Below, one piece after another: positions 1 through 64,000 of a stretch of 64,000 nucleotides of DNA. How positions within the stretch are numbered: the stretch's first letter is position 1; each line of letters opens with the position of its first letter. The notes beneath the pieces are model-generated. The model had not been told where the DNA came from. It saw only the letters and a program-made list of their open reading frames with translations, and ran no database searches. Source of the DNA: Chitinophagales bacterium (GTDB lineage: Bacteria; Bacteroidota; Bacteroidia; Chitinophagales; Chitinophagaceae); NCBI GenBank assembly GCA_038229695.1, contig JBBROE010000003.1, positions 16,006-80,005 of the forward strand, in the 5' to 3' direction. Both the position numbers and the translations under genes were made by a program.

Positions 1-294
1 TTTTTTGGTTTCCGGGTTATACCGTGGCGGTGATCCCCCGATATGCCGCATGAGCACGGTCACGTCTTCACAGCTGAACAACAATTCTTCCGGGAATATG
101 CTGCGGATATCCTGGCCATCGATATTTCCGTAAACGCCTTTTACCGGCAGGCCGGTTTGTGCCGCTAGGTTTTCGATAATAGGAACGGTACCGACGTCCC
201 CTGCATGCCAGATCTCCTGGCATTGTGCAAAATAGCCCGCCACGGCGGGATCGAGAAAGCCGTGGGTGTCTGAAAGAAGTCCGATGCGCGTCAT
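1..294 (-). CDS. metallophosphoesterase (YfcE/MJ0936-like); only the 5' part, gene runs off the left edge
   Basis: Reverse translation from ATG (294..292) reads MTRIGLLSDTHGFLDPAVAGYF..EIWHAGDVG..KGVYGNIDG... The DxH, GD and GNxD motifs fit calcineurin-like phosphoesterases. It is absent from the ORF track because the window edge truncates it. Confidence 0.7.
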   Translation of the reverse strand, partial: MTRIGLLSDTHGFLDPAVAGYFAQCQEIWHAGDVGTVPIIENLAAQTGLPVKGVYGNIDGQDIRSIFPEELLFSCEDVTVLMRHIGGSPPRYNPETKK

Positions 295-358
295 AACAGC
301 CGCAAAATAAGAAGGAATAAATGGATGCTGCAGCTCAATAAAAGGGATCCGTGCCGTA

Positions 359-2983
359 CTACTGAAATTTACAGGACGAGGCAATGACCTTCACGTTTTT
401 ATTCAGGTTGTTTTTTTTGAGGGCTACTTCAAGAAACATCCATCTTTCCGGGTGACTTACTTTTGGTCCCATATAAATTTTTCGGATGAATGGTTTTACC
501 GGCATGGCGCTCTTAATGTACAGCGGCCTGGGGAGTGATTGTCCTTCTTCGATTTGCACCAGCGGGTGGCCGGAATCATAATATTTGATGACGCGGTATT
601 CGTTTTCAAAAGCGTAGTTGGAGGATTTAAAGAAATACCGCAATTCGGCCAGCCCGATAGCGATGATGGCATCGACGATTTCGGGGTAATTGGAGTTGTT
701 CCGCCGGGCAATGAGCTGGCGTAAGGTGTCTTTAAGGTTGTCCAGGTCGCCCGCCAGCCGGTTGTTTTCGTCAGCGCCGTTATTGTCGGAGTCTGCACGA
801 GATTCAATTTTACTGGTAAGCCGGTTAAAGTACAGCACACGGTATAAAGTATGGATTTCTTCCTGGCGGTACGTTCCGGGTGCACCGGAAATTGTATGCC
901 CGTTGTTGGATGGTCCGGCTGTCGTCAGCACCAGTGAATCATTATCCATCGACGCTGAGATTCCTGTCAGCGGGTTGATGTTGCCGGAATTACCATTGAA
1001 CTCAGGCTGCAGGGCGGGGAAGGGTTCACCCTGCGGCGGCCAGTGGAAAAATTCGCTGCTGATGACCAGGCTGCAACCCATGGCTTCGTTGTTTTTTTCG
1101 TCCTTGCCATAGGTACGCCACATCACCAGGTCGTCTTCATGGCTGAGCAGCAGGTCGTCTGACCCATCTGCCAGCGCTGCAGGCAGAAAGCTACCCAGGT
1201 ACACATTCGAATCTGTCGGATCCTGAGGCGTGAAAAGGTTGCAGGAATCGAAATAGGTCTCCAGTTCTTTGTCCGCCAGTTTGCCGATCAGCAGATCGCG
1301 GAGGACCTTTCCTTCCTCTGGGTCATTCATGAATGCCACATTGGAATAGTGCAGGAAGGAATCATTCGGGTCCATGATGATCCGATCGGCCACCCAGAGC
1401 TTGGTGTAGTGAACGACCGGGCAGTTTTTTTTGATATGTGCGTGATCTTTGATATTGTTCATGGCCGTAAAAAAAGCCGTGGACAATTCACCGATTATCT
1501 TTTTCTCGACCGGGTCCTGAATTTTTTCCACCCGTTCATAAAAAAGGCTGGCTACATTTTTTTCCCCTGCCGCCTTTTGCGGGTTCTCCCCGTTTTTCAA
1601 CAGCAATTCATCAATTTTAGCCAGCAGGCGACTCAGGTTTGGATCCAGCGCAACGGCGTTCCGGTAATCCTGGATGGACTGGTTGTAGACCCCATTTTTT
1701 TCCAGTTCTTCATAAGCCAGGCCGCGTTTGTTATAGGCCGGCGCATAGTTCGGCATTAGTCGGATAGCAGTGGTATAGTCGGTGATGGCGGCGGTAAAAT
1801 TGGCCATTTCCAGGAAAACGGAACCGCGGTTGAAATAGGCCAGTCCCATGCCGGGGTCCAGCACGAAGACTTTGTCAAATTGTTCCCGGGCTTCTTCGTA
1901 ATTTTTGTTGTTGAGGTGTATCAGGCCGATGTTATTCAGCGCCACCGAAAGCTGTGGGTTGAGCGACAGTGCCTTTTGGAAATCCGCCATCGCTTCATCG
2001 GGCTGTTTCAGGTTGAGGAAGCAGAGGCCCCGGTTGTTATAGGCAAGTACAAAATCAGGATTGAGGGCAAGGGCCTTATTGTAATCCTCAATGGCCCGGC
2101 TGAAATCATTCCTGTTGTAAAAGATGTTTCCTCGTCCATAATAGGGCAGGGGATCAGCGGCATTGATGGCAATATTTTTTTCATAGTCCTTCAGGGCATC
2201 ATCATACTGGCCCCGGTTATAATAAATGTTTGCGCGGCCCATATAAGCGGCGGCATATTGCGGGTCAAGCGCAATGGCTGTATTGAAGTCCTTGAGGGCT
2301 TCCTCCTGCTGGTTGAGGTTATACCAGGCATTACCACGGTTGGCAAATGCGATGGCGAGGTGCGCATCCTTTTTGATGGCGAGGTCGTAGTCTTTCTTCG
2401 CCTCGTCCATACGGTTGCTGTTAAACCAGAGATTACCGCGGTTGAAGTAAGCCAGCGCGGCGTTGGGGTCAAGGGCGATGGCGGAATTGTAGTCTTCCCC
2501 CGCTTTATCAGGATGTCCAAGCATCGAATAAATTAGCCCGCGGTTGATATAGCCGAGTGCCAGTTTTGGATTGATGCGCAGGGATGCATCATAATCGTCG
2601 AAAGCTTTCTGGTAGTCTTTTTCTCCGTACCAAATGTTCCCCCTGGTCAGGAAAGCGAGTTCCATACCGGGATCCAGTGCGATGCATTGGTTGAAGTCGG
2701 CCATGGCTGCGTTTGCATTTCCCTGCTGCAGCTGGAAACTGCCTCTTTTGAAGATCGCATCCGCATTGTGCGGGTCGAGGCTGATGGCATTGTCGTAATA
2801 CGGGCCGGCCTTATCAGGCTGTATTTTCAGGGCGGCATCGGCCGCAAGCAGGTACAGTTGCGGATCTGCGGACTCGGAAAGCACCTCGTCGGAAAGCAGC
2901 GTGAGGGTATCCGCAAATTTATTTTCCGCGTTGAGGGCGGCGGCCTGTTGCAGCAGGGGGGGTGCCTCGGTGGCAGTTGGCAT
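359..2983 (-). CDS. TPR-repeat protein with C-terminal DUF2971-like domain
   Basis: The track ORF 359..3028 starts at TTG; the first ATG is at 2983 (MPTATEAPP..). The N-terminal ~480 aa hold at least 12 tandem 34-aa TPR units (e.g. AIALDPNAALAYFNRGNLW, ALALNPDFVLAYNNRGLCF). The C-terminal part carries HYTKL..SNVAFMNDPEEG, MWRTYGKD..GCSLV and FENEYRVI motifs, as in Pfam DUF2971. Confidence 0.85.
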   Translation of the reverse strand: MPTATEAPPLLQQAAALNAENKFADTLTLLSDEVLSESADPQLYLLAADAALKIQPDKAGPYYDNAISLDPHNADAIFKRGSFQLQQGNANAAMADFNQCIALDPGMELAFLTRGNIWYGEKDYQKAFDDYDASLRINPKLALGYINRGLIYSMLGHPDKAGEDYNSAIALDPNAALAYFNRGNLWFNSNRMDEAKKDYDLAIKKDAHLAIAFANRGNAWYNLNQQEEALKDFNTAIALDPQYAAAYMGRANIYYNRGQYDDALKDYEKNIAINAADPLPYYGRGNIFYNRNDFSRAIEDYNKALALNPDFVLAYNNRGLCFLNLKQPDEAMADFQKALSLNPQLSVALNNIGLIHLNNKNYEEAREQFDKVFVLDPGMGLAYFNRGSVFLEMANFTAAITDYTTAIRLMPNYAPAYNKRGLAYEELEKNGVYNQSIQDYRNAVALDPNLSRLLAKIDELLLKNGENPQKAAGEKNVASLFYERVEKIQDPVEKKIIGELSTAFFTAMNNIKDHAHIKKNCPVVHYTKLWVADRIIMDPNDSFLHYSNVAFMNDPEEGKVLRDLLIGKLADKELETYFDSCNLFTPQDPTDSNVYLGSFLPAALADGSDDLLLSHEDDLVMWRTYGKDEKNNEAMGCSLVISSEFFHWPPQGEPFPALQPEFNGNSGNINPLTGISASMDNDSLVLTTAGPSNNGHTISGAPGTYRQEEIHTLYRVLYFNRLTSKIESRADSDNNGADENNRLAGDLDNLKDTLRQLIARRNNSNYPEIVDAIIAIGLAELRYFFKSSNYAFENEYRVIKYYDSGHPLVQIEEGQSLPRPLYIKSAMPVKPFIRKIYMGPKVSHPERWMFLEVALKKNNLNKNVKVIASSCKFQ

Positions 2984-3113
2984 TGTCAGGAGGTTTAATG
3001 GGAAAAGGTTCGACCTTCTAATATACAAAAAAACAAGCGGCGGGAACGGGGCGGTTAAATTTTTTTGTTTTACAGCGGGGAGTCGTAAATTTCAGCATTA
3101 AACAGTACAGCAT

Positions 3114-3509
3114 ATGATAAAAATTTCCGACCTGAAACCAGGCGATATCGTAATGGCAGACTATGAGGGTAAACAATCGGAGGGCATTGTAACGGATTTG
3201 AACGGGGAGGATAAGGAAGTATGTGTGCAGACCGACGTGCAGAAGTTCTGGTTTAAGCCGGATCACCTGTCCCCGATCATGCTCGGCGATGAGCAGTTGA
3301 AGCAACTCGGATTCCAGCGGCAGGGGACGGAAGGCGTGGTAAAATACCTGAAAGGTGCGTTCAGGATCCAGCTGTCGCAGCAGGGAGGGTTCAATAGTTT
3401 AGAGATGTGGTACCGGGAAGACCGCCGGCACATGAAGCAGCCAATTGCCGTACATGAACTGCAGAACCACTACTACCAGATGACAAAAGTGGAATTGAAC
3501 GCCGATTAA
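3114..3509 (+). CDS. hypothetical protein (131 aa), no recognisable domain
   Basis: Clean ATG ORF transcribed divergently from the TPR gene. A strong terminator hairpin follows directly. Confidence 0.6.
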   Translation: MIKISDLKPGDIVMADYEGKQSEGIVTDLNGEDKEVCVQTDVQKFWFKPDHLSPIMLGDEQLKQLGFQRQGTEGVVKYLKGAFRIQLSQQGGFNSLEMWYREDRRHMKQPIAVHELQNHYYQMTKVELNAD

Positions 3510-3539
3510 CTCGCTTATAACCAGTTTTTTATCTATTTA

Positions 3540-3582
3540 GGGGAAATTTTCCTGAAAAAGGGGAAAATTTCCCCATTTTTTT
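3540..3582 (+). terminator. rho-independent terminator
   Basis: 13-bp stem GGGGAAATTTTCC (3540-3552) / GGAAAATTTCCCC (3562-3574), 9-nt loop, then A plus T7 (3575-3582). Confidence 0.8.
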
Positions 3583-3603
3583 CTTTATTCCGGCATCAAC
3601 CCG

Positions 3604-3611
3604 TATCTTTG
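3604..3611 (+). promoter_or_regulatory. Bacteroidota-type -7 promoter box (TAnnTTTG) for infA
   Basis: TATCTTTG lies 15 nt upstream of the infA ATG and directly after the terminator of the preceding gene. Confidence 0.5.
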
Positions 3612-3625
3612 CACACCCAAAAAAT

Positions 3626-3844
3626 ATGGCAAAACAGGCACTAATTAAACAGGACGGCGTTATAATTGAAGCACTGAGCAACGCAATGTTCAAGGTTAAA
3701 CTGGAGAACGGACACGAAATTCTGGCTACTATTTCAGGGAAAATGCGGATGAATTATATCCGTATCCTGCCGGGTGACAAAGTAGGTGTTGAAATGAGCC
3801 CATATGATTTGAGCCGGGGCAGGATAATTTTCAGGTATAAGTAA
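3626..3844 (+). CDS. infA: translation initiation factor IF-1
   Basis: 72 aa, [53 protein letters not shown].. is the canonical IF-1 S1-fold sequence. Confidence 0.97.
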
Positions 3845-3865
3845 TCATCATAATAATAACATCTC

Positions 3866-3982
3866 ATGAAAGTCAGGGCCTCTATTAAAAAACGCAGTGT
3901 AGACTGCAAGATTGTGAGAAGAAAGGGCAAGCTGTATGTCATCAACAAAAAAAATCCCCGTTTTAAACAGCGCCAGGGATAA
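3866..3982 (+). CDS. rpmJ: 50S ribosomal protein L36
   Basis: Hand-translated as [38 protein letters not shown]. It is too short for the ORF track and sits in the canonical slot between infA and rpsM. Confidence 0.95.
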
Positions 3983-4023
3983 ACAGCAAGCACAACAAAG
4001 TAAATAACAACTAAATAATAACT

Positions 4024-4404
4024 ATGGCCCGTATTGCCGGTGTTGACTTACCAAAAACCAAGCGTGGAGAAATAGGGTTGACCTATATTTTTGGCATTGG
4101 ACTTTCCACAGCCAAATATATCCTGGATAAGGCTGGTATCGATGTGAACAAGAAAGTGAACCAGTGGAACGATGATGAACTGACGGCTATCCGTAACATC
4201 ATCACCAATGAGTTCAAAGTGGAAGGCCAGTTGCGTTCCGAGGTGCAGACCAGCATCAAGCGCCTGCTGGATATTGCCTGTTACCGTGGCTTGCGTCATC
4301 GTAAAGGTTTGCCTGTCCGCGGACAGCGCACCCGTACCAACAGCCGTACCCGCAAGGGCAAACGGAAGACGGTTGCCGGTAAGAAGAAAGTAGCGAAGAA
4401 ATAA
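4024..4404 (+). CDS. rpsM: 30S ribosomal protein S13
   Basis: [26 protein letters not shown].. with a basic C-terminal tail. Conserved operon position. Confidence 0.97.
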
Positions 4405-4552
4405 GACTGCCGGGTGCAGCAATGCGTCCCGGGTTTTTATATGCACCAATTTTACTGGACCCGTTGCGGATGCCCGGTGCAGGAGCAGGGCGGGAACAGG
4501 TTCACAGCCGGATGGCAGTGAATACAAACCAATAAAGATTACCTACAGTACC

Positions 4553-4960
4553 ATGGCAAAAGCACAACAGCAGGCCAGCGCAAAGACCTCTACGAAAAAA
4601 AGAATCGTGCGGGTGGAAGCTTACGGCGACGCGCACATTTCAGCTAGTTTCAACAATCTTATTGTTAGCCTCACCAACAAACAGGGCCAGGTGATATCCT
4701 GGTCGTCTGCCGGTAAAATGGGTTTCCGTGGTTCCAAGAAGAACACGCCCTACGCTGCGCAGATGGCCTCTTCTGATGCTGCCAAGACAGCTATGGATGC
4801 CGGTTTAAAAAGGGTGGATGTATATGTAAAAGGTCCGGGTTCAGGCCGCGAAGGTGCAATCCGTGCGCTTGCCCAGTCCGGCATTGAAATCGTGCAAATT
4901 AAGGACGTGACGCCGTTGCCGCACAATGGCTGCCGTCCTCCGAAGAAAAGAAGGGTTTAA
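4553..4960 (+). CDS. rpsK: 30S ribosomal protein S11
   Basis: ..[44 protein letters not shown].. is a typical S11 sequence. Confidence 0.97.
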
Positions 4961-5102
4961 CAATTGCTGCCGGTCGTTTTAACGGTATCCGCCCCGGCGG
5001 TGCTGAAAAACTTTACCCGGCAATTGTATTTATAATGGGTGTACAATTCATTTTAGATTTTTACTGATTGTACGCCGTCATCAAAAAATCAACAAACAAA
5101 TT

Positions 5103-5708
5103 ATGGCACGTTACACGGGTCCGAAGACCAAAATTTCCCGCATTTTCGGTGAGCCTATCCTGGGCAATGGCAAGTGGCTGAACAAGAACAGTAATCCTCC
5201 CGGTCAGCACGGTGAGAAGCGCAAGCGTAAGACTATGGGCGAATATGCCCTGCAGCTGCGCGAAAAGCAGAAAGCCAAATATACCTATGGCGTTCTGGAG
5301 AAGCAATTCCGTAAAACATTTGAAGAAGCCCTGCGGCGCAAAGGTGTTACCGGTGAAAACCTCATCAAACTGCTGGAAGCCCGGCTCGATAACACGGTTT
5401 TCCGCCTCGGCATCGCCCCTTCAAGGCCGGCTGCCCGCCAGCTGGTTAGTCACAAACACATTACCGTTAATGGTGACGTGGTGAATACCCCTTCCTTCCA
5501 GCTGAAAGCAGGAGACGTGATTGGACTGAAACAGAAAACCCAGGGCCTTGCCGGCGTTACCAGCCAGGTTAAAGGAAAGAACCCGAAGTTCAGCTGGATC
5601 GACTGGAACGAAACCAACATGGAAGGTACATTCATTGCTTACCCTGAACGCGACAGTGTTCCTGAAAACATCAAGGAACAGTTGATTGTGGAGTTGTATT
5701 CCAAGTAA
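5103..5708 (+). CDS. rpsD: 30S ribosomal protein S4
   Basis: MARYTGPKTKISRIFGEPI.. and LEARLDNTVFRLGIAPSRPAARQLVSHKHITVNG (S4 RNA-binding domain). Confidence 0.97.
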   Translation: MARYTGPKTKISRIFGEPILGNGKWLNKNSNPPGQHGEKRKRKTMGEYALQLREKQKAKYTYGVLEKQFRKTFEEALRRKGVTGENLIKLLEARLDNTVFRLGIAPSRPAARQLVSHKHITVNGDVVNTPSFQLKAGDVIGLKQKTQGLAGVTSQVKGKNPKFSWIDWNETNMEGTFIAYPERDSVPENIKEQLIVELYSK

Positions 5709-5820
5709 CCAAGATCTCCCGGCGCCGCCCAGTAAAGCGATGCCGTACAAGGGAGTGACACAACAATGCTGCTTTGAGCGATACGGCTGGCTAACCAATT
5801 AAAAACTTGAAATTTCAAAT

Positions 5821-6822
5821 ATGGCAATTTTAAATTTTCAGAAACCTGACAAAATTGTATTGCAGAAAGCAAATGATTTTGAAGCTCAGTTTGAGTTTCG
5901 CCCGCTTGAGCCCGGTTACGGCGTAACCGTTGGTAACGCGCTGCGCAGGGTTTTATTGAGCTCCCTCGAAGGGTATGCCATCATCGGCATCCGCATCGAA
6001 GGGGTGGAACATGAATTTGCAACCATCAAGGGCGTTACCGAAGATGTCACCGAAATTATCCTGAACCTGAAACAGGTTCGGTTTAAGAAGACCGTGGACC
6101 ACGACGTGACCAATGAAAAAATAACACTTCATATCAAGGGCAAGACTGAATTCACTTCTGCCATGATCCAGGAAAACACCCAGAGTTTCCAGATCATGAA
6201 CCCGGACCTGCTGATATGCACGATGGACGGCTCTTCCAAACTGGATATCGAGCTCACCATCGGTAAAGGCCGCGGTTATGTGCCTGCTGACGACAACAAG
6301 ATGAAGGATGCGCCGCTGGGTTATGTGGCCATCGATTCTATCTACACGCCCATCAAGAACGTGAAATATACGATTGAGAACACGCGTGTGGAGCAGCGGA
6401 CCGATTACGAGAAACTAATCATGGAAGTGACTACCGATGGCACAATCCACCCCGAAGAAGCCGTTAAGCAGGCTTCCCGGATACTGATCCAGCACCTCAT
6501 GATCATCACCGATGAGAATATCACGTTCGACAATAAAGAAGAGAAGAAAGAGGACCTGGTGGATGAGCAAACGCTGCAACTCAGGAAAGTGCTGAAGACG
6601 CCGCTGGAAGATCTCGATCTTTCCGTGCGGGCATTCAACTGCCTCAAAGCCGCAAAGATTAACTCGCTCAGCGAGCTGGTACAGTACGAGCAGGAAGACC
6701 TGATGAAGTTTCGCAACTTTGGTCAGAAATCACTGGCAGAAATCGAACAGGTACTGGGTGAAAGAGGGCTTCATTTCGGTATGGACCTCAGCAAACTGGG
6801 CCTTGATAAAGATGACCTGTAA
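5821..6822 (+). CDS. rpoA: DNA-directed RNA polymerase subunit alpha
   Basis: 333 aa; [20 protein letters not shown] and C-terminal domain [26 protein letters not shown]. Confidence 0.97.
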
Positions 6823-6934
6823 TTGACCTGTTGCGGCTAACGCCGATTTTATAACTATTCCCCTTCACAATTCCTGACACGGTGTGAAGGCTCACCTTCC
6901 GGCTGCGAAGCACCGGGAACAAAATAAAAACGTC

Positions 6935-7441
6935 ATGCGTCACGGAGACAAAATTAAAAACCTCAGCAGAACCGCTTCTCACCGAAGGGCATTGCTGAGC
7001 AACCTGGCAGCCCAGCTGATCCAGTACAAGAAAATTGTTACTACTGTTACTAAAGCCAAATCACTGCGGGTGTACATCGAGCCACTCATCACCAAGGCGA
7101 AAGAAAACACCACGCACCAGCGCCGGATAGTTTTCAGTCACCTGCAGGATAAAGCCGCCGTTACTGAACTGTTCAGCACTATAAGCGAAAAAGTGGCCGG
7201 CCGCCCCGGTGGTTATACCCGGATCATTAAACTCGGAAAACGGGTTGGTGACAATGCAGAAACAGCGATGATAGAACTGGTCGACTTTAATACCATTTAC
7301 GGTAAGGGCGTAGATGCCAAGGCTGAACCGGCCAAGCGTACCCGCCGCGGCGCAAGCAAGAAGAAAGAGGCAACTGCCGCCGAAACAACGGCAGCAGAAA
7401 GCATGCCGCCAGCACCCGGAGAAGAAACGAAAGAAGCATAA
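6935..7441 (+). CDS. rplQ: 50S ribosomal protein L17 with a Lys/Ala/Glu-rich C-terminal tail
   Basis: The track ORF starts at 6884. The conserved L17 N-terminus MRHGDKIKNLSRTASHRRALLSNLA starts at ATG 6935. Confidence 0.93.
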   Translation: MRHGDKIKNLSRTASHRRALLSNLAAQLIQYKKIVTTVTKAKSLRVYIEPLITKAKENTTHQRRIVFSHLQDKAAVTELFSTISEKVAGRPGGYTRIIKLGKRVGDNAETAMIELVDFNTIYGKGVDAKAEPAKRTRRGASKKKEATAAETTAAESMPPAPGEETKEA

Positions 7442-7464
7442 TCACCTTGAACATCTTGTACGAT

Positions 7465-7497
7465 AAAAACGGAACTGTAACGGGTTCCGTTTTTTTT
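7465..7497 (+). terminator. rho-independent terminator ending the ribosomal operon
   Basis: AACGGAAC (7468-7475) / GTTCCGTT (7484-7491) stem, followed by a long T run up to 7497. Confidence 0.85.
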
Positions 7498-7602
7498 ATG
7501 CACGCAGCCTGCTGCAAAAACAGAACTCCTTAATTTTGCCGCAGCATCAAGTAACCCGCAGAAGAAGAACAATATTTGTGCATCAAAACATAAAAATATA
7601 GT

Positions 7603-8712
7603 ATGGCTTCCACTCCCCAGAAAACCGCCGTTTTGCTGCTGGCCGATGGCACCATCCATCATGGCAGGGCCTTTGGCAGTACCGGTATCGCTACGGGTGA
7701 AATATGTTTCAACACGGGTATGACCGGCTACCAGGAAGTATTTACCGACCCCAGTTATTACGGGCAGATCCTCATCATGAACACCGCCCACATCGGCAAC
7801 TACGGGGTAATGGAAATGGATGTGGAATCCGATGGCGTAAAGATAAAAGGCCTTATCGGTCGGAACCTCGAAGAACAATTCAGCCGCAAGATGGCAAAGG
7901 GTTCGCTGGACGAGTACCTGAAGCGGCAGAACATCGTTTGTATTGAAGGGGTGGACACCCGGGCGCTTGTGGAGCATGTACGCCGCGAGGGTGCCATGAA
8001 TTGCATTATCTCCTCAGCAGAAACGGATATCGACGTATTAAAGAAACAACTCGCGGCCGTTCCATCGATGGATGGACTGGAGCTGGCCAGCGCCGTTTCC
8101 ACCACAGCAACCTACGAGGCGGGGGATAAAACAAGCCCGGTACGCATCGCCGTGATGGATTACGGCATTAAACGGAATATCGTTAGCTGTATGGCGGAAC
8201 GCGGCGCCTTTGTAAAAGTGTTCCCGGCAAAGACAACGATGGCGGAATTGCGGGCGTTTAACCCCGACGGGTACTTTATTTCCAACGGGCCCGGCGACCC
8301 GGCGCCCATGGGTTATGCCATTGCCACCCTGAAGGAAATTTTGCAGGAAGAAAAACCGTTGTTCGGCATCTGCCTCGGCCACCAGCTGCTGGCACTGGCC
8401 AACGACATCCCCACCTTCAAAATGCACCACGGCCACCGCGGGCTCAATCACCCGGTGAAAAACCTGCTGACCGGGAAAAGCGAGATAACGACCCAGAACC
8501 ACGGCTTTGGTGTGGATCCGGAAGCGGTTAAGAATGCCCCGAATATTGAAGTGACGCATGTAAACCTGAATGACAACTCCATCGAAGGAATACGGTTAAA
8601 GGACCGGCCCGCTTTTTCGGTACAGTATCACCCCGAGGCAACCCCGGGACCCCATGACTCCCGTTACCTGTTTGATGAATTTATTGAACTTATAAAAAAA
8701 CATAAGCAGTAG
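7603..8712 (+). CDS. carA: carbamoyl-phosphate synthase small (glutamine amidotransferase) subunit
   Basis: 369 aa; GEICFNTGMTGYQEVFTDPSYYGQI, GICLGHQLL (catalytic Cys) and HGHRG..QNHGF motifs. No carB in the window. Confidence 0.95.
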   Translation: MASTPQKTAVLLLADGTIHHGRAFGSTGIATGEICFNTGMTGYQEVFTDPSYYGQILIMNTAHIGNYGVMEMDVESDGVKIKGLIGRNLEEQFSRKMAKGSLDEYLKRQNIVCIEGVDTRALVEHVRREGAMNCIISSAETDIDVLKKQLAAVPSMDGLELASAVSTTATYEAGDKTSPVRIAVMDYGIKRNIVSCMAERGAFVKVFPAKTTMAELRAFNPDGYFISNGPGDPAPMGYAIATLKEILQEEKPLFGICLGHQLLALANDIPTFKMHHGHRGLNHPVKNLLTGKSEITTQNHGFGVDPEAVKNAPNIEVTHVNLNDNSIEGIRLKDRPAFSVQYHPEATPGPHDSRYLFDEFIELIKKHKQ

Positions 8713-8787
8713 GCTGTGGCAGGCTGCCCCGCGAAAGAATCGAACCGCCCTGGCCGGCGGTTTTTTATTTGCGGTATATTCGTACTC

Positions 8788-9216
8788 ATGAATATCGCGA
8801 TCATCAACGGTCCCAACCTGAACCTGCTCGGTAAACGCGAGCCCGGCATCTACGGTACCGAAGGCTTCGACAGCTTCCTGCTGCAATTGAAAGAGACGTT
8901 CCCGGACACGGTATTTTCTTATTACCAGAGCAATGTGGAAGGAGAACTGATCAGTGAAATCCAGCGGGTGGGTTTTACTGCAGCTGGTATTGTATTGAAT
9001 CCGGGGGGATATACCCATACCTCGGTGGCCATCGGCGATGCCGTGGCGGCCGTACCTGCGCCGGTAGTGGAAGTCCATATTTCGAATGTCCATGCCCGTG
9101 AGGAGTTCAGGCGGCTGTCCCATGTGTCCGCAAAGGCCGCGGGCAGCATTGCCGGGCTGGGATTGAAAGGGTATGAACTGGCCGTGCGGTGGTTGATCGA
9201 CCGGCCGCAGGCCTGA
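8788..9216 (+). CDS. aroQ: type II 3-dehydroquinate dehydratase
   Basis: MNIAIINGPNLNLLGKREPGIYG.. and NPGGYTHTSVAIGDA, VEVHISNVHAREEFR. The track ORF (8716) has an unsupported upstream extension. Confidence 0.93.
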   Translation: MNIAIINGPNLNLLGKREPGIYGTEGFDSFLLQLKETFPDTVFSYYQSNVEGELISEIQRVGFTAAGIVLNPGGYTHTSVAIGDAVAAVPAPVVEVHISNVHAREEFRRLSHVSAKAAGSIAGLGLKGYELAVRWLIDRPQA

Positions 9217-9224
9217 TTCTTCAT

Positions 9225-9854
9225 TTAGAGGAAAATGCGCATCAGCAGGGCGAAGCCGGTATCCTGCCTCGAATCTGAGGTTTTTTTGACAATATGAACG
9301 CCGCGGCGTGTCCACACCTTAAAAATTTCTCCTTTCTTTCTTTTAGCCAGTTCCCTGTCGATGAGGGGGATAATTGTTCCTTTGGCAATCCAGCCCAGGT
9401 CGCCGCGGGTGGCGCCTTCGCCGCCCATGCTATAGGTTTGCGCCAGGTCTTCAAAACTGGCGCTGTTATTCCTGAGCCTGAGGAGGATGCTGTTGGCCAC
9501 GGAATCAGCTATGCGTCGGCTGAATACACTGGTATCGATAAAAATCTGGCTGACGCGGGTGAATGTATTTGGCAGTCGGGCGAGGACCTCGACCAGTACC
9601 TTTCCTTCGTAAGGACCGTAAACTTTTTTCAGCGTGGCGGAGTATGCGAGGCTGTCGGCCAGCCCCGAAAAATGCGTGCTGTTGGTGATGGTCACCGTAT
9701 CGATCTTGTATTTTTTCTTCAGCGTTTCGCGGACATAGGCTACCGGGTTGGCGGCGTGTTCGATATTCGTTTTAATCTGCGCTACGGGCAGGGGCTGGCC
9801 CAGGCAATCGGCGGAAGCAATCAGCAGCAGGCAGGCGAACACAGTATTTTTCAT
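9225..9854 (-). CDS. secreted parvulin-type (PpiC) peptidyl-prolyl isomerase domain protein
   Basis: Signal peptide MKNTVFACLLLIASADC. The C-terminal part FEDLAQTYSMGGEGATRGDLGWIAKGTIIP..GEIFKVWTRRGVHIVK resembles a PpiC rotamase domain. Confidence 0.75.
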   Translation of the reverse strand: MKNTVFACLLLIASADCLGQPLPVAQIKTNIEHAANPVAYVRETLKKKYKIDTVTITNSTHFSGLADSLAYSATLKKVYGPYEGKVLVEVLARLPNTFTRVSQIFIDTSVFSRRIADSVANSILLRLRNNSASFEDLAQTYSMGGEGATRGDLGWIAKGTIIPLIDRELAKRKKGEIFKVWTRRGVHIVKKTSDSRQDTGFALLMRIFL

Positions 9855-9966
9855 GAGTGGTCCTTACAGTTGGTTTCGGGCTGCAAACATTCAACATTTA
9901 ACGGGGAAAAACAAATCGATCTGCGGCCGGCAACCCGGGCGCATCAGCCAGCGCGAAAACCGAGGG

Positions 9967-11235
9967 TTAAAAATAGCGCGGGCCTGTTGTATTCCAGAGG
10001 TCGCGGTAGCTGACCGTAAGGATAAAATTCACGTAGTTTTCTTTGATGAGGTTGGACTGTGTAGTGCCACGCTGCCCGATATCGATGCCCAGGCTGACCC
10101 CCAGTTTAGGGTTGCGCTTGCTGTTGACGCCATAACCAAGGGTAAGCCCAACTTGCTTCAACTGCTGGCCATTCACCTGCAGGTAAGAGTTGCCATAGTA
10201 GACACCAGCCTGCAGGTAACTTTTTTCGTATAGCGTGTTGAAGTAATTGACTTTGTTGGATGCCTCGAAGCCAACTGAAACACGGTTGCTGTTGCGGAGG
10301 GCATAGTTGCCACCGAAATAATTGGTAGCCGTCCATCCCGCATATTTATAATCCGCGTTAAGGGTATATTTTTTGTTTTTGGTGAGGCTGAAACCAAAGC
10401 CCGAGGCGTTCGGTAATTTAAAATCACTGTTATTAGCAAGGCTCGCGGTGTTGGAGATCTGCGAGCTGTTGTCGGTAACCGTAACGGACCCGTCAGTCTT
10501 TAACTTCTGGGTCGGGTTGTACGTGCCGCCGAGACTGAAGTCCCATTTCTTGTTCAGTGCGGTATAAAACTGGCCCCCGAAGAGAAAATTGAAATTTTTA
10601 TAGAAGATCTGCCTGGTGGTGGTGAGCGTGGTGGACAGGCCTTCTGTGGTAAGATTCTCGGTCTGGGTGAGTGAACCGAACAGGTAAGCCGCTTTAACGC
10701 CTACAGAAAAATGTTTGAAGGGTTGGAAAGCATTGCTCCAGTACACCTGGTTTACCCCGCCGCTTCCGTCGTACGTTACAGGGACACTGGAGTTGGTGCC
10801 CTGGATATTCTTAACAGAGCTAAAAAGGTAATTGGACGTGCTGTAAGGCATCAGCCCGGCACTGGAACCCCACCAGTTGGTGATTTTTGTACCGAGCGAC
10901 AGCCGCTTGATGGCAAAGTCTTTTCCGCTGGCGGAAGTGCCGGTCAGTGGTGTACCCGAGTAGTTGATGAATTGTCCCCTTGCCGCCAGTTCAAAGGAGA
11001 AGAACTGCTTCTGTAACGCGGTATAGGAAGCGGGGTTATTATTGATAAGAAAACGATCGCTGCGGTAAGCCTGGCCGCTGTTGGCCATCCCTCCGGTGCG
11101 GTTGTAAAAGTCAGTTTCTATGTCACCGATCCCGAGTATGGAATACGGAGAGTTGGTGGACTGGCTGAACAGTGTGGCAGACGACAGCAGGCAGGCCAAG
11201 AAGATAAGACCGAACGCGGTTTTCATGTATCCCAT
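9967..11235 (-). CDS. outer-membrane beta-barrel protein (FadL/porin-like), function unknown
   Basis: Signal peptide ..MKTAFGLIFLACLLSSATLFSQ, an SPYSILGIGD motif, alternating beta-strand pattern, terminal ..GPRYF aromatic residue. Its ATG overlaps the stop of the upstream gene (TAATG). Confidence 0.7.
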   Translation of the reverse strand: MGYMKTAFGLIFLACLLSSATLFSQSTNSPYSILGIGDIETDFYNRTGGMANSGQAYRSDRFLINNNPASYTALQKQFFSFELAARGQFINYSGTPLTGTSASGKDFAIKRLSLGTKITNWWGSSAGLMPYSTSNYLFSSVKNIQGTNSSVPVTYDGSGGVNQVYWSNAFQPFKHFSVGVKAAYLFGSLTQTENLTTEGLSTTLTTTRQIFYKNFNFLFGGQFYTALNKKWDFSLGGTYNPTQKLKTDGSVTVTDNSSQISNTASLANNSDFKLPNASGFGFSLTKNKKYTLNADYKYAGWTATNYFGGNYALRNSNRVSVGFEASNKVNYFNTLYEKSYLQAGVYYGNSYLQVNGQQLKQVGLTLGYGVNSKRNPKLGVSLGIDIGQRGTTQSNLIKENYVNFILTVSYRDLWNTTGPRYF

Positions 11236-12566
11236 TATTTATTCACTGAAATGTAATATACGTTCAGCTGTAATTTATTTTTTGCATTGTAAGCATCCCC
11301 GATAACCAGCCTGTTCGGTTTGGAAAAACGGGAATCTGCCGGGGGGAAGAGCAACAGCCCGTCTTTGTTGATGGCGGAATTGGTGATCTCCTGGCTAAGG
11401 TAACCGGTTACATCATAGGAATAGGTGGTGTTGATGCCATAGATATAGTCGATGCTCAGGTTACCCGTTTCCGCGAAGGAATTGCCTGCAGTGGCCGACG
11501 AAAGTGAGGGCCCCGGTTCATTGCTTCCATCTGTCTGGGCAGCATAAAGGATCGACGGGAGGGGGTAGGTACCGCTGTAGCTATTGGCGATCGGCTTCAC
11601 CACCAGGTCGGCCCTGATGATTTTTATAAAATCTGATCTTTCGAGCAGTTTGCGTATACTGGGAAAGCTGATTTTAAGGTACAATCCTGACAGTGTTTGC
11701 AGGTATCCCCGGTTACCCGCAGCGGTCGACAACAATTCGTTATTGACGCTATTCAGGGCGGTAAGCGGCGTGCCGGAACGGTCGGTATTCACCTGGTTAA
11801 ACTGGAGCGGTTTATTATATAGCGTGAAATCGAAATACTTGTTCTGCGGCCCCACATCTGTCTGGTGATAATACAGCCGGATAACTGCGCTGTCTTTGAA
11901 ACCAAAAATATTATTGCCGGTCGTGGAAGATATATTGAGGCCTTTAAAATAATCCGTGAAGAGATTTTTGTCGGTCAGCAGGGTCGACTTGGTTTTGATA
12001 AGGTTGTACAGCTCCATGCCCTTGGTGTCGGACAGCCTGATATTGGCGCTGTCGCCCGTCAGCGGACGCAATATAAAGCTTTTCGTGCCCAGGGAAGAGG
12101 AGCTCACCGGCCAGGAATCGATATTGTAAAAGGCCACCTGGTTTTCGGCGAATTTTATTTCCGACTGCAGCTGCCTGGCGGTAAGGGTGATGGGCAGGGT
12201 GGTGTCTCCATAAAAAGTACCATTGCACTTCATCAGTAAAACCAAAGAATCATACTGGGCATTATTAAGCAAATCCGTAAGGGTGGGCGGGCCCAGCTGG
12301 AGATAGGAGGTAGTGGTCGTCTTCCCGAAATACGGATCGGAATAACTCCCAGCAAGGATGGTCCCGCTCTGGGACGTAGGCACGGAATCCTTGTAAATTG
12401 TTGACACAACGGGCGCTATGGAATCCACCAGGATGATGTTGGTAATGCCGTTGTCTATATACTGCTGGCCATACTGGATAGCGGTTTTCTGGCAGCCGGT
12501 ACAAAATATAAAGAGGGAAAAAATTAAAGCAGAAAGAAAAGAAAAGGTACCGGGAAATGTCCGCAT
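11235..12566 (-). CDS. lipoprotein of unknown function (possibly DUF4270-like)
   Basis: The track ORF begins at GTG 12569; ATG is at 12566. Lipobox ..LFIFCTGCQK. The size and composition remind me of Bacteroidota DUF4270 lipoproteins, but that family label is not verified. Confidence 0.65.
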   Translation of the reverse strand: MRTFPGTFSFLSALIFSLFIFCTGCQKTAIQYGQQYIDNGITNIILVDSIAPVVSTIYKDSVPTSQSGTILAGSYSDPYFGKTTTTSYLQLGPPTLTDLLNNAQYDSLVLLMKCNGTFYGDTTLPITLTARQLQSEIKFAENQVAFYNIDSWPVSSSSLGTKSFILRPLTGDSANIRLSDTKGMELYNLIKTKSTLLTDKNLFTDYFKGLNISSTTGNNIFGFKDSAVIRLYYHQTDVGPQNKYFDFTLYNKPLQFNQVNTDRSGTPLTALNSVNNELLSTAAGNRGYLQTLSGLYLKISFPSIRKLLERSDFIKIIRADLVVKPIANSYSGTYPLPSILYAAQTDGSNEPGPSLSSATAGNSFAETGNLSIDYIYGINTTYSYDVTGYLSQEITNSAINKDGLLLFPPADSRFSKPNRLVIGDAYNAKNKLQLNVYYISVNK

Positions 12567-12727
12567 CACAAAAATTTGAGCAATGTTCGCTAATGAAGTG
12601 TTACGATTTTGTTAGTAACGACCAAAGATAGTTTTAACCCGCTAAAGGAGGGTATTTTATAGACCAGTATTTTCCTTTCAATTTGTTAACAATTTCTTTC
12701 ACGAAATTTAAAAGTCCCATTTGTCTA

Positions 12728-12735
12728 TATATTTG
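12728..12735 (+). promoter_or_regulatory. candidate -7 promoter box (TATATTTG) for the Kelch lipoprotein gene
   Basis: Matches the TAnnTTTG consensus in the 285-bp divergent intergenic region, ~120 nt upstream of ATG 12855. Confidence 0.35.
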
Positions 12736-12854
12736 CACTCCTTGTCCGGGATTTGACAGCAGTTTTACATTTTAACGATTCATGCAAGTACTGGACATGT
12801 TGTTTTCACACAAATACAGATACTTTTACCGCCAATAAAACAAAAATAACATTT

Positions 12855-13871
12855 ATGATGCGTGCATTTTCTTATGTTCTGCTGTTGGGAAGTTCTTTTC
12901 TAATGCTGTATGCGTGTACTAAAAATACTACGTCCAATTCTGACCTGGTCGGAAACTGGGTACGCCGTTCGGATTTTGACGGGGTAGCAAGGAGTGAAGC
13001 GGTTTCATTTACCGTGGGTGATACGGCGTATATTGGAACGGGTTACGACGGAACGGTACGGTTGAACGATCTCTGGAAGTATGATGTGATAAATAATTAC
13101 TGGATACAACGCGCTAGTCTTCCCGGAGATGCCCGCAATTCGGCTGTTGCCTTCAGCACTACCGCCAAAGGATATATCACGACCGGTTATAACGGCCTGG
13201 TCAAATTAAAAGATACCTGGGAGTTCACACCTGCCACCAATACCTGGGCTAAAAAAGCTGATTTCGGCGGAACAGCCCGCATTGACGCCGTGGCCTTCAG
13301 CATCAGTGATAAAGGATATGTAACCACCGGCAATGATGGAAATGATGTGAAAGATTTCTGGATGTACGATCCTGCTGCGGATAGCTGGACCCAGAAAGTG
13401 AGCCTTGGTGGTTCAAAACGAGAAGGGGCAGTAGCATTCGTGTATAAAAACCTGGGATACGTGGTTACGGGTATCAACAACGGTTCTCCCGTTAACGATT
13501 TCTGGATGTACGATCCGACTGCTGACAAGTGGACAGAAAAGCGTTTCATTACCAACGTAACCACGGAAACCTATGATGACGCGTATGGTACCAACCTCAT
13601 CACAAGAAGCAATGCCTCAGCCTTTGTAATGGGTGCCAAAGCCTATCTATGCACCGGGGAAAATGGCAGCATCCTCAAAACCGTTTGGGAGTACGATTTT
13701 GCCGGCGATACCTGGTTACAGAAAACTCCATGGGAGGGGCTCGAAAGAACCGGCGCCGTAGGGTTTTCAGTAAAAGACCGGGGTTTCATCGTTACCGGCC
13801 GTAACAGCACCTACCGGTTTGACGATATGCGTGAGTTCCTGCCCACTGCTGTCTACAATGCAAACGACTAA
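12855..13871 (+). CDS. Kelch-repeat beta-propeller lipoprotein
   Basis: Start refined to MMRAFSYVLLLGSSFLMLYACTKN (lipobox). Six repeats of the pattern R..AVAF..gdkgYv.tG.dg....nDfW.YDp..d.W (e.g. ARIDAVAFSISDKGYVTTGNDG, KDFWMYDPAADSWTQK). Confidence 0.8.
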   Translation: MMRAFSYVLLLGSSFLMLYACTKNTTSNSDLVGNWVRRSDFDGVARSEAVSFTVGDTAYIGTGYDGTVRLNDLWKYDVINNYWIQRASLPGDARNSAVAFSTTAKGYITTGYNGLVKLKDTWEFTPATNTWAKKADFGGTARIDAVAFSISDKGYVTTGNDGNDVKDFWMYDPAADSWTQKVSLGGSKREGAVAFVYKNLGYVVTGINNGSPVNDFWMYDPTADKWTEKRFITNVTTETYDDAYGTNLITRSNASAFVMGAKAYLCTGENGSILKTVWEYDFAGDTWLQKTPWEGLERTGAVGFSVKDRGFIVTGRNSTYRFDDMREFLPTAVYNAND

Positions 13872-14205
13872 TACCACGACAGGATTTATAATGGCCGGGG
13901 CAGTAATCATCGCAACCCTTGCGATAATTACGCTTACCAGGCCTGCGCCAGAAGCCACGGGGAAAGATATGCTTCCCGTGGCTTTACGGCTTTTGCCCAT
14001 TGACAGCGGATGGGGTTACGAAATACTGGTTGACCAAAAGATCTTTATTCACCAGGATTGTATCCCGGCCGTAGATTCTTTCCGTACGTTTAGCAGTAAG
14101 GCTGACGCGCAACGCATAGGGGAGATGGTGATGGAAAAAATAAAATCAGGTCAAAAGCCGGCTGTCACCCGCGAGGAAATTAGGGATAGCCATATCGCCT
14201 ATTAA
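13858..14205 (+). CDS. DUF4907-like small membrane-anchored protein
   Basis: N-terminal hydrophobic anchor (GFIMAGAVIIATLAIITL), then GWGYEILVDQKIFIHQDCIPAV..FSSKADAQRIGEMVMEKIKSGQ, as I recall for DUF4907. Start is uncertain (13858 or 13891); 13858 overlaps the Kelch stop by 14 nt. Confidence 0.6.
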   Translation: MQTTNTTTGFIMAGAVIIATLAIITLTRPAPEATGKDMLPVALRLLPIDSGWGYEILVDQKIFIHQDCIPAVDSFRTFSSKADAQRIGEMVMEKIKSGQKPAVTREEIRDSHIAY

Positions 14206-14226
14206 CTGTAGTTTGGGGGCGACCCC

Positions 14227-14931
14227 TTAGCTGTTTCTCTTCACGATCTCCATTAAATGACTGCGAAAACTGTTGCCGATGGGCACGATGCGGTCGCCGA
14301 TCTCCACTTCTTTCTTGGTGATGCTCTCCACGTGCTGCAAAGACACGATGTAAGAACGATGAATCCGTACAAAACGGTTGGCCGGTAACCGCTCCGCGAA
14401 AGTCTTCAGGTTCTGCAGGGTGATAATGGGTTTCGTCTTCCTGGCGGTATATACCTGCGTGTAGTCTTTGAGGCCCTCGCAAAAGATAATGTCGTCAAAA
14501 TTTACTTTGATGATGCGGTATTCAGACTTGATGAAGAAAAAATGCTCATCGCGTAATTTAGTCGTTTTCCTTCCAGCCAATAAATGCAGCATGGCCTTTT
14601 GCACAGCTTCCAGGAAATGGAGGTAGTTGAGACTGTCGCCTGTTACCAGCGGGTTGTACCCGGGTTGTGGCGGCGGGTGCTTGTCACGCGGCGGTGCCAG
14701 CCAGATGATAGCCAGTGGCTTCTCCCGTTCCGTCCACTCATGCTTTACCTGGGCCGCCCACTTGATGTTCAGAAAAAGAATATCGGCTCCCCCGGCATCG
14801 GTGTGCAACAGCGTTTCTTTGAGGGAACCGGTAACGGCTTCCAGGGTAAGCGGCTGGCTCTTTTCAATGAATGCCTTCAGTTGCCGGGTGGTCTCCGGAC
14901 TGTCTTTGAGCAAAATACATTTCAGGGTCAT
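14227..14931 (-). CDS. LytTR-family DNA-binding regulator with a degenerate (pseudo-)receiver domain
   Basis: Start refined to MTLKCILLKDSPE. The C-terminal LytTR domain is FFFIKSEYRIIKVNFDDIIFCEGLKDYTQVY..FVRIHRSYIVSLQHV. The receiver-like N-terminus has ADILFLNIKW where FLDI is expected. Confidence 0.85.
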   Translation of the reverse strand: MTLKCILLKDSPETTRQLKAFIEKSQPLTLEAVTGSLKETLLHTDAGGADILFLNIKWAAQVKHEWTEREKPLAIIWLAPPRDKHPPPQPGYNPLVTGDSLNYLHFLEAVQKAMLHLLAGRKTTKLRDEHFFFIKSEYRIIKVNFDDIIFCEGLKDYTQVYTARKTKPIITLQNLKTFAERLPANRFVRIHRSYIVSLQHVESITKKEVEIGDRIVPIGNSFRSHLMEIVKRNS

Positions 14932-15141
14932 GGTGGAATGGATGAAGCAGGCCTGCCGCGGCCGCATTTGCAATATAACAGCTATTCGGCGTAAAAGGGA
15001 CATTTCACCCAGGCGCCTCTGACGGATATCCCGAGGTATGGGCTGCCGCCTGGTTGCGGTGAACTTTAACAGGAAAAGCACCGTAAACAGCGCCTGCATT
15101 TTTACTTTTGTAAAGTATCGCCCGGGATACTACGATCGGCA

Positions 15142-15855
15142 ATGAAAACTGCCCGGCAGCGTTTATTCATGATAAAACCAGTCACTATGCGCATCCTCTT
15201 CTGCTTTACCCTTTTCCTGAGCGTGGCAGCAACAGCACAGCTTAAATCGTATAAGATTGGGGTAAATGGGGATACCCTGAACCGGGTAGAGCAGGATGGA
15301 AAAAAACAAGGAAAATGGGTAGTCCGCTATGATGAAGTGCGCGGTGAGCCGGGCTTTGAAGAAGAGGGTGTTTTCCTGAACGACAGGAAGGAAGGCACCT
15401 GGCGTAAATTCACGCTGATGGGTGACCAGTTCGCCGTTGAAAACTACCGGTGGGGCTACAAAGACGGCAAATCCCAGTACTTTAATATAAATGGCGACCT
15501 GCTGAAGGAAGAAAGCTGGCGGGCCTTCAATCCCGATAAGGTGTATGATACAATCGACGTGGAGGATGTGATGAAACCCGATCATTACAATAAAGTAGTG
15601 ATCAAAAACGAAGGATCATCGCTGAAACATGGCACCTGGAATTATTATGATCCTTCCTCCGGCTTCATCACGAAAACAGAGTTTTGGCGCTTGGGCAAAC
15701 TGGAACAGGGCGATAAAAAAGCCAGCGTGGCAACAAAGAAGCTGGCGACAGACAGCAGTTCCGCAGCAAAAGCAAAACCGAAGGAAGTGATGGATTTTGA
15801 AAAGAAGAATGCCGGAAAAAAGAAAATTAAATACCGGGACGGCAGCACACAATAG
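15142..15855 (+). CDS. MORN-variant repeat protein (YwqK-like), secreted
   Basis: Signal peptide MRILFCFTLFLSVAATAQ; repeats GKKQGKWVVRY, DRKEGTWRKF, YKDGKSQYF, KHGTWNYY; Lys-rich tail. Start could be 15142, 15169 or 15187. TACTTTTG box at 15103-15110. Confidence 0.7.
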   Translation: MKTARQRLFMIKPVTMRILFCFTLFLSVAATAQLKSYKIGVNGDTLNRVEQDGKKQGKWVVRYDEVRGEPGFEEEGVFLNDRKEGTWRKFTLMGDQFAVENYRWGYKDGKSQYFNINGDLLKEESWRAFNPDKVYDTIDVEDVMKPDHYNKVVIKNEGSSLKHGTWNYYDPSSGFITKTEFWRLGKLEQGDKKASVATKKLATDSSSAAKAKPKEVMDFEKKNAGKKKIKYRDGSTQ

Positions 15856-15874
15856 CACGCCGGTAATTGTATCA

Positions 15875-15899
15875 CCATCCCTTCCCGGATGGTTTTTTT
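15875..15899 (+). terminator. rho-independent terminator
   Basis: CCATCC (15875-15880) / GGATGG (15887-15892) stem followed by T7. Confidence 0.65.
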
Positions 15900-16066
15900 C
15901 TACCCGTTTTTTATGGTACGACATCGATTAGGAATCAGGAATCGGTTACCGGAAATAAATATGGTCGTTTTCAAAAATGGAATGAAAAACGTTATAGCTT
16001 TAGCAGGGTAAGGTACAGTCGCCTGAAATAACCCAAAGACCGCCTTACATTAACCCTCCTGCTTAT

Positions 16067-17698
16067 ATGAACCAGCTGAAGCCGGGCGACTACGCCATCT
16101 TTGCGGTATATTTTATTTTCATTTGTGCTTATGGCTATTACATCTACCGGCGAAAGCAGAACCAATCCCAGGGTGCAAAGGACTTTTTCCTGGCAGAGGG
16201 ATCATTATCCTGGTGGGCCATTGGCGCTTCGCTGATTGCCTCCAATATATCTGCGGAGCACTTCATCGGGATGTCCGGTTCCGGTTTTGCGCTGGGTCTT
16301 GCCATCTCCACCTATGAATGGATGTCTGCCGCCACCCTCATTATTGTAGCTGTCTTCCTGTTACCAGTCTACCTCAAAAATAAAATTTATACCATGCCGC
16401 AGTTCTTGCTGGTGCGGTATAATCACACCGTTAGTACAGTAATGGCAATCTTCTGGTTACTGGTGTACGTTTTCGTAAACCTTACCTCCATTATTTACCT
16501 CGGTGCGCTGGCTATTTCATCCGTATCCGAAATTCCTTTTTCCGTAAGTGTGGCGGCCCTGGCTTTCTTTTCCATCGTTGTAACCCTGGGCGGTATGAAA
16601 GTGATTGGTTACACGGATGTTGTGCAGGTATTTGTGCTGATGCTGGGCGGTTTAACCACTTGCTACCTGGCCCTGACGATGGTTTCCGGTCATTTTGGTT
16701 TTGGCAAGGATGCGTTCCGGGGACTGTTGTTGCTGAAACAGAAAGCACCGTCGCACTTTCACATGATCTTTAATAAATCCAACCCCTATTACAAAGACCT
16801 GCCCGGCCTGTCGGTGCTGATAGGGGGTATGTGGATCAACAACCTGGCCTACTGGGGTTGCAACCAGTATATCATCCAGCGGGCGCTGGGGGCCAACCTC
16901 AAAACAGCAAGAAGCGGGATCCTATTTGCAGGTTTTCTGAAACTGATAGTTCCCGTCTTCGCCGTGTTGCCGGGTATTGCTGCATATGTCCTCTACAATG
17001 AAGGGATGTTTACCCGCTCACTGAAAGACGCGTCGGGTGTGGTAAAACCCGATCATGCCTATCCTACCCTGCTTAATCTTTTGCCGGAAGGGTTAAAAGG
17101 GCTGGCTTTTGCAGCGCTGGTAGCCGCTGTCATTGCTTCGCTCGCGGGTAAGGCCAACAGCATCTCCACGATCTTCTCGCTCGATATTTATCGCCCCTAT
17201 TTTAATAAGGATGCCAGTGAAAAAACATTGATCCGCGTAGGCAGATGGACGGTTGTCATCAGCATGGTGATTGCGGCCGTCATCGCGCCCGCCCTCACTA
17301 CGCTCGACCAGGCTTACCAATTCATCCAGGAGTACGTCGGGTTTATTTCACCCGGTGTACTGGCCATATTCCTGCTCGGGATGTTCTGGAAAAGGACTAA
17401 TTCCGCCGCTGCCCTTACCGGCGCGTTACTCACTATACCACTTTCTGTTGTCATTAAGTTCTTACCGGCCTGGACAAACAACTGGTTTCCGGATTATGCC
17501 TTCCTCGACCGCATGACCATTGTATTTATAATAATTGTGACCATGATGGTTATCATTACGCTCGCGGACAGGAAAACAAAAGATGCTGCGCGTGTCATTG
17601 AAGTGACACCATCCATGTTCCGGACTTCCCCGGCATTCATCGCGGGGTCGATACTGATCTGTGGTATTCTGACAGCCCTGTATATTGCCTTCTGGTAA
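16067..17698 (+). CDS. sodium:solute symporter (SSS/SGLT family)
   Basis: 543 aa, ~14 TM segments; FFLAEGSLSWWAIGASLIASNISAEHFIGMSG is typical of SSS transporters. Confidence 0.9.
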   Translation: MNQLKPGDYAIFAVYFIFICAYGYYIYRRKQNQSQGAKDFFLAEGSLSWWAIGASLIASNISAEHFIGMSGSGFALGLAISTYEWMSAATLIIVAVFLLPVYLKNKIYTMPQFLLVRYNHTVSTVMAIFWLLVYVFVNLTSIIYLGALAISSVSEIPFSVSVAALAFFSIVVTLGGMKVIGYTDVVQVFVLMLGGLTTCYLALTMVSGHFGFGKDAFRGLLLLKQKAPSHFHMIFNKSNPYYKDLPGLSVLIGGMWINNLAYWGCNQYIIQRALGANLKTARSGILFAGFLKLIVPVFAVLPGIAAYVLYNEGMFTRSLKDASGVVKPDHAYPTLLNLLPEGLKGLAFAALVAAVIASLAGKANSISTIFSLDIYRPYFNKDASEKTLIRVGRWTVVISMVIAAVIAPALTTLDQAYQFIQEYVGFISPGVLAIFLLGMFWKRTNSAAALTGALLTIPLSVVIKFLPAWTNNWFPDYAFLDRMTIVFIIIVTMMVIITLADRKTKDAARVIEVTPSMFRTSPAFIAGSILICGILTALYIAFW

Positions 17699-17875
17699 GT
17701 ATACGACTGAGCTGGAAACCCTGATGGCATCCGCTTTGTAGGTGGACCGATACATCTTTGGAGTTCTGCTTTTATCAGCTCCCGGCTATTGGTAATAATT
17801 AGATAACGTAATTATACAACTGGCTTCATATAAACCCGGCACTTTTGCCAACCATCACTACTAAAACACACTGTT

Positions 17876-20800
17876 ATGAAAAAAAAGAATCCTCCGCACT
17901 GGCGCACTTTGCCGGACTCACCAGGCCTGTGGCGGAAGGCCGGGTATTTTCTTCCAGCACTGACGATTGCGTTTATGCTGCTGTTTGTCACTACCCGGCT
18001 GGCAGCGCAGGTCACGGTTCACGGCACTGTCCGGGATGAGAACGGCAATGGGCTGGGTTCAGTTACTGTCCTTCAGAAAAATGGCAGTGCATCAGCGCAG
18101 TCGGACAAAAGCGGCAAGTATGCTATCTCTTTATCCCAGAGTAAATCGGTGCTCACCTTTTCCCATGTAGGTTATTCCACCAAAGAGATTCCGCTGGCAG
18201 ACAATCTCCTGCTGGATGTGCAATTACAACTCGCCAACAAAGTGCTCGACGACGTAGTGGTTACCGGCTATGGAAAGTCCAGTAAAAGAAATATTACCGG
18301 CGCAATCACCAGCATCAGCAGCGAAAATTTTAACCAGGCCGTCACCGGCTCACCGGCGCAGTTGCTGCAGGGAAAAGTAGCGGGACTGAACATCGCCAAA
18401 AGCGGCGATCCCAATGCCAACCCGGCTATCATTCTCCGTGGACCGTCCACGCTTCGGGATGGGGCCAATGAACCTTTTTATGTGATCGATGGCGTACCGG
18501 GTGCATCCATTGACCTGGTGGCACCTACTGATATTGAAACCATCGATGTGCTGAAGGATGCGTCGTCGACGGCCATCTATGGATCGCGGGCAGCAAATGG
18601 CGTCATTATGATTACCACCAAGCGCGCAAAGGCCGGGCAGTCGCATTTGTCTTATAATCCCTACGTAGGTTTTGAAACTGTTTCGAACCGTATCGATATG
18701 CTCACCGGTGATGAACTTCGTGCCTATCTCGCCAAAAATGGCCAAACGCTGTCGTCTGAATACGACAACAAGGGGGTAAACACCAATTGGCAGAAAGAAG
18801 TACAGCGGACGGGCGTTTCCCAGAACCATAACCTGGCATTCACCGGGGCAAAGGGCAACACGCTTTACAGCGCCAGCATCAATTACTTTGACAACGAAGG
18901 TATCATCAAGACCACTTCCCTGAAAAGGGTGATTGCGCACCTCAACCTGGAACAGAAATTTTTTAACGACCGCCTTAAACTCGGGGTCTCCCTCACAAAA
19001 AGTACCACCAACCACACGGATGTAGACCAGGGGTCGCTGTTTGGCAATATGCTAACCTATCTTCCGACCGTTAGCGTGCGGAAAACGGATGGCAGTTTTA
19101 CGGAAGACTTCGCGCGCGGTGGATACCTGAATCCTGTTGGCATCATTGCCAATAATGATATTAAAGGAAAGGAAGAAAAGACCCTGCTCACGGGTCTTGC
19201 TGAAGTTAAAATCCTGAAAGGGCTCCAGTATACCCTAAGTATTTCCGATCAAACGGAAGCCATCACGCGGAATATCTATAACAACGTGTACTCTGGCCTC
19301 GCCGTGGGTGCCAACGGCAAAGCCTACCGGGGTGCGTATGAAAACCATAAACAGGTGCTGGAGTCGTATCTCAACTATGATAAAACGTTTGGTCAGCACA
19401 ACATTAAATTACTCGGCGGGTATTCCTGGCAGCAGGACCGCGTGGGAGACGGGTTCGGGGTATCTACCCAGGGGTACAGCAACGATTTGCTGACCTACTA
19501 TAATCTCTATGTCAGCAATCCCATCACGGTTGGAAATGTGAACTTTGATAATGCGGCGATTTCCACGCTGCGGCTCATTTCTTTTTATGGCAGGGTCAAT
19601 TACCAGTTTGGTGACAAGTACCTTTTCCAGGCCTCAATCCGGGATGATGGATCCTCGGCCTTTGGTGCCAACCACCGCTGGGGGTATTTTCCCGCAGTAT
19701 CTGCCGGCTGGCGCATCAGTAAAGAAGCTTTCATGGACAACGTTCATTTCTTTGACGATCTGAAACTGCGTGCCGGTTATGGCGTTTCCGGAAATTCACT
19801 GGGATTCAATGCCTTTACATCCATCCTGCGCTACGGTTCGGCCGGAAGGTATTACAGCAACGGCCAGCTGCTGACGGCGCTGGGTGTGGTACAGAATGAA
19901 AACCCGGATTTAAAATGGGAGAGCACGTCGATGACCAATATCGGGCTTGATTTTGCCATCCTCCACAACCGGGTTAGCGGTTCGCTGGATTATTATGTAA
20001 AGAATACGTCGGATTTGATTTGGGATTACCCGGTATCGACTACGCAATACTTTGTAAACATACTCACTGCCAATGTAGGGGAAGTGAGAAACACGGGTAT
20101 TGAACTTACCCTTAACGCCACACCGGTGAAGTCTAAAAATTTCAGCTGGAATACCTCTTTTAACATCGCTCACAATAAAAATGAAGTGGTGTCTTTATCA
20201 AGTGATAAGTTTTCACTGTCTTCCATCCCTACCGCGTACCTCGGGGGCAAAGGGCAAACGGGAAACTGGAGCCAGGTGGTCACCCAGGGACAACCGATCG
20301 GCACCTTCGCTTTGTGGCATTATCTTGGGAAAAATGCGGCCGGAACCAGCACGTTTGAAAAAGCCGATGGTACCGTGGTAGCATCACAGCCATTGACGTC
20401 CGACTTTAAAAATCCCGGTAACGCACAACCGAAATATACTTTCGGGTGGAATAACAGCTTTACCTATAAAAGTGTTGATTTCAATTTCTTTCTCCGGGGT
20501 GTAACGGGTAACAAGATTCTCAATAATACCCTTGCCGCACTCAACAGCCCCGCTGATTCTAAAAACAACAATGTGCCCCGGTTTACCCTGGGAGAAGCAT
20601 TTACCGACAACGTGGCGTACCTGACGTCTGATCGCTTCCTTGAGAACGGGTCTTATCTAAGGCTGGATAATGCCACTATCGGGTATACCCTGAAAACGGG
20701 TTCCGCTGCCATTTCCCGCCTCCGGTTTTACGTGGCAGGTACCAACCTGTTTACCGTCACCAGCTACCGCGGTATAGACCCGGAAATTAATATCGGCGGT

Positions 20801-20878
20801 ATTACCCCGGGTATCGATAACCGGAATTTTTATCCTAAGACAAGATCGCTGATCATCGGCGCAAACCTTATATTTTAA
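17876..20878 (+). CDS. SusC/RagA-family TonB-dependent outer-membrane transporter
   Basis: 1000 aa; carboxypeptidase-regulatory-like domain (VTVHGTVRDENGNGLGSVTV), plug with the SusC signature VVVTGYGKSSKRNITGAI..SRAANGVIMITTKR, terminal ..GANLIF. Confidence 0.95.
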   Translation: MKKKNPPHWRTLPDSPGLWRKAGYFLPALTIAFMLLFVTTRLAAQVTVHGTVRDENGNGLGSVTVLQKNGSASAQSDKSGKYAISLSQSKSVLTFSHVGYSTKEIPLADNLLLDVQLQLANKVLDDVVVTGYGKSSKRNITGAITSISSENFNQAVTGSPAQLLQGKVAGLNIAKSGDPNANPAIILRGPSTLRDGANEPFYVIDGVPGASIDLVAPTDIETIDVLKDASSTAIYGSRAANGVIMITTKRAKAGQSHLSYNPYVGFETVSNRIDMLTGDELRAYLAKNGQTLSSEYDNKGVNTNWQKEVQRTGVSQNHNLAFTGAKGNTLYSASINYFDNEGIIKTTSLKRVIAHLNLEQKFFNDRLKLGVSLTKSTTNHTDVDQGSLFGNMLTYLPTVSVRKTDGSFTEDFARGGYLNPVGIIANNDIKGKEEKTLLTGLAEVKILKGLQYTLSISDQTEAITRNIYNNVYSGLAVGANGKAYRGAYENHKQVLESYLNYDKTFGQHNIKLLGGYSWQQDRVGDGFGVSTQGYSNDLLTYYNLYVSNPITVGNVNFDNAAISTLRLISFYGRVNYQFGDKYLFQASIRDDGSSAFGANHRWGYFPAVSAGWRISKEAFMDNVHFFDDLKLRAGYGVSGNSLGFNAFTSILRYGSAGRYYSNGQLLTALGVVQNENPDLKWESTSMTNIGLDFAILHNRVSGSLDYYVKNTSDLIWDYPVSTTQYFVNILTANVGEVRNTGIELTLNATPVKSKNFSWNTSFNIAHNKNEVVSLSSDKFSLSSIPTAYLGGKGQTGNWSQVVTQGQPIGTFALWHYLGKNAAGTSTFEKADGTVVASQPLTSDFKNPGNAQPKYTFGWNNSFTYKSVDFNFFLRGVTGNKILNNTLAALNSPADSKNNNVPRFTLGEAFTDNVAYLTSDRFLENGSYLRLDNATIGYTLKTGSAAISRLRFYVAGTNLFTVTSYRGIDPEINIGGITPGIDNRNFYPKTRSLIIGANLIF

Positions 20879-20895
20879 CCGTTAATTCATTCATT

Positions 20896-22536
20896 ATGCA
20901 AAAGCTATTATTTATTGTGCTGTCTGTTGTCCTGGTTGCAGGCGCCGGCTGTACCAAGCTGGATGTTAAAGTGGAGTCACAGTACGTGAGCTCCAACTTC
21001 CCGGTAACTGCGCGGGACTATGCGGCGATTATCGGGCCGATCTACAGCCAGTTGTCTTCGAAATATGCGATCGAATATTTCAGGATGCAGGAATTGTCGA
21101 CTGATGAACTCATCCTTCCCGGCCGTGACGGTAATTACGACGATGGGGGCCAGTACCGGCAGCATCACCACCATACCTGGACCAAGGATCACAGCAATGT
21201 AAAAGACGTCTGGGAATGGGGTTTTGGCGGCATCAATACCTGCAACCGCATCCTTAACATTGTTAACCAGTCGCCAACCCCCGCCACGGACCCGGCCAAA
21301 CTCAGCGCCCTCGCGGAGGTGAAAGCGATGCGTGGGTTTTTCTACTTTTTAATGATGGACATCTACGGGAATGTGCCGATCGTCGACAGTTTCCCGGTGA
21401 GTGACTTGCCCTCCACGAAATCAAGAGCGGATGTATTCAAGTTCATTGAAAAGGAAATCAAGGCGGTTGTTTCCGTGTTGCCGTCAAAAAGCGGGGCCAA
21501 CGCGGTGTCTACGTATGGCCACCCTACGCAGGGCATGGCTTATGCTTTGCTGGCGAAGATGTACATCAACAGTGAAGCTTATACCGGTACCCCGCGGTAT
21601 GCTGATGCCGTAGCGATGTGCGACAGTGTCATTGCCAATAAGGCATATGTGCTGGATGCGAACTGGGCTTCCATATTTGCCCCGGACAACGGGCCGCAGA
21701 TCACCGAAACGGTATTTGCCATTCCCTATGACCCTTTGCTGATTCCCGGGCAGCAGTTTACCCGGCATGGTATTATGGCCTATCTCTACCCGAAATACAG
21801 TGTCCCCTCCAACCTCAGTATTTCCATGAGCACTACGCCGGCTTTTTATGCGCGGTTCAACCTGCCGGGTGATGTACGCACGAACAGCTGGCTGGTGGGC
21901 AGGCAATATAACAACGACGGTACACCGTTTACACTCACGTTAAAAGCGAAAACGCTTGATGCGTCCTATCCGGGTGCTGATAAAGACACGGTCTGGCAGA
22001 TGGACATCACCAAAGATATTATCATGAAAGGAACCAAGCCTTTCGACGTGGGTAATGATTACCTTGCCCGATGCATGGGTATTCGTTCAGTAAAATATTT
22101 TCCCGATCCCGCCACCACTGCGGCAACACGCATGAGTGGAAACGATGTGCCTGTTTTCCGGCTGGCAGATATTTACCTGATGAAGGCGGAAGCCATCCTG
22201 CGCGGAGGTCCGATCAGTACAGTGAACGGCGAATTGCAGACGCCGCTTCTCCTGGTTAATAAAGTGAGGGCACGTGCCAAGGCGCAACTGGCCTTGTCCA
22301 TAGACCTGCCCGGGATGCTGGATGAACGTGCCAGGGAACTCTCCTGGGAAGAATGGCGCCGGAATGATTTAATCCGGTTCGGGCAATTTGAAGTGGAATA
22401 TCCCATCCCCGGTGACCTCGCCGTAAGCGGTTATGTACCGGGAATGGACAAAAGCACCTTCCGGAGGATCTTCCCGGTCCCTGCCAGCGAACTGAAACTA
22501 AATCCGAAACTAACGCAGAATCCCGGCTACCAGTAA
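20896..22536 (+). CDS. SusD/RagB-family nutrient-binding lipoprotein
   Basis: Lipobox LVAGAGCTK, immediately downstream of SusC. RagB/SusD hallmarks: FRLADIYLMKAEAIL, ERARELSWEEWRRNDLIRF. Confidence 0.9.
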   Translation: MQKLLFIVLSVVLVAGAGCTKLDVKVESQYVSSNFPVTARDYAAIIGPIYSQLSSKYAIEYFRMQELSTDELILPGRDGNYDDGGQYRQHHHHTWTKDHSNVKDVWEWGFGGINTCNRILNIVNQSPTPATDPAKLSALAEVKAMRGFFYFLMMDIYGNVPIVDSFPVSDLPSTKSRADVFKFIEKEIKAVVSVLPSKSGANAVSTYGHPTQGMAYALLAKMYINSEAYTGTPRYADAVAMCDSVIANKAYVLDANWASIFAPDNGPQITETVFAIPYDPLLIPGQQFTRHGIMAYLYPKYSVPSNLSISMSTTPAFYARFNLPGDVRTNSWLVGRQYNNDGTPFTLTLKAKTLDASYPGADKDTVWQMDITKDIIMKGTKPFDVGNDYLARCMGIRSVKYFPDPATTAATRMSGNDVPVFRLADIYLMKAEAILRGGPISTVNGELQTPLLLVNKVRARAKAQLALSIDLPGMLDERARELSWEEWRRNDLIRFGQFEVEYPIPGDLAVSGYVPGMDKSTFRRIFPVPASELKLNPKLTQNPGYQ

Positions 22537-22658
22537 ATATTGCCGGCATCAGCTTACCAGGCCGCTGTTCTTTTTAAGGACGGCGGCATTTTTGTACCGT
22601 CCCGTTAGAAGAAAAGAAAGCGAGAAAAATTTTGCCTGCGGCGATAAAAGATTCCTCA

Positions 22659-23429
22659 TTATCGTAACGCATCCTTTTCTGCCGCCCAGAAAATAGCGTT
22701 GCGAAAGAGGGTGCTGTAAGCGGGATTGATGAACAGGCCGGGATCGTGACCCATGAAAATATAGATATTCCTGGCGGGAAAATGGTCGTTGGTCCAAACC
22801 ACCGGGTGATCCCCCATCCTCACCGCTGAGGCCGGCTGGTAGCTGCGCTCACGTACCGACGCCAGCACATGCACGTTCGGGCGCGGACTTTTGTCGAACG
22901 TATAAAATTCTTCTTTTGCGATAAAGAAGCTGCCGGGTATACCTTTCATACAGGGATGGCGGGGGGCTTCATTGGTTACGGTGGCTGATACGAAACCAGG
23001 AATATAATTTTTATACCGGATGCCACCCATAAAATCCGAAAACCAGTTCCACATCGGGTAGCCGTCAAACTCGCCGAGCAGGGCGGCATGATGGAAACCG
23101 ATCCATCCCCCTTTCCCTGTTTCAATATAGTTGCGGAATGCAGCGACGGCAGTATCTGTCCATCCATACAGCGGGTAGTCCAGCTGGATGAATAACCGGC
23201 ACTGGTCCAGCAGCGCCGTGTTGATTGCCCTGGTGGACGTGAGATAGCGGATGGTAAAATTGCTGTCAGCCGCCAGGCTGTTCAGCCAGGATTTTGCGGC
23301 TTTCACATAATCAACATGATGCCCCCCTTCCTGGGCAAGGGCAACCACGAAAAAACGCGATGGCTGCTGAGCCGAAGAAGTTGCCGAGATCAGCGTGTAA
23401 AAGGTAAAAACCAGAAGGAGCCTGTTCAT
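22659..23429 (-). CDS. ThuA-like domain protein (secreted)
   Basis: Signal peptide MNRLLLVFTFYTLISATSSAQ; ..GGWIGFHHAALL.., ..HPVVWTNDH.. resemble the ThuA (trehalose-utilisation) fold family. Confidence 0.7.
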   Translation of the reverse strand: MNRLLLVFTFYTLISATSSAQQPSRFFVVALAQEGGHHVDYVKAAKSWLNSLAADSNFTIRYLTSTRAINTALLDQCRLFIQLDYPLYGWTDTAVAAFRNYIETGKGGWIGFHHAALLGEFDGYPMWNWFSDFMGGIRYKNYIPGFVSATVTNEAPRHPCMKGIPGSFFIAKEEFYTFDKSPRPNVHVLASVRERSYQPASAVRMGDHPVVWTNDHFPARNIYIFMGHDPGLFINPAYSTLFRNAIFWAAEKDALR

Positions 23430-23615
23430 GGTTCAATATACGATGCTTTCATTTTTTTTTGCGGGACCATGGAGCGTTAAAGAACTGATAAAGCTGAAAG
23501 GCAGGGCTAGGGATAATGCTGTCCGTGGCATGGTATTCCGGCAGGTAAAGCGTTAGGGAAGGTTGACCGGCGGGATAACCCGGCCAGGCCACTATTTTTT
23601 AACCCAACCACAGTT

Positions 23616-23894
23616 ATGTACAAAATTAAAATATTCGGAAGCGCCCAGCGGCAGCTGCTGGAGGCGGATGTCAACGAATGGCTTGGTGAGCATAAAGACA
23701 TCCTGGTACATCATAGCAACCTGTCGGCCCGGCCAGAACATAGCGCGGGAAACGGGGAGCTTCATTTTTACCTGCTGTATACCGGGCCTGATGAACAGGG
23801 AGAAGAGCTGAAGGAAATGGCAGCCAGCGTTTCTGCTGACCAGTCGATAGAAGCCCGGGATATCAATCCCGAGATTTTGTTGTCGACGAGTTGA
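23616..23894 (+). CDS. small protein, possibly Cse60-like
   Basis: MYKIKIFGSAQRQLLEADVNEWLGEHKDILVHHSNL..ELHFYLLYT follows the pattern I associate with the Cse60 family. This is recalled similarity only. Its stop is 4 nt from the convergent dipeptidase stop. Confidence 0.4.
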   Translation: MYKIKIFGSAQRQLLEADVNEWLGEHKDILVHHSNLSARPEHSAGNGELHFYLLYTGPDEQGEELKEMAASVSADQSIEARDINPEILLSTS

Positions 23895-23898
23895 GCGT

Positions 23899-24969
23899 TC
23901 ACTGGTTTTTCCAGGCCTTGCGCAGGAAACGCGTGAAGTTGCCATGAAAAATATTTGTGGTGTCGGCGGTGCTGTACCCACGGCGGAAGAGCAGGTCTTC
24001 CAGCTGTTGGAGATCGGCAATGCTGTCGAGGTCCGCGGGACACTGTTCTTTTCCGAAACCTCCGTCGAGGTCGGTGCCAATGCCGGCATGAAGTGTATTG
24101 CCGGCCAGCTGGCAGATGTGATCGATGTGGTTGATTAAGGTAGCTAGAGTACAGTTGGCGGAAGCCGGGGTGCTGGTGCCGCGCTGCCAGCCGGGTACCA
24201 TCATCCATGCATCGAGGGCACAGCCGATGACGGCGTCTTTTTGTACCAGCGTTTTTATCTGGTCATCGCTGAACTGGCGGTCATTCGGTACCAGTGCGCG
24301 GCAATTGTTGTGACTGGCCCAGACCGGTCCGTTAAAAAGTTCCATGGCCTGCCAGAAGGCGTCGTCGCACAGGTGGGTGGCATCCAGTATAATTTGAAGA
24401 GATTCCATTTTACGGAGCAGGGCAATACCTTCCCGGGTCATTTTACCGGATGAGCCGGTCCCGTTGGCGTAGCGGCCGGGGCCGTAATGCGCCGGGCCCA
24501 GAGCGCGCAGGCCATAAGCCCAGGCGATGTCAAGGTGGTCAGGGGTAATGATGGAGTCAGCTCCTTCAAGGCTGAGGATATAGCCGACAGGCTGGCTCAC
24601 CGGATTGCTGTTCCATTGCTCCAGTTGCAGGTCGAGACCGGCCAGATCGGTCACCTGCACCATTTCGCCTTTGGCTTCCATTGCCCGGTACCACGCGAGC
24701 TGGCCCTGTGTCTGGGCCCATGCCTGCTCCGGCGAATGCCAGCCAGGTCGCGGGTTGCCGACAGCTACATGGCGGGCAATCTGCGTGGCTACCACCAGGC
24801 CGATATTTCCCCGGCGTAGCGCCGGCAGGGAAACTACACCCTGTCCGCGGTCGGGCTTATCGGTCATCCCGGCCTCCCGCTCACGGATATGGGTAACCGA
24901 TTGAGTAAGGTCGCGGTTCCACTCCATAGCATTCATACTTAAATCGAGGTGTGCATCGAGGATAAACAT
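23899..24969 (-). CDS. membrane (renal-type) dipeptidase, peptidase family M19
   Basis: Start refined to MFILDAHLDLSMNAMEWNRDL (HxD metal site); ..LSLEGADSI.., ..ASHNNCRAL.., ..GIGTDLDGGF.. Confidence 0.85.
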   Translation of the reverse strand: MFILDAHLDLSMNAMEWNRDLTQSVTHIREREAGMTDKPDRGQGVVSLPALRRGNIGLVVATQIARHVAVGNPRPGWHSPEQAWAQTQGQLAWYRAMEAKGEMVQVTDLAGLDLQLEQWNSNPVSQPVGYILSLEGADSIITPDHLDIAWAYGLRALGPAHYGPGRYANGTGSSGKMTREGIALLRKMESLQIILDATHLCDDAFWQAMELFNGPVWASHNNCRALVPNDRQFSDDQIKTLVQKDAVIGCALDAWMMVPGWQRGTSTPASANCTLATLINHIDHICQLAGNTLHAGIGTDLDGGFGKEQCPADLDSIADLQQLEDLLFRRGYSTADTTNIFHGNFTRFLRKAWKNQ

Positions 24970-25237
24970 ACCGGGTATTTGTATTTTTGACAGGCGGGCA
25001 GGTAAAAATAATGATCTATGGCGGAAATGAAAAAACCGTGCGCGGGGACTACTGCTGCCTGGCGCGATGCCGTACAAAAGTGCGACGCAACAGCGATCGG
25101 CGATGTGCCGCTGCCCGGTCCACCATTGACCACCGAAAAATTGATCGCGCGAAATTAATAGGGCTGGTTTTAAAGAAACGATAACTTGCGCCGGCGGCTG
25201 TGAACGGCCTTTTTTGTTGTATGCTAAAAAAAAAATT

Positions 25238-26008
25238 ATGTACAGATTTGTATTTGTGTTCCTCCTTTTGTTGGGTAGAACGGCCGCGGCCCAGCCGGCA
25301 CGGTACAGCGTTGAGAACCTCCATTCGCATAATGATTATGAAAAGTTGTTCCCGTTTCACGCTGCCTATAACCGTGGCTTCGGATCGATTGAAGCAGACA
25401 TTTTTCTCTACCATGGCAGGCTGATCGTGGCGCATGATACGGTGCAGCGCGCCTGGGGAAGAACGCTGGACTCGATGTACCTGAAACCACTGGACAGTTG
25501 TATGCGGGTAAATCATGGTTACCCCTATCCGGACAGCGCCCGGTCGCTGCAATTACTGATAGATTTGAAAACGGACAGCACCGCTACGCTGGCGCAGTTG
25601 CTGAAGGAGCTGAAAAAATACCCGCGGCTTACGGCAGGTGGTAAACTGCAGGTAGTGATAACCGGGAACCGGCCCAACCCGGCGGATTTTGCGCGGTACC
25701 CGGCCTTTATCTCGTTCGACGGCGAACTGCATGTCGTCTACCCCGATAAAGCCTGCAGCCGGATCAGGATGCTGAGTGATAACTTTAAAAATTTCAGTAA
25801 ATGGGATGGGCAGTCCCCACTGCCGGAAGCGGACAGCATAATCCTTGCCCATATCATTACCGGGGGGCATGCCCTGCATAAAAAAGTAAGGTTCTGGAAT
25901 GCACCGGACAACCCGGCCGCCTGGAGGGTATTTATGAAACTGGGGGTCGATTACCTGAACACCGACCACATCAATGCGGCAGCGGATTTCATGGCGGCAC
26001 AACCCTGA
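25238..26008 (+). CDS. PI-PLC X-domain / glycerophosphodiesterase-like (AIM6-type) secreted protein
   Basis: Start refined to MYRFVFVFLLLLGRTAAAQ; ENLHSHNDYEK..GFGSIEADIFLYHGRLIVAHD is the motif of this family. Confidence 0.7.
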   Translation: MYRFVFVFLLLLGRTAAAQPARYSVENLHSHNDYEKLFPFHAAYNRGFGSIEADIFLYHGRLIVAHDTVQRAWGRTLDSMYLKPLDSCMRVNHGYPYPDSARSLQLLIDLKTDSTATLAQLLKELKKYPRLTAGGKLQVVITGNRPNPADFARYPAFISFDGELHVVYPDKACSRIRMLSDNFKNFSKWDGQSPLPEADSIILAHIITGGHALHKKVRFWNAPDNPAAWRVFMKLGVDYLNTDHINAAADFMAAQP

Positions 26009-26088
26009 CACAGGGAGGTGGCTGCCCGGCATCATATAATGCGGTTAAAGGTTACCGGTATAGGTTCCCGCCGTACTGTTTGCTGGTA

Positions 26089-27987
26089 TCACTTTACCAG
26101 CTTCACCTGCGTTTTCCTGCCGCCATTCACCATTTCGAGGTAGTAGATACCGCGGGCAAGGCGCTGCAGGTCCGGAAGACTGATAGTATTGCGTCCCTGC
26201 TCCAGCCTCGCCTGCTGTTGCAGAACAGCTTTGCCCGTTCCGTCGAAGAGCGTGAGGACGGCTTGACCACGTACGGCCGAGCCGGCCGTAACCGTTACCT
26301 GGTTGAGAAACGGATTGGGAAAAACGATGAGCTGCTCCGCCGGCGTATTCTGTCTTACCAGTAGCGTCGGCGTGTAAGAGAAGGAGCCGTCATCCGCTAC
26401 CATCTTGATCCGGTAATAGAGGGTTGAATTTTTGAGGCCGGACAGGTCATCCTGCATCGTGTAGGCCGCCTGGCCGTGATGGCTGGCATTGACAACGGCG
26501 AGTACGGTAAAATTTACCCCATCGGCACTGCGGGCTACTTCATAATTTTTCAAGCTGCTCTCCTGCTGCGGTTTCCAGGACAGGAGGGTTGTTGACGCCT
26601 GCAGGGTAGCGGTGAAGTGGCTGCCACCGACTGCGAGTAGTATATTGTAGCGAAAGGGCGTGGGTACGCCCTCACCGGCATCGTCGGAAACGCCGTTCTC
26701 GTTAACGTCAATTTTATCGGCCGTTCCATTGTTCGAGGAATCAATAACGCGCAGCAGGGTGGTGCCTGCGCCGACCTCGCCGCCAACCAGGGTAGAGTTG
26801 TAATAAACGGTGTTCTGTACCAGGTTAGTGGCACGCAGCTGCAGGCGGATGACGGCCGAGTCAGTCGCCACCGGGTAGTTGGAAATACTTTGACCGGGCA
26901 GCAGCAGCAGGGTATCCGTTACGCCGTTGTACAGCGGGTTCAGTATAAGACCTGCCGGGTTGCTGACGAAACTTGCCTGGACCGCCGAAAGATTTCCGTT
27001 TCCATACGTATTTCCAAGGTTATTGGAAACCCGCACATTGGCGAGATCGATATTGCCTTTATTTTTGATCACGACGTGGTAGATAATATCTGCTGTATTT
27101 GCATTGATAACATTTCCGCCAATTAATTCTTCCGAAGCGCCTGCACCCACATTCATGTGGGTGATATCGGCGGTAGACCGCCCCATTGGGAACGGAGCGC
27201 TGTTACTGAGCGAAGCGGTATTGATATCCCAGGTATAATAGTAGCAACCCGAGCCATCGGAACCGGCTACAAACAAGCTTCCGTCAACATACCCGATGCT
27301 GAAGCACGGATGCGGTATATCGGTCAGGTAAACCGCGACCGCATCCCCCGGTCCGTCAAAATTGATCATTTCATACAGTCGGGATGGGGTATTGCCGAAG
27401 GTCATAAATACGCGGCCGTTGGGCATAAATACCATATCGCCCCAGGACAGTGAATTAGGAGCCAGCCCGGGTGGAAAGGTTAGTGGGCGGCTGGTGCCAG
27501 CTATATCTGTACCTGTCGCCACGTCGATTCTTTTTACGGCCGCCTGCCCGGTGGAAGCATTGTAGTCATAGATAATCAGGTTGTTTCCATCCTGATCGAA
27601 GCAAAGCTGGTTAATCTGGTAACTGTAGGTATAATCGGGGAGGAGTGCCGGCTGGCAGGCCAGCAGGGAATCGAAATGATAATCCATGGCATACATCTTC
27701 GTGCTGTTGCCCGAGCTGATGTCTGCGAAATAAACCTTTTTATCCTTTGGGTTGTAGGCGGTGAAGGCATTGTAAAAGGGGACACCGTTACTGCAACTCA
27801 ACAAAATGGACGGGGCACCGCTGAGGATGCCTGTGAAGAGCTGCTGTTCACCTGAAGTGCTGCTGCAGGACGGTGAGCCATGGTTGATTAGGACAGACTT
27901 TAACGACTGCTGTGCCCGGAGATCAGATCTGCTCAACAGGAATAAAATGATAGTGATAAACTGTAAAAAGGTACGGGTAGTTTTCAT
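26089..27987 (-). CDS. T9SS-secreted protein (C-terminal sorting domain), beta-propeller-like N-terminus and DUF11-like middle
   Basis: Signal peptide; C-terminal ~80 aa FPNPFLNQVTVTA..LTLFDGTGKAV..GIYYLEMVNGGRKTQVKLVK is a type A T9SS sorting domain. Confidence 0.85.
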   Translation of the reverse strand: MKTTRTFLQFITIILFLLSRSDLRAQQSLKSVLINHGSPSCSSTSGEQQLFTGILSGAPSILLSCSNGVPFYNAFTAYNPKDKKVYFADISSGNSTKMYAMDYHFDSLLACQPALLPDYTYSYQINQLCFDQDGNNLIIYDYNASTGQAAVKRIDVATGTDIAGTSRPLTFPPGLAPNSLSWGDMVFMPNGRVFMTFGNTPSRLYEMINFDGPGDAVAVYLTDIPHPCFSIGYVDGSLFVAGSDGSGCYYYTWDINTASLSNSAPFPMGRSTADITHMNVGAGASEELIGGNVINANTADIIYHVVIKNKGNIDLANVRVSNNLGNTYGNGNLSAVQASFVSNPAGLILNPLYNGVTDTLLLLPGQSISNYPVATDSAVIRLQLRATNLVQNTVYYNSTLVGGEVGAGTTLLRVIDSSNNGTADKIDVNENGVSDDAGEGVPTPFRYNILLAVGGSHFTATLQASTTLLSWKPQQESSLKNYEVARSADGVNFTVLAVVNASHHGQAAYTMQDDLSGLKNSTLYYRIKMVADDGSFSYTPTLLVRQNTPAEQLIVFPNPFLNQVTVTAGSAVRGQAVLTLFDGTGKAVLQQQARLEQGRNTISLPDLQRLARGIYYLEMVNGGRKTQVKLVK

Positions 27988-28298
27988 CTTGCTTTTTTTC
28001 TGTGACCACTTGTATCGGTTTTAGGGTTGGATTTTTTTCATAAGCCCGGGGACTCCACCGGCCTGTGCTGATAGTGACTACAAATTTACCCTTAGGGAAC
28101 AAACCGGTCAAGTGTCGGCACCGTTTTGGCCTCGTATTTTCGGTCGCCGGCGTTTTGTGGCAGCCGGGTGGGGAAAAAATCGACGAACGGCCGCCTTTTG
28201 CCGTTGAATGGAAAAAGTGGGGATAACGAAGCCTTCAAAAAAATTACGGGTACAGTATGGCGTTAGGATCGCTCATGAATATTTCTTGGCAGCCCATC

Positions 28299-28321
28299 AA
28301 AAAGCCGGGCAGCTGCCCGGC
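28299..28321 (-). terminator. rho-independent terminator of the PBP1A gene
   Basis: Perfect 18-nt palindrome GCCGGGCAGCTGCCCGGC (28304-28321), followed on the minus strand by TTTTT (28299-28303), 28 nt after the stop. Confidence 0.75.
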
Positions 28322-28348
28322 GATAAGATGAGTCGTTTCAACGACCAG

Positions 28349-30766
28349 TTATTGATTTTTTTTGTCCTTTTTGCCAAAGAGCCGTCCGAAGAACCCGCGT
28401 TTCTTCTTTTCATTGTTTGCCTCCTGCTTATCGGCCGGGGGTTCGTCTTTTTTTGCAGGTTTGGCTGCTTCATTCAGGATTTTTTTCTCATCCGGGGACA
28501 GCCTGGATTCTACAGGTACATGGTTGGTATCGCGGTCGAAGTTGATATAATCATTGGCTGCACCATTGCCCTGGTCGGACCCTTCTGCACCGGGCTGCAG
28601 GCTTTTATCAATGGAGTTGTCATAATCGCGGATAGCTTGGATATTCATATTCTCGGGCTGTTGAAAGCGGGCATCGCGGGTAATGCCGAGGGTTTTATCG
28701 GCATACACTTTTTTAAAGAAATATTCCCAGATGGGCATCGCGGCGCGTCCGCCGAAGCCGAGCCCGCTTTCCAGCCGAATAAACCGGTCGTCGCAACCGA
28801 TCCAGGTACCGGCGAGGAGTTGAGGGGTGTAGCCGAGAAACCAGGCATCAGAGTTGTCGTTGGTCGTACCCGTTTTGCCGCCCATTTCTGCTGCCCCGAG
28901 GCGGTTGCGCAGCCCTGCGGCCGTACCGAAGTCGACCGGCCCCTGCATCATCCTGACCATGGTGTAAGCGGCCTGTTCGCTGATGACCTGTTTCATGGAG
29001 GTCTCAAACCTTTCCAGCACATTGCCATTTTTATCTTCTATGCGAAGCATGGTAAGCGGATGCGTATTGATGCCACGGTTTGGAAACATGGTGTAGCCGG
29101 ACAGCATTTCATACATCGAGAGATCACAGGCCCCGAGTGCCATGGACGGGTAGGGTTCTACCGGCGTGGGAATATTGATTTGTTTCAGGAAGTTGGCGAA
29201 GCGTTGTGGCGTTACCTGTTTCATGATATAGGCCGATGCGCAGTTGAGTGACCAGGTGAGTGCAGTGGCCATGGTGACCACCGGGGGCAGATTGCCGCAG
29301 AGTCCCCTGGCCGGCACCATCCCGAAGCCGGGAAAATTCTGCGCCTGATTCTCCACCGGCGTTTCCGGCGTAAAGCCGGCTTCCTCTATCGCTTCACAAT
29401 ACAGAAATGGTTTGATGGACGATCCGACCTGCCGTTTCGTATCGATATTGACATGGTCGTACTTGTAGGTTTTAAAATCGATTCCGCCCACCCAGGCTTT
29501 TACTTCACCGGTAATGGGATCCATCACCATAAAGGAAGTCTGCAGCATCTGCTGGTTGTATTTGATGGAATCATACGGCGTCATGAGAGTATCCTTTTCT
29601 CGTTGTGCGTTCCATGCAAATACCTTCATCTGTGTTTTTACATGAAAAGATTTTTTGATTTCATCATCGGGGATGCCTTCATCTTTCATGCTTTTCCAGC
29701 GGTCGCTGTTTTTCATGGCCGCCTGCAGAATATTTTCATGCTCCTTCCACACTTTGCCCGTTCTGAGCGAGCTTTGGCTGTTGAGCACTTTTTGCAGGGT
29801 AGGCATATGGGTGGCCACGGCCTCTTCGGCATAGAGTTGCATACGGGGGCTGATGGTTGTATAAATTTTCAGGCCGTCCCGGTAAATGTCGTAGGGCTTA
29901 TTGGTAGCGGGGTTGATATGATTTTTGCACCAGCTCTTTACGTCCCCCCGCAGCTGTTCGCGGAAATAGGGGGCGAGGCCTGCGTTCTCGTCCATTTTTT
30001 TATACCGGAGCGGGATCGGTTTTGCTTTTAGCCGGGCAGCCTCTTCCCCGGACAGGACGTCGTTTTTCACCATCTGGTCGATCACCGTATTTTTCCTGTT
30101 GAAGGCGGCCAGCGGGTGGGTACGGGGGTTGTAGATGCTGTTGCCTTTCAGCATACCAATGAGTACTGCTGCTTCATCAACGGAAAGACGATCGGGTTCT
30201 TTCTGAAAAAATGCGAGTGAAGCGTTGCGAATCCCATAGACATTGTCACCGAAGGGCACAACGTTCAGGTAGAGTGCGAGTATTTCTTCCTTGGTAAAAT
30301 TGCGCTCAAGCTTCACCGCTATAATCAGCTCCTTAAATTTTTCGAGAATGCGGTGGAAGAGGTTTTTAGATCCCTGCCCCAGCATATTTTTAGCCAGCTG
30401 CTGCGTGATGGTGCTGGCACCGCCATCGTTACCGAGGTGCACCACGGCGCGGATTAGTCCTTTGGCGTCAATGCCGGAATGGTCATAAAACCGGACATCT
30501 TCTGTTGAAATGAGGGCATCTACCACGTGTTTGGAAATATCCCCGTACCGCACGTTGCTCCGGTTACCGCGGTCGAGATAATATTTGCCCATCAGGGTGC
30601 CATCGTTGGCATAGATTTCGGTAGCCTGCAACACGGAGGGGTTTTCCAGTTCCTCCAACGACGGCATTTCACCGAAAAGGCCGTAGTTCAGCAGAACAAT
30701 AAACAAGATAAACAGTCCCACGCCCATACCGACGATGGCCCAGAAAACACGCACCGTATTTTTCAT
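28349..30766 (-). CDS. penicillin-binding protein 1A (bifunctional transglycosylase/transpeptidase)
   Basis: Start refined to MKNTVRVFWAIV (TM anchor). GT51 motifs ALISTEDVRFYDHSGID and GASTITQQLAKN; transpeptidase motifs SSIKPF and KTGTTND; Lys/Glu-rich C-terminal tail. Confidence 0.93.
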   Translation of the reverse strand: MKNTVRVFWAIVGMGVGLFILFIVLLNYGLFGEMPSLEELENPSVLQATEIYANDGTLMGKYYLDRGNRSNVRYGDISKHVVDALISTEDVRFYDHSGIDAKGLIRAVVHLGNDGGASTITQQLAKNMLGQGSKNLFHRILEKFKELIIAVKLERNFTKEEILALYLNVVPFGDNVYGIRNASLAFFQKEPDRLSVDEAAVLIGMLKGNSIYNPRTHPLAAFNRKNTVIDQMVKNDVLSGEEAARLKAKPIPLRYKKMDENAGLAPYFREQLRGDVKSWCKNHINPATNKPYDIYRDGLKIYTTISPRMQLYAEEAVATHMPTLQKVLNSQSSLRTGKVWKEHENILQAAMKNSDRWKSMKDEGIPDDEIKKSFHVKTQMKVFAWNAQREKDTLMTPYDSIKYNQQMLQTSFMVMDPITGEVKAWVGGIDFKTYKYDHVNIDTKRQVGSSIKPFLYCEAIEEAGFTPETPVENQAQNFPGFGMVPARGLCGNLPPVVTMATALTWSLNCASAYIMKQVTPQRFANFLKQINIPTPVEPYPSMALGACDLSMYEMLSGYTMFPNRGINTHPLTMLRIEDKNGNVLERFETSMKQVISEQAAYTMVRMMQGPVDFGTAAGLRNRLGAAEMGGKTGTTNDNSDAWFLGYTPQLLAGTWIGCDDRFIRLESGLGFGGRAAMPIWEYFFKKVYADKTLGITRDARFQQPENMNIQAIRDYDNSIDKSLQPGAEGSDQGNGAANDYINFDRDTNHVPVESRLSPDEKKILNEAAKPAKKDEPPADKQEANNEKKKRGFFGRLFGKKDKKNQ

Positions 30767-30960
30767 ATATAATAATAAAAGATAATGCCGTGAGTGCAAA
30801 AATCCTACCCGAAAATAGCAAATTAGCCCGCAGCAGGAAATAAAGTATTCTTAATTACGTGATTTCGGCCGCCACGCTATTGTGCCACCGGACGGTCCTT
30901 GAACAGGGCAGGATGGAGTAGAAAATATTGTTGGGGTGTGTGGCTGTCAGCAAATAGCAG

Positions 30961-33900
30961 CTACTTGAAAGCATCTTTGTATTGCCGGATAAGAAATTTC
31001 TTATAGGCAGGAATATCCTTAGTGTTTTTCAGCACATCAAGATTGGCTTCCGTGATGATGATGAATGAATATTTGGCCGCTGGCATCCAGGGTATGATTT
31101 CGGTTGGCGCGAGGGGCTTTGTTTTATCGAGGTAACTAATTGCAGCCGCTGCGTTGGTAAATGTACCCATGAGCACAAAACGGGTGGTGTCTGTCAGCGG
31201 CAATGGGGTGATCGTAATCGACTGGTTATAGAATTTTTCCTTGTTGTACCGGTTGAAGGCGTTCCCGGCTTCGCCGACATAAACGGGGTCTACCTTGTTC
31301 ATAACAAGCACGACATAGTGTGGCTGATCGGGTGTTGCCGTAAATCCATTGTCTGCCGGTGATGCAGGCACGGTTTTCCTTAGCACGGAAGTCGTGTCGT
31401 TTACCGGCTTCACAGGATGTATCGCAACGGATTTTTGCGCCGCTGTGGTATCCTTTTGAGGCGAAACGGGAGGGGGCACGGTCTTCCCCTGCTGGCTGAC
31501 AGGAACCGGAGTCCTGGCTACCGCGGCCGGCGCCGCCGGTGACAGTGTAACAACACTGTCGTCTGGTAAACGTTCCACTTTCAAATTGGTCAGGTATTCT
31601 TCTATCTGTTTGCGGCGGCCCAGTACGTCGATCAGGGTTTTTGCTTTGGCGGCCATCGGGCTGGCGGGGAAGAACGTGATGATATTATTCAGCACCAGCC
31701 GGGCAGCCGAGTCATAACGGGAATGAATGTCGTAGACCGCTTCTATATACAACAGCTGCGGCGTCCAGTAATAATTTCCGTACAGGCTGTCGGCAGACTT
31801 TTTCTTTTGTACGGCCTCCGAAAAGTTACCTTCAATAAACAGGTTGTAAATCTGGTTGTATACCGGTCCGCCTTCCTTTTTGCGACCCGAATCTACTGCC
31901 GCTGGATGCGCTGCGATGGCGGCGAGTTTGCTGTTGGGAAACTCCTGCTGCAGGCGGTTTTGTATGACTACCATTTTGGCCGTTTCCCCTGTTTTTTTAT
32001 AACAGTAAAACAGGTTGAACAACGTGTTTTCTTCCCCGGCAGCATGCGGGAAGGTGCTGAGCAACCCTTCATACAACACGATGGCGTCAGGATATGCTTC
32101 CAGGTAATCCTGTAAGGCTTTCGCCATATCATAGCGGGCATGGAGGACCGAATCCTGGGACACCCTCATTTTTTCCGGTGTCAGCGGCAGGTTCTCACTG
32201 AGCGCATCGAGGCTAAGGGGTTTCGAAATGGCCGGCTGACCATTGAGGTTAACGGGGTTATTGGGATCGGAGGGGTTATTGCGGAGCGCTGCACCCTGTG
32301 GTTTGATTGCTGCGGCGCGTTGCCAGTTGTCGGCATTCGGCCGGCTTCCCCAGAGGCTTTTGAACGTGGTATAGCCCTTCGATTTTAATGCCGTATTGGA
32401 GAAATACCAGTCACTGCTGCCGCTGCTGCTGCTGTTAAAAAGATCAGCCGGTGGCGCGGTACTGCTGTTCCCTGCAAAGCCCTGGCTGCTGTTCCCGAAA
32501 CTGACATCGTCTTCTTTCAGTCCCTGTTGCTTCCTTAACTGGCGCAGCAGTTTTTTGATGTAGGCCGTGCGTTCTGCCTCGGGCATAGCGGCTATTTTCT
32601 GCAGGCTGTCCTGCCGGTTGATCACTTCCTGGCGGGAGCCAATAATGGTGAGGGCTGCTTTCCTGCTTTTATACTGGTCTGCATCCTCCGGCAGGATCAT
32701 ACTAATGTCTGTACTGTCATAATCATTCCTCGCCGCGATATAGTTTCTGTCGGCCAATTCGAGGTTGGCGAGCGCGAGGTAAGAGCGGCTTTTCTGCGGC
32801 AGGTTGCCGGCATTGTACCGGATACTTTTTGCGAGAAAATTTTTGGCAGCGGCGGTCTGGTGGCGATCGAGTTCAATCTGGGCGGCCGTATAGAAAATGA
32901 TGTCACGGTAGATTATATATTTATCCCGTTTTCCCATCTTGGCCAATGCATCGACGGCAGCCTGGATGGCTTTGTCGTCGTTCCCTTCTCCCTGCCTGAT
33001 GGAGTTAAGCAGTCCGTATACCTCCATGACCGGGTTGATGGTATGTTTGACTACCCGTTCATAAAATTCTTTTGCGTCATTGTGTTTGCCGGCAGCCTCG
33101 TAACACTGGGCGGTGAGGTATTCACGGCGCGCTGTTTCTTCCCGGTTGGCGTCGGTTCCGGGCGAGCGCAGCAGGTAGATGGCGGTGCTGTCCCAGTTTT
33201 GTTCTTTGTAGAAATACCAGGCCTGTGCCTGGTTAAGTTCGTCGCTCAGCCGGCCTGGAAAGATAGGGTCGCTTTTTAGTATCTGCATCAGGCTCCGCGC
33301 TTCAGGCAGGGCATCCAGTGCGAGGTAGGTATTCACCTGCCACAGCAGGGATTCATTCCGGCTGGGAGCCCGGGAAAGCAGTTTGGCGGCGATATTTCTT
33401 TTCTCGCTCGTGGAAATGGTAAACGCATTGCCGCCCTCGTTGCTGTTACTGCCGATGACCTTATCGTACCCGTCTTTTTCCTTGGGTGAAAAAGCATAGT
33501 TGAGGTATTGGAAGGTGAGGTAGGCTGAGTCAAAATCTTTTTTGTAATAATAGGCCTTACCCATGAGCAGGTAGAGGTTGTCGACCCAGTTGTTTCGCAG
33601 GTCGTGCAGCAGTATGCCGGCGGTGGCTTTGTAGATGACCGAATCCAGGTCGTTTTTAAAGCGGGCAGTTTCATCTACGTTGTAATTATGGAAGGAAAGG
33701 AGTTTCGTGTAGTCATCCCGGTGAGCCGATTTTGCCCGGTCGACCACTTCCTTCATCTTTTCATTGGCATTGAAGTAAAAGTTGTAGTGCGTGGTGGTAT
33801 TCTGCATGAAACGGCGCGGAATGGTAAACTTTTTATCTCCGGTCTTTTCTGATCGCAGCTGCCTGTTTTCGTATTTTTTCGGATGCGGCAAATCAAAGCT

Positions 33901-33987
33901 GAGCCCGCCCGCCTGTGGATGGGCCGGGGGCAGAATAAAGTAGAACAGGAGCACGGTGGTTAGCCGTATCAGGGACTTATCGATCAT
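30961..33987 (-). CDS. large TPR-containing envelope protein, possibly PorW/SprE-like (T9SS)
   Basis: 1008 aa, N-terminal signal sequence, an early NTTTHYNFYFNANEKMKE motif that I associate with SprE/PorW, scattered TPR-like helices and a Pro/Thr/Ala-rich linker. The CDS is solid; the family label is tentative. Confidence 0.5.
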   Translation of the reverse strand: MIDKSLIRLTTVLLFYFILPPAHPQAGGLSFDLPHPKKYENRQLRSEKTGDKKFTIPRRFMQNTTTHYNFYFNANEKMKEVVDRAKSAHRDDYTKLLSFHNYNVDETARFKNDLDSVIYKATAGILLHDLRNNWVDNLYLLMGKAYYYKKDFDSAYLTFQYLNYAFSPKEKDGYDKVIGSNSNEGGNAFTISTSEKRNIAAKLLSRAPSRNESLLWQVNTYLALDALPEARSLMQILKSDPIFPGRLSDELNQAQAWYFYKEQNWDSTAIYLLRSPGTDANREETARREYLTAQCYEAAGKHNDAKEFYERVVKHTINPVMEVYGLLNSIRQGEGNDDKAIQAAVDALAKMGKRDKYIIYRDIIFYTAAQIELDRHQTAAAKNFLAKSIRYNAGNLPQKSRSYLALANLELADRNYIAARNDYDSTDISMILPEDADQYKSRKAALTIIGSRQEVINRQDSLQKIAAMPEAERTAYIKKLLRQLRKQQGLKEDDVSFGNSSQGFAGNSSTAPPADLFNSSSSGSSDWYFSNTALKSKGYTTFKSLWGSRPNADNWQRAAAIKPQGAALRNNPSDPNNPVNLNGQPAISKPLSLDALSENLPLTPEKMRVSQDSVLHARYDMAKALQDYLEAYPDAIVLYEGLLSTFPHAAGEENTLFNLFYCYKKTGETAKMVVIQNRLQQEFPNSKLAAIAAHPAAVDSGRKKEGGPVYNQIYNLFIEGNFSEAVQKKKSADSLYGNYYWTPQLLYIEAVYDIHSRYDSAARLVLNNIITFFPASPMAAKAKTLIDVLGRRKQIEEYLTNLKVERLPDDSVVTLSPAAPAAVARTPVPVSQQGKTVPPPVSPQKDTTAAQKSVAIHPVKPVNDTTSVLRKTVPASPADNGFTATPDQPHYVVLVMNKVDPVYVGEAGNAFNRYNKEKFYNQSITITPLPLTDTTRFVLMGTFTNAAAAISYLDKTKPLAPTEIIPWMPAAKYSFIIITEANLDVLKNTKDIPAYKKFLIRQYKDAFK

Positions 33988-34179
33988 TGCGCCGCAAACT
34001 AACTGCTTATTAACTGGTTTTCAGCAAATTTATTGTGAAAATTTGATGTGCAGCCGCCTGCGGGCCAATGTACGACAACGATTAATTTAACGACCGGAAG
34101 CGTGCCGGTTGCACGGGAGGGGCGCAGCCTAAACCGGCCATTGTCGGTTTTCTGGTTAACTTTACGCAATACCTCCATT

Positions 34180-34578
34180 ATGGCTAAATTTTTCGATGCC
34201 GATGACACCCTCAAACGGCTGCGTAACCGGTACCGGCTGGTGGTGATGAACGACGATACCTACGAGGAAGTGGTCACGTTCAAACTGTCGCGGATGAGCG
34301 TATATATCCTGCTGAGCACCATTTTCGTAGTGCTGACCGGTCTCACCGTAGCCCTCATCGTATTTACCCCGCTGAAGTTATACATACCCGGTTATGGAGA
34401 TGTGAATAATACCCGGGAGCTCCGTGAACTAAAACTGCGTACGGATTCGTTAGAGCATGCGGTACGGTACAAAGATGAGTACCTGCAGAACATCCGGGGG
34501 GTATTACAGGGCAATGTTTCGGTGAAACCCGATACGGCCGCCCTCAACCTGCCGACGCCGGAAAAAATTAACGATTAA
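34180..34578 (+). CDS. single-pass membrane protein resembling the N-terminal (non-catalytic) part of Bacteroidota M23 peptidases
   Basis: Start refined to MAKFFDADDTLKRL; one TM (VYILLSTIFVVLTGLTVALIVF), then a coiled-coil-like segment. No HxxxD/HxH catalytic region before the stop. Confidence 0.55.
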   Translation: MAKFFDADDTLKRLRNRYRLVVMNDDTYEEVVTFKLSRMSVYILLSTIFVVLTGLTVALIVFTPLKLYIPGYGDVNNTRELRELKLRTDSLEHAVRYKDEYLQNIRGVLQGNVSVKPDTAALNLPTPEKIND

Positions 34579-34590
34579 AAATCCAATACC

Positions 34591-35019
34591 ATGTTCAAAG
34601 GAAAATCCAATTCAGAATTTCTCGCAGAAACCAGCGGAAACAATGCGGCCAGCCTGATTAGTGCCGGTACTACTCTTACCGGTGATTTGCAGTCGACCGC
34701 CGACCTGCGTATCGACGGTACGCTGGTCGGGAATATCATCAGTACGGCTAAAGTGATTATTGGCGCCAACGGCGTGGTGCAGGGAGATATCAACGGGCAG
34801 CTGGCTGATATTATGGGCAAGGTTACGGGATCCGTGAAAGTAAAGGAATTGCTCCAGCTGAAGGGCAGCGCCGAGATCAAGGGCAATATTCACGCCGGGC
34901 GGCTGCAGGTGGAACCTACCGCGACTTTCAACGGCGAATGCCACATGAATACTGCATCTCCTGATAAAAAAGCGGTGGAGAAACAGGCCGAAAAACAACA
35001 CATTGCAACCGTCCAGTAA
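34591..35019 (+). CDS. bactofilin-family cytoskeletal protein
   Basis: SLISAGTTLTGDLQSTADLRIDGTLVGNIISTAKVIIGANGVVQGDINGQLADIMGKVTGSVKV.. is a typical beta-helical bactofilin (DUF583) repeat pattern. Confidence 0.88.
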   Translation: MFKGKSNSEFLAETSGNNAASLISAGTTLTGDLQSTADLRIDGTLVGNIISTAKVIIGANGVVQGDINGQLADIMGKVTGSVKVKELLQLKGSAEIKGNIHAGRLQVEPTATFNGECHMNTASPDKKAVEKQAEKQHIATVQ

Positions 35020-35038
35020 CAACAACAATAAAGATTTA

Positions 35039-35221
35039 ATGCGTTACGCCGGCCTGGCCACGCAAATGCTGGCCGGACTGGGCGTAGCTGTTTTTGCCGG
35101 CCTCAAATCCGATAAGTGGCTGAAGCTTTCTTTTCCCTTATTGTCCTGGTTGCTACCTTTGCTGGTACTGGGCGGTATCCTCTACCGGATAATAAAAGAC
35201 ACCAGCCCGGGGAAGAAATGA
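35039..35221 (+). CDS. AtpZ/AtpI-family small membrane protein
   Basis: Start refined to MRYAGLATQMLAGLGVAVFAGLKSDKWL..; two TM helices, ~60 aa, as in AtpZ. Confidence 0.6.
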   Translation: MRYAGLATQMLAGLGVAVFAGLKSDKWLKLSFPLLSWLLPLLVLGGILYRIIKDTSPGKK

Positions 35222-35625
35222 GCGCAGACAAGCAACGGTTTAAGGCCACGTTACCCCTCTATATTTTATTTTTGATCGTCAACGCTGTACTCTGGCTGCT
35301 GCCGGGCAGGCTGGCCGCACTGGGGCTATCGGTTACGGTGGTAATGGCAGGAAATGCCCTGCTTTTCCTGGTCAGCCTGGCCTCTCTTTTTCTTTACCAG
35401 CGTGCTATGCTGCATCCCGCCACGATTGGATTTCTGAAGAATACATACAGCGGATTATTCCTGAAGCTGCTGGTCTGCCTGTTTGCGGTAGTTACTTATA
35501 TCGGTATTGGTAAGCGCCAGGTAAACAAGCCTGCTATTCTAACCTGCGTGGGCTTATACTTTATCTATTCCCTGCTGGAAATGCGCGGCCTGCTGCAGTG
35601 GAACAAATCCCGCAATAATGCCTAA
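35218..35625 (+). CDS. four-TM membrane protein (AtpI-like?)
   Basis: Start refined to MSADKQRFKATLPLYILFL.., whose ATG overlaps the AtpZ-like stop (ATGA). Four hydrophobic segments. Function not established. Confidence 0.55.
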   Translation: MSADKQRFKATLPLYILFLIVNAVLWLLPGRLAALGLSVTVVMAGNALLFLVSLASLFLYQRAMLHPATIGFLKNTYSGLFLKLLVCLFAVVTYIGIGKRQVNKPAILTCVGLYFIYSLLEMRGLLQWNKSRNNA

Positions 35626-36238
35626 GGAAGAGTTTCCGCTTGCTTACCTGCAGCATTATATCCCGGCGCCTGCGGCCGCGCCCGTGCTGGCGCTGTTGGA
35701 ACATTACCGGGTGCAGCTGACGATCACCCGGGAACGTAAAACGGTGCTGGGCGATTACCGGCATGCGCACCGGGGCGAAGGCCATCGGATCAGCGTCAAC
35801 GGTAACCTCAACCGCTATTCATTTTTAATTACGCTGATTCATGAGCTCGCCCACCTGGTCACTTTCCTTCAATTCGGAAACCGGGTAAATGCACATGGCA
35901 AAGAATGGAAGCAGCTGTATAAAATGTTGCTGGTCGATTTCCTCCAGCCTGAAATTTTTCCTCCCGATGTGATTGCTGCGCTGCGGGCTTCCCTGCATAA
36001 CCTGCCTGCGAGCAGTTGTGCGGATGAGCCGCTGATGCGGGTGCTCCGGGCTTACGACCGGAAAAAGGACGGCAGCCTGCTGGTAGAGGAGCTGCCGCCG
36101 GGTGCGCTGTTCTCGCTCCAGGACGGGACCGTTTTTAAGAAAGGAAACCGGCTCCGCAAACGCTTCCAGTGCGTGGAGATAAAGACGGGCAAACTGTACC
36201 TGTTCAGCCCCATTTATGAAGTGATGCCCGCTTCCTGA
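35618..36238 (+). CDS. SprT-like zinc metalloprotease-domain protein
   Basis: HELAH zinc motif in LITLIHELAHLVTF, plus ..HGKEWK.. as in SprT-like domains. 8-nt overlap with the preceding gene. Confidence 0.7.
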   Translation: MPKEEFPLAYLQHYIPAPAAAPVLALLEHYRVQLTITRERKTVLGDYRHAHRGEGHRISVNGNLNRYSFLITLIHELAHLVTFLQFGNRVNAHGKEWKQLYKMLLVDFLQPEIFPPDVIAALRASLHNLPASSCADEPLMRVLRAYDRKKDGSLLVEELPPGALFSLQDGTVFKKGNRLRKRFQCVEIKTGKLYLFSPIYEVMPAS

Positions 36239-36310
36239 TCCCCCAAATTTCCTGCCCGGCAAAAAGGCGGATGACGTACCTTGTGGTACTGCGTCAAAAC
36301 GCGGCTGTTT

Positions 36311-36862
36311 ATGGCCAAGAAAATTTTATTGTTATGCCTTGTTACTCTCCTGGCGGTGGCCGGTTGCTTTTCCCAGACGGAAAAAGGAGACTGGCTGGTG
36401 GGCGGTAATATGACCATCAATACCACGAGCAACAACAGCGCTTTTACACTGCAGCCCAATGCCGGGTATTTTTTCGCTAATAATTTTGCAGCTGGTGCTG
36501 ACCTTGCCCTCAATTTCAGTAAGACCGGAAATGTGAAGACATCAGCAGAATCAGCGGGCCCCTTTGCCCGTTATTATTTCAATCTGCACCAGTCGCCCTT
36601 TAAACCTTTCGTGGTTGCCGAGTATGCGATTGGTAACCTGGTTACTAGACTGCCCGATTCAAAAAGCTCCAATACCTTCAGTAATTTTTTCCTCGGTGCG
36701 GGCGGCGCTTTTTTTATCAATTCCAATGTAGCGCTGGAAGCGGTGGCCGGTTATAACCACAGCAAGGTTCAGGGACAGGATCCGCAAAACGGGTTTGTGT
36801 TTAAGGTTGGGTTCCAGGTACACCTCCTGAGTGCCGAAGTGCAGAAAGCGACGGGCCGGTAG
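36311..36862 (+). CDS. small outer-membrane beta-barrel protein
   Basis: Start refined to MAKKILLLCLVTLLAVAGCFSQ. Alternating hydrophobic strands and aromatic girdle residues, ~8 strands. Confidence 0.65.
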   Translation: MAKKILLLCLVTLLAVAGCFSQTEKGDWLVGGNMTINTTSNNSAFTLQPNAGYFFANNFAAGADLALNFSKTGNVKTSAESAGPFARYYFNLHQSPFKPFVVAEYAIGNLVTRLPDSKSSNTFSNFFLGAGGAFFINSNVALEAVAGYNHSKVQGQDPQNGFVFKVGFQVHLLSAEVQKATGR

Positions 36863-36890
36863 CCTTGTTTGACGGGTGATACCTGACGTT

Positions 36891-37388
36891 TCAATCCAAA
36901 TCCATACTCATCCACACTTCGCAGCCGAAGTGACCGGTATTGCCCATGGGCCCGTCCAGGCCCGTAAATCCAAACTGCTCGTACACACGAACAGCCTGCT
37001 TTAGTTCGGGCATGGTTTCCAGGTAGATTTTATGGTAGTTGCCGGCCCGCGCCCAATCCAGGCAACGGCTGATGAGATTCCTGCCGAGACCCATGCCGCG
37101 GGCTGCGGGGTGCAGGTACATTTTCACCAGTTCGCACACGCCGGGGGGAAGCCCTTCACTGGGGAAGATGCCCGCTCCGCCCAGGAGCCTGCCCTCTTGT
37201 TCCGCAACCAGGTAAACAGAACCGGGCCGTCGGAACAATTCAAATAAAGCATCGGTGGTAGGATCGTAATAAACCGTTCCGGGTTTGTTGGCACCAAATT
37301 CTGCCAGGGCATTGCGGATGATAACGGCCAGGGGTTTGTTGTCAGCTGGCGTAATGGGCCGAATGGTAATGGCGCTGGCGGTAGTCAT
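36891..37388 (-). CDS. GNAT-family N-acetyltransferase
   Basis: 165 aa; acetyl-CoA binding motif ..MYLHPAARGMGLGRNLISRCLDWA.. Confidence 0.85.
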   Translation of the reverse strand: MTTASAITIRPITPADNKPLAVIIRNALAEFGANKPGTVYYDPTTDALFELFRRPGSVYLVAEQEGRLLGGAGIFPSEGLPPGVCELVKMYLHPAARGMGLGRNLISRCLDWARAGNYHKIYLETMPELKQAVRVYEQFGFTGLDGPMGNTGHFGCEVWMSMDLD

Positions 37389-37745
37389 GCGGCAAAATTA
37401 ATACGCGCAGCGTTTCGTTCTAAGCCGGTGACAAAAATTGTTACTCAGGCAAACATGGCGGCGATGGCGTAGAAAATAGTATAGGTAAGTGCAAGAAAAA
37501 AGAAAAACAGTTTGGTTGGATTTTTCATAAAGGATTTTAATTGAAGGTGGTGCGGGTTGAAAACGCAGCCGGCATAAAAATATTTTGTTTTATGCCTAAT
37601 CAATTTGGATGCCAGAGGCTGGCGGCGGGCCGCTGCCGGTATGATTTTCGAATTATTTATGAAGCCGCGCATCAATACCATGGCGGAAGGGCGAACACCG
37701 TTGTGCCCGGAATCGCGTAACAGACCTGGCGCGACTGGAAGATGG

Positions 37746-38255
37746 TTAAAGGTATTTACCGGTGATGATTGCAAGGTGATGCTGTACGTGACCCGCCAGG
37801 ATGAAGCCGAGGGCGAGGGCGTTTACGGGACGGTCGTTGCTGGTGCCCTGGAAAAGCAGCTGATCCTCCGTAAAACTCGCAAAGAGCATTTCCGAGGCTG
37901 TTCTCACGGCGCGGAACTCCGCCAGCAGGTCATTCCACGGCCGCTTGTTTTTATTGGCGGCTGCAGCCCAATGTTCCTCGTCGAAGCCGGCGAGGGGAGT
38001 AGGGTCCAGGCGTGCCATGCGGAGTGCCCGGTAGGTAAAAACGCGCTCGGCATCGATGAGGTGCTGCAACAGTTCAGCGAGGGTCCATTTGCCGGGAGCA
38101 TAGGCGAATTGCTGTTTACCAGCCGGGACATTCGACAATACCCGGTTAAACGCCTGCGTATTGGCGCGGATAGCCTCCAGCATATTCCCGGCGGGGGCCT
38201 TTTCGATATAATTGAGGAACGGGCCCGATGCAATGATGCCTTCTTTGCCTGTCAT
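37746..38255 (-). CDS. DinB-family (DinB_2) four-helix-bundle protein
   Basis: ..YAPGKWTLAELLQHLIDAERVFTYRA.. and C-terminal ..ILAGHVQHHLAII.. (His triad pattern). Confidence 0.8.
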   Translation of the reverse strand: MTGKEGIIASGPFLNYIEKAPAGNMLEAIRANTQAFNRVLSNVPAGKQQFAYAPGKWTLAELLQHLIDAERVFTYRALRMARLDPTPLAGFDEEHWAAAANKNKRPWNDLLAEFRAVRTASEMLFASFTEDQLLFQGTSNDRPVNALALGFILAGHVQHHLAIITGKYL

Positions 38256-38429
38256 TTTTTTACTGCAAAGCTAAAGCGCCCGGCGGATATTCCGCCGGTG
38301 ATTTTTTGCTTCGCCGATGCGTTGCTGCTGTACAAGGGAGTGACACCACTGCGGCTGACCAGGGTGCTGCTGCCGGCTCAAAAAAAAGCTCCCGTTTACA
38401 GGAGCTCTTATTACGACGTGTTCGGGTCG

Positions 38430-40142
38430 TTATCCTTTACTTTCTTTTTTCAGGGTTGATTTAGGCAGCTTTTTTGCAGGAGGCGCACCAGATGTAAGCG
38501 TAGCTGCTACCTTCGCGGCTTCGTAGGCATTGAGCAGGCCGCCGGTCTTGCAGAGCGTAGATAAATCAACCAGGTTTTCCGCGCCCGGTTTTTTTACTTT
38601 AACGCCGGGATTGACCGCCGACTGCTCCAGGCAGTATTTAAGTTGCTGGGCCGTAAGTGTTGGAAAATATTCCAGCAGGAAGGCTGCGGTGCCCACCACG
38701 ATAGGCGACGAAAAGCTGGTTCCCTGGGAGGTGCTGTACGTATTGCCACCGGGAGAAGTGCTGTAGATTTTCACGCCGGGTGCGAAGAGATCCACATTCT
38801 TTTTTCCATAGTTGGAGAAGGAGGCCACGAGCCCGCCTTCATTGGCATCGCTGGGATCGCCGCTTGCCCCGACAGTGATGTAATTGGCGGCGGTGGTATG
38901 GTCTGCCCGGAGACGCGGGTTGGGGAAATTGTCAGCGGTATCTACGTTTTCTGAACTGTTGCCGGCAGCCTGAACCAGCAGCACACCTTTGCTTTCGGCA
39001 TATTTAACCGCTTCATCCACCCATTTTTTATCGGGAGAAAAGCTTTTTCCAAAACTCATGTTTACAATGCTGGCGCCGTTGTCGGTAGCATAGCGGATGG
39101 CGAGGGCGATATCTTTATCGTGCTCATCACCATCCGGAACCGCGCGGATCATCATGATGCGGACATTATCCGCTATCCCGTTTACGCCGATGTTGTTGTT
39201 GCGGTTAGCGCCGATGATCCCGGATACGAAAGTGCCGTGAAATGGGGTGCCCGCCATCACGTCGGGGTTGCCATAATATTTGTCGTTGATGTCATTCTCG
39301 TTGTCTTTAACGATTTCACCCCGGTAATTTTCCGGTGCTTTACCTGCGGCCTCTTTTTTTCTTACCTGGCCGGTGACATATTCCTTAAATCCATCAGACA
39401 GGTCTTTGTTGGTGGTGGTCATATCGCTTTTGGTAGCCTGGAAGAGGTACAGGTAACCGCTGCGGGCTTTAGATTCTTCCGGTGATTTGGGAATGAAGGC
39501 CTGCAGTTCTGCCCCGGTAAATTCTTTTTTACCCAGGTAGCCCTGCATAAGGCTGTCACTTTTAAGCGTGGACTCCAGGGCCCGCTGGAGAAATACGAGG
39601 TCTACCTGCTGGCTGCCCTCGTCGTCGCCACCTTCGATGTTTACCCTTGCTTTCTTCCACATGCCGTATTGTTCTTTGTCATCGCTGCTCATGGTGGTCG
39701 TGTCTACCTGTTTGCCGCTGTACAGCTCTTTGAAGCGGTAGTAAACGCGGGCGCCCTCGTAAGAATCTTCTTTTACATTGCGGCCATCTTTTCCGCCCAG
39801 GAAGTTCCAGCCATACACGTCGTCAATATAACCGTTGTGATCATCGTCGATCCCGTTGCCGGGTATCTCACCGGGATTGGTCCACAGGATGCCTTTCAGA
39901 TCTTCATGCAGGGTATCGACACCGGAGTCGATGACCGCTACGATGACGGTTTTGCTCTTTAATTTTTTAGCGTGTACAAAGTCGTACGCCTTGTCCAGGC
40001 TGATGCCGTAGTAGCCATCGTTCTCGTGATCGAGCAGGTGCCAGCCTTTCGGTAAACTTTTAAAGCCCGTACCCTGGGCAAAGCCCTGCTGCCCGGCTAT
40101 TACAAGAAAAAGCGCGGCACATAGTTTCAGCATTATTTTCAT
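38430..40142 (-). CDS. secreted subtilisin-like serine protease (peptidase S8)
   Basis: The track ORF starts at TTG 40145; ATG is at 40142 (MKIMLKL..). Catalytic triad contexts VAVIDSGVD (Asp), HGTFVSGIIGA (His), GTSFSSPIV (Ser). Confidence 0.9.
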   Translation of the reverse strand: MKIMLKLCAALFLVIAGQQGFAQGTGFKSLPKGWHLLDHENDGYYGISLDKAYDFVHAKKLKSKTVIVAVIDSGVDTLHEDLKGILWTNPGEIPGNGIDDDHNGYIDDVYGWNFLGGKDGRNVKEDSYEGARVYYRFKELYSGKQVDTTTMSSDDKEQYGMWKKARVNIEGGDDEGSQQVDLVFLQRALESTLKSDSLMQGYLGKKEFTGAELQAFIPKSPEESKARSGYLYLFQATKSDMTTTNKDLSDGFKEYVTGQVRKKEAAGKAPENYRGEIVKDNENDINDKYYGNPDVMAGTPFHGTFVSGIIGANRNNNIGVNGIADNVRIMMIRAVPDGDEHDKDIALAIRYATDNGASIVNMSFGKSFSPDKKWVDEAVKYAESKGVLLVQAAGNSSENVDTADNFPNPRLRADHTTAANYITVGASGDPSDANEGGLVASFSNYGKKNVDLFAPGVKIYSTSPGGNTYSTSQGTSFSSPIVVGTAAFLLEYFPTLTAQQLKYCLEQSAVNPGVKVKKPGAENLVDLSTLCKTGGLLNAYEAAKVAATLTSGAPPAKKLPKSTLKKESKG

Positions 40143-40316
40143 CAATGGTAATGTTTAATATGTAAGAATTAAAGTAGCCTGTAAAAATAGAAAAAACAAT
40201 GTTACACAGTTGTAAAAAAAGCCGGTGCCGGTCCGCCGCGCTGCTTTAAGCCGGAGGATTTGGGAAAATCTTGTGAAAGCCCGGTGACCTGTGGAAGAAA
40301 GAACCGGGAAAACGAC

Positions 40317-40341
40317 AAAGACCCGCAACAGGCGGGCCTTT
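40317..40341 (-). terminator. probable terminator of the OmpA-family gene
   Basis: Minus strand reads AAAGgCCCGC-ctgtt-GCGGGtCTTT followed by GTCGTTTT, 15 nt after the stop. One mismatch in the stem. Confidence 0.4.
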
Positions 40342-40355
40342 GTAAGAAAGTAATT

Positions 40356-41882
40356 TTATTTAAGTTTCAGTTCTACGCGCCGGTTCTTTTTCCTGCCTTC
40401 CGTGGTGTCGTTGCCGGCAACCGGGTTGGCACGTCCGTATCCTTTTGTAACGATGCGATCGGGGCTAATGTCTTTTGATACCAGGTAGTCTTTTACCGCC
40501 CGGGCCCGTTTGTCCGACACCGAAAGATTGATGGCTTCGCTGCCGGTGTTGTCGGTATAGCCAGCCACTTCCAGGGTAAGCCGGGGATTATCGGTGAGTA
40601 TCGTTACCACGGCATTGAGTGACGCGAAAGAGGTGGGCAATAACTCCGCGCTGTTGCTGGCGAAGAAAATGTTCCGAGCCGCAAAATTTACTTGTTTACG
40701 GATTTCTTCTTTGATAACGGGGCAGCCTGCATTGTCAGCGGTTCCGGGCTGGTCGGGGCACTTATCGGCTTCATCGCTGATGCCATCATGGTCTTTATCC
40801 GGAACGGGGCAGCCTTTGTATTTCAGCAGGCCGGCTACCGTGGGGCAGCTGTCTTCCTCGTCGTTGATTCCATCGTGATCGGTATCCGGGATGGGGCATC
40901 CGTTGTATTTGGGAAGCCCGGCAACGGTTGGGCATTTGTCCGCTTCATCGTTAATGCCATCCTGATCCGTATCGGGTACCGGGCATCCTGAATATTTTAC
41001 AGTACCCGCGATGTCGGGGCATTTATCGGCTTTATCGGCGATGCCGTCGCCGTCTTTGTCGGGGCAACCTTTCGTAATGGATGCGCCAGCCTGGAGCGGG
41101 CAGGCATCCTGATCGTCCGGTATCCCGTCTTTATCGCGGTCCCGGATTACGATTGCTTCTTTGGTCTGGCCAAGCCAGATGCCGAGAGATGCGCCAATAA
41201 CACGGTGATGAAAAGTTCCGGTGTAGGCGGCGGTATAGAGGTTATCGAGTCCCTGGCTGAGGAATCCGGATAGGGTGACGTTGCCGAATTCGAACCCGGC
41301 CCTGCCGTTTACCCCATAGCCGAACGTGCTGTATCCATTTTCTTTTTTACCGACTTCCAGGGTTTCCGTGCTGTTGGTCACTTTATTGCTGCTTTGTGTG
41401 CTGCTGGAAAACTGGTCGTTTTCATTGACGGTACTCTTTCCGCTGTAAAACAGCGACAGGTAAGGACCTGCTGCCAGCAGGAAACTGCTTGTTTTTTTGC
41501 GGTTAAGGGGAAGCTTCACCGCAAAGTTCAGCGGGATGTCGATGTATTGTATCGCCAGCTGCCGGTTGCTGTAATAACTATTGAAAGTATCCAGGGAACT
41601 GTATTGATAAGATTTGAGGTAGTTCCTGCCTTTCTGGGTGTAGAGCACTGCCGGCTCAAAGAAGAACCGGCCAGTTGTTCCGACAGGAATTTCGGACACG
41701 ATACCGATATGAAAACCACTCTTGCTGCTGTAATACGGACCTGATGCCGTATCCCAGCCGGGGAGGCTGTTTTTTTCATTGATGCTGGCCGACTGCGGGC
41801 CGCCCATCAACCCGATTTTTACCTGGGCAGATGCGGCAGTCATGAAAAAAAGAAAGGAAAGCAAAAAGCAGTTTTTTGCCAT
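40356..41882 (-). CDS. OmpA-family outer-membrane protein with thrombospondin type-3 (Ca-binding) repeats
   Basis: N-terminal beta-barrel region, five D.D.DGI.D..D.CP repeats (e.g. CPVPDTDQDGINDEADKCP), and a C-terminal OmpA domain (..LEVAGYTDNTGSEAINLSVSDKRARAV..NRRVELKLK). Confidence 0.9.
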   Translation of the reverse strand: MAKNCFLLSFLFFMTAASAQVKIGLMGGPQSASINEKNSLPGWDTASGPYYSSKSGFHIGIVSEIPVGTTGRFFFEPAVLYTQKGRNYLKSYQYSSLDTFNSYYSNRQLAIQYIDIPLNFAVKLPLNRKKTSSFLLAAGPYLSLFYSGKSTVNENDQFSSSTQSSNKVTNSTETLEVGKKENGYSTFGYGVNGRAGFEFGNVTLSGFLSQGLDNLYTAAYTGTFHHRVIGASLGIWLGQTKEAIVIRDRDKDGIPDDQDACPLQAGASITKGCPDKDGDGIADKADKCPDIAGTVKYSGCPVPDTDQDGINDEADKCPTVAGLPKYNGCPIPDTDHDGINDEEDSCPTVAGLLKYKGCPVPDKDHDGISDEADKCPDQPGTADNAGCPVIKEEIRKQVNFAARNIFFASNSAELLPTSFASLNAVVTILTDNPRLTLEVAGYTDNTGSEAINLSVSDKRARAVKDYLVSKDISPDRIVTKGYGRANPVAGNDTTEGRKKNRRVELKLK

Positions 41883-41965
41883 AGGATATTTGTTTTACAA
41901 CACTTTAGTCAGGGTTAATCAACGCATTTTGGGGGCTTTTATTTTACCCTTTGGTGTGTCGTTCT

Positions 41966-43492
41966 TTAAACGGTGAATTTAATACCCTGGGCAAGGGGAA
42001 GCTGGTTGCTGTAATTGATGGTGTTGGTCTGGCGTCGCATGTAAATCTTCCAGGCATCGCTGCCGCTTTCCCGTCCGCCTCCCGTTTCTTTTTCTCCCCC
42101 GAACGCGCCCCCGATTTCGGCGCCGCTGGTGCCGATGTTCACGTTGGCGATGCCACAGTCGCTCCCGTTCTGCGAAAGGAACAGCTCTGCCTCGCGTAGG
42201 TTGTTGGTTATGATGGCTGACGAAAGGCCCTGGGGAACTTCATTCTGGATGGCGATTGCTTCTTCCAGGGTACGGTACCGGGTGAGGTAAAGAATGGGGG
42301 CAAAGGTTTCCTGCTGTACCACGGGGAGGTCGTGTGCCACTTCGGCCACGCAGGGCTGTACATAACAGCCGCTTTCGTAACCCGGTCCGGCGAGCACTTT
42401 ACCCTCCACGACAAATTTTCCTCCCTGGGCTTTTACGATTTCTATGGCAGCCGAGTAAGCCGCTACCGCATCCTGGTCGATCAGCGGCCCCACGTGGTTA
42501 CCGGGTTCCAGCGGGTTGCCGATTTTCAGCTGCCCGTAGGCGTGAACCAGGCGGTCCCGGAAACTGTCGTATACCGATTCGTGGATGATAAGGCGCCGGG
42601 TGGTCGTACAACGTTGCCCGGCGGTGCCCACAGCACCAAATACGCAGCCGGTGAGGGCGATGCCCTGGTCTGCATCGGGTGTAATGATGATGGCATTATT
42701 GCCTCCCAGTTCCAGGAGGCTTTTGCCGAGGCGTGCAGCGACCGCCGTACTAACGGCCTTGCCCATGCGCGTTGAGCCGGTGGCCGAAATGAGGGGGATC
42801 CGGTTATCCGCGCTGAGCCACTGGCCAACATCACTGCGGCCATTGACGAGGCTGCTGACGCCCTCAGGTACGCCGTTATCCCGGAAGACTTTCGCGGTCA
42901 GCAATTGGCAGGCAACAGCGCAAAGCGGTGTTTTTTCGCTGGGCTTCCAGATGGTGACGTTGCCGCAGACCCAGGCCAGCATGCTGTTCCAGCTCCAGAC
43001 GGCTACGGGGACATTGAATGCGGAAATGATGCCTACGAGGCCAAGCGGGTGGTATTGATCATACATGCGGTGGCCGGGACGTTCACTATGCAGGGTAACG
43101 CCATGCAGCTGTCTCGAGAGGCCCACCGCGAAATCGCAGATGTCGATCATCTCCTGCACTTCGCCCCATCCCTCCTGCAGGCTTTTACCCATTTCCGTTG
43201 AGACGAGCCTGCCGAGCTGATCTTTTTCGCGCCGCAGCGCATCGCCGATTTGACGTACCACGTCGCCACGCTTCGGCGCAGGCCATTGCCGCCAGCTGAG
43301 AAATGCTTCCTGCGCTTTTGCCACCACGCGATCGTAGGAGGCCCGGCCGGTGAGCGACACTTCACCCAGCAGGCTGCCATCCACCGGGGAATGGGAAGCC
43401 AGCCATTCTTCAGCATCGAGCCAGGTATCGCCGGTAGAAGTTCCGGGCTGTCTGTCCTTCAGCCCCAGGGCTGCAGTAAAACTGTTGTTCAT
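41966..43492 (-). CDS. ALDH7-type aldehyde dehydrogenase (piperideine-6-carboxylate / aminoadipate-semialdehyde dehydrogenase-like)
   Basis: GEVQEMIDICDFAVGLSRQLHG.., AFNVPVAVWSWN, ELGGNNA, and catalytic Cys in GTAGQRCTTTRR closely mirror antiquitin-family sequences. Confidence 0.88.
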   Translation of the reverse strand: MNNSFTAALGLKDRQPGTSTGDTWLDAEEWLASHSPVDGSLLGEVSLTGRASYDRVVAKAQEAFLSWRQWPAPKRGDVVRQIGDALRREKDQLGRLVSTEMGKSLQEGWGEVQEMIDICDFAVGLSRQLHGVTLHSERPGHRMYDQYHPLGLVGIISAFNVPVAVWSWNSMLAWVCGNVTIWKPSEKTPLCAVACQLLTAKVFRDNGVPEGVSSLVNGRSDVGQWLSADNRIPLISATGSTRMGKAVSTAVAARLGKSLLELGGNNAIIITPDADQGIALTGCVFGAVGTAGQRCTTTRRLIIHESVYDSFRDRLVHAYGQLKIGNPLEPGNHVGPLIDQDAVAAYSAAIEIVKAQGGKFVVEGKVLAGPGYESGCYVQPCVAEVAHDLPVVQQETFAPILYLTRYRTLEEAIAIQNEVPQGLSSAIITNNLREAELFLSQNGSDCGIANVNIGTSGAEIGGAFGGEKETGGGRESGSDAWKIYMRRQTNTINYSNQLPLAQGIKFTV

Positions 43493-43668
43493 GGTACATT
43501 GCTTATGGCTGCAAGATAACTAAAAGCCCGGCAGCGGCTTTTCCCTTACGGGCACTGCCGCCCGGTTGAAAATTTAAACGCTTTGTAAATTGATCTTATA
43601 TTTAAGGGCAGCAAACCGCCGCGGTATTCTATGGTGAAACCAGGATGCTGAAAAAAAATTGATTGCTT

Positions 43669-45018
43669 ATGCAGTTGAAAAAGCCGTCCCTTACGTTCTG
43701 GCAGATCGTTAATATGAATGTTGGTTTTTTCGGCATTCAGTACAGTTTCGGATTACAGCAGACTGCTATCAACCCGCTTTATACATTCCTCCATGCAAAA
43801 CCGGAAAGCCTGCCCCTCCTCAACCTGGCCGGGCCGATGACGGGATTACTGATACAACCGCTTATCGGGGCAATCACTGACAAAACCTGGCATCCGAGGT
43901 TTGGCCGCCGTAAACCCTTTTTCCTGGTAGGCGCTATTTTCTGCAGTCTCTGTCTTTTTGCGTTTCCCTTCAGCAGCGCCCTGTGGATGGCTGTGGGCCT
44001 GTTGTGGATCCTGGATGCGGCGAACAATACCGCCATGGAACCTTACCGCGCCTTTATTGCCGATAAACTGCCGGCGGAACAGCGCCCGCTGGGCTTCCTG
44101 ACCCAGAGCTTTTTTACCGGTTTCGGCATTACCCTGGCCAATGTGTCGCTGTTTCTTTTCCAGAAGACTATCCACGGTGAAACCAAAACGGCAGATGGGC
44201 AGACGGGCATTCCCTACTGGGTATACGGGTCGTTTTTCGTGGGGGCATTTTGTTCAATCGCATCGGTGTTGTGGTCGGTGATCAAGACGCCCGAGATACC
44301 CCCTACGGCCGAAGAACTGCGGTTGCTCAGGTCGCAGCCCAGGGGACTGCTGGAGCCGCTGAAGGAAATTTTGTCTGCGATTGGAGAAATGCCAAAACTG
44401 TTGTGGCAGCTGGCGCTGGTTTACCTCTTCCAGTGGTATGCGATGTTTTGTTACTGGCAGTTTATCTCGCACAGCATTGCGAAATCTGTTTACCATACCA
44501 CGGCAGCCGCCAACCCGGCGCTGTATGAGGAGGCTGTGGGGTTGACAGGGCTCGTCAACGGCTTTTATAATGTGGTCACTTTTCTGTCGGCATTTTCGCT
44601 GGTTTGGCTGGCCAAAAAATATACCGCCAAGTACGTCCATGTCACCTGCCTGGCGCTGGCAGCAATCTCCCTTTTTATCCTGCCGGGGATCCATAACAAA
44701 TATTTCCTGTTTGCGCCCATGATTGGATTCGGGATTGCCTGGGCCAGTATGATGGGGGTGCCGTATATCATGGTGGTGAACAGTATTCCGAAAGCGCGAT
44801 ACGGTGTTTATATGGGCATTGTTAATATGATGATAGTGGTACCGATGATTCTGCAAACGTTGTCGTTCGGGTTTATCTATGAACATTTTCTGGGCAGCAA
44901 TCCAAACCGCGTGATGATCTTTGCCGGCGGCTTGCTGCTTTGTGCATCGTTGGCCACCCTGCGCATTAAACCCACTGCGGTGACGGAAGAAATCCTTTTG
45001 CCCGTGGGCGGCCATTAA
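43669..45018 (+). CDS. MFS transporter of the GPH/SLC45 (sucrose-H+ symporter-like) type
   Basis: The track ORF starts at TTG 43663; ATG is at 43669 ([13 protein letters not shown]..). 12 TM segments, [13 protein letters not shown] motif. Sits in a sucrose-related context. Confidence 0.85.
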
Positions 45019-45035
45019 CCAGGCAAACAACAGTT

Positions 45036-45986
45036 ATGAAAATTATATGTATCGGGGAGGCGCTCATTGATCTCATATGCACAGACAAAGGCAGCTCGCT
45101 GAGCGACGGACAGCACTTCCTGAAAAAACCCGGGGGTGCACCCACCAATGTTGCGGCCGCAATTGCTGCACTGGGCGGAACGGTGGAACTGGCAGCTAAA
45201 GTGGGGAATGATCCGTTCGGTAAATACCTGATTTCGGTAATGAAAGACTTTGGGGTATCCACCCGTTGGATGCTGCAGGACGACAGCCATTTTACGACGT
45301 TTGCGTTTGTGTCGCTGATGGAAGACGGGGAGCGCGATTTTGTCTTCAACCGTGGGGCGGACGGGCAGCTGAGCCGCGAGGAGATAGAGGATATTGACCT
45401 GGACGATGTGTCGATCATCCATTTCGGATCAGCGACCGCTTTTCTGCCCGGGCCCTTGCAGGCTGCCTACCAGCAGCTGCTGCAGCAGGCGCTCCAGCGA
45501 AATATCTTCATCAGCTTCGACCCCAACTATCGCCACCTGCTTTTCCGCAATAATATTGAAACGTTTATTGACCAGTCTTGGAACTTTCTCAAGGCTTGTC
45601 ATTTCTTTAAGCTGAGCGATGAAGAAGCGATGCTTATCACGGGCGCACTGACACTGGATGATGCCGTGAACGTGCTGGTGAAAAATACGACGGCCGTGTT
45701 TACGATAACCCTTGGTAAAGACGGTACGTTGCTGGGTTTCGGGCAGGAAACCTCTGTGGTGCCAAGTATCAAAGTGAACCCGGTAGACACCACCGGGGCC
45801 GGCGACGCCTTTGTGGGCGCCTTACTGTACCAACTGAGGGATCATACCCTGTCCGTCATCAGGAACCTCGACCGGCCCGCCTGGGAGCACCTGGTAGAGA
45901 ATGCCAATAAAGCAGGTGCGCGTACCTGTGAGTACCTCGGTGCCATGGAAGCCTTTAAACACCTGAGCAGTAAAATTTTTAATTAG
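45036..45986 (+). CDS. PfkB-family sugar kinase (fructokinase-like)
   Basis: MKIICIGEALIDLI.., GGAPTNVAAAIAALGG, DTTGAGDAFVGALL (PfkB signatures). Confidence 0.85.
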   Translation: MKIICIGEALIDLICTDKGSSLSDGQHFLKKPGGAPTNVAAAIAALGGTVELAAKVGNDPFGKYLISVMKDFGVSTRWMLQDDSHFTTFAFVSLMEDGERDFVFNRGADGQLSREEIEDIDLDDVSIIHFGSATAFLPGPLQAAYQQLLQQALQRNIFISFDPNYRHLLFRNNIETFIDQSWNFLKACHFFKLSDEEAMLITGALTLDDAVNVLVKNTTAVFTITLGKDGTLLGFGQETSVVPSIKVNPVDTTGAGDAFVGALLYQLRDHTLSVIRNLDRPAWEHLVENANKAGARTCEYLGAMEAFKHLSSKIFN

Positions 45987-46000
45987 CCAATTGCCATACC

Positions 46001-47941
46001 GTGTACAATTATCGTTTGCACCAGCAGGTTAATGCCATCCTCGCGGAACTACCCATCTTTGACCGGGATGTTACGTTTGCCAGCCGCTTCGCCGCTAACA
46101 CAACAGCCATCCACAGTCTTTTTATGGGGTTGTATGGCCACCGTGCTGATGCCGGGGTATATTATTCCAGCCTGCTGCAGACTATTGCAAAAGCGTACGT
46201 GGAAAGATCGGCACAGCTGCGGCTAAGGGACGATCAGAAAGAGGCCACGGGGCATTGGTTCCTCAGCAATGATATTGTGGGCATGAGCCTGTATGCCGAC
46301 CGGTTCAGCGAAAACCTGCCCGGGCTCCGGGACAACCTGGCGTACTTCACGGAGCTCGGCGTAAATTTTTTGCACCTGATGCCCGTGTTTAAAAGTCCAC
46401 CCGGCGAAAGTGACGGGGGATACGCCGTATCTGACTTCCGGGAAGTGGATGAGCGTTTCGGTACGATCGAAGATCTGCGCGAACTGCGGCAGGCGATGGG
46501 TGAGGAGAATATGTACCTGATGATCGACATTGTGCTCAATCATACTTCGCACCGGCACGAGTGGGCGAAGCGGGCTGTAGCCGGGGATTCGGAGTACCAG
46601 GATTATTATTATTTTTTCCCCGACCGGACCATGCCCGATAGGTTTGATGAAACTATGCCTGATATATTTCCCGCCTCCTCGCCGGGCAATTTTACCTATG
46701 TCGCTGCGCTCGATAAATGGGTCATGACCGTCTTCCACCGGTACCAGTGGGATCTCAATTACAGTAACCCCGCGGTTTTCATCGCGATGCTGGACAATAT
46801 ATTTTTTTATGCCAACCTGGGTGTAGACATCCTTCGGATTGATGCCCCTGCATTTATCTGGAAAGAACCGGGGACAACCTGCCAGAACCTGCCCAATGCG
46901 CATAACCTGCTCCGCCTCATCAGGCAGTGTGTACAGGTGGCTGCCCCCGGCATGGCCCTGCTGGGCGAAGCGATTGTTGCCCCTGCACAGATCATGCAAT
47001 ACTTTGGTACCGGCCTGTACACCGCGCGGGAATGCGACTTCGCCTACAACGCCACGCAAATGGCCTTACAATGGGATGCCCTGGCGACCGGTAACACGCA
47101 GGTGATGCTGACTGCCCAGCATGAATTGCTGCAGAAGCCGTACGGTACCTCGTGGATAACGTATACCCGCTGTCACGATGATATCGGCCTGGGTTATGAC
47201 GATGACATGATCAGGATGGCGGGGTTCAGCCCGTATGAGCACCGTAAATTTTTAAAGGAATATTATTCCGGCAGCTACCCGGGATCACCGGCTACCGGCG
47301 CGCTCTTTTCTGTCAATCCAAAAACACAGGATGCGCGGATCAGCGGTACGCTGGCATCATTGTGCGGGCTGGAGCAGGCGCTGGCGGACGGCAATGACCT
47401 GCTGCGCGAAAACGCGTTACGGCGGATTTTGCTGATGCAGGCCATGAGTTTTTTCCTCGGGGGCATTCCCATGCTTTTCTCGGGTGATGAACTGGGCTAT
47501 ACGAATGACTATTCTTTCGAAAATGATCCGGGTATGAGTTATGACAACCGCTGGATGCACAGGCCTGCCATGAGCTGGCGCCGCAATGAAAACAGAAATG
47601 TGCCGGGTACCCCCGAATACAGCCTTTTCACTGCCACGAAGCGGCTGATTCAAATCAGGAAAAAATTGCCGGTGACGGGCGACTACAGCAACATCACCTG
47701 GATCTCTCCCCACAGCATACACGTAGCTGCTTTCGTCCGCGACCTGCAGGACAAGCGTTTATGCTGTGTCTTTAATTTTAGCCGTGAAACGGTCCGGATG
47801 ACCTGGTACGTCTTCAAACAATATGGTGCGGTGCCGGTGAACCTGTACGAACACTACAGCGAAAAACTTTTCACGGTAGGGCCGGATAATGAATTTCTTG
47901 AACTGGCTCCCTACCAGTTTATGCTGCTTGAGCCGGCATAG
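46001..47941 (+). CDS. amylosucrase (GH13 sucrose glucosyltransferase)
   Basis: GTG start. Long collinear similarity to Neisseria amylosucrase as I remember it: SDGGYAVSDFREVDERFGTIEDLREL, NHTSHRHEWA, FPDRTMPDRFDETMPDIFP, YQWDLNYSNP, GVDILRIDAPAFIWKEPGTTCQNLPNAH, RCHDDIG. Confidence 0.85.
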   Translation: MYNYRLHQQVNAILAELPIFDRDVTFASRFAANTTAIHSLFMGLYGHRADAGVYYSSLLQTIAKAYVERSAQLRLRDDQKEATGHWFLSNDIVGMSLYADRFSENLPGLRDNLAYFTELGVNFLHLMPVFKSPPGESDGGYAVSDFREVDERFGTIEDLRELRQAMGEENMYLMIDIVLNHTSHRHEWAKRAVAGDSEYQDYYYFFPDRTMPDRFDETMPDIFPASSPGNFTYVAALDKWVMTVFHRYQWDLNYSNPAVFIAMLDNIFFYANLGVDILRIDAPAFIWKEPGTTCQNLPNAHNLLRLIRQCVQVAAPGMALLGEAIVAPAQIMQYFGTGLYTARECDFAYNATQMALQWDALATGNTQVMLTAQHELLQKPYGTSWITYTRCHDDIGLGYDDDMIRMAGFSPYEHRKFLKEYYSGSYPGSPATGALFSVNPKTQDARISGTLASLCGLEQALADGNDLLRENALRRILLMQAMSFFLGGIPMLFSGDELGYTNDYSFENDPGMSYDNRWMHRPAMSWRRNENRNVPGTPEYSLFTATKRLIQIRKKLPVTGDYSNITWISPHSIHVAAFVRDLQDKRLCCVFNFSRETVRMTWYVFKQYGAVPVNLYEHYSEKLFTVGPDNEFLELAPYQFMLLEPA

Positions 47942-48082
47942 CGGGTTGTGCACCCGGCTGGTTGTACAGGCACTTCGCTGTCCATTTATTTCCATTTGCT
48001 TTTCTTAATGAAAATAAAATGATAACTATGCACGCAATGCAGGTTCATCACATCTATATTTTCCCACCCGCAAAGTACCGCC

Positions 48083-49249
48083 ATGCCAGGTAATTCACAG
48101 GCCCATCCGGTGCCCCCGATCCTTAAGCCTTATGTCGCAAAAAACTCCATCGTCACGCGGTCCCCGGGCAGAATTAATCTTATTGGGGAGCATACGGATT
48201 ATAACAACGGATTTGTGCTGCCTGCGGCAATCGACAAAGCGGCCTACCTGGTGATGACGCCAAGGGCCGACGGAGTTATTCACCTGCGAGCTGCCGATAT
48301 GGATGAAGTCTACAGTACCTCCGTTTCTCGCCTGGAGAAAGCAACGCATACCGCATGGCCCAATTATATGCTGGGGGTGGTGCAGCAATTTCTTGACGCC
48401 GGAGTTTCGGTGGCTGGTTTTGATGCTACACTTTCCGCTGACATTCCCGTGGGTGCCGGTCTCTCGTCTTCCGCTGCTGTGGAATGCGCGGTGGCCCTTG
48501 CACTCAATAAATTGTCGGGTGCGGGCCTAGATAAGCTTTCGCTGGTGAGACTGGCACAGAAAGCAGAGAACGAGTATGTGGGTGTGCAATGCGGTATCAT
48601 GGACCAGTTCGCCAGTATGTTTGGAAAGAAGGATTACGTAATCCGTTTGGACTGCCGGTCGCTGGCGTATACCTACGTGCCGTTTAACATGGGCGGTATA
48701 AAAATTGTGTTGCTCGATACCAATGTGAAGCATTCCCTCGGCTCCTCGGCCTACAACGATCGCCGCGCCCAATGTGAAACAGGTGTTGCCTGGATGAGGG
48801 CCCAGGACAACTCGGTAAACAGCCTGCGAGACGCTACAATGGACATGCTGAACGCCTGGGTACTGCCGCGGGATCCGCTGATTTACCAGCGCTGCCGGTA
48901 CGTGGTGGAAGAAAATGGACGGCTGCTGGCCGCCTGTGATGATTTGGAAGCCGGCGACCTCCCTGCTTTCGGGCGAAAAATGTATGCCACGCACGAAGGG
49001 CTTAGCCGCGACTATGAAGTGAGCTGCCCCGAAGCAGACTTCCTGGTGGATGCGGTGAAGCTGCTTCCGACGGTATTGGGAGCGCGTATGATGGGCGGCG
49101 GATTCGGCGGCTGCACGATCAACCTGGTAGAGGAGGGAGCGGTAGAAGAAATGATCAGGAGCTGCCGTGATGCCTATCGTAAAAAGATGAACCGGCAACT
49201 CAAAGCGTATATCGCTAATATTGAATCAGGCAGTTCGGTGATTGCGTAA
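48083..49249 (+). CDS. galK: galactokinase
   Basis: GRINLIGEHTDYNNGFVLPAAID (galactokinase signature), GHMP motif PVGAGLSSSAAVE, and ..GARMMGGGFGGCTINL.. Confidence 0.93.
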   Translation: MPGNSQAHPVPPILKPYVAKNSIVTRSPGRINLIGEHTDYNNGFVLPAAIDKAAYLVMTPRADGVIHLRAADMDEVYSTSVSRLEKATHTAWPNYMLGVVQQFLDAGVSVAGFDATLSADIPVGAGLSSSAAVECAVALALNKLSGAGLDKLSLVRLAQKAENEYVGVQCGIMDQFASMFGKKDYVIRLDCRSLAYTYVPFNMGGIKIVLLDTNVKHSLGSSAYNDRRAQCETGVAWMRAQDNSVNSLRDATMDMLNAWVLPRDPLIYQRCRYVVEENGRLLAACDDLEAGDLPAFGRKMYATHEGLSRDYEVSCPEADFLVDAVKLLPTVLGARMMGGGFGGCTINLVEEGAVEEMIRSCRDAYRKKMNRQLKAYIANIESGSSVIA

Positions 49250-49285
49250 AGGTTGGTGCGGTCAATACCGGGTACATGCGCTGTT

Positions 49286-50131
49286 TCATCGATTTTTTTT
49301 CTCAGCTGATGGCGATGGTACTCCATCAAAAAATTTCCTGAAAAATATCAGTTGGTAGTCGATGCTGTTTTTCCAGTAGGCTGCGGAGTGCATGCCGGGT
49401 CGCTCGGCGTAGTCATGTTCAATCTGCAGTTTTAATAGTTTCTGATGGAGGCTTCGGTTGGGAAAGATCAGAAAGTCATAGATGCCGCAATCGATCGTGA
49501 TTTTCAGCTCCCGGTTTTTGAGATGGTTGACGAGGTTGATGACGGAGTTGTCTTGTAAGTTGGCCAGCCCGGCTGTGCTGTCCCCAAACAGCGATTTAAA
49601 ATTCATTCCTTTCGGGAAAAAAGACAGATCGACCAGCCCGCTGGTAGAGCCAGCAGCGCCGAAAATACCGGTATGGCGTATGGCAAGGTACAGTGCGCCG
49701 TGGCCGCCCATACTCAACCCGCTGATCGCGCGGTGATAACGATCTGCCACGGTAGGGAATACGCTGTCGATATGCTGCACCAGTTCCAGCGCTGTGAAGC
49801 TGTCATAACGGATAGAATCGTTGACCGGACTGTCCACGTACCAGCTACCATAGCCCCCGTCGGGACAGACGATGATCAGGTTCAGATCGTCCACTTTGGA
49901 TTTTAACTGCGGTGCCACGGTGAGCCAGCGGGCATAGTTGCCGGCATATCCGTGGAGGAGGTAGAGTACGGGGTAACGTCGTCCGGATGTTTTGGCCGAT
50001 GAAGGCGTGACGACCACGCAGCGTATCGTTTTATGCATGGCGGTGCTGTAGACGTCGATGGTATCGACGCGGCCGGCACGGGAGCATAAAAAAAACAGGG
50101 ATGCCGTAATGAGCAGGATGATTTTTTTCAT
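49286..50131 (-). CDS. secreted esterase (alpha/beta hydrolase, putative-esterase/esterase D-like family)
   Basis: Signal peptide; YPVLYLLHGYAGNYARW and nucleophile elbow GLSMGGHGAL. Confidence 0.8.
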   Translation of the reverse strand: MKKIILLITASLFFLCSRAGRVDTIDVYSTAMHKTIRCVVVTPSSAKTSGRRYPVLYLLHGYAGNYARWLTVAPQLKSKVDDLNLIIVCPDGGYGSWYVDSPVNDSIRYDSFTALELVQHIDSVFPTVADRYHRAISGLSMGGHGALYLAIRHTGIFGAAGSTSGLVDLSFFPKGMNFKSLFGDSTAGLANLQDNSVINLVNHLKNRELKITIDCGIYDFLIFPNRSLHQKLLKLQIEHDYAERPGMHSAAYWKNSIDYQLIFFRKFFDGVPSPSAEKKNR

Positions 50132-50240
50132 GATGTGAGTCGTCGCACGAAACTACTAGGTTTGCCTGAATCGCGGTACAGGGGGAGGATGAAAAGGCTG
50201 GCGGTGGATAAATTGGCGGTTTCCTGAGTAAGGATTTGTG

Positions 50241-51105
50241 CTGCTTCCCGGCAACGTCTCCCTGACGGGTACGTTGCGGTCTTTCCAGGAATATTTTTTC
50301 GCAAAAGTTGTCATTCCTACTTTTTGCTTCGCCAAAAAAGTAGGTAAAAAAGGTAACCCGAAAACGATGACGGTCCGTTACCTCCGCTGCTTCCCGGCAA
50401 CGTCTCTCTGACGGGTACGTTGCGGTCTTTCCAGGCATATTTTTTCGCAAATGTTTTCATTCCTACTTTTTTGCTTCGCCAAAAAAGTAGGCAAAAAAGG
50501 CGACCCGAAAACGAGGACAGCCGTTTTCGGGGGGTACTTCGGGGAGCTGTTGTGCTCAGAGGTGAAGGGCAGCGGGGCACTGGTCAGCGCCTTAGATCTG
50601 GCCTGTGAAGGATCGGTAACTGATGTTGACGATAAATTAAGGCTGAGTATCAATCGCAGAATCTTTTCATCCTTTAATCGGTCTAATCCTAATTCAGACA
50701 ATAGCCGGCACAGCACCCCGAAAACAACAACGGCCCGTTTCCTCCGCTGCTTCCCGGCAACGTCTCTCTGGCGGGTACGTTGCGGTCTTTCCAAGCATAT
50801 TTTTTCGCAAATGTTTTCATTCCTACTTTTTTGCTTCGCCAAACAAGTAGGCAAAAAAGGCGACCCGAAAACGAGGACAGCCGTTTTCGGGGGGTTCTTC
50901 GGGGAGCTGTTGTGCTCAGAGGTGAAGGGCAGCGGGGCACTGGTCCGCGCCTTAGATCTGGCCTGTGAAGAATCGGTAACTGATGTGTAGGACCCATCAA
51001 GGTTAAGCATTAACCGGAACACCTTTTCATCCTTCCATCCGTCTAATTGTAATTCAGCCAAGAAGCGGCAACGGCGACCCGAAAACGAGGAGAGCCGTTT
51101 TCGGG
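50241..51105. repeat. tandem array of a modular three-hairpin element (copies of ~140, 360 and 360 bp)
   Basis: Direct reading: CCTCCGCTGCTTCCCGGCAACGT.. recurs at 50381 and 50741 (exactly 360 bp apart), with a shortened copy from 50241. There are 6 mismatches in the first ~246 nt of the two long copies. Three conserved stem-loops per unit; coordinates are in the findings. Confidence 0.9.
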
Positions 51106-51136
51106 TTGCTACAGTAATCGGGTAGGGCCGCGGAAA

Positions 51137-51171
51137 TAATTTTGACATATCAGTACAATTTAATAATTTTG
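51137..51171 (+). promoter_or_regulatory. two TAATTTTG -7-type promoter boxes upstream of the SPFH gene
   Basis: TAATTTTG at 51137-51144 and 51164-51171. The second overlaps the inverted repeat TGATAT-N7-ATATCA (51170-51188). ATG at 51206. Confidence 0.4.
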
Positions 51172-51205
51172 ATATCATATTAATATCATTATAAAACTAT
51201 CTGCT

Positions 51206-52084
51206 ATGGAAAAAGAAATAAAAACCATCCCTGGTTTCCTCGCCTTAATCATGGCCATTTTTTCACTAATTGGCGCCATCACTTGTTTTGTAACCGGTGC
51301 CGGTCCGGGCCACAGCAGCAAGAGCGGCCTGCTCCTGCTGGGTTTTGTGCTTGTCCTGGTTTCAGTTTTTCTGTTTAAGGGTATCATGATCGTAAATCCC
51401 AATCATGCCCGCGTATGTACGTTTTTTGGGAAGTATGTAGGCACCGTAAAAGAGAATGGGTTACGGTGGATCAACCCGTTTTTTTCTAGTTACCGGATTT
51501 CGCTGCGCTCGCAGAATCTCAATGGCCAGCAGCTGAAGGTCAACGACAAAATGGGGAACCCGATTGAAATTGCGGCCGTAATTGTATGGCAGGTTAGCGA
51601 CACTTACCGCGCATCTTTCGAGGTGGCCGATTACCAGCAGTATGTTGGCATCCAGAGTGAAGCTGCGGTAAGGCACCTGGCATCGACCTGTCCTTATGAC
51701 CAGATGGAAGACCAGACTGCCGAAATAACCCTTCGGGATGGTGGGGAGAAAGTAAATGAAATGCTGGAGCAGGAACTGGCCGACAGGCTGGCCCCGGCAG
51801 GAATACTGATCAAGGAAGCTCGGATCAGTCACCTTGCCTATGCCCCTGAAATAGCGGGGGCGATGCTGCAGCGGCAACAGGCCACGGCCATCGTGGCGGC
51901 ACGGTTTAAAATTGTGGAAGGCGCGGTGGGCATGGTTGAGCTGGCACTGGAGATGCTCAGCAAAAAGAATATCGTAAATCTGGACGAGGAGAAGAAAGCC
52001 GCGATGGTGAGTAACCTGATGGTGGTACTCTGCGGAGAAAAAGCGGCGACACCGGTTTTGAATACCGGCACGCTTTACCAGTAA
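51206..52084 (+). CDS. SPFH/band-7 domain membrane protein
   Basis: Two N-terminal TM helices, then IVNPNHARVCTFFGKYVGTVKENGLRWINPF..IEIAAVIVWQVSD..AVRHLAS.. and an Ala-rich coiled C-terminus typical of the stomatin/prohibitin-like fold. Confidence 0.88.
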   Translation: MEKEIKTIPGFLALIMAIFSLIGAITCFVTGAGPGHSSKSGLLLLGFVLVLVSVFLFKGIMIVNPNHARVCTFFGKYVGTVKENGLRWINPFFSSYRISLRSQNLNGQQLKVNDKMGNPIEIAAVIVWQVSDTYRASFEVADYQQYVGIQSEAAVRHLASTCPYDQMEDQTAEITLRDGGEKVNEMLEQELADRLAPAGILIKEARISHLAYAPEIAGAMLQRQQATAIVAARFKIVEGAVGMVELALEMLSKKNIVNLDEEKKAAMVSNLMVVLCGEKAATPVLNTGTLYQ

Positions 52085-52110
52085 TTTTCGATCAATTTAA
52101 CCAGCGTGGA

Positions 52111-52296
52111 ATGGCAGATAAAAAAACTTTTGTACTGCGGATAGATGAGCAGGTCTACAAATTGCTGGAGAAGTGGGCTGCGGATGATTTCCGGAGTGTA
52201 AATGGCCAGATTGAGTGGCTCATCGATCAGCAGCTCAAATCTTCCGGAAGGATGCGCGGGGGCAAAGCACCGCAGGGCGGCAAGCCCGGGAAATAG
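52111..52296 (+). CDS. Arc/MetJ-type ribbon-helix-helix DNA-binding protein
   Basis: KKTFVLRIDEQVYKLLEKWAADDFRSVNGQIEWLIDQQLK follows the Arc pattern (beta strand, helix, RS.N..I..L helix). Basic Gly/Lys tail. Confidence 0.6.
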   Translation: MADKKTFVLRIDEQVYKLLEKWAADDFRSVNGQIEWLIDQQLKSSGRMRGGKAPQGGKPGK

Positions 52297-52310
52297 CATT
52301 TTGCTGATAG

Positions 52311-52346
52311 AAAAAGCCTGGCTTCCGGAAGGGAGCCAGGCTTTTA
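52311..52346. terminator. bidirectional rho-independent terminator between the RHH gene and icd
   Basis: AAAAA-GCCTGGCT (52316-52323) / AGCCAGGC (52334-52341)-TTTT. The 8-bp GC-rich stem has A and T runs on either side, between convergent genes. Confidence 0.75.
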
Positions 52347-52374
52347 TAGGGGCGCATTTTTTATTCAGGCGTAT

Positions 52375-53607
52375 TTACCCCAGTTTCTTTTGCAGGTTGC
52401 TGTCGATCGCTTCCAGGAATTCCTCGGTATATAAAAAATCGGTACCGTGTTTTACCTTGTTGCCATGGATACAAACGGCAAGGTCTTTCGTCATTTTTCC
52501 TTCTTCCACGGTCTCGATGCAAACTGCTTCAAGGGCGTTGGCAAAGTCGACGAGGGGTTGGTTGTCATCGAGTTTACCCCTGAAGGCGAGGCCTCTTGTC
52601 CAGGCAAAAATTGAAGCAATGGGATTGGTTGAGGTGGGCTTCCCGGCCTGGTGGTCGCGGTAGTGACGGGTAACCGTACCGTGGGCCGCTTCTGCTTCCA
52701 TCGTTTTGCCGTCGGGCGTCACCAGCACGGAGGTCATTAGGCCAAGGCTGCCGAAACCCTGGGCTACAGTATCACTCTGTACATCACCATCATAGTTTTT
52801 ACAGGCCCATACAAAATTACCGTTCCATTTGAGGGCGCTGGCGACCATGTCGTCAATCAGGCGGTGTTCATACACAATGCCGGCAGTATCAAAATCAGTT
52901 TTAAATTCTTTCTCAAAAATGTCCTGGAAGATGTCTTTAAACCGCCCGTCGTATTTCTTGAGGATGGTATTTTTGGTTGACAGGTAGAGGGGCCATTTCT
53001 TGCTGAGGGCCATATTAAAACAGCTGCGCGCAAAGCCCGTGATACTCTCGTCCGTGTTATACATGCACATGGCTACCCCATCGCCCTTAAAATTAAAAAC
53101 TTCAAATGCCTGGGGTGCACCGCCGTCTTCGGGTGTGAAGGTCATGGTGAGCTTACCGCGACCTTTGATGACGGTGTCGGTGGCGCGGTACTGGTCTCCG
53201 AACGCGTGGCGGCCGACGATGATTGGGGCAGTCCAGTTGGTGACCAGGCGCGGAATATTTTTGATTACGATGGGTTCCCGGAATACGGTGCCATCCAGGA
53301 TATTGCGGATAGTACCATTGGGGCTTTTCCACATCTGTTTCAGGCTAAATTCCTTTACCCGTGCTTCATCAGGAGTAATCGTAGCACACTTAATACCCAC
53401 CCCGTATTGCCTGATGGCGTTCGCCGCTTCCACGGTTACATGGTCATCCGTTTTGTCCCGGTATTCCATGCCGAGATCGTAATATTTTATATCGATATCA
53501 AGGTAGGGAAGTATGAGTTTGTCCTTGATAAATTTCCAGATGATTCGGGTCATTTCATCGCCGTCCAGTTCCACTACCGGGTTGGCAACTTTGATCTTTT
53601 TCGCCAT
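52375..53607 (-). CDS. icd: NADP-dependent isocitrate dehydrogenase (eukaryotic IDH1/2-like type)
   Basis: Start refined to [63 protein letters not shown], near-collinear with IDH1-type enzymes. Confidence 0.95.
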
Positions 53608-53782
53608 GGGCTTGTTTTTGTTTTGAGTGAATGGCAAACCTACATAATTTGAAGGATTTAACAAGTTTGTGGAGGGTTTGTTACCGGCCGGTAAGAAGCC
53701 TTAGCCATTTGATTGTCGGGCGGCTATTTTTTTTTAACTTTATCTAACACCGGTATCCTTTAAAGCGCTGAATGAGTACTTC

Positions 53783-54364
53783 ATGAAAAATCTTTATGCA
53801 TACATGTGCAGGTTTGCGCCTGTTACTCCGGAAGAATTCCAGCATTTCTCCACTTTGTTGGAGAAGGTTAATTGTCCGAAAAAAAAGATGCTGACACGCG
53901 CGGGGGAAGTGGAACAATATCTTTATATCATCAGCAGCGGCCTGGTAAGAAAATTCTTCCTGCGCAAGAAGGATGAAGTGGTCACCCAGCTGGCGCGGGA
54001 GGGTGATTTGGTATGTTCCTCGGTTTCATTTCTTTCACAGCAACCTTCGGAATATTTCGTGGAAACGCTTGAGCCGTGCATCCTGCTGGCTATCAGTTTT
54101 GACAACCTGCAGAAGATGTACAATTTAGGAGAGCATACGGAACGGCTGGGGCGCCTGATTACCATCGACTGGCTGCTGCAAAAGGAACAGTGGGAGCATG
54201 ACCGGCTACGCCAGCAGCCAAGGGAGAGGTTCATCCGTTTCATGCGTGAAAACGGGGACCTGGTGCAGCGGATACCCCAGAAATATTTAGCCTCTTACCT
54301 GAATATGAAACCTGAAACTTTCAGCCGTTACAAGCACCTGCTGAAAAGCAGTGCGTATTCGTAA
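53783..54364 (+). CDS. Crp/Fnr-family transcriptional regulator (cNMP-binding domain plus HTH)
   Basis: 193 aa; beta-roll region ..AGEVEQYLYIISSGLVRKF.. and C-terminal HTH RIPQKYLASYLNMKPETFSRYK. Confidence 0.85.
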   Translation: MKNLYAYMCRFAPVTPEEFQHFSTLLEKVNCPKKKMLTRAGEVEQYLYIISSGLVRKFFLRKKDEVVTQLAREGDLVCSSVSFLSQQPSEYFVETLEPCILLAISFDNLQKMYNLGEHTERLGRLITIDWLLQKEQWEHDRLRQQPRERFIRFMRENGDLVQRIPQKYLASYLNMKPETFSRYKHLLKSSAYS

Positions 54365-54376
54365 ATTTTTTTAATC

Positions 54377-55003
54377 ATGCCTGAGCAGGATTTATACCGG
54401 CAGTACCTCGATAACGTGTACCAATATTTTTGCGGGTTCATTGACCTGAGCCGTGTAGAATTTGACCAGATTGTTCCTTATTTTGTGATTAGGAAATTTC
54501 CAAAAAAGACAAAGGTACTGGCAGCGGGAGAAACAGACCGCTATTTCAACATCATTATGAAGGGTGTGGCACGGAAGTACCTGGTTGCGCACAATAAGGA
54601 AATCACGCTGCAACTGTCAACGGAAGGTCACCTTATTCATTCAGATATTTCCTTCAACCTGCAACAGCCGTCTGATTGTACCATCGAAACCATCGAACCG
54701 GTAGTCCTGTTATCGATGAGCTACGATAACATGCAGCATGTGTATCAAATGCTGCCAAAAACGGAAAGGATGGGCCGGCTGATCATCACGGAAATGTTTA
54801 TTAAGAAAGACCGGCGCGATTTTCAGCAGCTCAACACCACGACACGGGAACGTTTCCTCCAGTACATGGAAAAGCATCCGCACATGCTGCAACGCGTGCC
54901 GCAAAAGTACCTGGCGTCTTATTTAAACATCAAGCAGGAAACTTTCAGCAGGCTGAAGCATCTTCTTCGTCCGAAAAAGCAGCGGGTTTCAGCAAAGGGA
55001 TGA
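54377..55003 (+). CDS. Crp/Fnr-family transcriptional regulator, tandem paralogue
   Basis: 208 aa; same architecture, with HTH RVPQKYLASYLNIKQETFSRLK nearly identical to the upstream paralogue. Confidence 0.85.
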   Translation: MPEQDLYRQYLDNVYQYFCGFIDLSRVEFDQIVPYFVIRKFPKKTKVLAAGETDRYFNIIMKGVARKYLVAHNKEITLQLSTEGHLIHSDISFNLQQPSDCTIETIEPVVLLSMSYDNMQHVYQMLPKTERMGRLIITEMFIKKDRRDFQQLNTTTRERFLQYMEKHPHMLQRVPQKYLASYLNIKQETFSRLKHLLRPKKQRVSAKG

Positions 55004-55014
55004 CGGCCCGGCAG

Positions 55015-55045
55015 AAAAATACCTTCCCGCCGAAGCGGAAAGGTA
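55015..55045 (-). terminator. terminator of the alpha-glucan phosphorylase gene
   Basis: Minus strand reads TACCTTTCCGC-ttcg-GCGGGAAGGTA followed by TTTTT. One mismatch in the stem. Confidence 0.6.
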
Positions 55046-55064
55046 AAGCCGTTGGTCGCGCGGG

Positions 55065-56723
55065 TTATTTGTACAGCAGTTCGTAATATTCGTTGGCCAT
55101 GCGGTTGCTTTCAAACTGGAAGCGGACGTCACGCATCCCGTTTTTCATTACCTGGCGCCAGGTATCCGGGTTGTCATAATACAGCGGCAGCATTTCCGTT
55201 TCCAGGATTTCATACAGCGAATTGAGATCGTATTCATCCTGTTCCTGCACATGCATGTTGGCATAATCCGCCTTCGGCACCACGAACCCATTGTTGCCGT
55301 GGTTGACGAATTCGGGGATCCATCCATCGTCGGTGGAGAGGTTTACCGCACCGTTCATGGCGGCAGTCATACCACTTGTGCCGGAAGCTTCACGCGGAAC
55401 ACGGGGATTATTGAGCCAGCAATCGGCCGCCTGCTTCATTCTTTTTGACAGGGCCAGCTCATAGCCGATTACAACAGCCACATTTTTGTAGCCCCGGCTG
55501 AGGTGCACAAGGTGGTTAAAGTCGTTGATAGCAGGGTAGTCCATCGGGTAGGGCTTACCGCCCCATATGATTTGCACCGGGTATTTCTTACCTGAGGTGA
55601 GCTTATTGAACCGCTCGATATCCCGGGTGATCAGTTCTGCCCGTTTATAGCCTGCGAAGCGCCTGGCCCATACGATCGTAAAAACATTGGGATCGAAAAG
55701 TTTGCCGGTCTGGTCAGCCACGATTTCGAAGGCTCTTTTCTTGAGGTGCTTTTTGCGGTCGTCGAACCAGAAATCGTCCGCTTTTTCCATTTTATCGTAC
55801 AGTTGCTTATCCGCCCAGTACCGGTAATTCTGTGCGTTGGTTATTGAAATGATGGGACAGATGCCTTCGTATTTACTCCACATGGCCCGGGAAACGTGAC
55901 CGTGCAGTTCCGAGACGCCGTTGGCGAGCTTCGCGAAACGCAGTGCAACAAGCGAATGGTTGAACTGGTTATCGGTCATTCCTGTCAGCTTGCGGGCCTC
56001 GTCGAGAGACAAACCGCAGAAATAACTCATTTTATGGCAGAGGTAAATATCGTGTTTTTCATTGCCGGCTTCTTCGGGCGTATGGGTGGTGAATACGAGC
56101 CGTTTTTTTACTTCGCCGATATTCTTATTGTATTTCTGGTACAGGTAGAAAGCTGCACTGATGCCATGCGCCTCGTTCAGGTGATAGAGCTCTGGATTGA
56201 ATCCAATCTCATCCATCAGCTTGGCACCGCCAACACCGAGCAGGATAAACTGGGCCACTTTGGTAGCTACGTTGGCATCGTACAGGCGGTGGGTGATGGT
56301 CTGGGAAACATAATCGTTTTCTGGCAGGTCGGTACTTAGTAAAAAGATCGGGGCGCTTTTGAAGGTTTCGGGGTTGAGGTAAAATACTTTCACCCAGACC
56401 GGGTGTTCGTGGATACTGACCTGGAATTTAATGCCGGTGTCTTCAAGAAAGCTGGCATTTTTTTCCATCCAGGTAACCTGCAGGGTTTGATCCTGGTTCC
56501 TGGCCTGGTCATAATATCCGTATTTCCACAAAATGCCGATGCCAACCAGGTTTTGCCGTAGTTCGTAAGCGCTGCGCATATGGCTGCCCGATAGAAAGCC
56601 CAGGCCACCGCTGTAAATCTTTAGGGGCTGGTGTACGGCGAACTCCATGGAGAAGTAAGCTATTTTTTTTGCGTAACGGTCTTCAGGAGTGTAGGGTACT
56701 TTAAATTTTTTGAAATTGGTCAT
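55065..56723 (-). CDS. alpha-glucan phosphorylase (GT35, short bacterial type)
   Basis: 552 aa; AYFSMEFAVHQPLKIYSGGLGFLSGSHMRSA.., ..FTTHTPEEAGNE.., ..EASGTSGMTAAMNGAVNLS.. (PLP Lys region replaced by the T-S-G-M context typical of this subfamily). Confidence 0.88.
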   Translation of the reverse strand: MTNFKKFKVPYTPEDRYAKKIAYFSMEFAVHQPLKIYSGGLGFLSGSHMRSAYELRQNLVGIGILWKYGYYDQARNQDQTLQVTWMEKNASFLEDTGIKFQVSIHEHPVWVKVFYLNPETFKSAPIFLLSTDLPENDYVSQTITHRLYDANVATKVAQFILLGVGGAKLMDEIGFNPELYHLNEAHGISAAFYLYQKYNKNIGEVKKRLVFTTHTPEEAGNEKHDIYLCHKMSYFCGLSLDEARKLTGMTDNQFNHSLVALRFAKLANGVSELHGHVSRAMWSKYEGICPIISITNAQNYRYWADKQLYDKMEKADDFWFDDRKKHLKKRAFEIVADQTGKLFDPNVFTIVWARRFAGYKRAELITRDIERFNKLTSGKKYPVQIIWGGKPYPMDYPAINDFNHLVHLSRGYKNVAVVIGYELALSKRMKQAADCWLNNPRVPREASGTSGMTAAMNGAVNLSTDDGWIPEFVNHGNNGFVVPKADYANMHVQEQDEYDLNSLYEILETEMLPLYYDNPDTWRQVMKNGMRDVRFQFESNRMANEYYELLYK

Positions 56724-56833
56724 TACTTTAATACGTTTTAGCTGTCAGGGTTGCAAAATAACGGTAAAAAAAATAAAGAATTGTGGAACCAGCCACCGTT
56801 ATCGCCCTCATAGCCTGGTTTGAATACCTCCGT

Positions 56834-57820
56834 TCAGCGATTCCTGTTTCGTTTTGGAGGTGTTTTTCCATGCAGCGACTTCAACACAATGGGCTTACGG
56901 GTGAACGTGCCATCAAAAAAACATTTGATATCCCGGTGTGATCCACAACCGTCTTCCCTGAGGCTTACCTTATTTTTTCCAAAATTAAATTCGAGCATGC
57001 ACTGGTCACCCGGCCGGGAATAAACCGCTTTACCCGGTGTGACCAGGCGGGCTTCCCCTTTCAATTCGCCTTTGCAGGACGCCTCGTCCTTTTCAAAATG
57101 AACGAAGAATCGGATTTCACCGGGCTTCCTGCCATCGCGGATGGCTACGAGGTTGAGTTTGTCCTGCCAGTAATCGCCGGCCAGCTTGTTTTTTACCGGC
57201 AGGCTGTCGATCGGATCCTGTAATTCGCGTTTTGTATCTGCCGCGTTGGATTCTGTAAGGATAAGTTCGAAAGCGTTGTTGCCATTGATGTAGGCATAAG
57301 CCGCCTTGCGGTAGATGAGTTTTCCCGATGCGTCCTTGTGTTGTGTATTGGTCGTAACAGAATACCGGCTGTCCATAACGGCACTTTGATCGGTATTGCT
57401 GTTATTGTCCGGTACCAATACGGGCAGGCCGGTTACAAATTGGTTATTTTGATTAAAGACAAGGACATAGGCAGCCTTTTTGGTGGAGCTGACGGCCCTG
57501 GCCAGCAGGTAGGTCTCTTTCTTTTTTACCGTTACTTTCCCGACCGGGTAGATGCGCGGACGGCCATTTTTGCCGAATGTTTTTTCAAGCAGCGTGTCCG
57601 GGACAATGGCGCTGAAATTTTTAAAGCTGACAGATACGGTATCCGTATTTTTTTTTCTGAATGTAGAGTCGCCGAAGTAATAGGGGAGCGGGATTTCACT
57701 GAAGAGGCTGATAAAGTCTCCCGTGGTCAGGCCTTCATCGTCACTCACTTGTTTTTTTTTCTGTTTGCAACCCAACAACAGCAATGCTGCAATAACTGTC
57801 AGCCAAAACATTTTTTTCAT
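56834..57820 (-). CDS. lipoprotein of unknown function
   Basis: MKKMFWLTVIAALLLLGCKQ lipobox; 328 aa; no domain recognised. Confidence 0.6.
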   Translation of the reverse strand: MKKMFWLTVIAALLLLGCKQKKKQVSDDEGLTTGDFISLFSEIPLPYYFGDSTFRKKNTDTVSVSFKNFSAIVPDTLLEKTFGKNGRPRIYPVGKVTVKKKETYLLARAVSSTKKAAYVLVFNQNNQFVTGLPVLVPDNNSNTDQSAVMDSRYSVTTNTQHKDASGKLIYRKAAYAYINGNNAFELILTESNAADTKRELQDPIDSLPVKNKLAGDYWQDKLNLVAIRDGRKPGEIRFFVHFEKDEASCKGELKGEARLVTPGKAVYSRPGDQCMLEFNFGKNKVSLREDGCGSHRDIKCFFDGTFTRKPIVLKSLHGKTPPKRNRNR

Positions 57821-57947
57821 ACCGGATGCATCTGGTCAGGGGTTAAAAATAAGTATTTTACCGCTGATGGCTGTCAATTTCTTGCGGGCAGTCGGGTTCA
57901 ATACCGGTAACCGGGGATAGTGAAAAATAGAAATTGTGGGTGAAAAT

Positions 57948-57975
57948 ATTTAGATTTGTCTAAATTTAAATTTAG
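57948..57975 (+). promoter_or_regulatory. candidate DtxR/MntR-type operator overlapping the promoter of the mntR-like gene
   Basis: ATTTAGA-tttg-TCTAAAT (57948-57965) contains a TAGATTTG -7 box (57951-57958). It overlaps a perfect 16-bp palindrome CTAAATTTAAATTTAG (57960-57975). ATG at 57981. Confidence 0.45.
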
Positions 57976-57980
57976 CTGGC

Positions 57981-58643
57981 ATGAAATATTCTCCCAGTCA
58001 GGAAAACTACATCAAGGCAGTTTACCACCTGCAGCTGGAAAGCAGTACCGTCACCACCAATGCGCTCGCCCAGGCGCTGGACACCCGCCCGGCGTCCGTA
58101 ACGGATATGCTGAAGAAGCTGAAATTGCAGAAACTATTGCTCTACGAAAAATACCGCGGGGTGAAGCTGACTGCCGAGGGCCGCAGGCTGGCGGTACAAA
58201 TCATCCGGAAACACCGGCTCTGGGAGTTTTTCCTGGTGCATACACTGCGGTTTGGGTGGGAGGAAGTGCACGAGATTGCCGAGGAACTGGAGCATATCGG
58301 CAGCGGCAAGCTGGTGGACAGGCTGGATGCCTTCCTGGGTTTTCCGCAGCATGATCCGCATGGTGATCCCATTCCGGACCGGCTGGGAAAGCTACCTGCC
58401 GGCACACATTCCGCCCTCAGCGAAATGCCGCTTCACCGGCATGCTGTGGTCAGGGGGATCGGCGACCAGCGCCCGGTAATGCTGGACCTGCTGCGCGATC
58501 AGCAGATTGCCCTCGGAACAAAGCTGGAAGTACAGAAGAAGTTTTCAGTTGACGGGTCGGTTCAGATAAAAATACGGGGCAGGCAGCCGGTCAATATCAG
58601 CGCCTATGCCGCAAAAAATATACTGGTAGGGTATGACAAATAA
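57981..58643 (+). CDS. DtxR/MntR-family metal-dependent transcriptional regulator with C-terminal FeoA/SH3-like domain
   Basis: SQENYIKAVYHLQ..TNALAQALDTRPASVTDMLKKL (wHTH), RKHRLWEFFL, HEIAEELEH, DPHGDPIP metal-site motifs. Confidence 0.85.
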   Translation: MKYSPSQENYIKAVYHLQLESSTVTTNALAQALDTRPASVTDMLKKLKLQKLLLYEKYRGVKLTAEGRRLAVQIIRKHRLWEFFLVHTLRFGWEEVHEIAEELEHIGSGKLVDRLDAFLGFPQHDPHGDPIPDRLGKLPAGTHSALSEMPLHRHAVVRGIGDQRPVMLDLLRDQQIALGTKLEVQKKFSVDGSVQIKIRGRQPVNISAYAAKNILVGYDK

Positions 58644-60522
58644 AAATCATGAACATGTTTCGCTGAGCGAGGTGCATGACAGCGTCGATACAACCCGGGG
58701 GGCATCAAAAAGCAAAAAAATCCTGGCGTTCCTGGGCCCGGCCTACCTCGTGAGTGTGGGCTATATGGACCCGGGTAACTGGGCTACCGACCTGGCGGGC
58801 GGCAGCAAATTCGGGTATGCGCTGATCTGGGTGTTGCTGATGAGTAACCTGATGGCGCTCCTCCTTCAAAACCTGGCTGCCAGGCTGGGCGTTGTACGGG
58901 GGCGTGACCTGGCGCAGGTGAACCGGGAAGTATATCCTGCCTCGGTTAATTTTATCCTGTACGTACTCGCTGAAATTGCGATAGCCGCTTGCGACCTGGC
59001 AGAGGTGCTGGGCATGGCCATCGGCATCCACCTCCTGACAGGGCTTCCTATTTTATGGGGTGTGCTGATAACGGTGCTGGATACCTTTTTGCTGTTTTAC
59101 CTCCAGCGGCTGGGGATGCGCAAGATGGAAGCTTTTATCATCTCGCTGGTGGCCATTATCGGCCTGGCTTTTCTCGCCGAATTGTTTTTTGCCAAGCCGG
59201 CGCTCGGCGAAATCATAAAAGGATTTGTGCCAACGATTCCAGGTAACGAAGCGCTTTATATAGCCATCGGAATTATCGGCGCCACGGTGATGCCGCATAA
59301 TCTTTATCTCCATTCTGCGCTTGTACAAACCCGTAAGTTCGGCAGGGATGAGGCCAGCATCCGGCGCGCGCTTCGCCTCAACGTAATGGATACGACGATT
59401 GCGCTGAATATGGCGTTTTTTGTGAATGCGGCGATCCTGGTGCTGGCTGCGGCGGTTTTTTATAAGGCGGGAAGAACGGATGTGGCCCAGATACAGGATG
59501 CGCATAAATTACTGGCACCTATGCTGGGTAGCTCGCTCGCCCCGATACTTTTTGCGGTAGCGCTGATAGCTTCCGGTCAAAGTTCGACCATAACCGGTAC
59601 GCTGGCCGGTCAGATCGTAATGGAAGGCTACCTGTTGCTGCGAATCAACCCGCTGCTGCGGAGGCTGATCACAAGGCTATTGGCTATCGGGCCGGCCGTA
59701 TTTACTATCCTGGTGTACGGGGAAGAAAAACTGGACGCGCTGCTGATTTTCAGCCAGGTAATCCTCAGCCTGCAGCTTGGCTTCGCCATCATCCCGCTCA
59801 TTCATTTTGTGAGTGAGAAAAAGAAGATGGGCATATTTACGATTAAGCCGGCTACGAAAGTTCTGTCCTGGCTGGTGGCCGCTATCCTTATATACCTGAA
59901 TCTGAGGATGGTGTTTACGGAAGCGGTTTTATTTATGGCCAATGCTCACCCGCTGGTGGCAAAAATAGCGGTAGTGGCCGGTCTGGCGCTGCTGGTGATA
60001 TTGCTGGTGGTCGTCACCATAGTGCCGATGTTGCGGAAGAACAGGCGGGAAACGGTGCGCAATACCATGCACCAGCCATTGCAGTCGTTTAAAAATTTTG
60101 AGGTCCCCGTTTTCCGAAAGATTGCGGTGGCGCTGGACTTTTCCGCCGAAAATGAAAAACTGGTGGCCTATGCCCTGGGCCAGGGCATCGCAGGAACAGA
60201 GTTTATCCTGCTGCACATCCTGGAAAGCGTGAGTGCGCGGCTCTATGGTGATTCCACGGCGGATTATGAAAGAGAGACGGATGAAGCGCAGCTGGAGGCT
60301 TATGCCAGCGCTTTACGGGAGCGCGGCTGCCAGGTTGTTACCCGCCTGGGCTACCGGTACCGGATACCCGAAATTGTGCGCATTGTTACCGAAAGCGGGG
60401 CCGATTTGCTGGTCATGGGCGCTCACCGGCACACGGGCATAAAAGACCTGGTTTACGGGGAGACCATCAACCGGGTACGGCACGAGGTGAAGGTGCCTGT
60501 GCTGGTGGTTAACCTCCAATAA
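58633..60522 (+). CDS. mntH: Nramp-family divalent metal (Mn2+/Fe2+) transporter fused to a C-terminal universal stress protein domain
   Basis: Nramp motifs GPAYLVSVGYMDPGNWATDL and GATVMPHNLYLHSAL. The last ~140 aa (from ~60108), FRKIAVALDFS..ADLLVMGAHRHTGIKDLVYGETINRVRHEVKVPVLVV, form a USP domain. 11-nt overlap with the regulator gene. Confidence 0.9.
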   Translation: MTNKNHEHVSLSEVHDSVDTTRGASKSKKILAFLGPAYLVSVGYMDPGNWATDLAGGSKFGYALIWVLLMSNLMALLLQNLAARLGVVRGRDLAQVNREVYPASVNFILYVLAEIAIAACDLAEVLGMAIGIHLLTGLPILWGVLITVLDTFLLFYLQRLGMRKMEAFIISLVAIIGLAFLAELFFAKPALGEIIKGFVPTIPGNEALYIAIGIIGATVMPHNLYLHSALVQTRKFGRDEASIRRALRLNVMDTTIALNMAFFVNAAILVLAAAVFYKAGRTDVAQIQDAHKLLAPMLGSSLAPILFAVALIASGQSSTITGTLAGQIVMEGYLLLRINPLLRRLITRLLAIGPAVFTILVYGEEKLDALLIFSQVILSLQLGFAIIPLIHFVSEKKKMGIFTIKPATKVLSWLVAAILIYLNLRMVFTEAVLFMANAHPLVAKIAVVAGLALLVILLVVVTIVPMLRKNRRETVRNTMHQPLQSFKNFEVPVFRKIAVALDFSAENEKLVAYALGQGIAGTEFILLHILESVSARLYGDSTADYERETDEAQLEAYASALRERGCQVVTRLGYRYRIPEIVRIVTESGADLLVMGAHRHTGIKDLVYGETINRVRHEVKVPVLVVNLQ

Positions 60523-60549
60523 AAAACGCCCCCATCAGGGAGCGTTTTA
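60521..60549 (+). terminator. probable rho-independent terminator after mntH
   Basis: AAAACGC-ccccatcaggga-GCGTTTT immediately after the stop codon. AU-rich stem, so only moderate confidence. Confidence 0.5.
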
Positions 60550-60603
60550 ATTGCAGGCGATATCGGGTGCCCTCCACAGGAGTAATAAGTTTAGCGACCA
60601 CTA

Positions 60604-61113
60604 TCAATGGCGGTCTTCGTGGTGGCCATTTCGGTCATTATGATCATTGCGGTTGTTACGGTTACCGCGGTCGCCGCTATGCGTGCGCTGCCACTGGTCA
60701 TGCATCGGATGCTCCTTTATCCGGTAATACTTTTCCTCCCGGCTGTCCCGAATAACGGTTTGTTTTTCGTGGGGATGATTTGCATATTTGCTGCGGTAAT
60801 TGTTGTCATGGATATACGGGCTGCGATCGTTTACTACTACTTTATACCCATTGTACAGATCATAGTTCCGGTATCGCGGCGGCAGGGCGGATGCATGGAC
60901 CCATCGGTCTCCGGCATTGTAGATAAACTGCCTGCGGTTAACGTCGTAGTAGGTATCAATATCCGGCATAAAATAATAGTCTGCCCTGTCGTACCCCGCA
61001 GGTCCCCAGATCGGCTGGACCCCCAGGTTGACCTGAACGCCGACCTGTGCATCCACCGGGTGAGCCATGGTGAGGCCGGTCGCCAGTAAAGCAAAGAAGA
61101 GGAATTTTTTCAT
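60604..61113 (-). CDS. secreted protein with His/Asn/Arg/Asp-rich C-terminal tail
   Basis: Start refined to MKKFLFFALLATGLTMAHPVDAQ; C-terminus ..HSGDRGNRNNRNDHNDRNGHHEDRH. The track ORF (to 61329) has an unsupported extension. Confidence 0.6.
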   Translation of the reverse strand: MKKFLFFALLATGLTMAHPVDAQVGVQVNLGVQPIWGPAGYDRADYYFMPDIDTYYDVNRRQFIYNAGDRWVHASALPPRYRNYDLYNGYKVVVNDRSPYIHDNNYRSKYANHPHEKQTVIRDSREEKYYRIKEHPMHDQWQRTHSGDRGNRNNRNDHNDRNGHHEDRH

Positions 61114-61404
61114 GTGTTTAATTTGCAGAAACGGGGCAAAACAGAAGCCAGTCGCAAGAAAGCCACTTCCCCCGAGATGTTGATATTGCCGGCCACCACA
61201 CGAAACCGGCGCTGCGCCTGCACCGGCGGGTATGGGGGATGGCGTTAAATGTTCTTTAATGTTGGTAGTGGCCCGCTTTCCAGCCCCGTCCTGAAAAGCG
61301 GCAGGACACATGAGCATTAGTCTCCACACCGGGTGGCCCCGTAGCGGTGAAAAACTTTGCCGCTTACCCCGGTTGATTTAACTTCCTGTTATAAACCCTC
61401 TTTT

Positions 61405-61977
61405 ATGAAAAAATTATGGCAACCTACACTGCCGCTGCTGTGCATTGTGCTCCTGTTAGCAGGCTGTAAAAAAAGTACGACGTCTACCGGCACTTCTTCC
61501 TCCGGCAGTTATTACATGAAATTTAAAGCCGATGGTGTTCAGAAGGAATTCCTGCAGAACGCCTCCGGAAGTTTTAACAGGCCGCAGACCACCAACACAG
61601 CGAATTACGCGAGTACTTTCGGGGGTACGCTGGATCCCTTAATGGCAACGAAGAATAATATGACGATTGCATTGGTTACGGTAGGCCCTGCCAAACTGAA
61701 CCAGCTGTACACCAATTATAAAACCACGGCTGCCGGGATGCTGAAAGCCTACATTGTACAGCCGGGGTATTATGACGAAAACGGGGTTTTCTGGCTTTCA
61801 TGGTCGGACGACTTTATCTCCGCCATTCCACCAGGTACCACAACCAGTGCCAGTGTAACTGTTACTGCTGCCGGGAGCAGTGGGATACGGGGAACTTTCA
61901 GCGGGGTGCTGTACAACAGCGACTACAGCAAAAAGCTGATCATCACGGAAGGCGATTTTTTCCTGAAGATGCAGTGA
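61405..61977 (+). CDS. lipoprotein of unknown function
   Basis: Start refined to MKKLWQPTLPLLCIVLLLAGCKK (lipobox); 190 aa. Confidence 0.6.
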   Translation: MKKLWQPTLPLLCIVLLLAGCKKSTTSTGTSSSGSYYMKFKADGVQKEFLQNASGSFNRPQTTNTANYASTFGGTLDPLMATKNNMTIALVTVGPAKLNQLYTNYKTTAAGMLKAYIVQPGYYDENGVFWLSWSDDFISAIPPGTTTSASVTVTAAGSSGIRGTFSGVLYNSDYSKKLIITEGDFFLKMQ

Positions 61978-62093
61978 GGCGAGGTTGTGGAAGCTGCCGG
62001 CGATCTCCTGGCGCTTAAGCCGTTCCTACCGGGTATGAAGCTGAAGGGATTGCGACGCAACGATGCTGCCATGGAAAACCGTTGCCCGTATTT

Positions 62094-62134
62094 AAAAAAA
62101 CCGGTAGCAAAGCTCGATGCCTCACTACCGGTTT
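62094..62134. terminator. bidirectional terminator-like hairpin between convergent genes
   Basis: AAAAAAA-CCGGTAG (62101-62107) / CTACCGG (62124-62130)-TTT with a 16-nt loop. The large loop lowers confidence. Confidence 0.5.
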
Positions 62135-62152
62135 CGGGTGTACGAAAATATT

Positions 62153-62902
62153 TTATTTTACTATTTCAAGCAATTCAACGTCGAAGATAAGGGTGGAGCC
62201 GGGTGTAATTTTAGGACCGGCGGCATTGTCTCCATAACCCAGTGCGGGTGGAACAAACAGCCTCCATTTGCTGCCAACGGGCATCAGCTGCAAGGCTTCC
62301 ACCCAGCCCTGGATGACACCGGTTACGGGGAAGTCGACCGGCTGGCCGCGGTCAACGGAGCTGTCGAACACCGTTCCATCGATGAGTGTGCCGTGGTAGT
62401 GACATTTCACCTTATCCGTTGGCTGTGGCTTTGGACCGGTCCCTTCTTTCAGCACAAGGTATTGGAGTCCGCTAGGCAGGGTAACTACACCGGGTTTTGA
62501 TTTATTGGCAGCCAGGAAGGCGTCTCCCGCCTTATGGTTGGTTTCGATGATACCCGCATTTGCCTGGCGGGAGACGGCTGCTTTTTCCGCCTGCTTTTTC
62601 TGCATAAAATTATTAACACAGCTGGTCATCTGTTCTTCGGTGAGCAGTGGCTTACCAGATTTGATGTCGTTGATGGCCCTGTCCAGCATAGCCGTGTTGA
62701 TATGGTCAATGCCCTGTTGCTTGTAAAAGCTGGCAAGGCTCATACCGATAGAGTAGCTCAGGGAATCGTTCTGGTTTTTGAAGATGGCGGTGGCGGCAGT
62801 GGCCGATGGTTTTTTTACCGCTGGTTTTTTCTTGGCGGGGACCTGTGCCATTGCCGGTGCGATCGCAGCAAAGACGATAATTGAGGTGATCAAATTTTTC
62901 AT
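62153..62902 (-). CDS. FKBP-type peptidyl-prolyl cis-trans isomerase (FkpA/Mip-like, secreted)
   Basis: Signal peptide, FKBP_N-like helical region, and C-terminal VKCHYHGTLIDGTVFDSSVDRGQPVDFPVTGVIQGWVEALQLMPVGSKWRLFVPPALGYG. Confidence 0.9.
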   Translation of the reverse strand: MKNLITSIIVFAAIAPAMAQVPAKKKPAVKKPSATAATAIFKNQNDSLSYSIGMSLASFYKQQGIDHINTAMLDRAINDIKSGKPLLTEEQMTSCVNNFMQKKQAEKAAVSRQANAGIIETNHKAGDAFLAANKSKPGVVTLPSGLQYLVLKEGTGPKPQPTDKVKCHYHGTLIDGTVFDSSVDRGQPVDFPVTGVIQGWVEALQLMPVGSKWRLFVPPALGYGDNAAGPKITPGSTLIFDVELLEIVK

Positions 62903-63006
62903 TCGTTAATCAGGATTTAATTTGGCGCGAAATTAGGGTGATTTATTTTAACAAAGCCTGCACTAAACGCTGGACAGCCCTAACTTATTCTGTTTTATCT
63001 TGCCGC

Positions 63007-63444
63007 ATGGATCAATTTAACAGTTCCGTGGTGCTGCGCTGGGCTGACCTCGACCCCAACGGGCATGTACGGCATTCGGTTTATTACGATTTCGGGGCAG
63101 CCTGCCGGATGCAGTTCCTGGATGCGCTTGGGATTACCCTGGGTTTTATGCAATCGAATCATTTCGGAGCTGTTATTTTCCGGGAAGAATGTGTTTTTAA
63201 GCGGGAATTACTACTGGGTGATACGGTGGCTATTGATGCCAGGCTGTTAAAAGCGCGGCGCGACGGTTCGCGCTGGACGATGCAGCACCATATTTTTAAG
63301 AGTCATGAAATACCGGCAGCCATAATCACGTTAGATGGCGCCTGGCTGGATACGGGAAAGCGAAAACTGGCGGTTCCGCCTGCCCTGGTGGCGGCTTCTT
63401 TTGAAGGTGCTCCGAAGGCGGAGGCTTTCAGCTGGATTGATTAA
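63007..63444 (+). CDS. hotdog-fold acyl-CoA thioesterase (4HBT-like)
   Basis: Start refined to MDQFNSSVVLRWADLDPNGHVRHSVYYDF.., typical of the YbgC/4HBT thioesterase N-terminus. Confidence 0.7.
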   Translation: MDQFNSSVVLRWADLDPNGHVRHSVYYDFGAACRMQFLDALGITLGFMQSNHFGAVIFREECVFKRELLLGDTVAIDARLLKARRDGSRWTMQHHIFKSHEIPAAIITLDGAWLDTGKRKLAVPPALVAASFEGAPKAEAFSWID

Positions 63445-63482
63445 GCTTATTTTGGTTTGTTATTACCTCACAAAAAGAAAAG

Positions 63483-64000
63483 ATGATGATTAGAAAAATG
63501 ATAGTGACCGCGTGCATGGTATCTGCAGGACTAGCCTTAATGGCCCAGGATTCGACGAAAAAGAAAAGCTCGTTTTTCGGGCGGGTGAGTAGCGCAGTAA
63601 GTTCCGCAAAAGGCGGTTCAGCAGGCGGCCTGAGTTCGGGCGAAATTGTAACGGGATTGAAAGAAGCCCTTACGCTGGGAGCCAAAAAGAGTGCGGATAA
63701 GCTTTCAGCCGTGAATGGTTTCTTTAAAGATGCGGCAGTGAAAATTCTTGTACCCCCTGAAGCCCAGAAAGTGGAAAAGACGTTGCGCAGCATCGGAGCA
63801 GGGAAACTGGTAGATGATGCTATCCTGAGTTTTAACCGTGCTGCGGAAGACGCTTCGAAATCGGCAGCGCCCATTTTCGTGGACGCGATCAAGAATATGA
63901 GTGTAACGGACGCGCTGGGAATTCTCAAAGGTTCCGACTCATCTGCAACCGTGTACCTCAAGAACAGTACGACGGCAAACCTGACCCAAGCATTTAAACC
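63483..64000 (+). CDS. DUF4197-like secreted protein, 3' end beyond the window
   Basis: Hand-translated as MMIRKMIVTACMVSAGLALMAQ..LSSGEIVTGLKEALTLGAKKSADKLSAVNGFFKDAAVKILVPPEAQKVEK.., the pattern I know from DUF4197. No stop before 64000. The track instead lists an antisense ORF here. Confidence 0.7.
   Translation, partial: MMIRKMIVTACMVSAGLALMAQDSTKKKSSFFGRVSSAVSSAKGGSAGGLSSGEIVTGLKEALTLGAKKSADKLSAVNGFFKDAAVKILVPPEAQKVEKTLRSIGAGKLVDDAILSFNRAAEDASKSAAPIFVDAIKNMSVTDALGILKGSDSSATVYLKNSTTANLTQAFK

Follow-up and report, generated by a model that had tools for sequence, protein, structure and literature searches.

The question raised by this locus is what kind of element fills the long spacer between an esterase gene and an SPFH gene in the genome of a Chitinophagales bacterium. 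Within the window, the whole stretch of 64,000 nucleotides that was analyzed, the esterase ORF lies at 49286..50131 on the minus strand and the SPFH ORF at 51206..52084 on the plus strand, leaving the 1,074-bp gap given by the initial annotation, and an array at 50240..51109 (minus strand) forms a non-coding insert of 866 bp between the two genes. The description of this spacer as the largest non-coding gap is plausible but not proven, since two longer stretches without large ATG-start ORFs (2984-5102 and 33988-35617) both contain ORFs of 126-176 aa. The underlying observation is real, as a non-coding tandem array with the periods and hairpins described is present at 50240-51109.

Tandem Repeats Finder returned a period of 360 with 2.0 copies at 50357-51061 (90% matches) and a period of 146 with 2.0 copies at 50240-50525 (92%), which bears out the 360-bp period of units B (50381-50740) and C (50741-51100). 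Ungapped comparison of B with C gave 48 differing positions in total, 6 of them in the first 246 nt (97.6% identity, the same count as reported earlier) and 42 in the last 114 nt (~63% identity, where about two-thirds had been estimated by eye). The tails had been said to align without indels, and gapped alignment adds just one compensating indel pair, inside the last hairpin. A 36-nt motif, CCCGAAAAC, occurs five times with spacings of 147, 213, 147 and 214 nt, which supports the proposal that the short copy A is a unit from which ~213-220 nt were lost between two CCCGAAAAC-type motifs. Rather than three copies of one element, the array is better described as two module types, X (~147 nt) and Y (~213 nt), arranged on the plus strand in the order X_A, X_B, Y_B, X_C, Y_C (X-X-Y-X-Y), with every module ending in a common terminal hairpin containing CCCGAAAACG (H3). 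BLAST, covariance model and motif searches found no further copies in the 64-kb window. The parts of the array are listed in Table 1.

Table 1. Parts of the array, listed from the SPFH side to the esterase side (positions are those of the window).
Feature	Position	Strand	Basis or remark
Whole mosaic array	50240..51109	-	minus taken as functional orientation
Terminal H3, CCCGAAAACG-N8-CGTTTTCGGG, stem extended by GCGAC/GTTGC	51074..51109	-	adjoins SPFH promoter region
T block, unit C, degenerate copy, TTGGCTGAATTACAATTAGACGGATGGAAGGATGAAAAGGTG	51020..51061	-	sequence comparison
S core, unit C, 101 nt	50853..50953	-	folds, alignment, covariance model
S core, unit C: P1 5' strand	50947-50953	-	
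S core, unit C: C-rich conserved block	50919-50938	-	
S core, unit C: H3	50864-50891	-	
S core, unit C: P1 3' strand and U6	50853-50863	-	
Hairpin 2, unit C, CCTACTTGTTTG-GCGAAG-CAAAAAAGTAGG	50822..50851	-	compensatory changes at three pairs family-wide
Hairpin 1, unit C, GCAACGT-N13-ACGTTGC	50757..50783	-	
Variant H3 (h3') at X_C / Y_B junction	50717..50740	-	comparable variant at same position in L009, L023
T block, unit B, TTGTCTGAATTAGGATTAGACCGATTAAAGGATGAAAAGATT, near family consensus	50660..50701	-	
Type-a leader, unit B, with invariant small hairpin ATCGTCAAC-ATCA-GTTACCGAT	50594..50659	-	
S core, unit B, 101 nt	50493..50593	-	conserved block 50559-50578; H3 50504-50531; U6 50493-50498
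Hairpin 2, unit B	50462..50491	-	
Hairpin 1, unit B	50397..50423	-	
Hybrid H3/h3' at X_B / X_A junction, closed by GGTAAC/GTTACC	50346..50380	-	T6 (50346-50351) after it
X_A: hairpin 2 (50316-50344), A-rich spacer, hairpin 1 (50251-50277)	50240..50345	-	

The hairpin coordinates could be reproduced. Hairpin 1 was present at all three of its positions, hairpin 2 occurred as CCTACTTTTTT..AAAAAAGTAGG in units B and C (the latter with one mismatch) and one base shorter in copy A, and H3 was found in both S cores and at 51078-51105, three matches against 0.02 expected by chance. The TCGCC-TTTTTT described 3' of H3 on the minus strand is there at two of the three sites, while the site at 51078 has TCGCCGTTGCC, and no U-tract follows the terminal H3. 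Close relatives L001 and L002 keep the stem of this terminal hairpin and have replaced its loop. The third hairpins previously called decayed are instead a recurrent variant; the same position is occupied by such a variant at other loci, which is not expected of random decay. The hybrid H3/h3' probably marks the deletion or recombination joint that produced copy A. At the opposite end the array closes with X_A, which lies 108 nt upstream from the start codon of the esterase gene.

Long open frames run along both strands of the array, and one frame has been called as a gene in public record P0121, so that the array might code for a repeat protein, either through the 266-aa ORF of the minus strand (50378-51178) or through a 179-aa ORF of the plus strand. 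Codon-level conservation of the 266-aa ORF, which the initial annotation named as the mark of such a protein, was not found. The dN/dS was ~1.1, variable columns were spread 11/12/13 over the three codon positions, neither codon periodicity nor a third-position excess was seen between copies, and the copies differ by frame-breaking 1- and 2-nt indels. Hits of the 266-aa ORF showed amino-acid identities of 61-64%, below the nucleotide identity, and the homologues are all spurious ORFs themselves, located on other copies of the element. Several frames are open at once because the array sequence has few stop codons. With codon-level purifying selection lacking, the protein-coding repeat was rejected and is left with next to no probability; the array is non-coding.

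The same spacer was without the array in relatives L003 and L007 (spacers of 212 bp and 329 bp; SPFH proteins 84-87% identical). These empty sites are too diverged to define the insertion point in the window. In L001 and L002 the array is present at a contig break, both contigs ending inside it. Using the 266-aa spurious ORF as bait, followed by contig look-ups, we found related arrays, 70-92% identical, in four other contigs (L009, L022, L023 and L024), and the family members found come from related soil Bacteroidota. The neighbours of these other arrays are GH43, gluconolactonase-like and M16 peptidase genes, with an IMS-family polymerase gene a few genes away; every locus adjoins at least one gene 5' end, and module order and number vary between loci. 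The combination of related sequence, other neighbours and other module order identifies a dispersed mosaic repeat family and not a local duplication, in line with the mosaic intergenic element suggested earlier, since the same modules occur in other order and number at unrelated loci. The alternative of just a recent local duplication, or of an assembly artefact with no wider family, could draw on the near-identity of B and C over 246 nt and on the contig breaks within the array in close relatives, but is hardly credible given that related modules occur at other loci in independent assemblies from at least five sources, and that the divergent tails of B and C are old alleles which recur there. 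Metagenome assemblies of repeats may be chimeric, as L023 and L024 share identical sequence as far as L024:1532 and differ beyond.

Other searches added no members to the family. An exact pattern for the Y core, AAGGGCAGCGGGGCANTGNTC, gave only chance matches in GTDB species genomes, JGI metagenomes and IMG/VR; by inspection the L022, L023 and L024 cores themselves fail to match it, and because the pattern tolerates too little variation these negative scans say little on distribution. Patterns for the T block, hairpin 2 and H3 plus GCGCC had zero matches in IMG/VR and the Y-tail pattern had one chance match there, blastn against plasmids and phages returned zero matches, and 90%-identity cluster look-ups yielded zero new copies. 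An inverted partial T block at 50183-50197 was considered as a terminal inverted repeat and dropped (E = 0.48).

On the minus strand the S core has a common predicted fold, in which a closing stem P1 (AAGGCGC/GCGCCUU) surrounds a 55-nt C-rich unpaired region containing an invariant CACCUC-containing block, and the order of parts is P1 5' strand, C-rich region, H3, P1 3' strand and U6. P1 and H3 were predicted in 6/6 forward copies folded, every forward fold places the P1 stem directly against U6, and U6 follows P1 in 9/9 S copies preceding hairpin 2. Scored with a covariance model of S plus hairpin 2, the two copies in the window reached 159 and 154 bits. A stable stem followed by a U-tract, the arrangement of an intrinsic terminator, was found on the minus strand with U-tracts at 50853-50858 and 50493-50498, and L009 has it at the corresponding site; a terminator scan gave matches in one and the same orientation for the window and L009. 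From sequence and predicted folds, then, the S cap is intrinsic-terminator-like.

Several further features bear on the choice of strand. The C/(C+G) of the S unpaired region is 0.69-0.81 in every copy. By tally, one-sided stem changes read on the minus strand give G.U in ~10 cases versus A.C in ~4-5, an asymmetry that is not significant (roughly p = 0.1). Both strands fold similarly relative to shuffles (z-scores about -2 to -4) and folding energy is therefore uninformative for strand choice. Judged from the sequence features, the minus strand is most likely the working strand. The canonical Bacteroidota promoter box TAnnTTTG was not found inside any array on either strand, so that a canonical promoter within X or Y was dropped, and some S copies are without a T block; independent transcription of each cassette is thus unsupported. 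The T block could be a non-canonical promoter.

The hairpins have been maintained, with 95.3% of cells paired in the stem alignment as compared to 49-59% when partners were slid by 1-3 columns. Covariation, which the initial annotation had proposed to examine in three stems, was confined to the AT-rich hairpin 2, where both partners were exchanged at three pairs (C-G to G-C, A-U to U-A), while H3, P1 and hairpin 1 are almost invariant. In the T-leader-S alignment the covariation term was +2.69, which counts against the predicted consensus structure, and a conserved long-range fold of T, leader and S was dropped. The S length is 101 nt in 11/12 matched copies though the variable segments diverge by 29-30%. 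Across 7 paralogues the conserved S block was 91% identical and the T block 90-93%, compared with ~71% for the S middle segment and 78% for the H3 loop; T and the S block, the most conserved parts outside the hairpins, are non-palindromic and lie away from the array ends. Measured against 4-fold-site identity (86% for L002 and 91% for L001), divergence of the SPFH-proximal T block and H3 loop from the orthologues in L002 and L001 is close to neutral; the T block of unit C overlaps the L002 contig by 33 nt and has 5 differences there from the family consensus, which L002 keeps. That copy, at least, is unconstrained.

With Rfam 15, whose families include riboswitches, Bacteroidota sRNAs and IS-associated RNAs, there were no matches at gathering thresholds over the whole window, and at permissive thresholds the array and the L024 array gave chance-level scores (E >= 0.2) with no family recurring convincingly. 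REP elements have a high copy number and often form close inverted pairs; here there is one locus in 64 kb and the hairpins are all in direct orientation. A REP unit is a palindrome of 20-40 bp, one end of which bears an unpaired tag, GTAG or CGTC (PMC3733652), whereas the conserved units of the array are 42-213 nt, and the GTAG of hairpin 2 and the CGTC of hairpin 1 lie within paired stems, the former being replaced by GTAC or GGAAC in other copies; the REP reading offered earlier did not hold on this point. Nor was a transposase or RAYT gene found among the precomputed Pfam labels of genes within ~8 kb in relatives or among the Pfam-scanned flanking genes at the other loci. The suggestion of a MITE-like remnant found no support at the single-unit locus L022, the only locus compared, as terminal inverted repeats joining its two ends were absent and, by eye, no target-site duplication was seen. 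A CRISPR array was rejected because the 'spacers' between H3 copies are the repeated modules themselves, and no cas gene appeared among the Pfam labels of neighbouring genes in relatives. Type I toxin-antitoxin repeats carry a small hydrophobic ORF (~20-60 aa) with its start codon at a homologous position in every unit, and these too were rejected, the candidate small ORFs being interrupted or frame-shifted in the L009 and L024 copies. By inspection, the defining features of a hammerhead-like CUGAUG motif, integron attC sites and invertible-promoter inverted repeats were absent.

The closest known systems are the BIMEs of E. coli and the BOX elements of Streptococcus pneumoniae, intergenic, hairpin-forming modules of variable order and number which occur as tandem clusters at scattered loci. 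The array is likewise intergenic, non-coding, modular, hairpin-bearing and tandem at scattered loci, and we know of no sequence similarity between them. It differs from BIMEs in the unit length, the direct hairpins and the missing unpaired tag described above, and while REPs lie mostly downstream of genes (PMC3733652) the array loci adjoin gene 5' ends and their density appears low. The array shares with intrinsic terminators a G+C-containing stem followed by a U-tract on one strand (H3; P1 abutting U6), but its stem is interrupted 5' by the conserved 55-nt insertion, the unit is tandemly repeated and most loci are not at a gene 3' end. LDR and QUAD/Sib of E. coli are intergenic tandem repeats of a few hundred bp, each unit having its own hairpins and terminator, and are type I toxin-antitoxin loci with a small hydrophobic toxin and an antisense RNA. 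The array resembles them as tandem intergenic repeats with hairpins and terminator-like ends and differs in having no small ORF conserved across copies. The FopS/GibS multicopy small RNAs of Bacteroides (PMC11697453, PMC7366714) belong to the same phylum. FopS genes have canonical sigma-ABfr promoters, their copies are spread over multiple loci, and their structure is stated as deposited in Rfam (PMC11697453); in contrast the array has no such promoter inside, consists of tandem mosaic units and has no match in Rfam 15, and its conserved block is enclosed by a closing stem whereas the FopS seed is at the 5' end.

Our tentative preference is to regard the array as a lineage-restricted, non-coding mosaic repeat locus which most plausibly encodes tandem terminator-capped small RNAs on the minus strand, and for that strand the tandem structured ncRNA suggested earlier is viable. 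The modules comprise a T block, alternative leaders, the S core, H3 with its U-tract, the AT-rich hairpin 2, an A-rich spacer and hairpin 1. Units would duplicate in tandem and modules would be lost or swapped via recombination at the common hairpins, units B and C representing a recent duplication or conversion tract and copy A a unit whose Y part was lost between two H3-type motifs. The products would be tandem paralogous small RNAs with the conserved C-rich block GCCCCGCUGCCCUUCACCUC as the interacting surface. RNA polymerase entering on the minus strand from the SPFH side would run into three terminator-like sites (with U-tracts at 50853, 50493 and 50346) ahead of the esterase promoter, an effect on read-through that would be independent of stable small RNA production. 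Shine-Dalgarno-led initiation is rare in Bacteroidota, and 16S rRNA ends in the anti-Shine-Dalgarno sequence (..CACCUCCUU), which the conserved block GCCCCGCUGCCCUUCACCUC[C/U]UU resembles. In a more specific proposal, based on this resemblance and unlikely in our estimate, the S modules would be a new Chitinophagaceae small RNA family with an anti-Shine-Dalgarno-like C-rich loop and the T block as a non-canonical promoter or operator; the C-rich block would be held in a loop closed by the stem that also forms the terminator, and the RNAs could base-pair with Shine-Dalgarno-like, purine-rich sites or titrate a protein that binds C-rich RNA.

The main rival to tandem small RNAs, a serious one even if on balance we think it somewhat unlikely, is a selfish or neutral DNA-level element of BIME/BOX type that makes no RNA product of its own; its arrays would spread and be reshuffled, any termination would be a side effect and the hairpins would act as DNA (as cruciforms, as single-stranded DNA for a trans recombinase or transposase, or as recombination hot spots). 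Such a repeat would fit the mosaic, variable module order with partial units, the lineage-specific presence at the orthologous site, the failure to find internal promoters and the near-neutral divergence of the terminal T block and H3 loop between close relatives; concerted evolution could explain the high paralogue identity, and the compensatory hairpin changes fit DNA hairpins as well as RNA. It is harder to reconcile with T and S blocks that are conserved yet non-palindromic and not at the array ends, with an invariant U6 and a strong C-over-G skew for which there is no obvious DNA-level reason, with the lack of terminal inverted repeats at L022 and of a transposase or RAYT gene seen near any locus, and with the low density of the family (one locus in 64 kb, zero in ~42 kb of relatives' DNA, and five spurious ORFs among 1.84 billion representative proteins). 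The GGATTA-like direct repeats of the T block, spaced ~9-10 bp apart, raise another alternative, a cis-acting regulatory or insulator cassette with the T block as a transcription-factor operator array and the terminator-like modules insulating promoters that are divergent or adjacent. The position of each locus next to at least one gene 5' end, the high conservation of the non-palindromic, phased T block and the three terminator-like sites upstream of the esterase gene are all consistent with this; we nevertheless judge it quite improbable, as the genes next to the loci have unrelated functions, the esterase-SPFH pair of relatives does without an array, conservation of the SPFH promoter boxes does not depend on its presence, the rest of the window has no further T-like site, and the T copy nearest SPFH is decaying.

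To our knowledge few such elements or small RNAs have been described in Bacteroidota outside gut Bacteroides, and the arrays constitute a previously undescribed small family of mosaic intergenic repeats in this phylum. Should the S modules be transcribed, soil Chitinophagaceae would offer a rare case of terminator-capped small RNAs that have been amplified in tandem and share a conserved C-rich loop; otherwise the family would be a commonplace selfish or neutral repeat, acting chiefly by putting terminators between adjacent genes. The arrays also have practical consequences, as they break short-read assemblies, which is seen in the two close-relative contigs that end inside the array, and they seed spurious gene calls, a 256-aa 'protein' derived from the array being present in public databases.

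The intergenic gap between the esterase ORF and the SPFH ORF, whose orthologues carry the Pfam domains Esterase and Band_7 respectively, measures 1,074 bp from the ORF coordinates, as the initial annotation had reported. Tandem Repeats Finder detected periods of 360 bp (2 copies, 90% matches) and 146 bp (2 copies, 92% matches), and the three proposed hairpin types were found where they had been placed, far above chance expectation. Between units B and C there are 6 differences in the first 246 nt and 42 in the last 114 nt, again as described. The claim of three copies of one element stood as regards the tandem periods and hairpins, but the anatomy is better described by two module types, X and Y: a 36-nt motif of the third hairpin (H3) type occurs five times with spacings of 147, 213, 147 and 214 nt, which gives the order X_A, X_B, Y_B, X_C, Y_C. 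Copy A is a unit without Y, as had been guessed. Searches by BLAST, covariance model and motif revealed no second locus in the window. The minus strand is taken as the forward orientation of the unit.

Features of the array, its flanks and related loci (window coordinates unless a locus is named; identity among seven paralogues)
Feature	Position	Strand	Length	Description	Identity
Esterase ORF	49286-50131	-
Box directed into array	50157-50164	+		TAGGTTTG, exact TAnnTTTG
Inverted partial T-block copy	50183-50197			GGGAGGATGAAAAGG
Translated region of P0121	50378-51145	-
U-tracts of terminator-like sites	50853, 50493, 50346	-
SPFH upstream region	51135-51175	+		AATAATTTTGA[C/T]AT, twice, 27 bp apart
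Bacteroidota -7 boxes	51137-51144, 51164-51171	+		TAATTTTG, canonical
SPFH ORF	51206-52084	+
Small ORF after SPFH gene	52111-52296	+	61 aa
Full unit		-		5' to 3': T block, leader, S core, H3, GCGCC + T6, hairpin 2, A-rich spacer, hairpin 1, h3' (H3 variant)
X module			~147 nt	hairpin 1, spacer, hairpin 2, H3
Y module			~213 nt	H3 or h3' at its end
T block			42 nt	TTGTCTGAATTAGGATTAGACGGATTAAAGGATGAAAAGATG	90-93%
Conserved S block				GCCCCGCTGCCCTTCACCTC	91%
S middle segment					about 71%
H3 arms					97%
H3 loop					78%
Hairpin 2 core					97%
Extra S fragment	L009 9160-9200	+		..GGCTGACCAATGCCCCGCTGCTGG.., partial, joined straight to T block
Array end	L009 9720-9760
Box upstream of element	L022, start 614	+		TAGATTTG
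Inverted partial T-block copy	L022 649-665			CTAATCCACTTTTAATC
Core-to-T fusions	L024 ~1625-1650
Diverging paralogous units	L023 2966-3248; L024 1533-1814

A protein-coding repeat was considered and rejected. No codon periodicity was seen when unit B was compared with unit C or the window with L009 (a contig with related modules at another locus), 1- and 2-nt indels distinguish element copies, and in the frame of the 266-aa minus-strand ORF, for which codon-level conservation had been raised as the sign of a repeat protein, the variable columns fell 11/12/13 by codon position with a dN/dS of ~1.1. Several frames are open on both strands because stop codons are rare in the array sequence. The 256-aa 'hypothetical protein' P0121 of public collections is a translation of the array and a spurious gene call. 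The Rfam search proposed in the initial annotation, run on Rfam 15, gave no match at gathering thresholds and noise only below them. REP sequences are short palindromes (20-40 bp) that carry an unpaired GTAG or CGTC tag, occur in many copies, often as inverted pairs, and lie mostly downstream of genes (PMC3733652); these hallmarks do not describe the array, and the REP family was rejected. No terminal inverted repeats surround the single-unit locus L022 and, in line with the earlier remark that no cas, transposase or reverse transcriptase is nearby, none of these domains was found in the labelled or scanned genes around the loci. Judged by these comparisons, the array belongs to no known RNA family and no known repeat family.

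In two relatives without the array (L003 and L007, SPFH protein 87% and 84% identical) the gene order is unchanged, the esterase-SPFH spacers are 212 and 329 bp, compared with 208 bp in the window once the array is subtracted, and neither spacer contains array modules. Two closer relatives (L001 and L002, SPFH coding DNA 96-98% identical) carry the array end, and both contigs (1-100 each) break within its last Y module; the repeat family breaks short-read assemblies. On the evidence of these spacers the array is an insert at this locus, belonging to a family dispersed elsewhere.

Further copies were sought using the spurious 266-aa ORF as bait for other spurious ORFs lying on element copies and, through these, for their contigs. 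Four further loci (L009, L022, L023, L024) were obtained, with modules of 70-92% identity to those of the window and with unrelated neighbours, either GH43 and gluconolactonase-like genes on the two sides or an adjoining M16 peptidase gene; in L009 the gene for an IMS-family polymerase follows a few genes further downstream. A fifth family protein, P0124, is encoded on another NCBI contig. Pattern scans over GTDB genomes, JGI metagenomes and IMG/VR, and searches of plasmids and phages, yielded chance matches at most; the first pattern allowed too little variation to recover the copies discovered later, so that these negatives carry little weight as to the family's distribution. Only five family ORFs were present among 1.84 billion representative proteins in an exhaustive search, which suggests that the family is rare.

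Across loci, units occur with or without the T block, leaders are of four types, partial S copies are found, and the array of L024 extends over about 1.2 kb. Units B and C share 97.6% identity in their S and X parts, a sign of a recent duplication or conversion tract, while their T and leader parts are probably old alleles; the L009 leader is a mosaic of B-type and C-type sequences. Copy A probably arose when Y was lost between two motifs of the H3 type. Past its last full Y, L009 carries an extra S fragment, similar core-to-T fusions occur in L024, and breakpoints seem to have arisen repeatedly within the S core. The last T block of L009 is cut after TTGTCTGA, placing the array boundary inside the T block, and only ~20 nt separate the array from the start codon (9752) of a 117-aa ORF, for which Pfam gave no match. 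Up to L024:1532, a stretch that takes in the flanking gene and the two initial units, L023 and L024 have the same sequence; beyond it their paralogous units differ, which would reflect either strain-level or population variation of the array or an assembly chimera.

When nine copies of S plus hairpin 2 were aligned, 95.3% of cells were paired, versus 49-59% after partners were shifted by 1-3 columns. Three pairs of hairpin 2 are altered on both sides (C-G to G-C, A-U to U-A), H3 is nearly invariant, and hairpin 1 shows single-sided changes only, mostly to wobble pairs. The S core was exactly 101 nt long in 11/12 matched copies. The T block and S block are among the best-kept segments, yet are non-palindromic, so hairpin maintenance alone is insufficient to explain their conservation. 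The SPFH-nearest T block and H3 loop diverge from the L002 and L001 orthologues to roughly the extent seen at 4-fold-degenerate sites (86% and 91% identity), and the adjacent SPFH promoter is ~97% conserved in both. By this measure the SPFH-nearest array copy, at least, is drifting.

On the minus strand the S copies share one predicted fold, in which the stem AAGGCGC/GCGCCUU closes a 55-nt unpaired region plus H3 and is directly followed by U6. GCGCC is the 3' strand of this stem, which accounts for the 5-nt 'spacer' noted earlier between H3 and the T-run; the TCGCC-TTTTTT tail proposed at the outset follows two of the three perfect H3 copies but not that at 51078-51105. U6 is present in 9/9 S copies preceding hairpin 2, the unpaired region is strongly C-rich on this strand in all copies (C/(C+G) 0.69-0.81), terminator scanning gave the same orientation in the window and L009, and single-sided stem changes, read on this strand, tallied ~10 G.U to ~4-5 A.C, which is suggestive and not significant. 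From these features we favour, as the predicted function, RNA cassettes arranged in tandem on the minus strand and capped by terminators. Minus-strand transcription would yield a series of such RNAs, in which the C-rich block of each S would be the surface for interaction; CACCUC[C/U]UU, within this block, resembles the anti-Shine-Dalgarno end of 16S rRNA, a likeness noticed after the fact. Whatever any sRNA role, the esterase promoter is separated from the SPFH side by three terminator-like sites. The S module may be alike in design to multicopy Bacteroidota sRNAs such as FopS, an unpaired conserved region and then a terminator (PMC11697453), although the array is not a member of that family.

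The chief alternative is a selfish DNA element of BIME/BOX-like kind, reshuffled by recombination at shared hairpins. It accounts for the mosaicism, the drifting terminal copy and the missing promoters, as no TAnnTTTG box, the canonical consensus cited in PMC7366714, was found inside any array on either strand. Some S copies lack a T block, which counts against RNA cassettes, the extended T-leader-S fold had no covariation support, and folding energies, being alike on both strands, did not discriminate between them. A selfish repeat, however, leaves U6, the C skew and the conserved non-palindromic blocks unexplained. In anatomy the array is like BIMEs and BOX elements but is not a member of either, and we rate it as a newly described mosaic intergenic repeat family.

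The SPFH upstream region holds a -7 box in each of its two repeats and is recognisable in the array-less L003 and L007 as well, which suggests that tandem promoters, not dependent on the array, may serve the SPFH gene. A further box, placed between the start codon of the esterase gene and X_A, would, if active, drive plus-strand transcription of the whole array towards the SPFH gene; the plus strand of the array lacks U-tract terminators. A similar box, in the forward orientation, lies ~120 nt upstream of the element in L022. Inverted partial T-block copies just outside the arrays of the window and L022 could be chance, given the statistically weak match in the window (E = 0.48), or relics of inverted units. 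Immediately downstream of the SPFH gene is a 61-aa ORF. L002, L003 and L007 have gene calls of 61-64 aa at the matching position, so that the SPFH protein probably has a small conserved partner gene.
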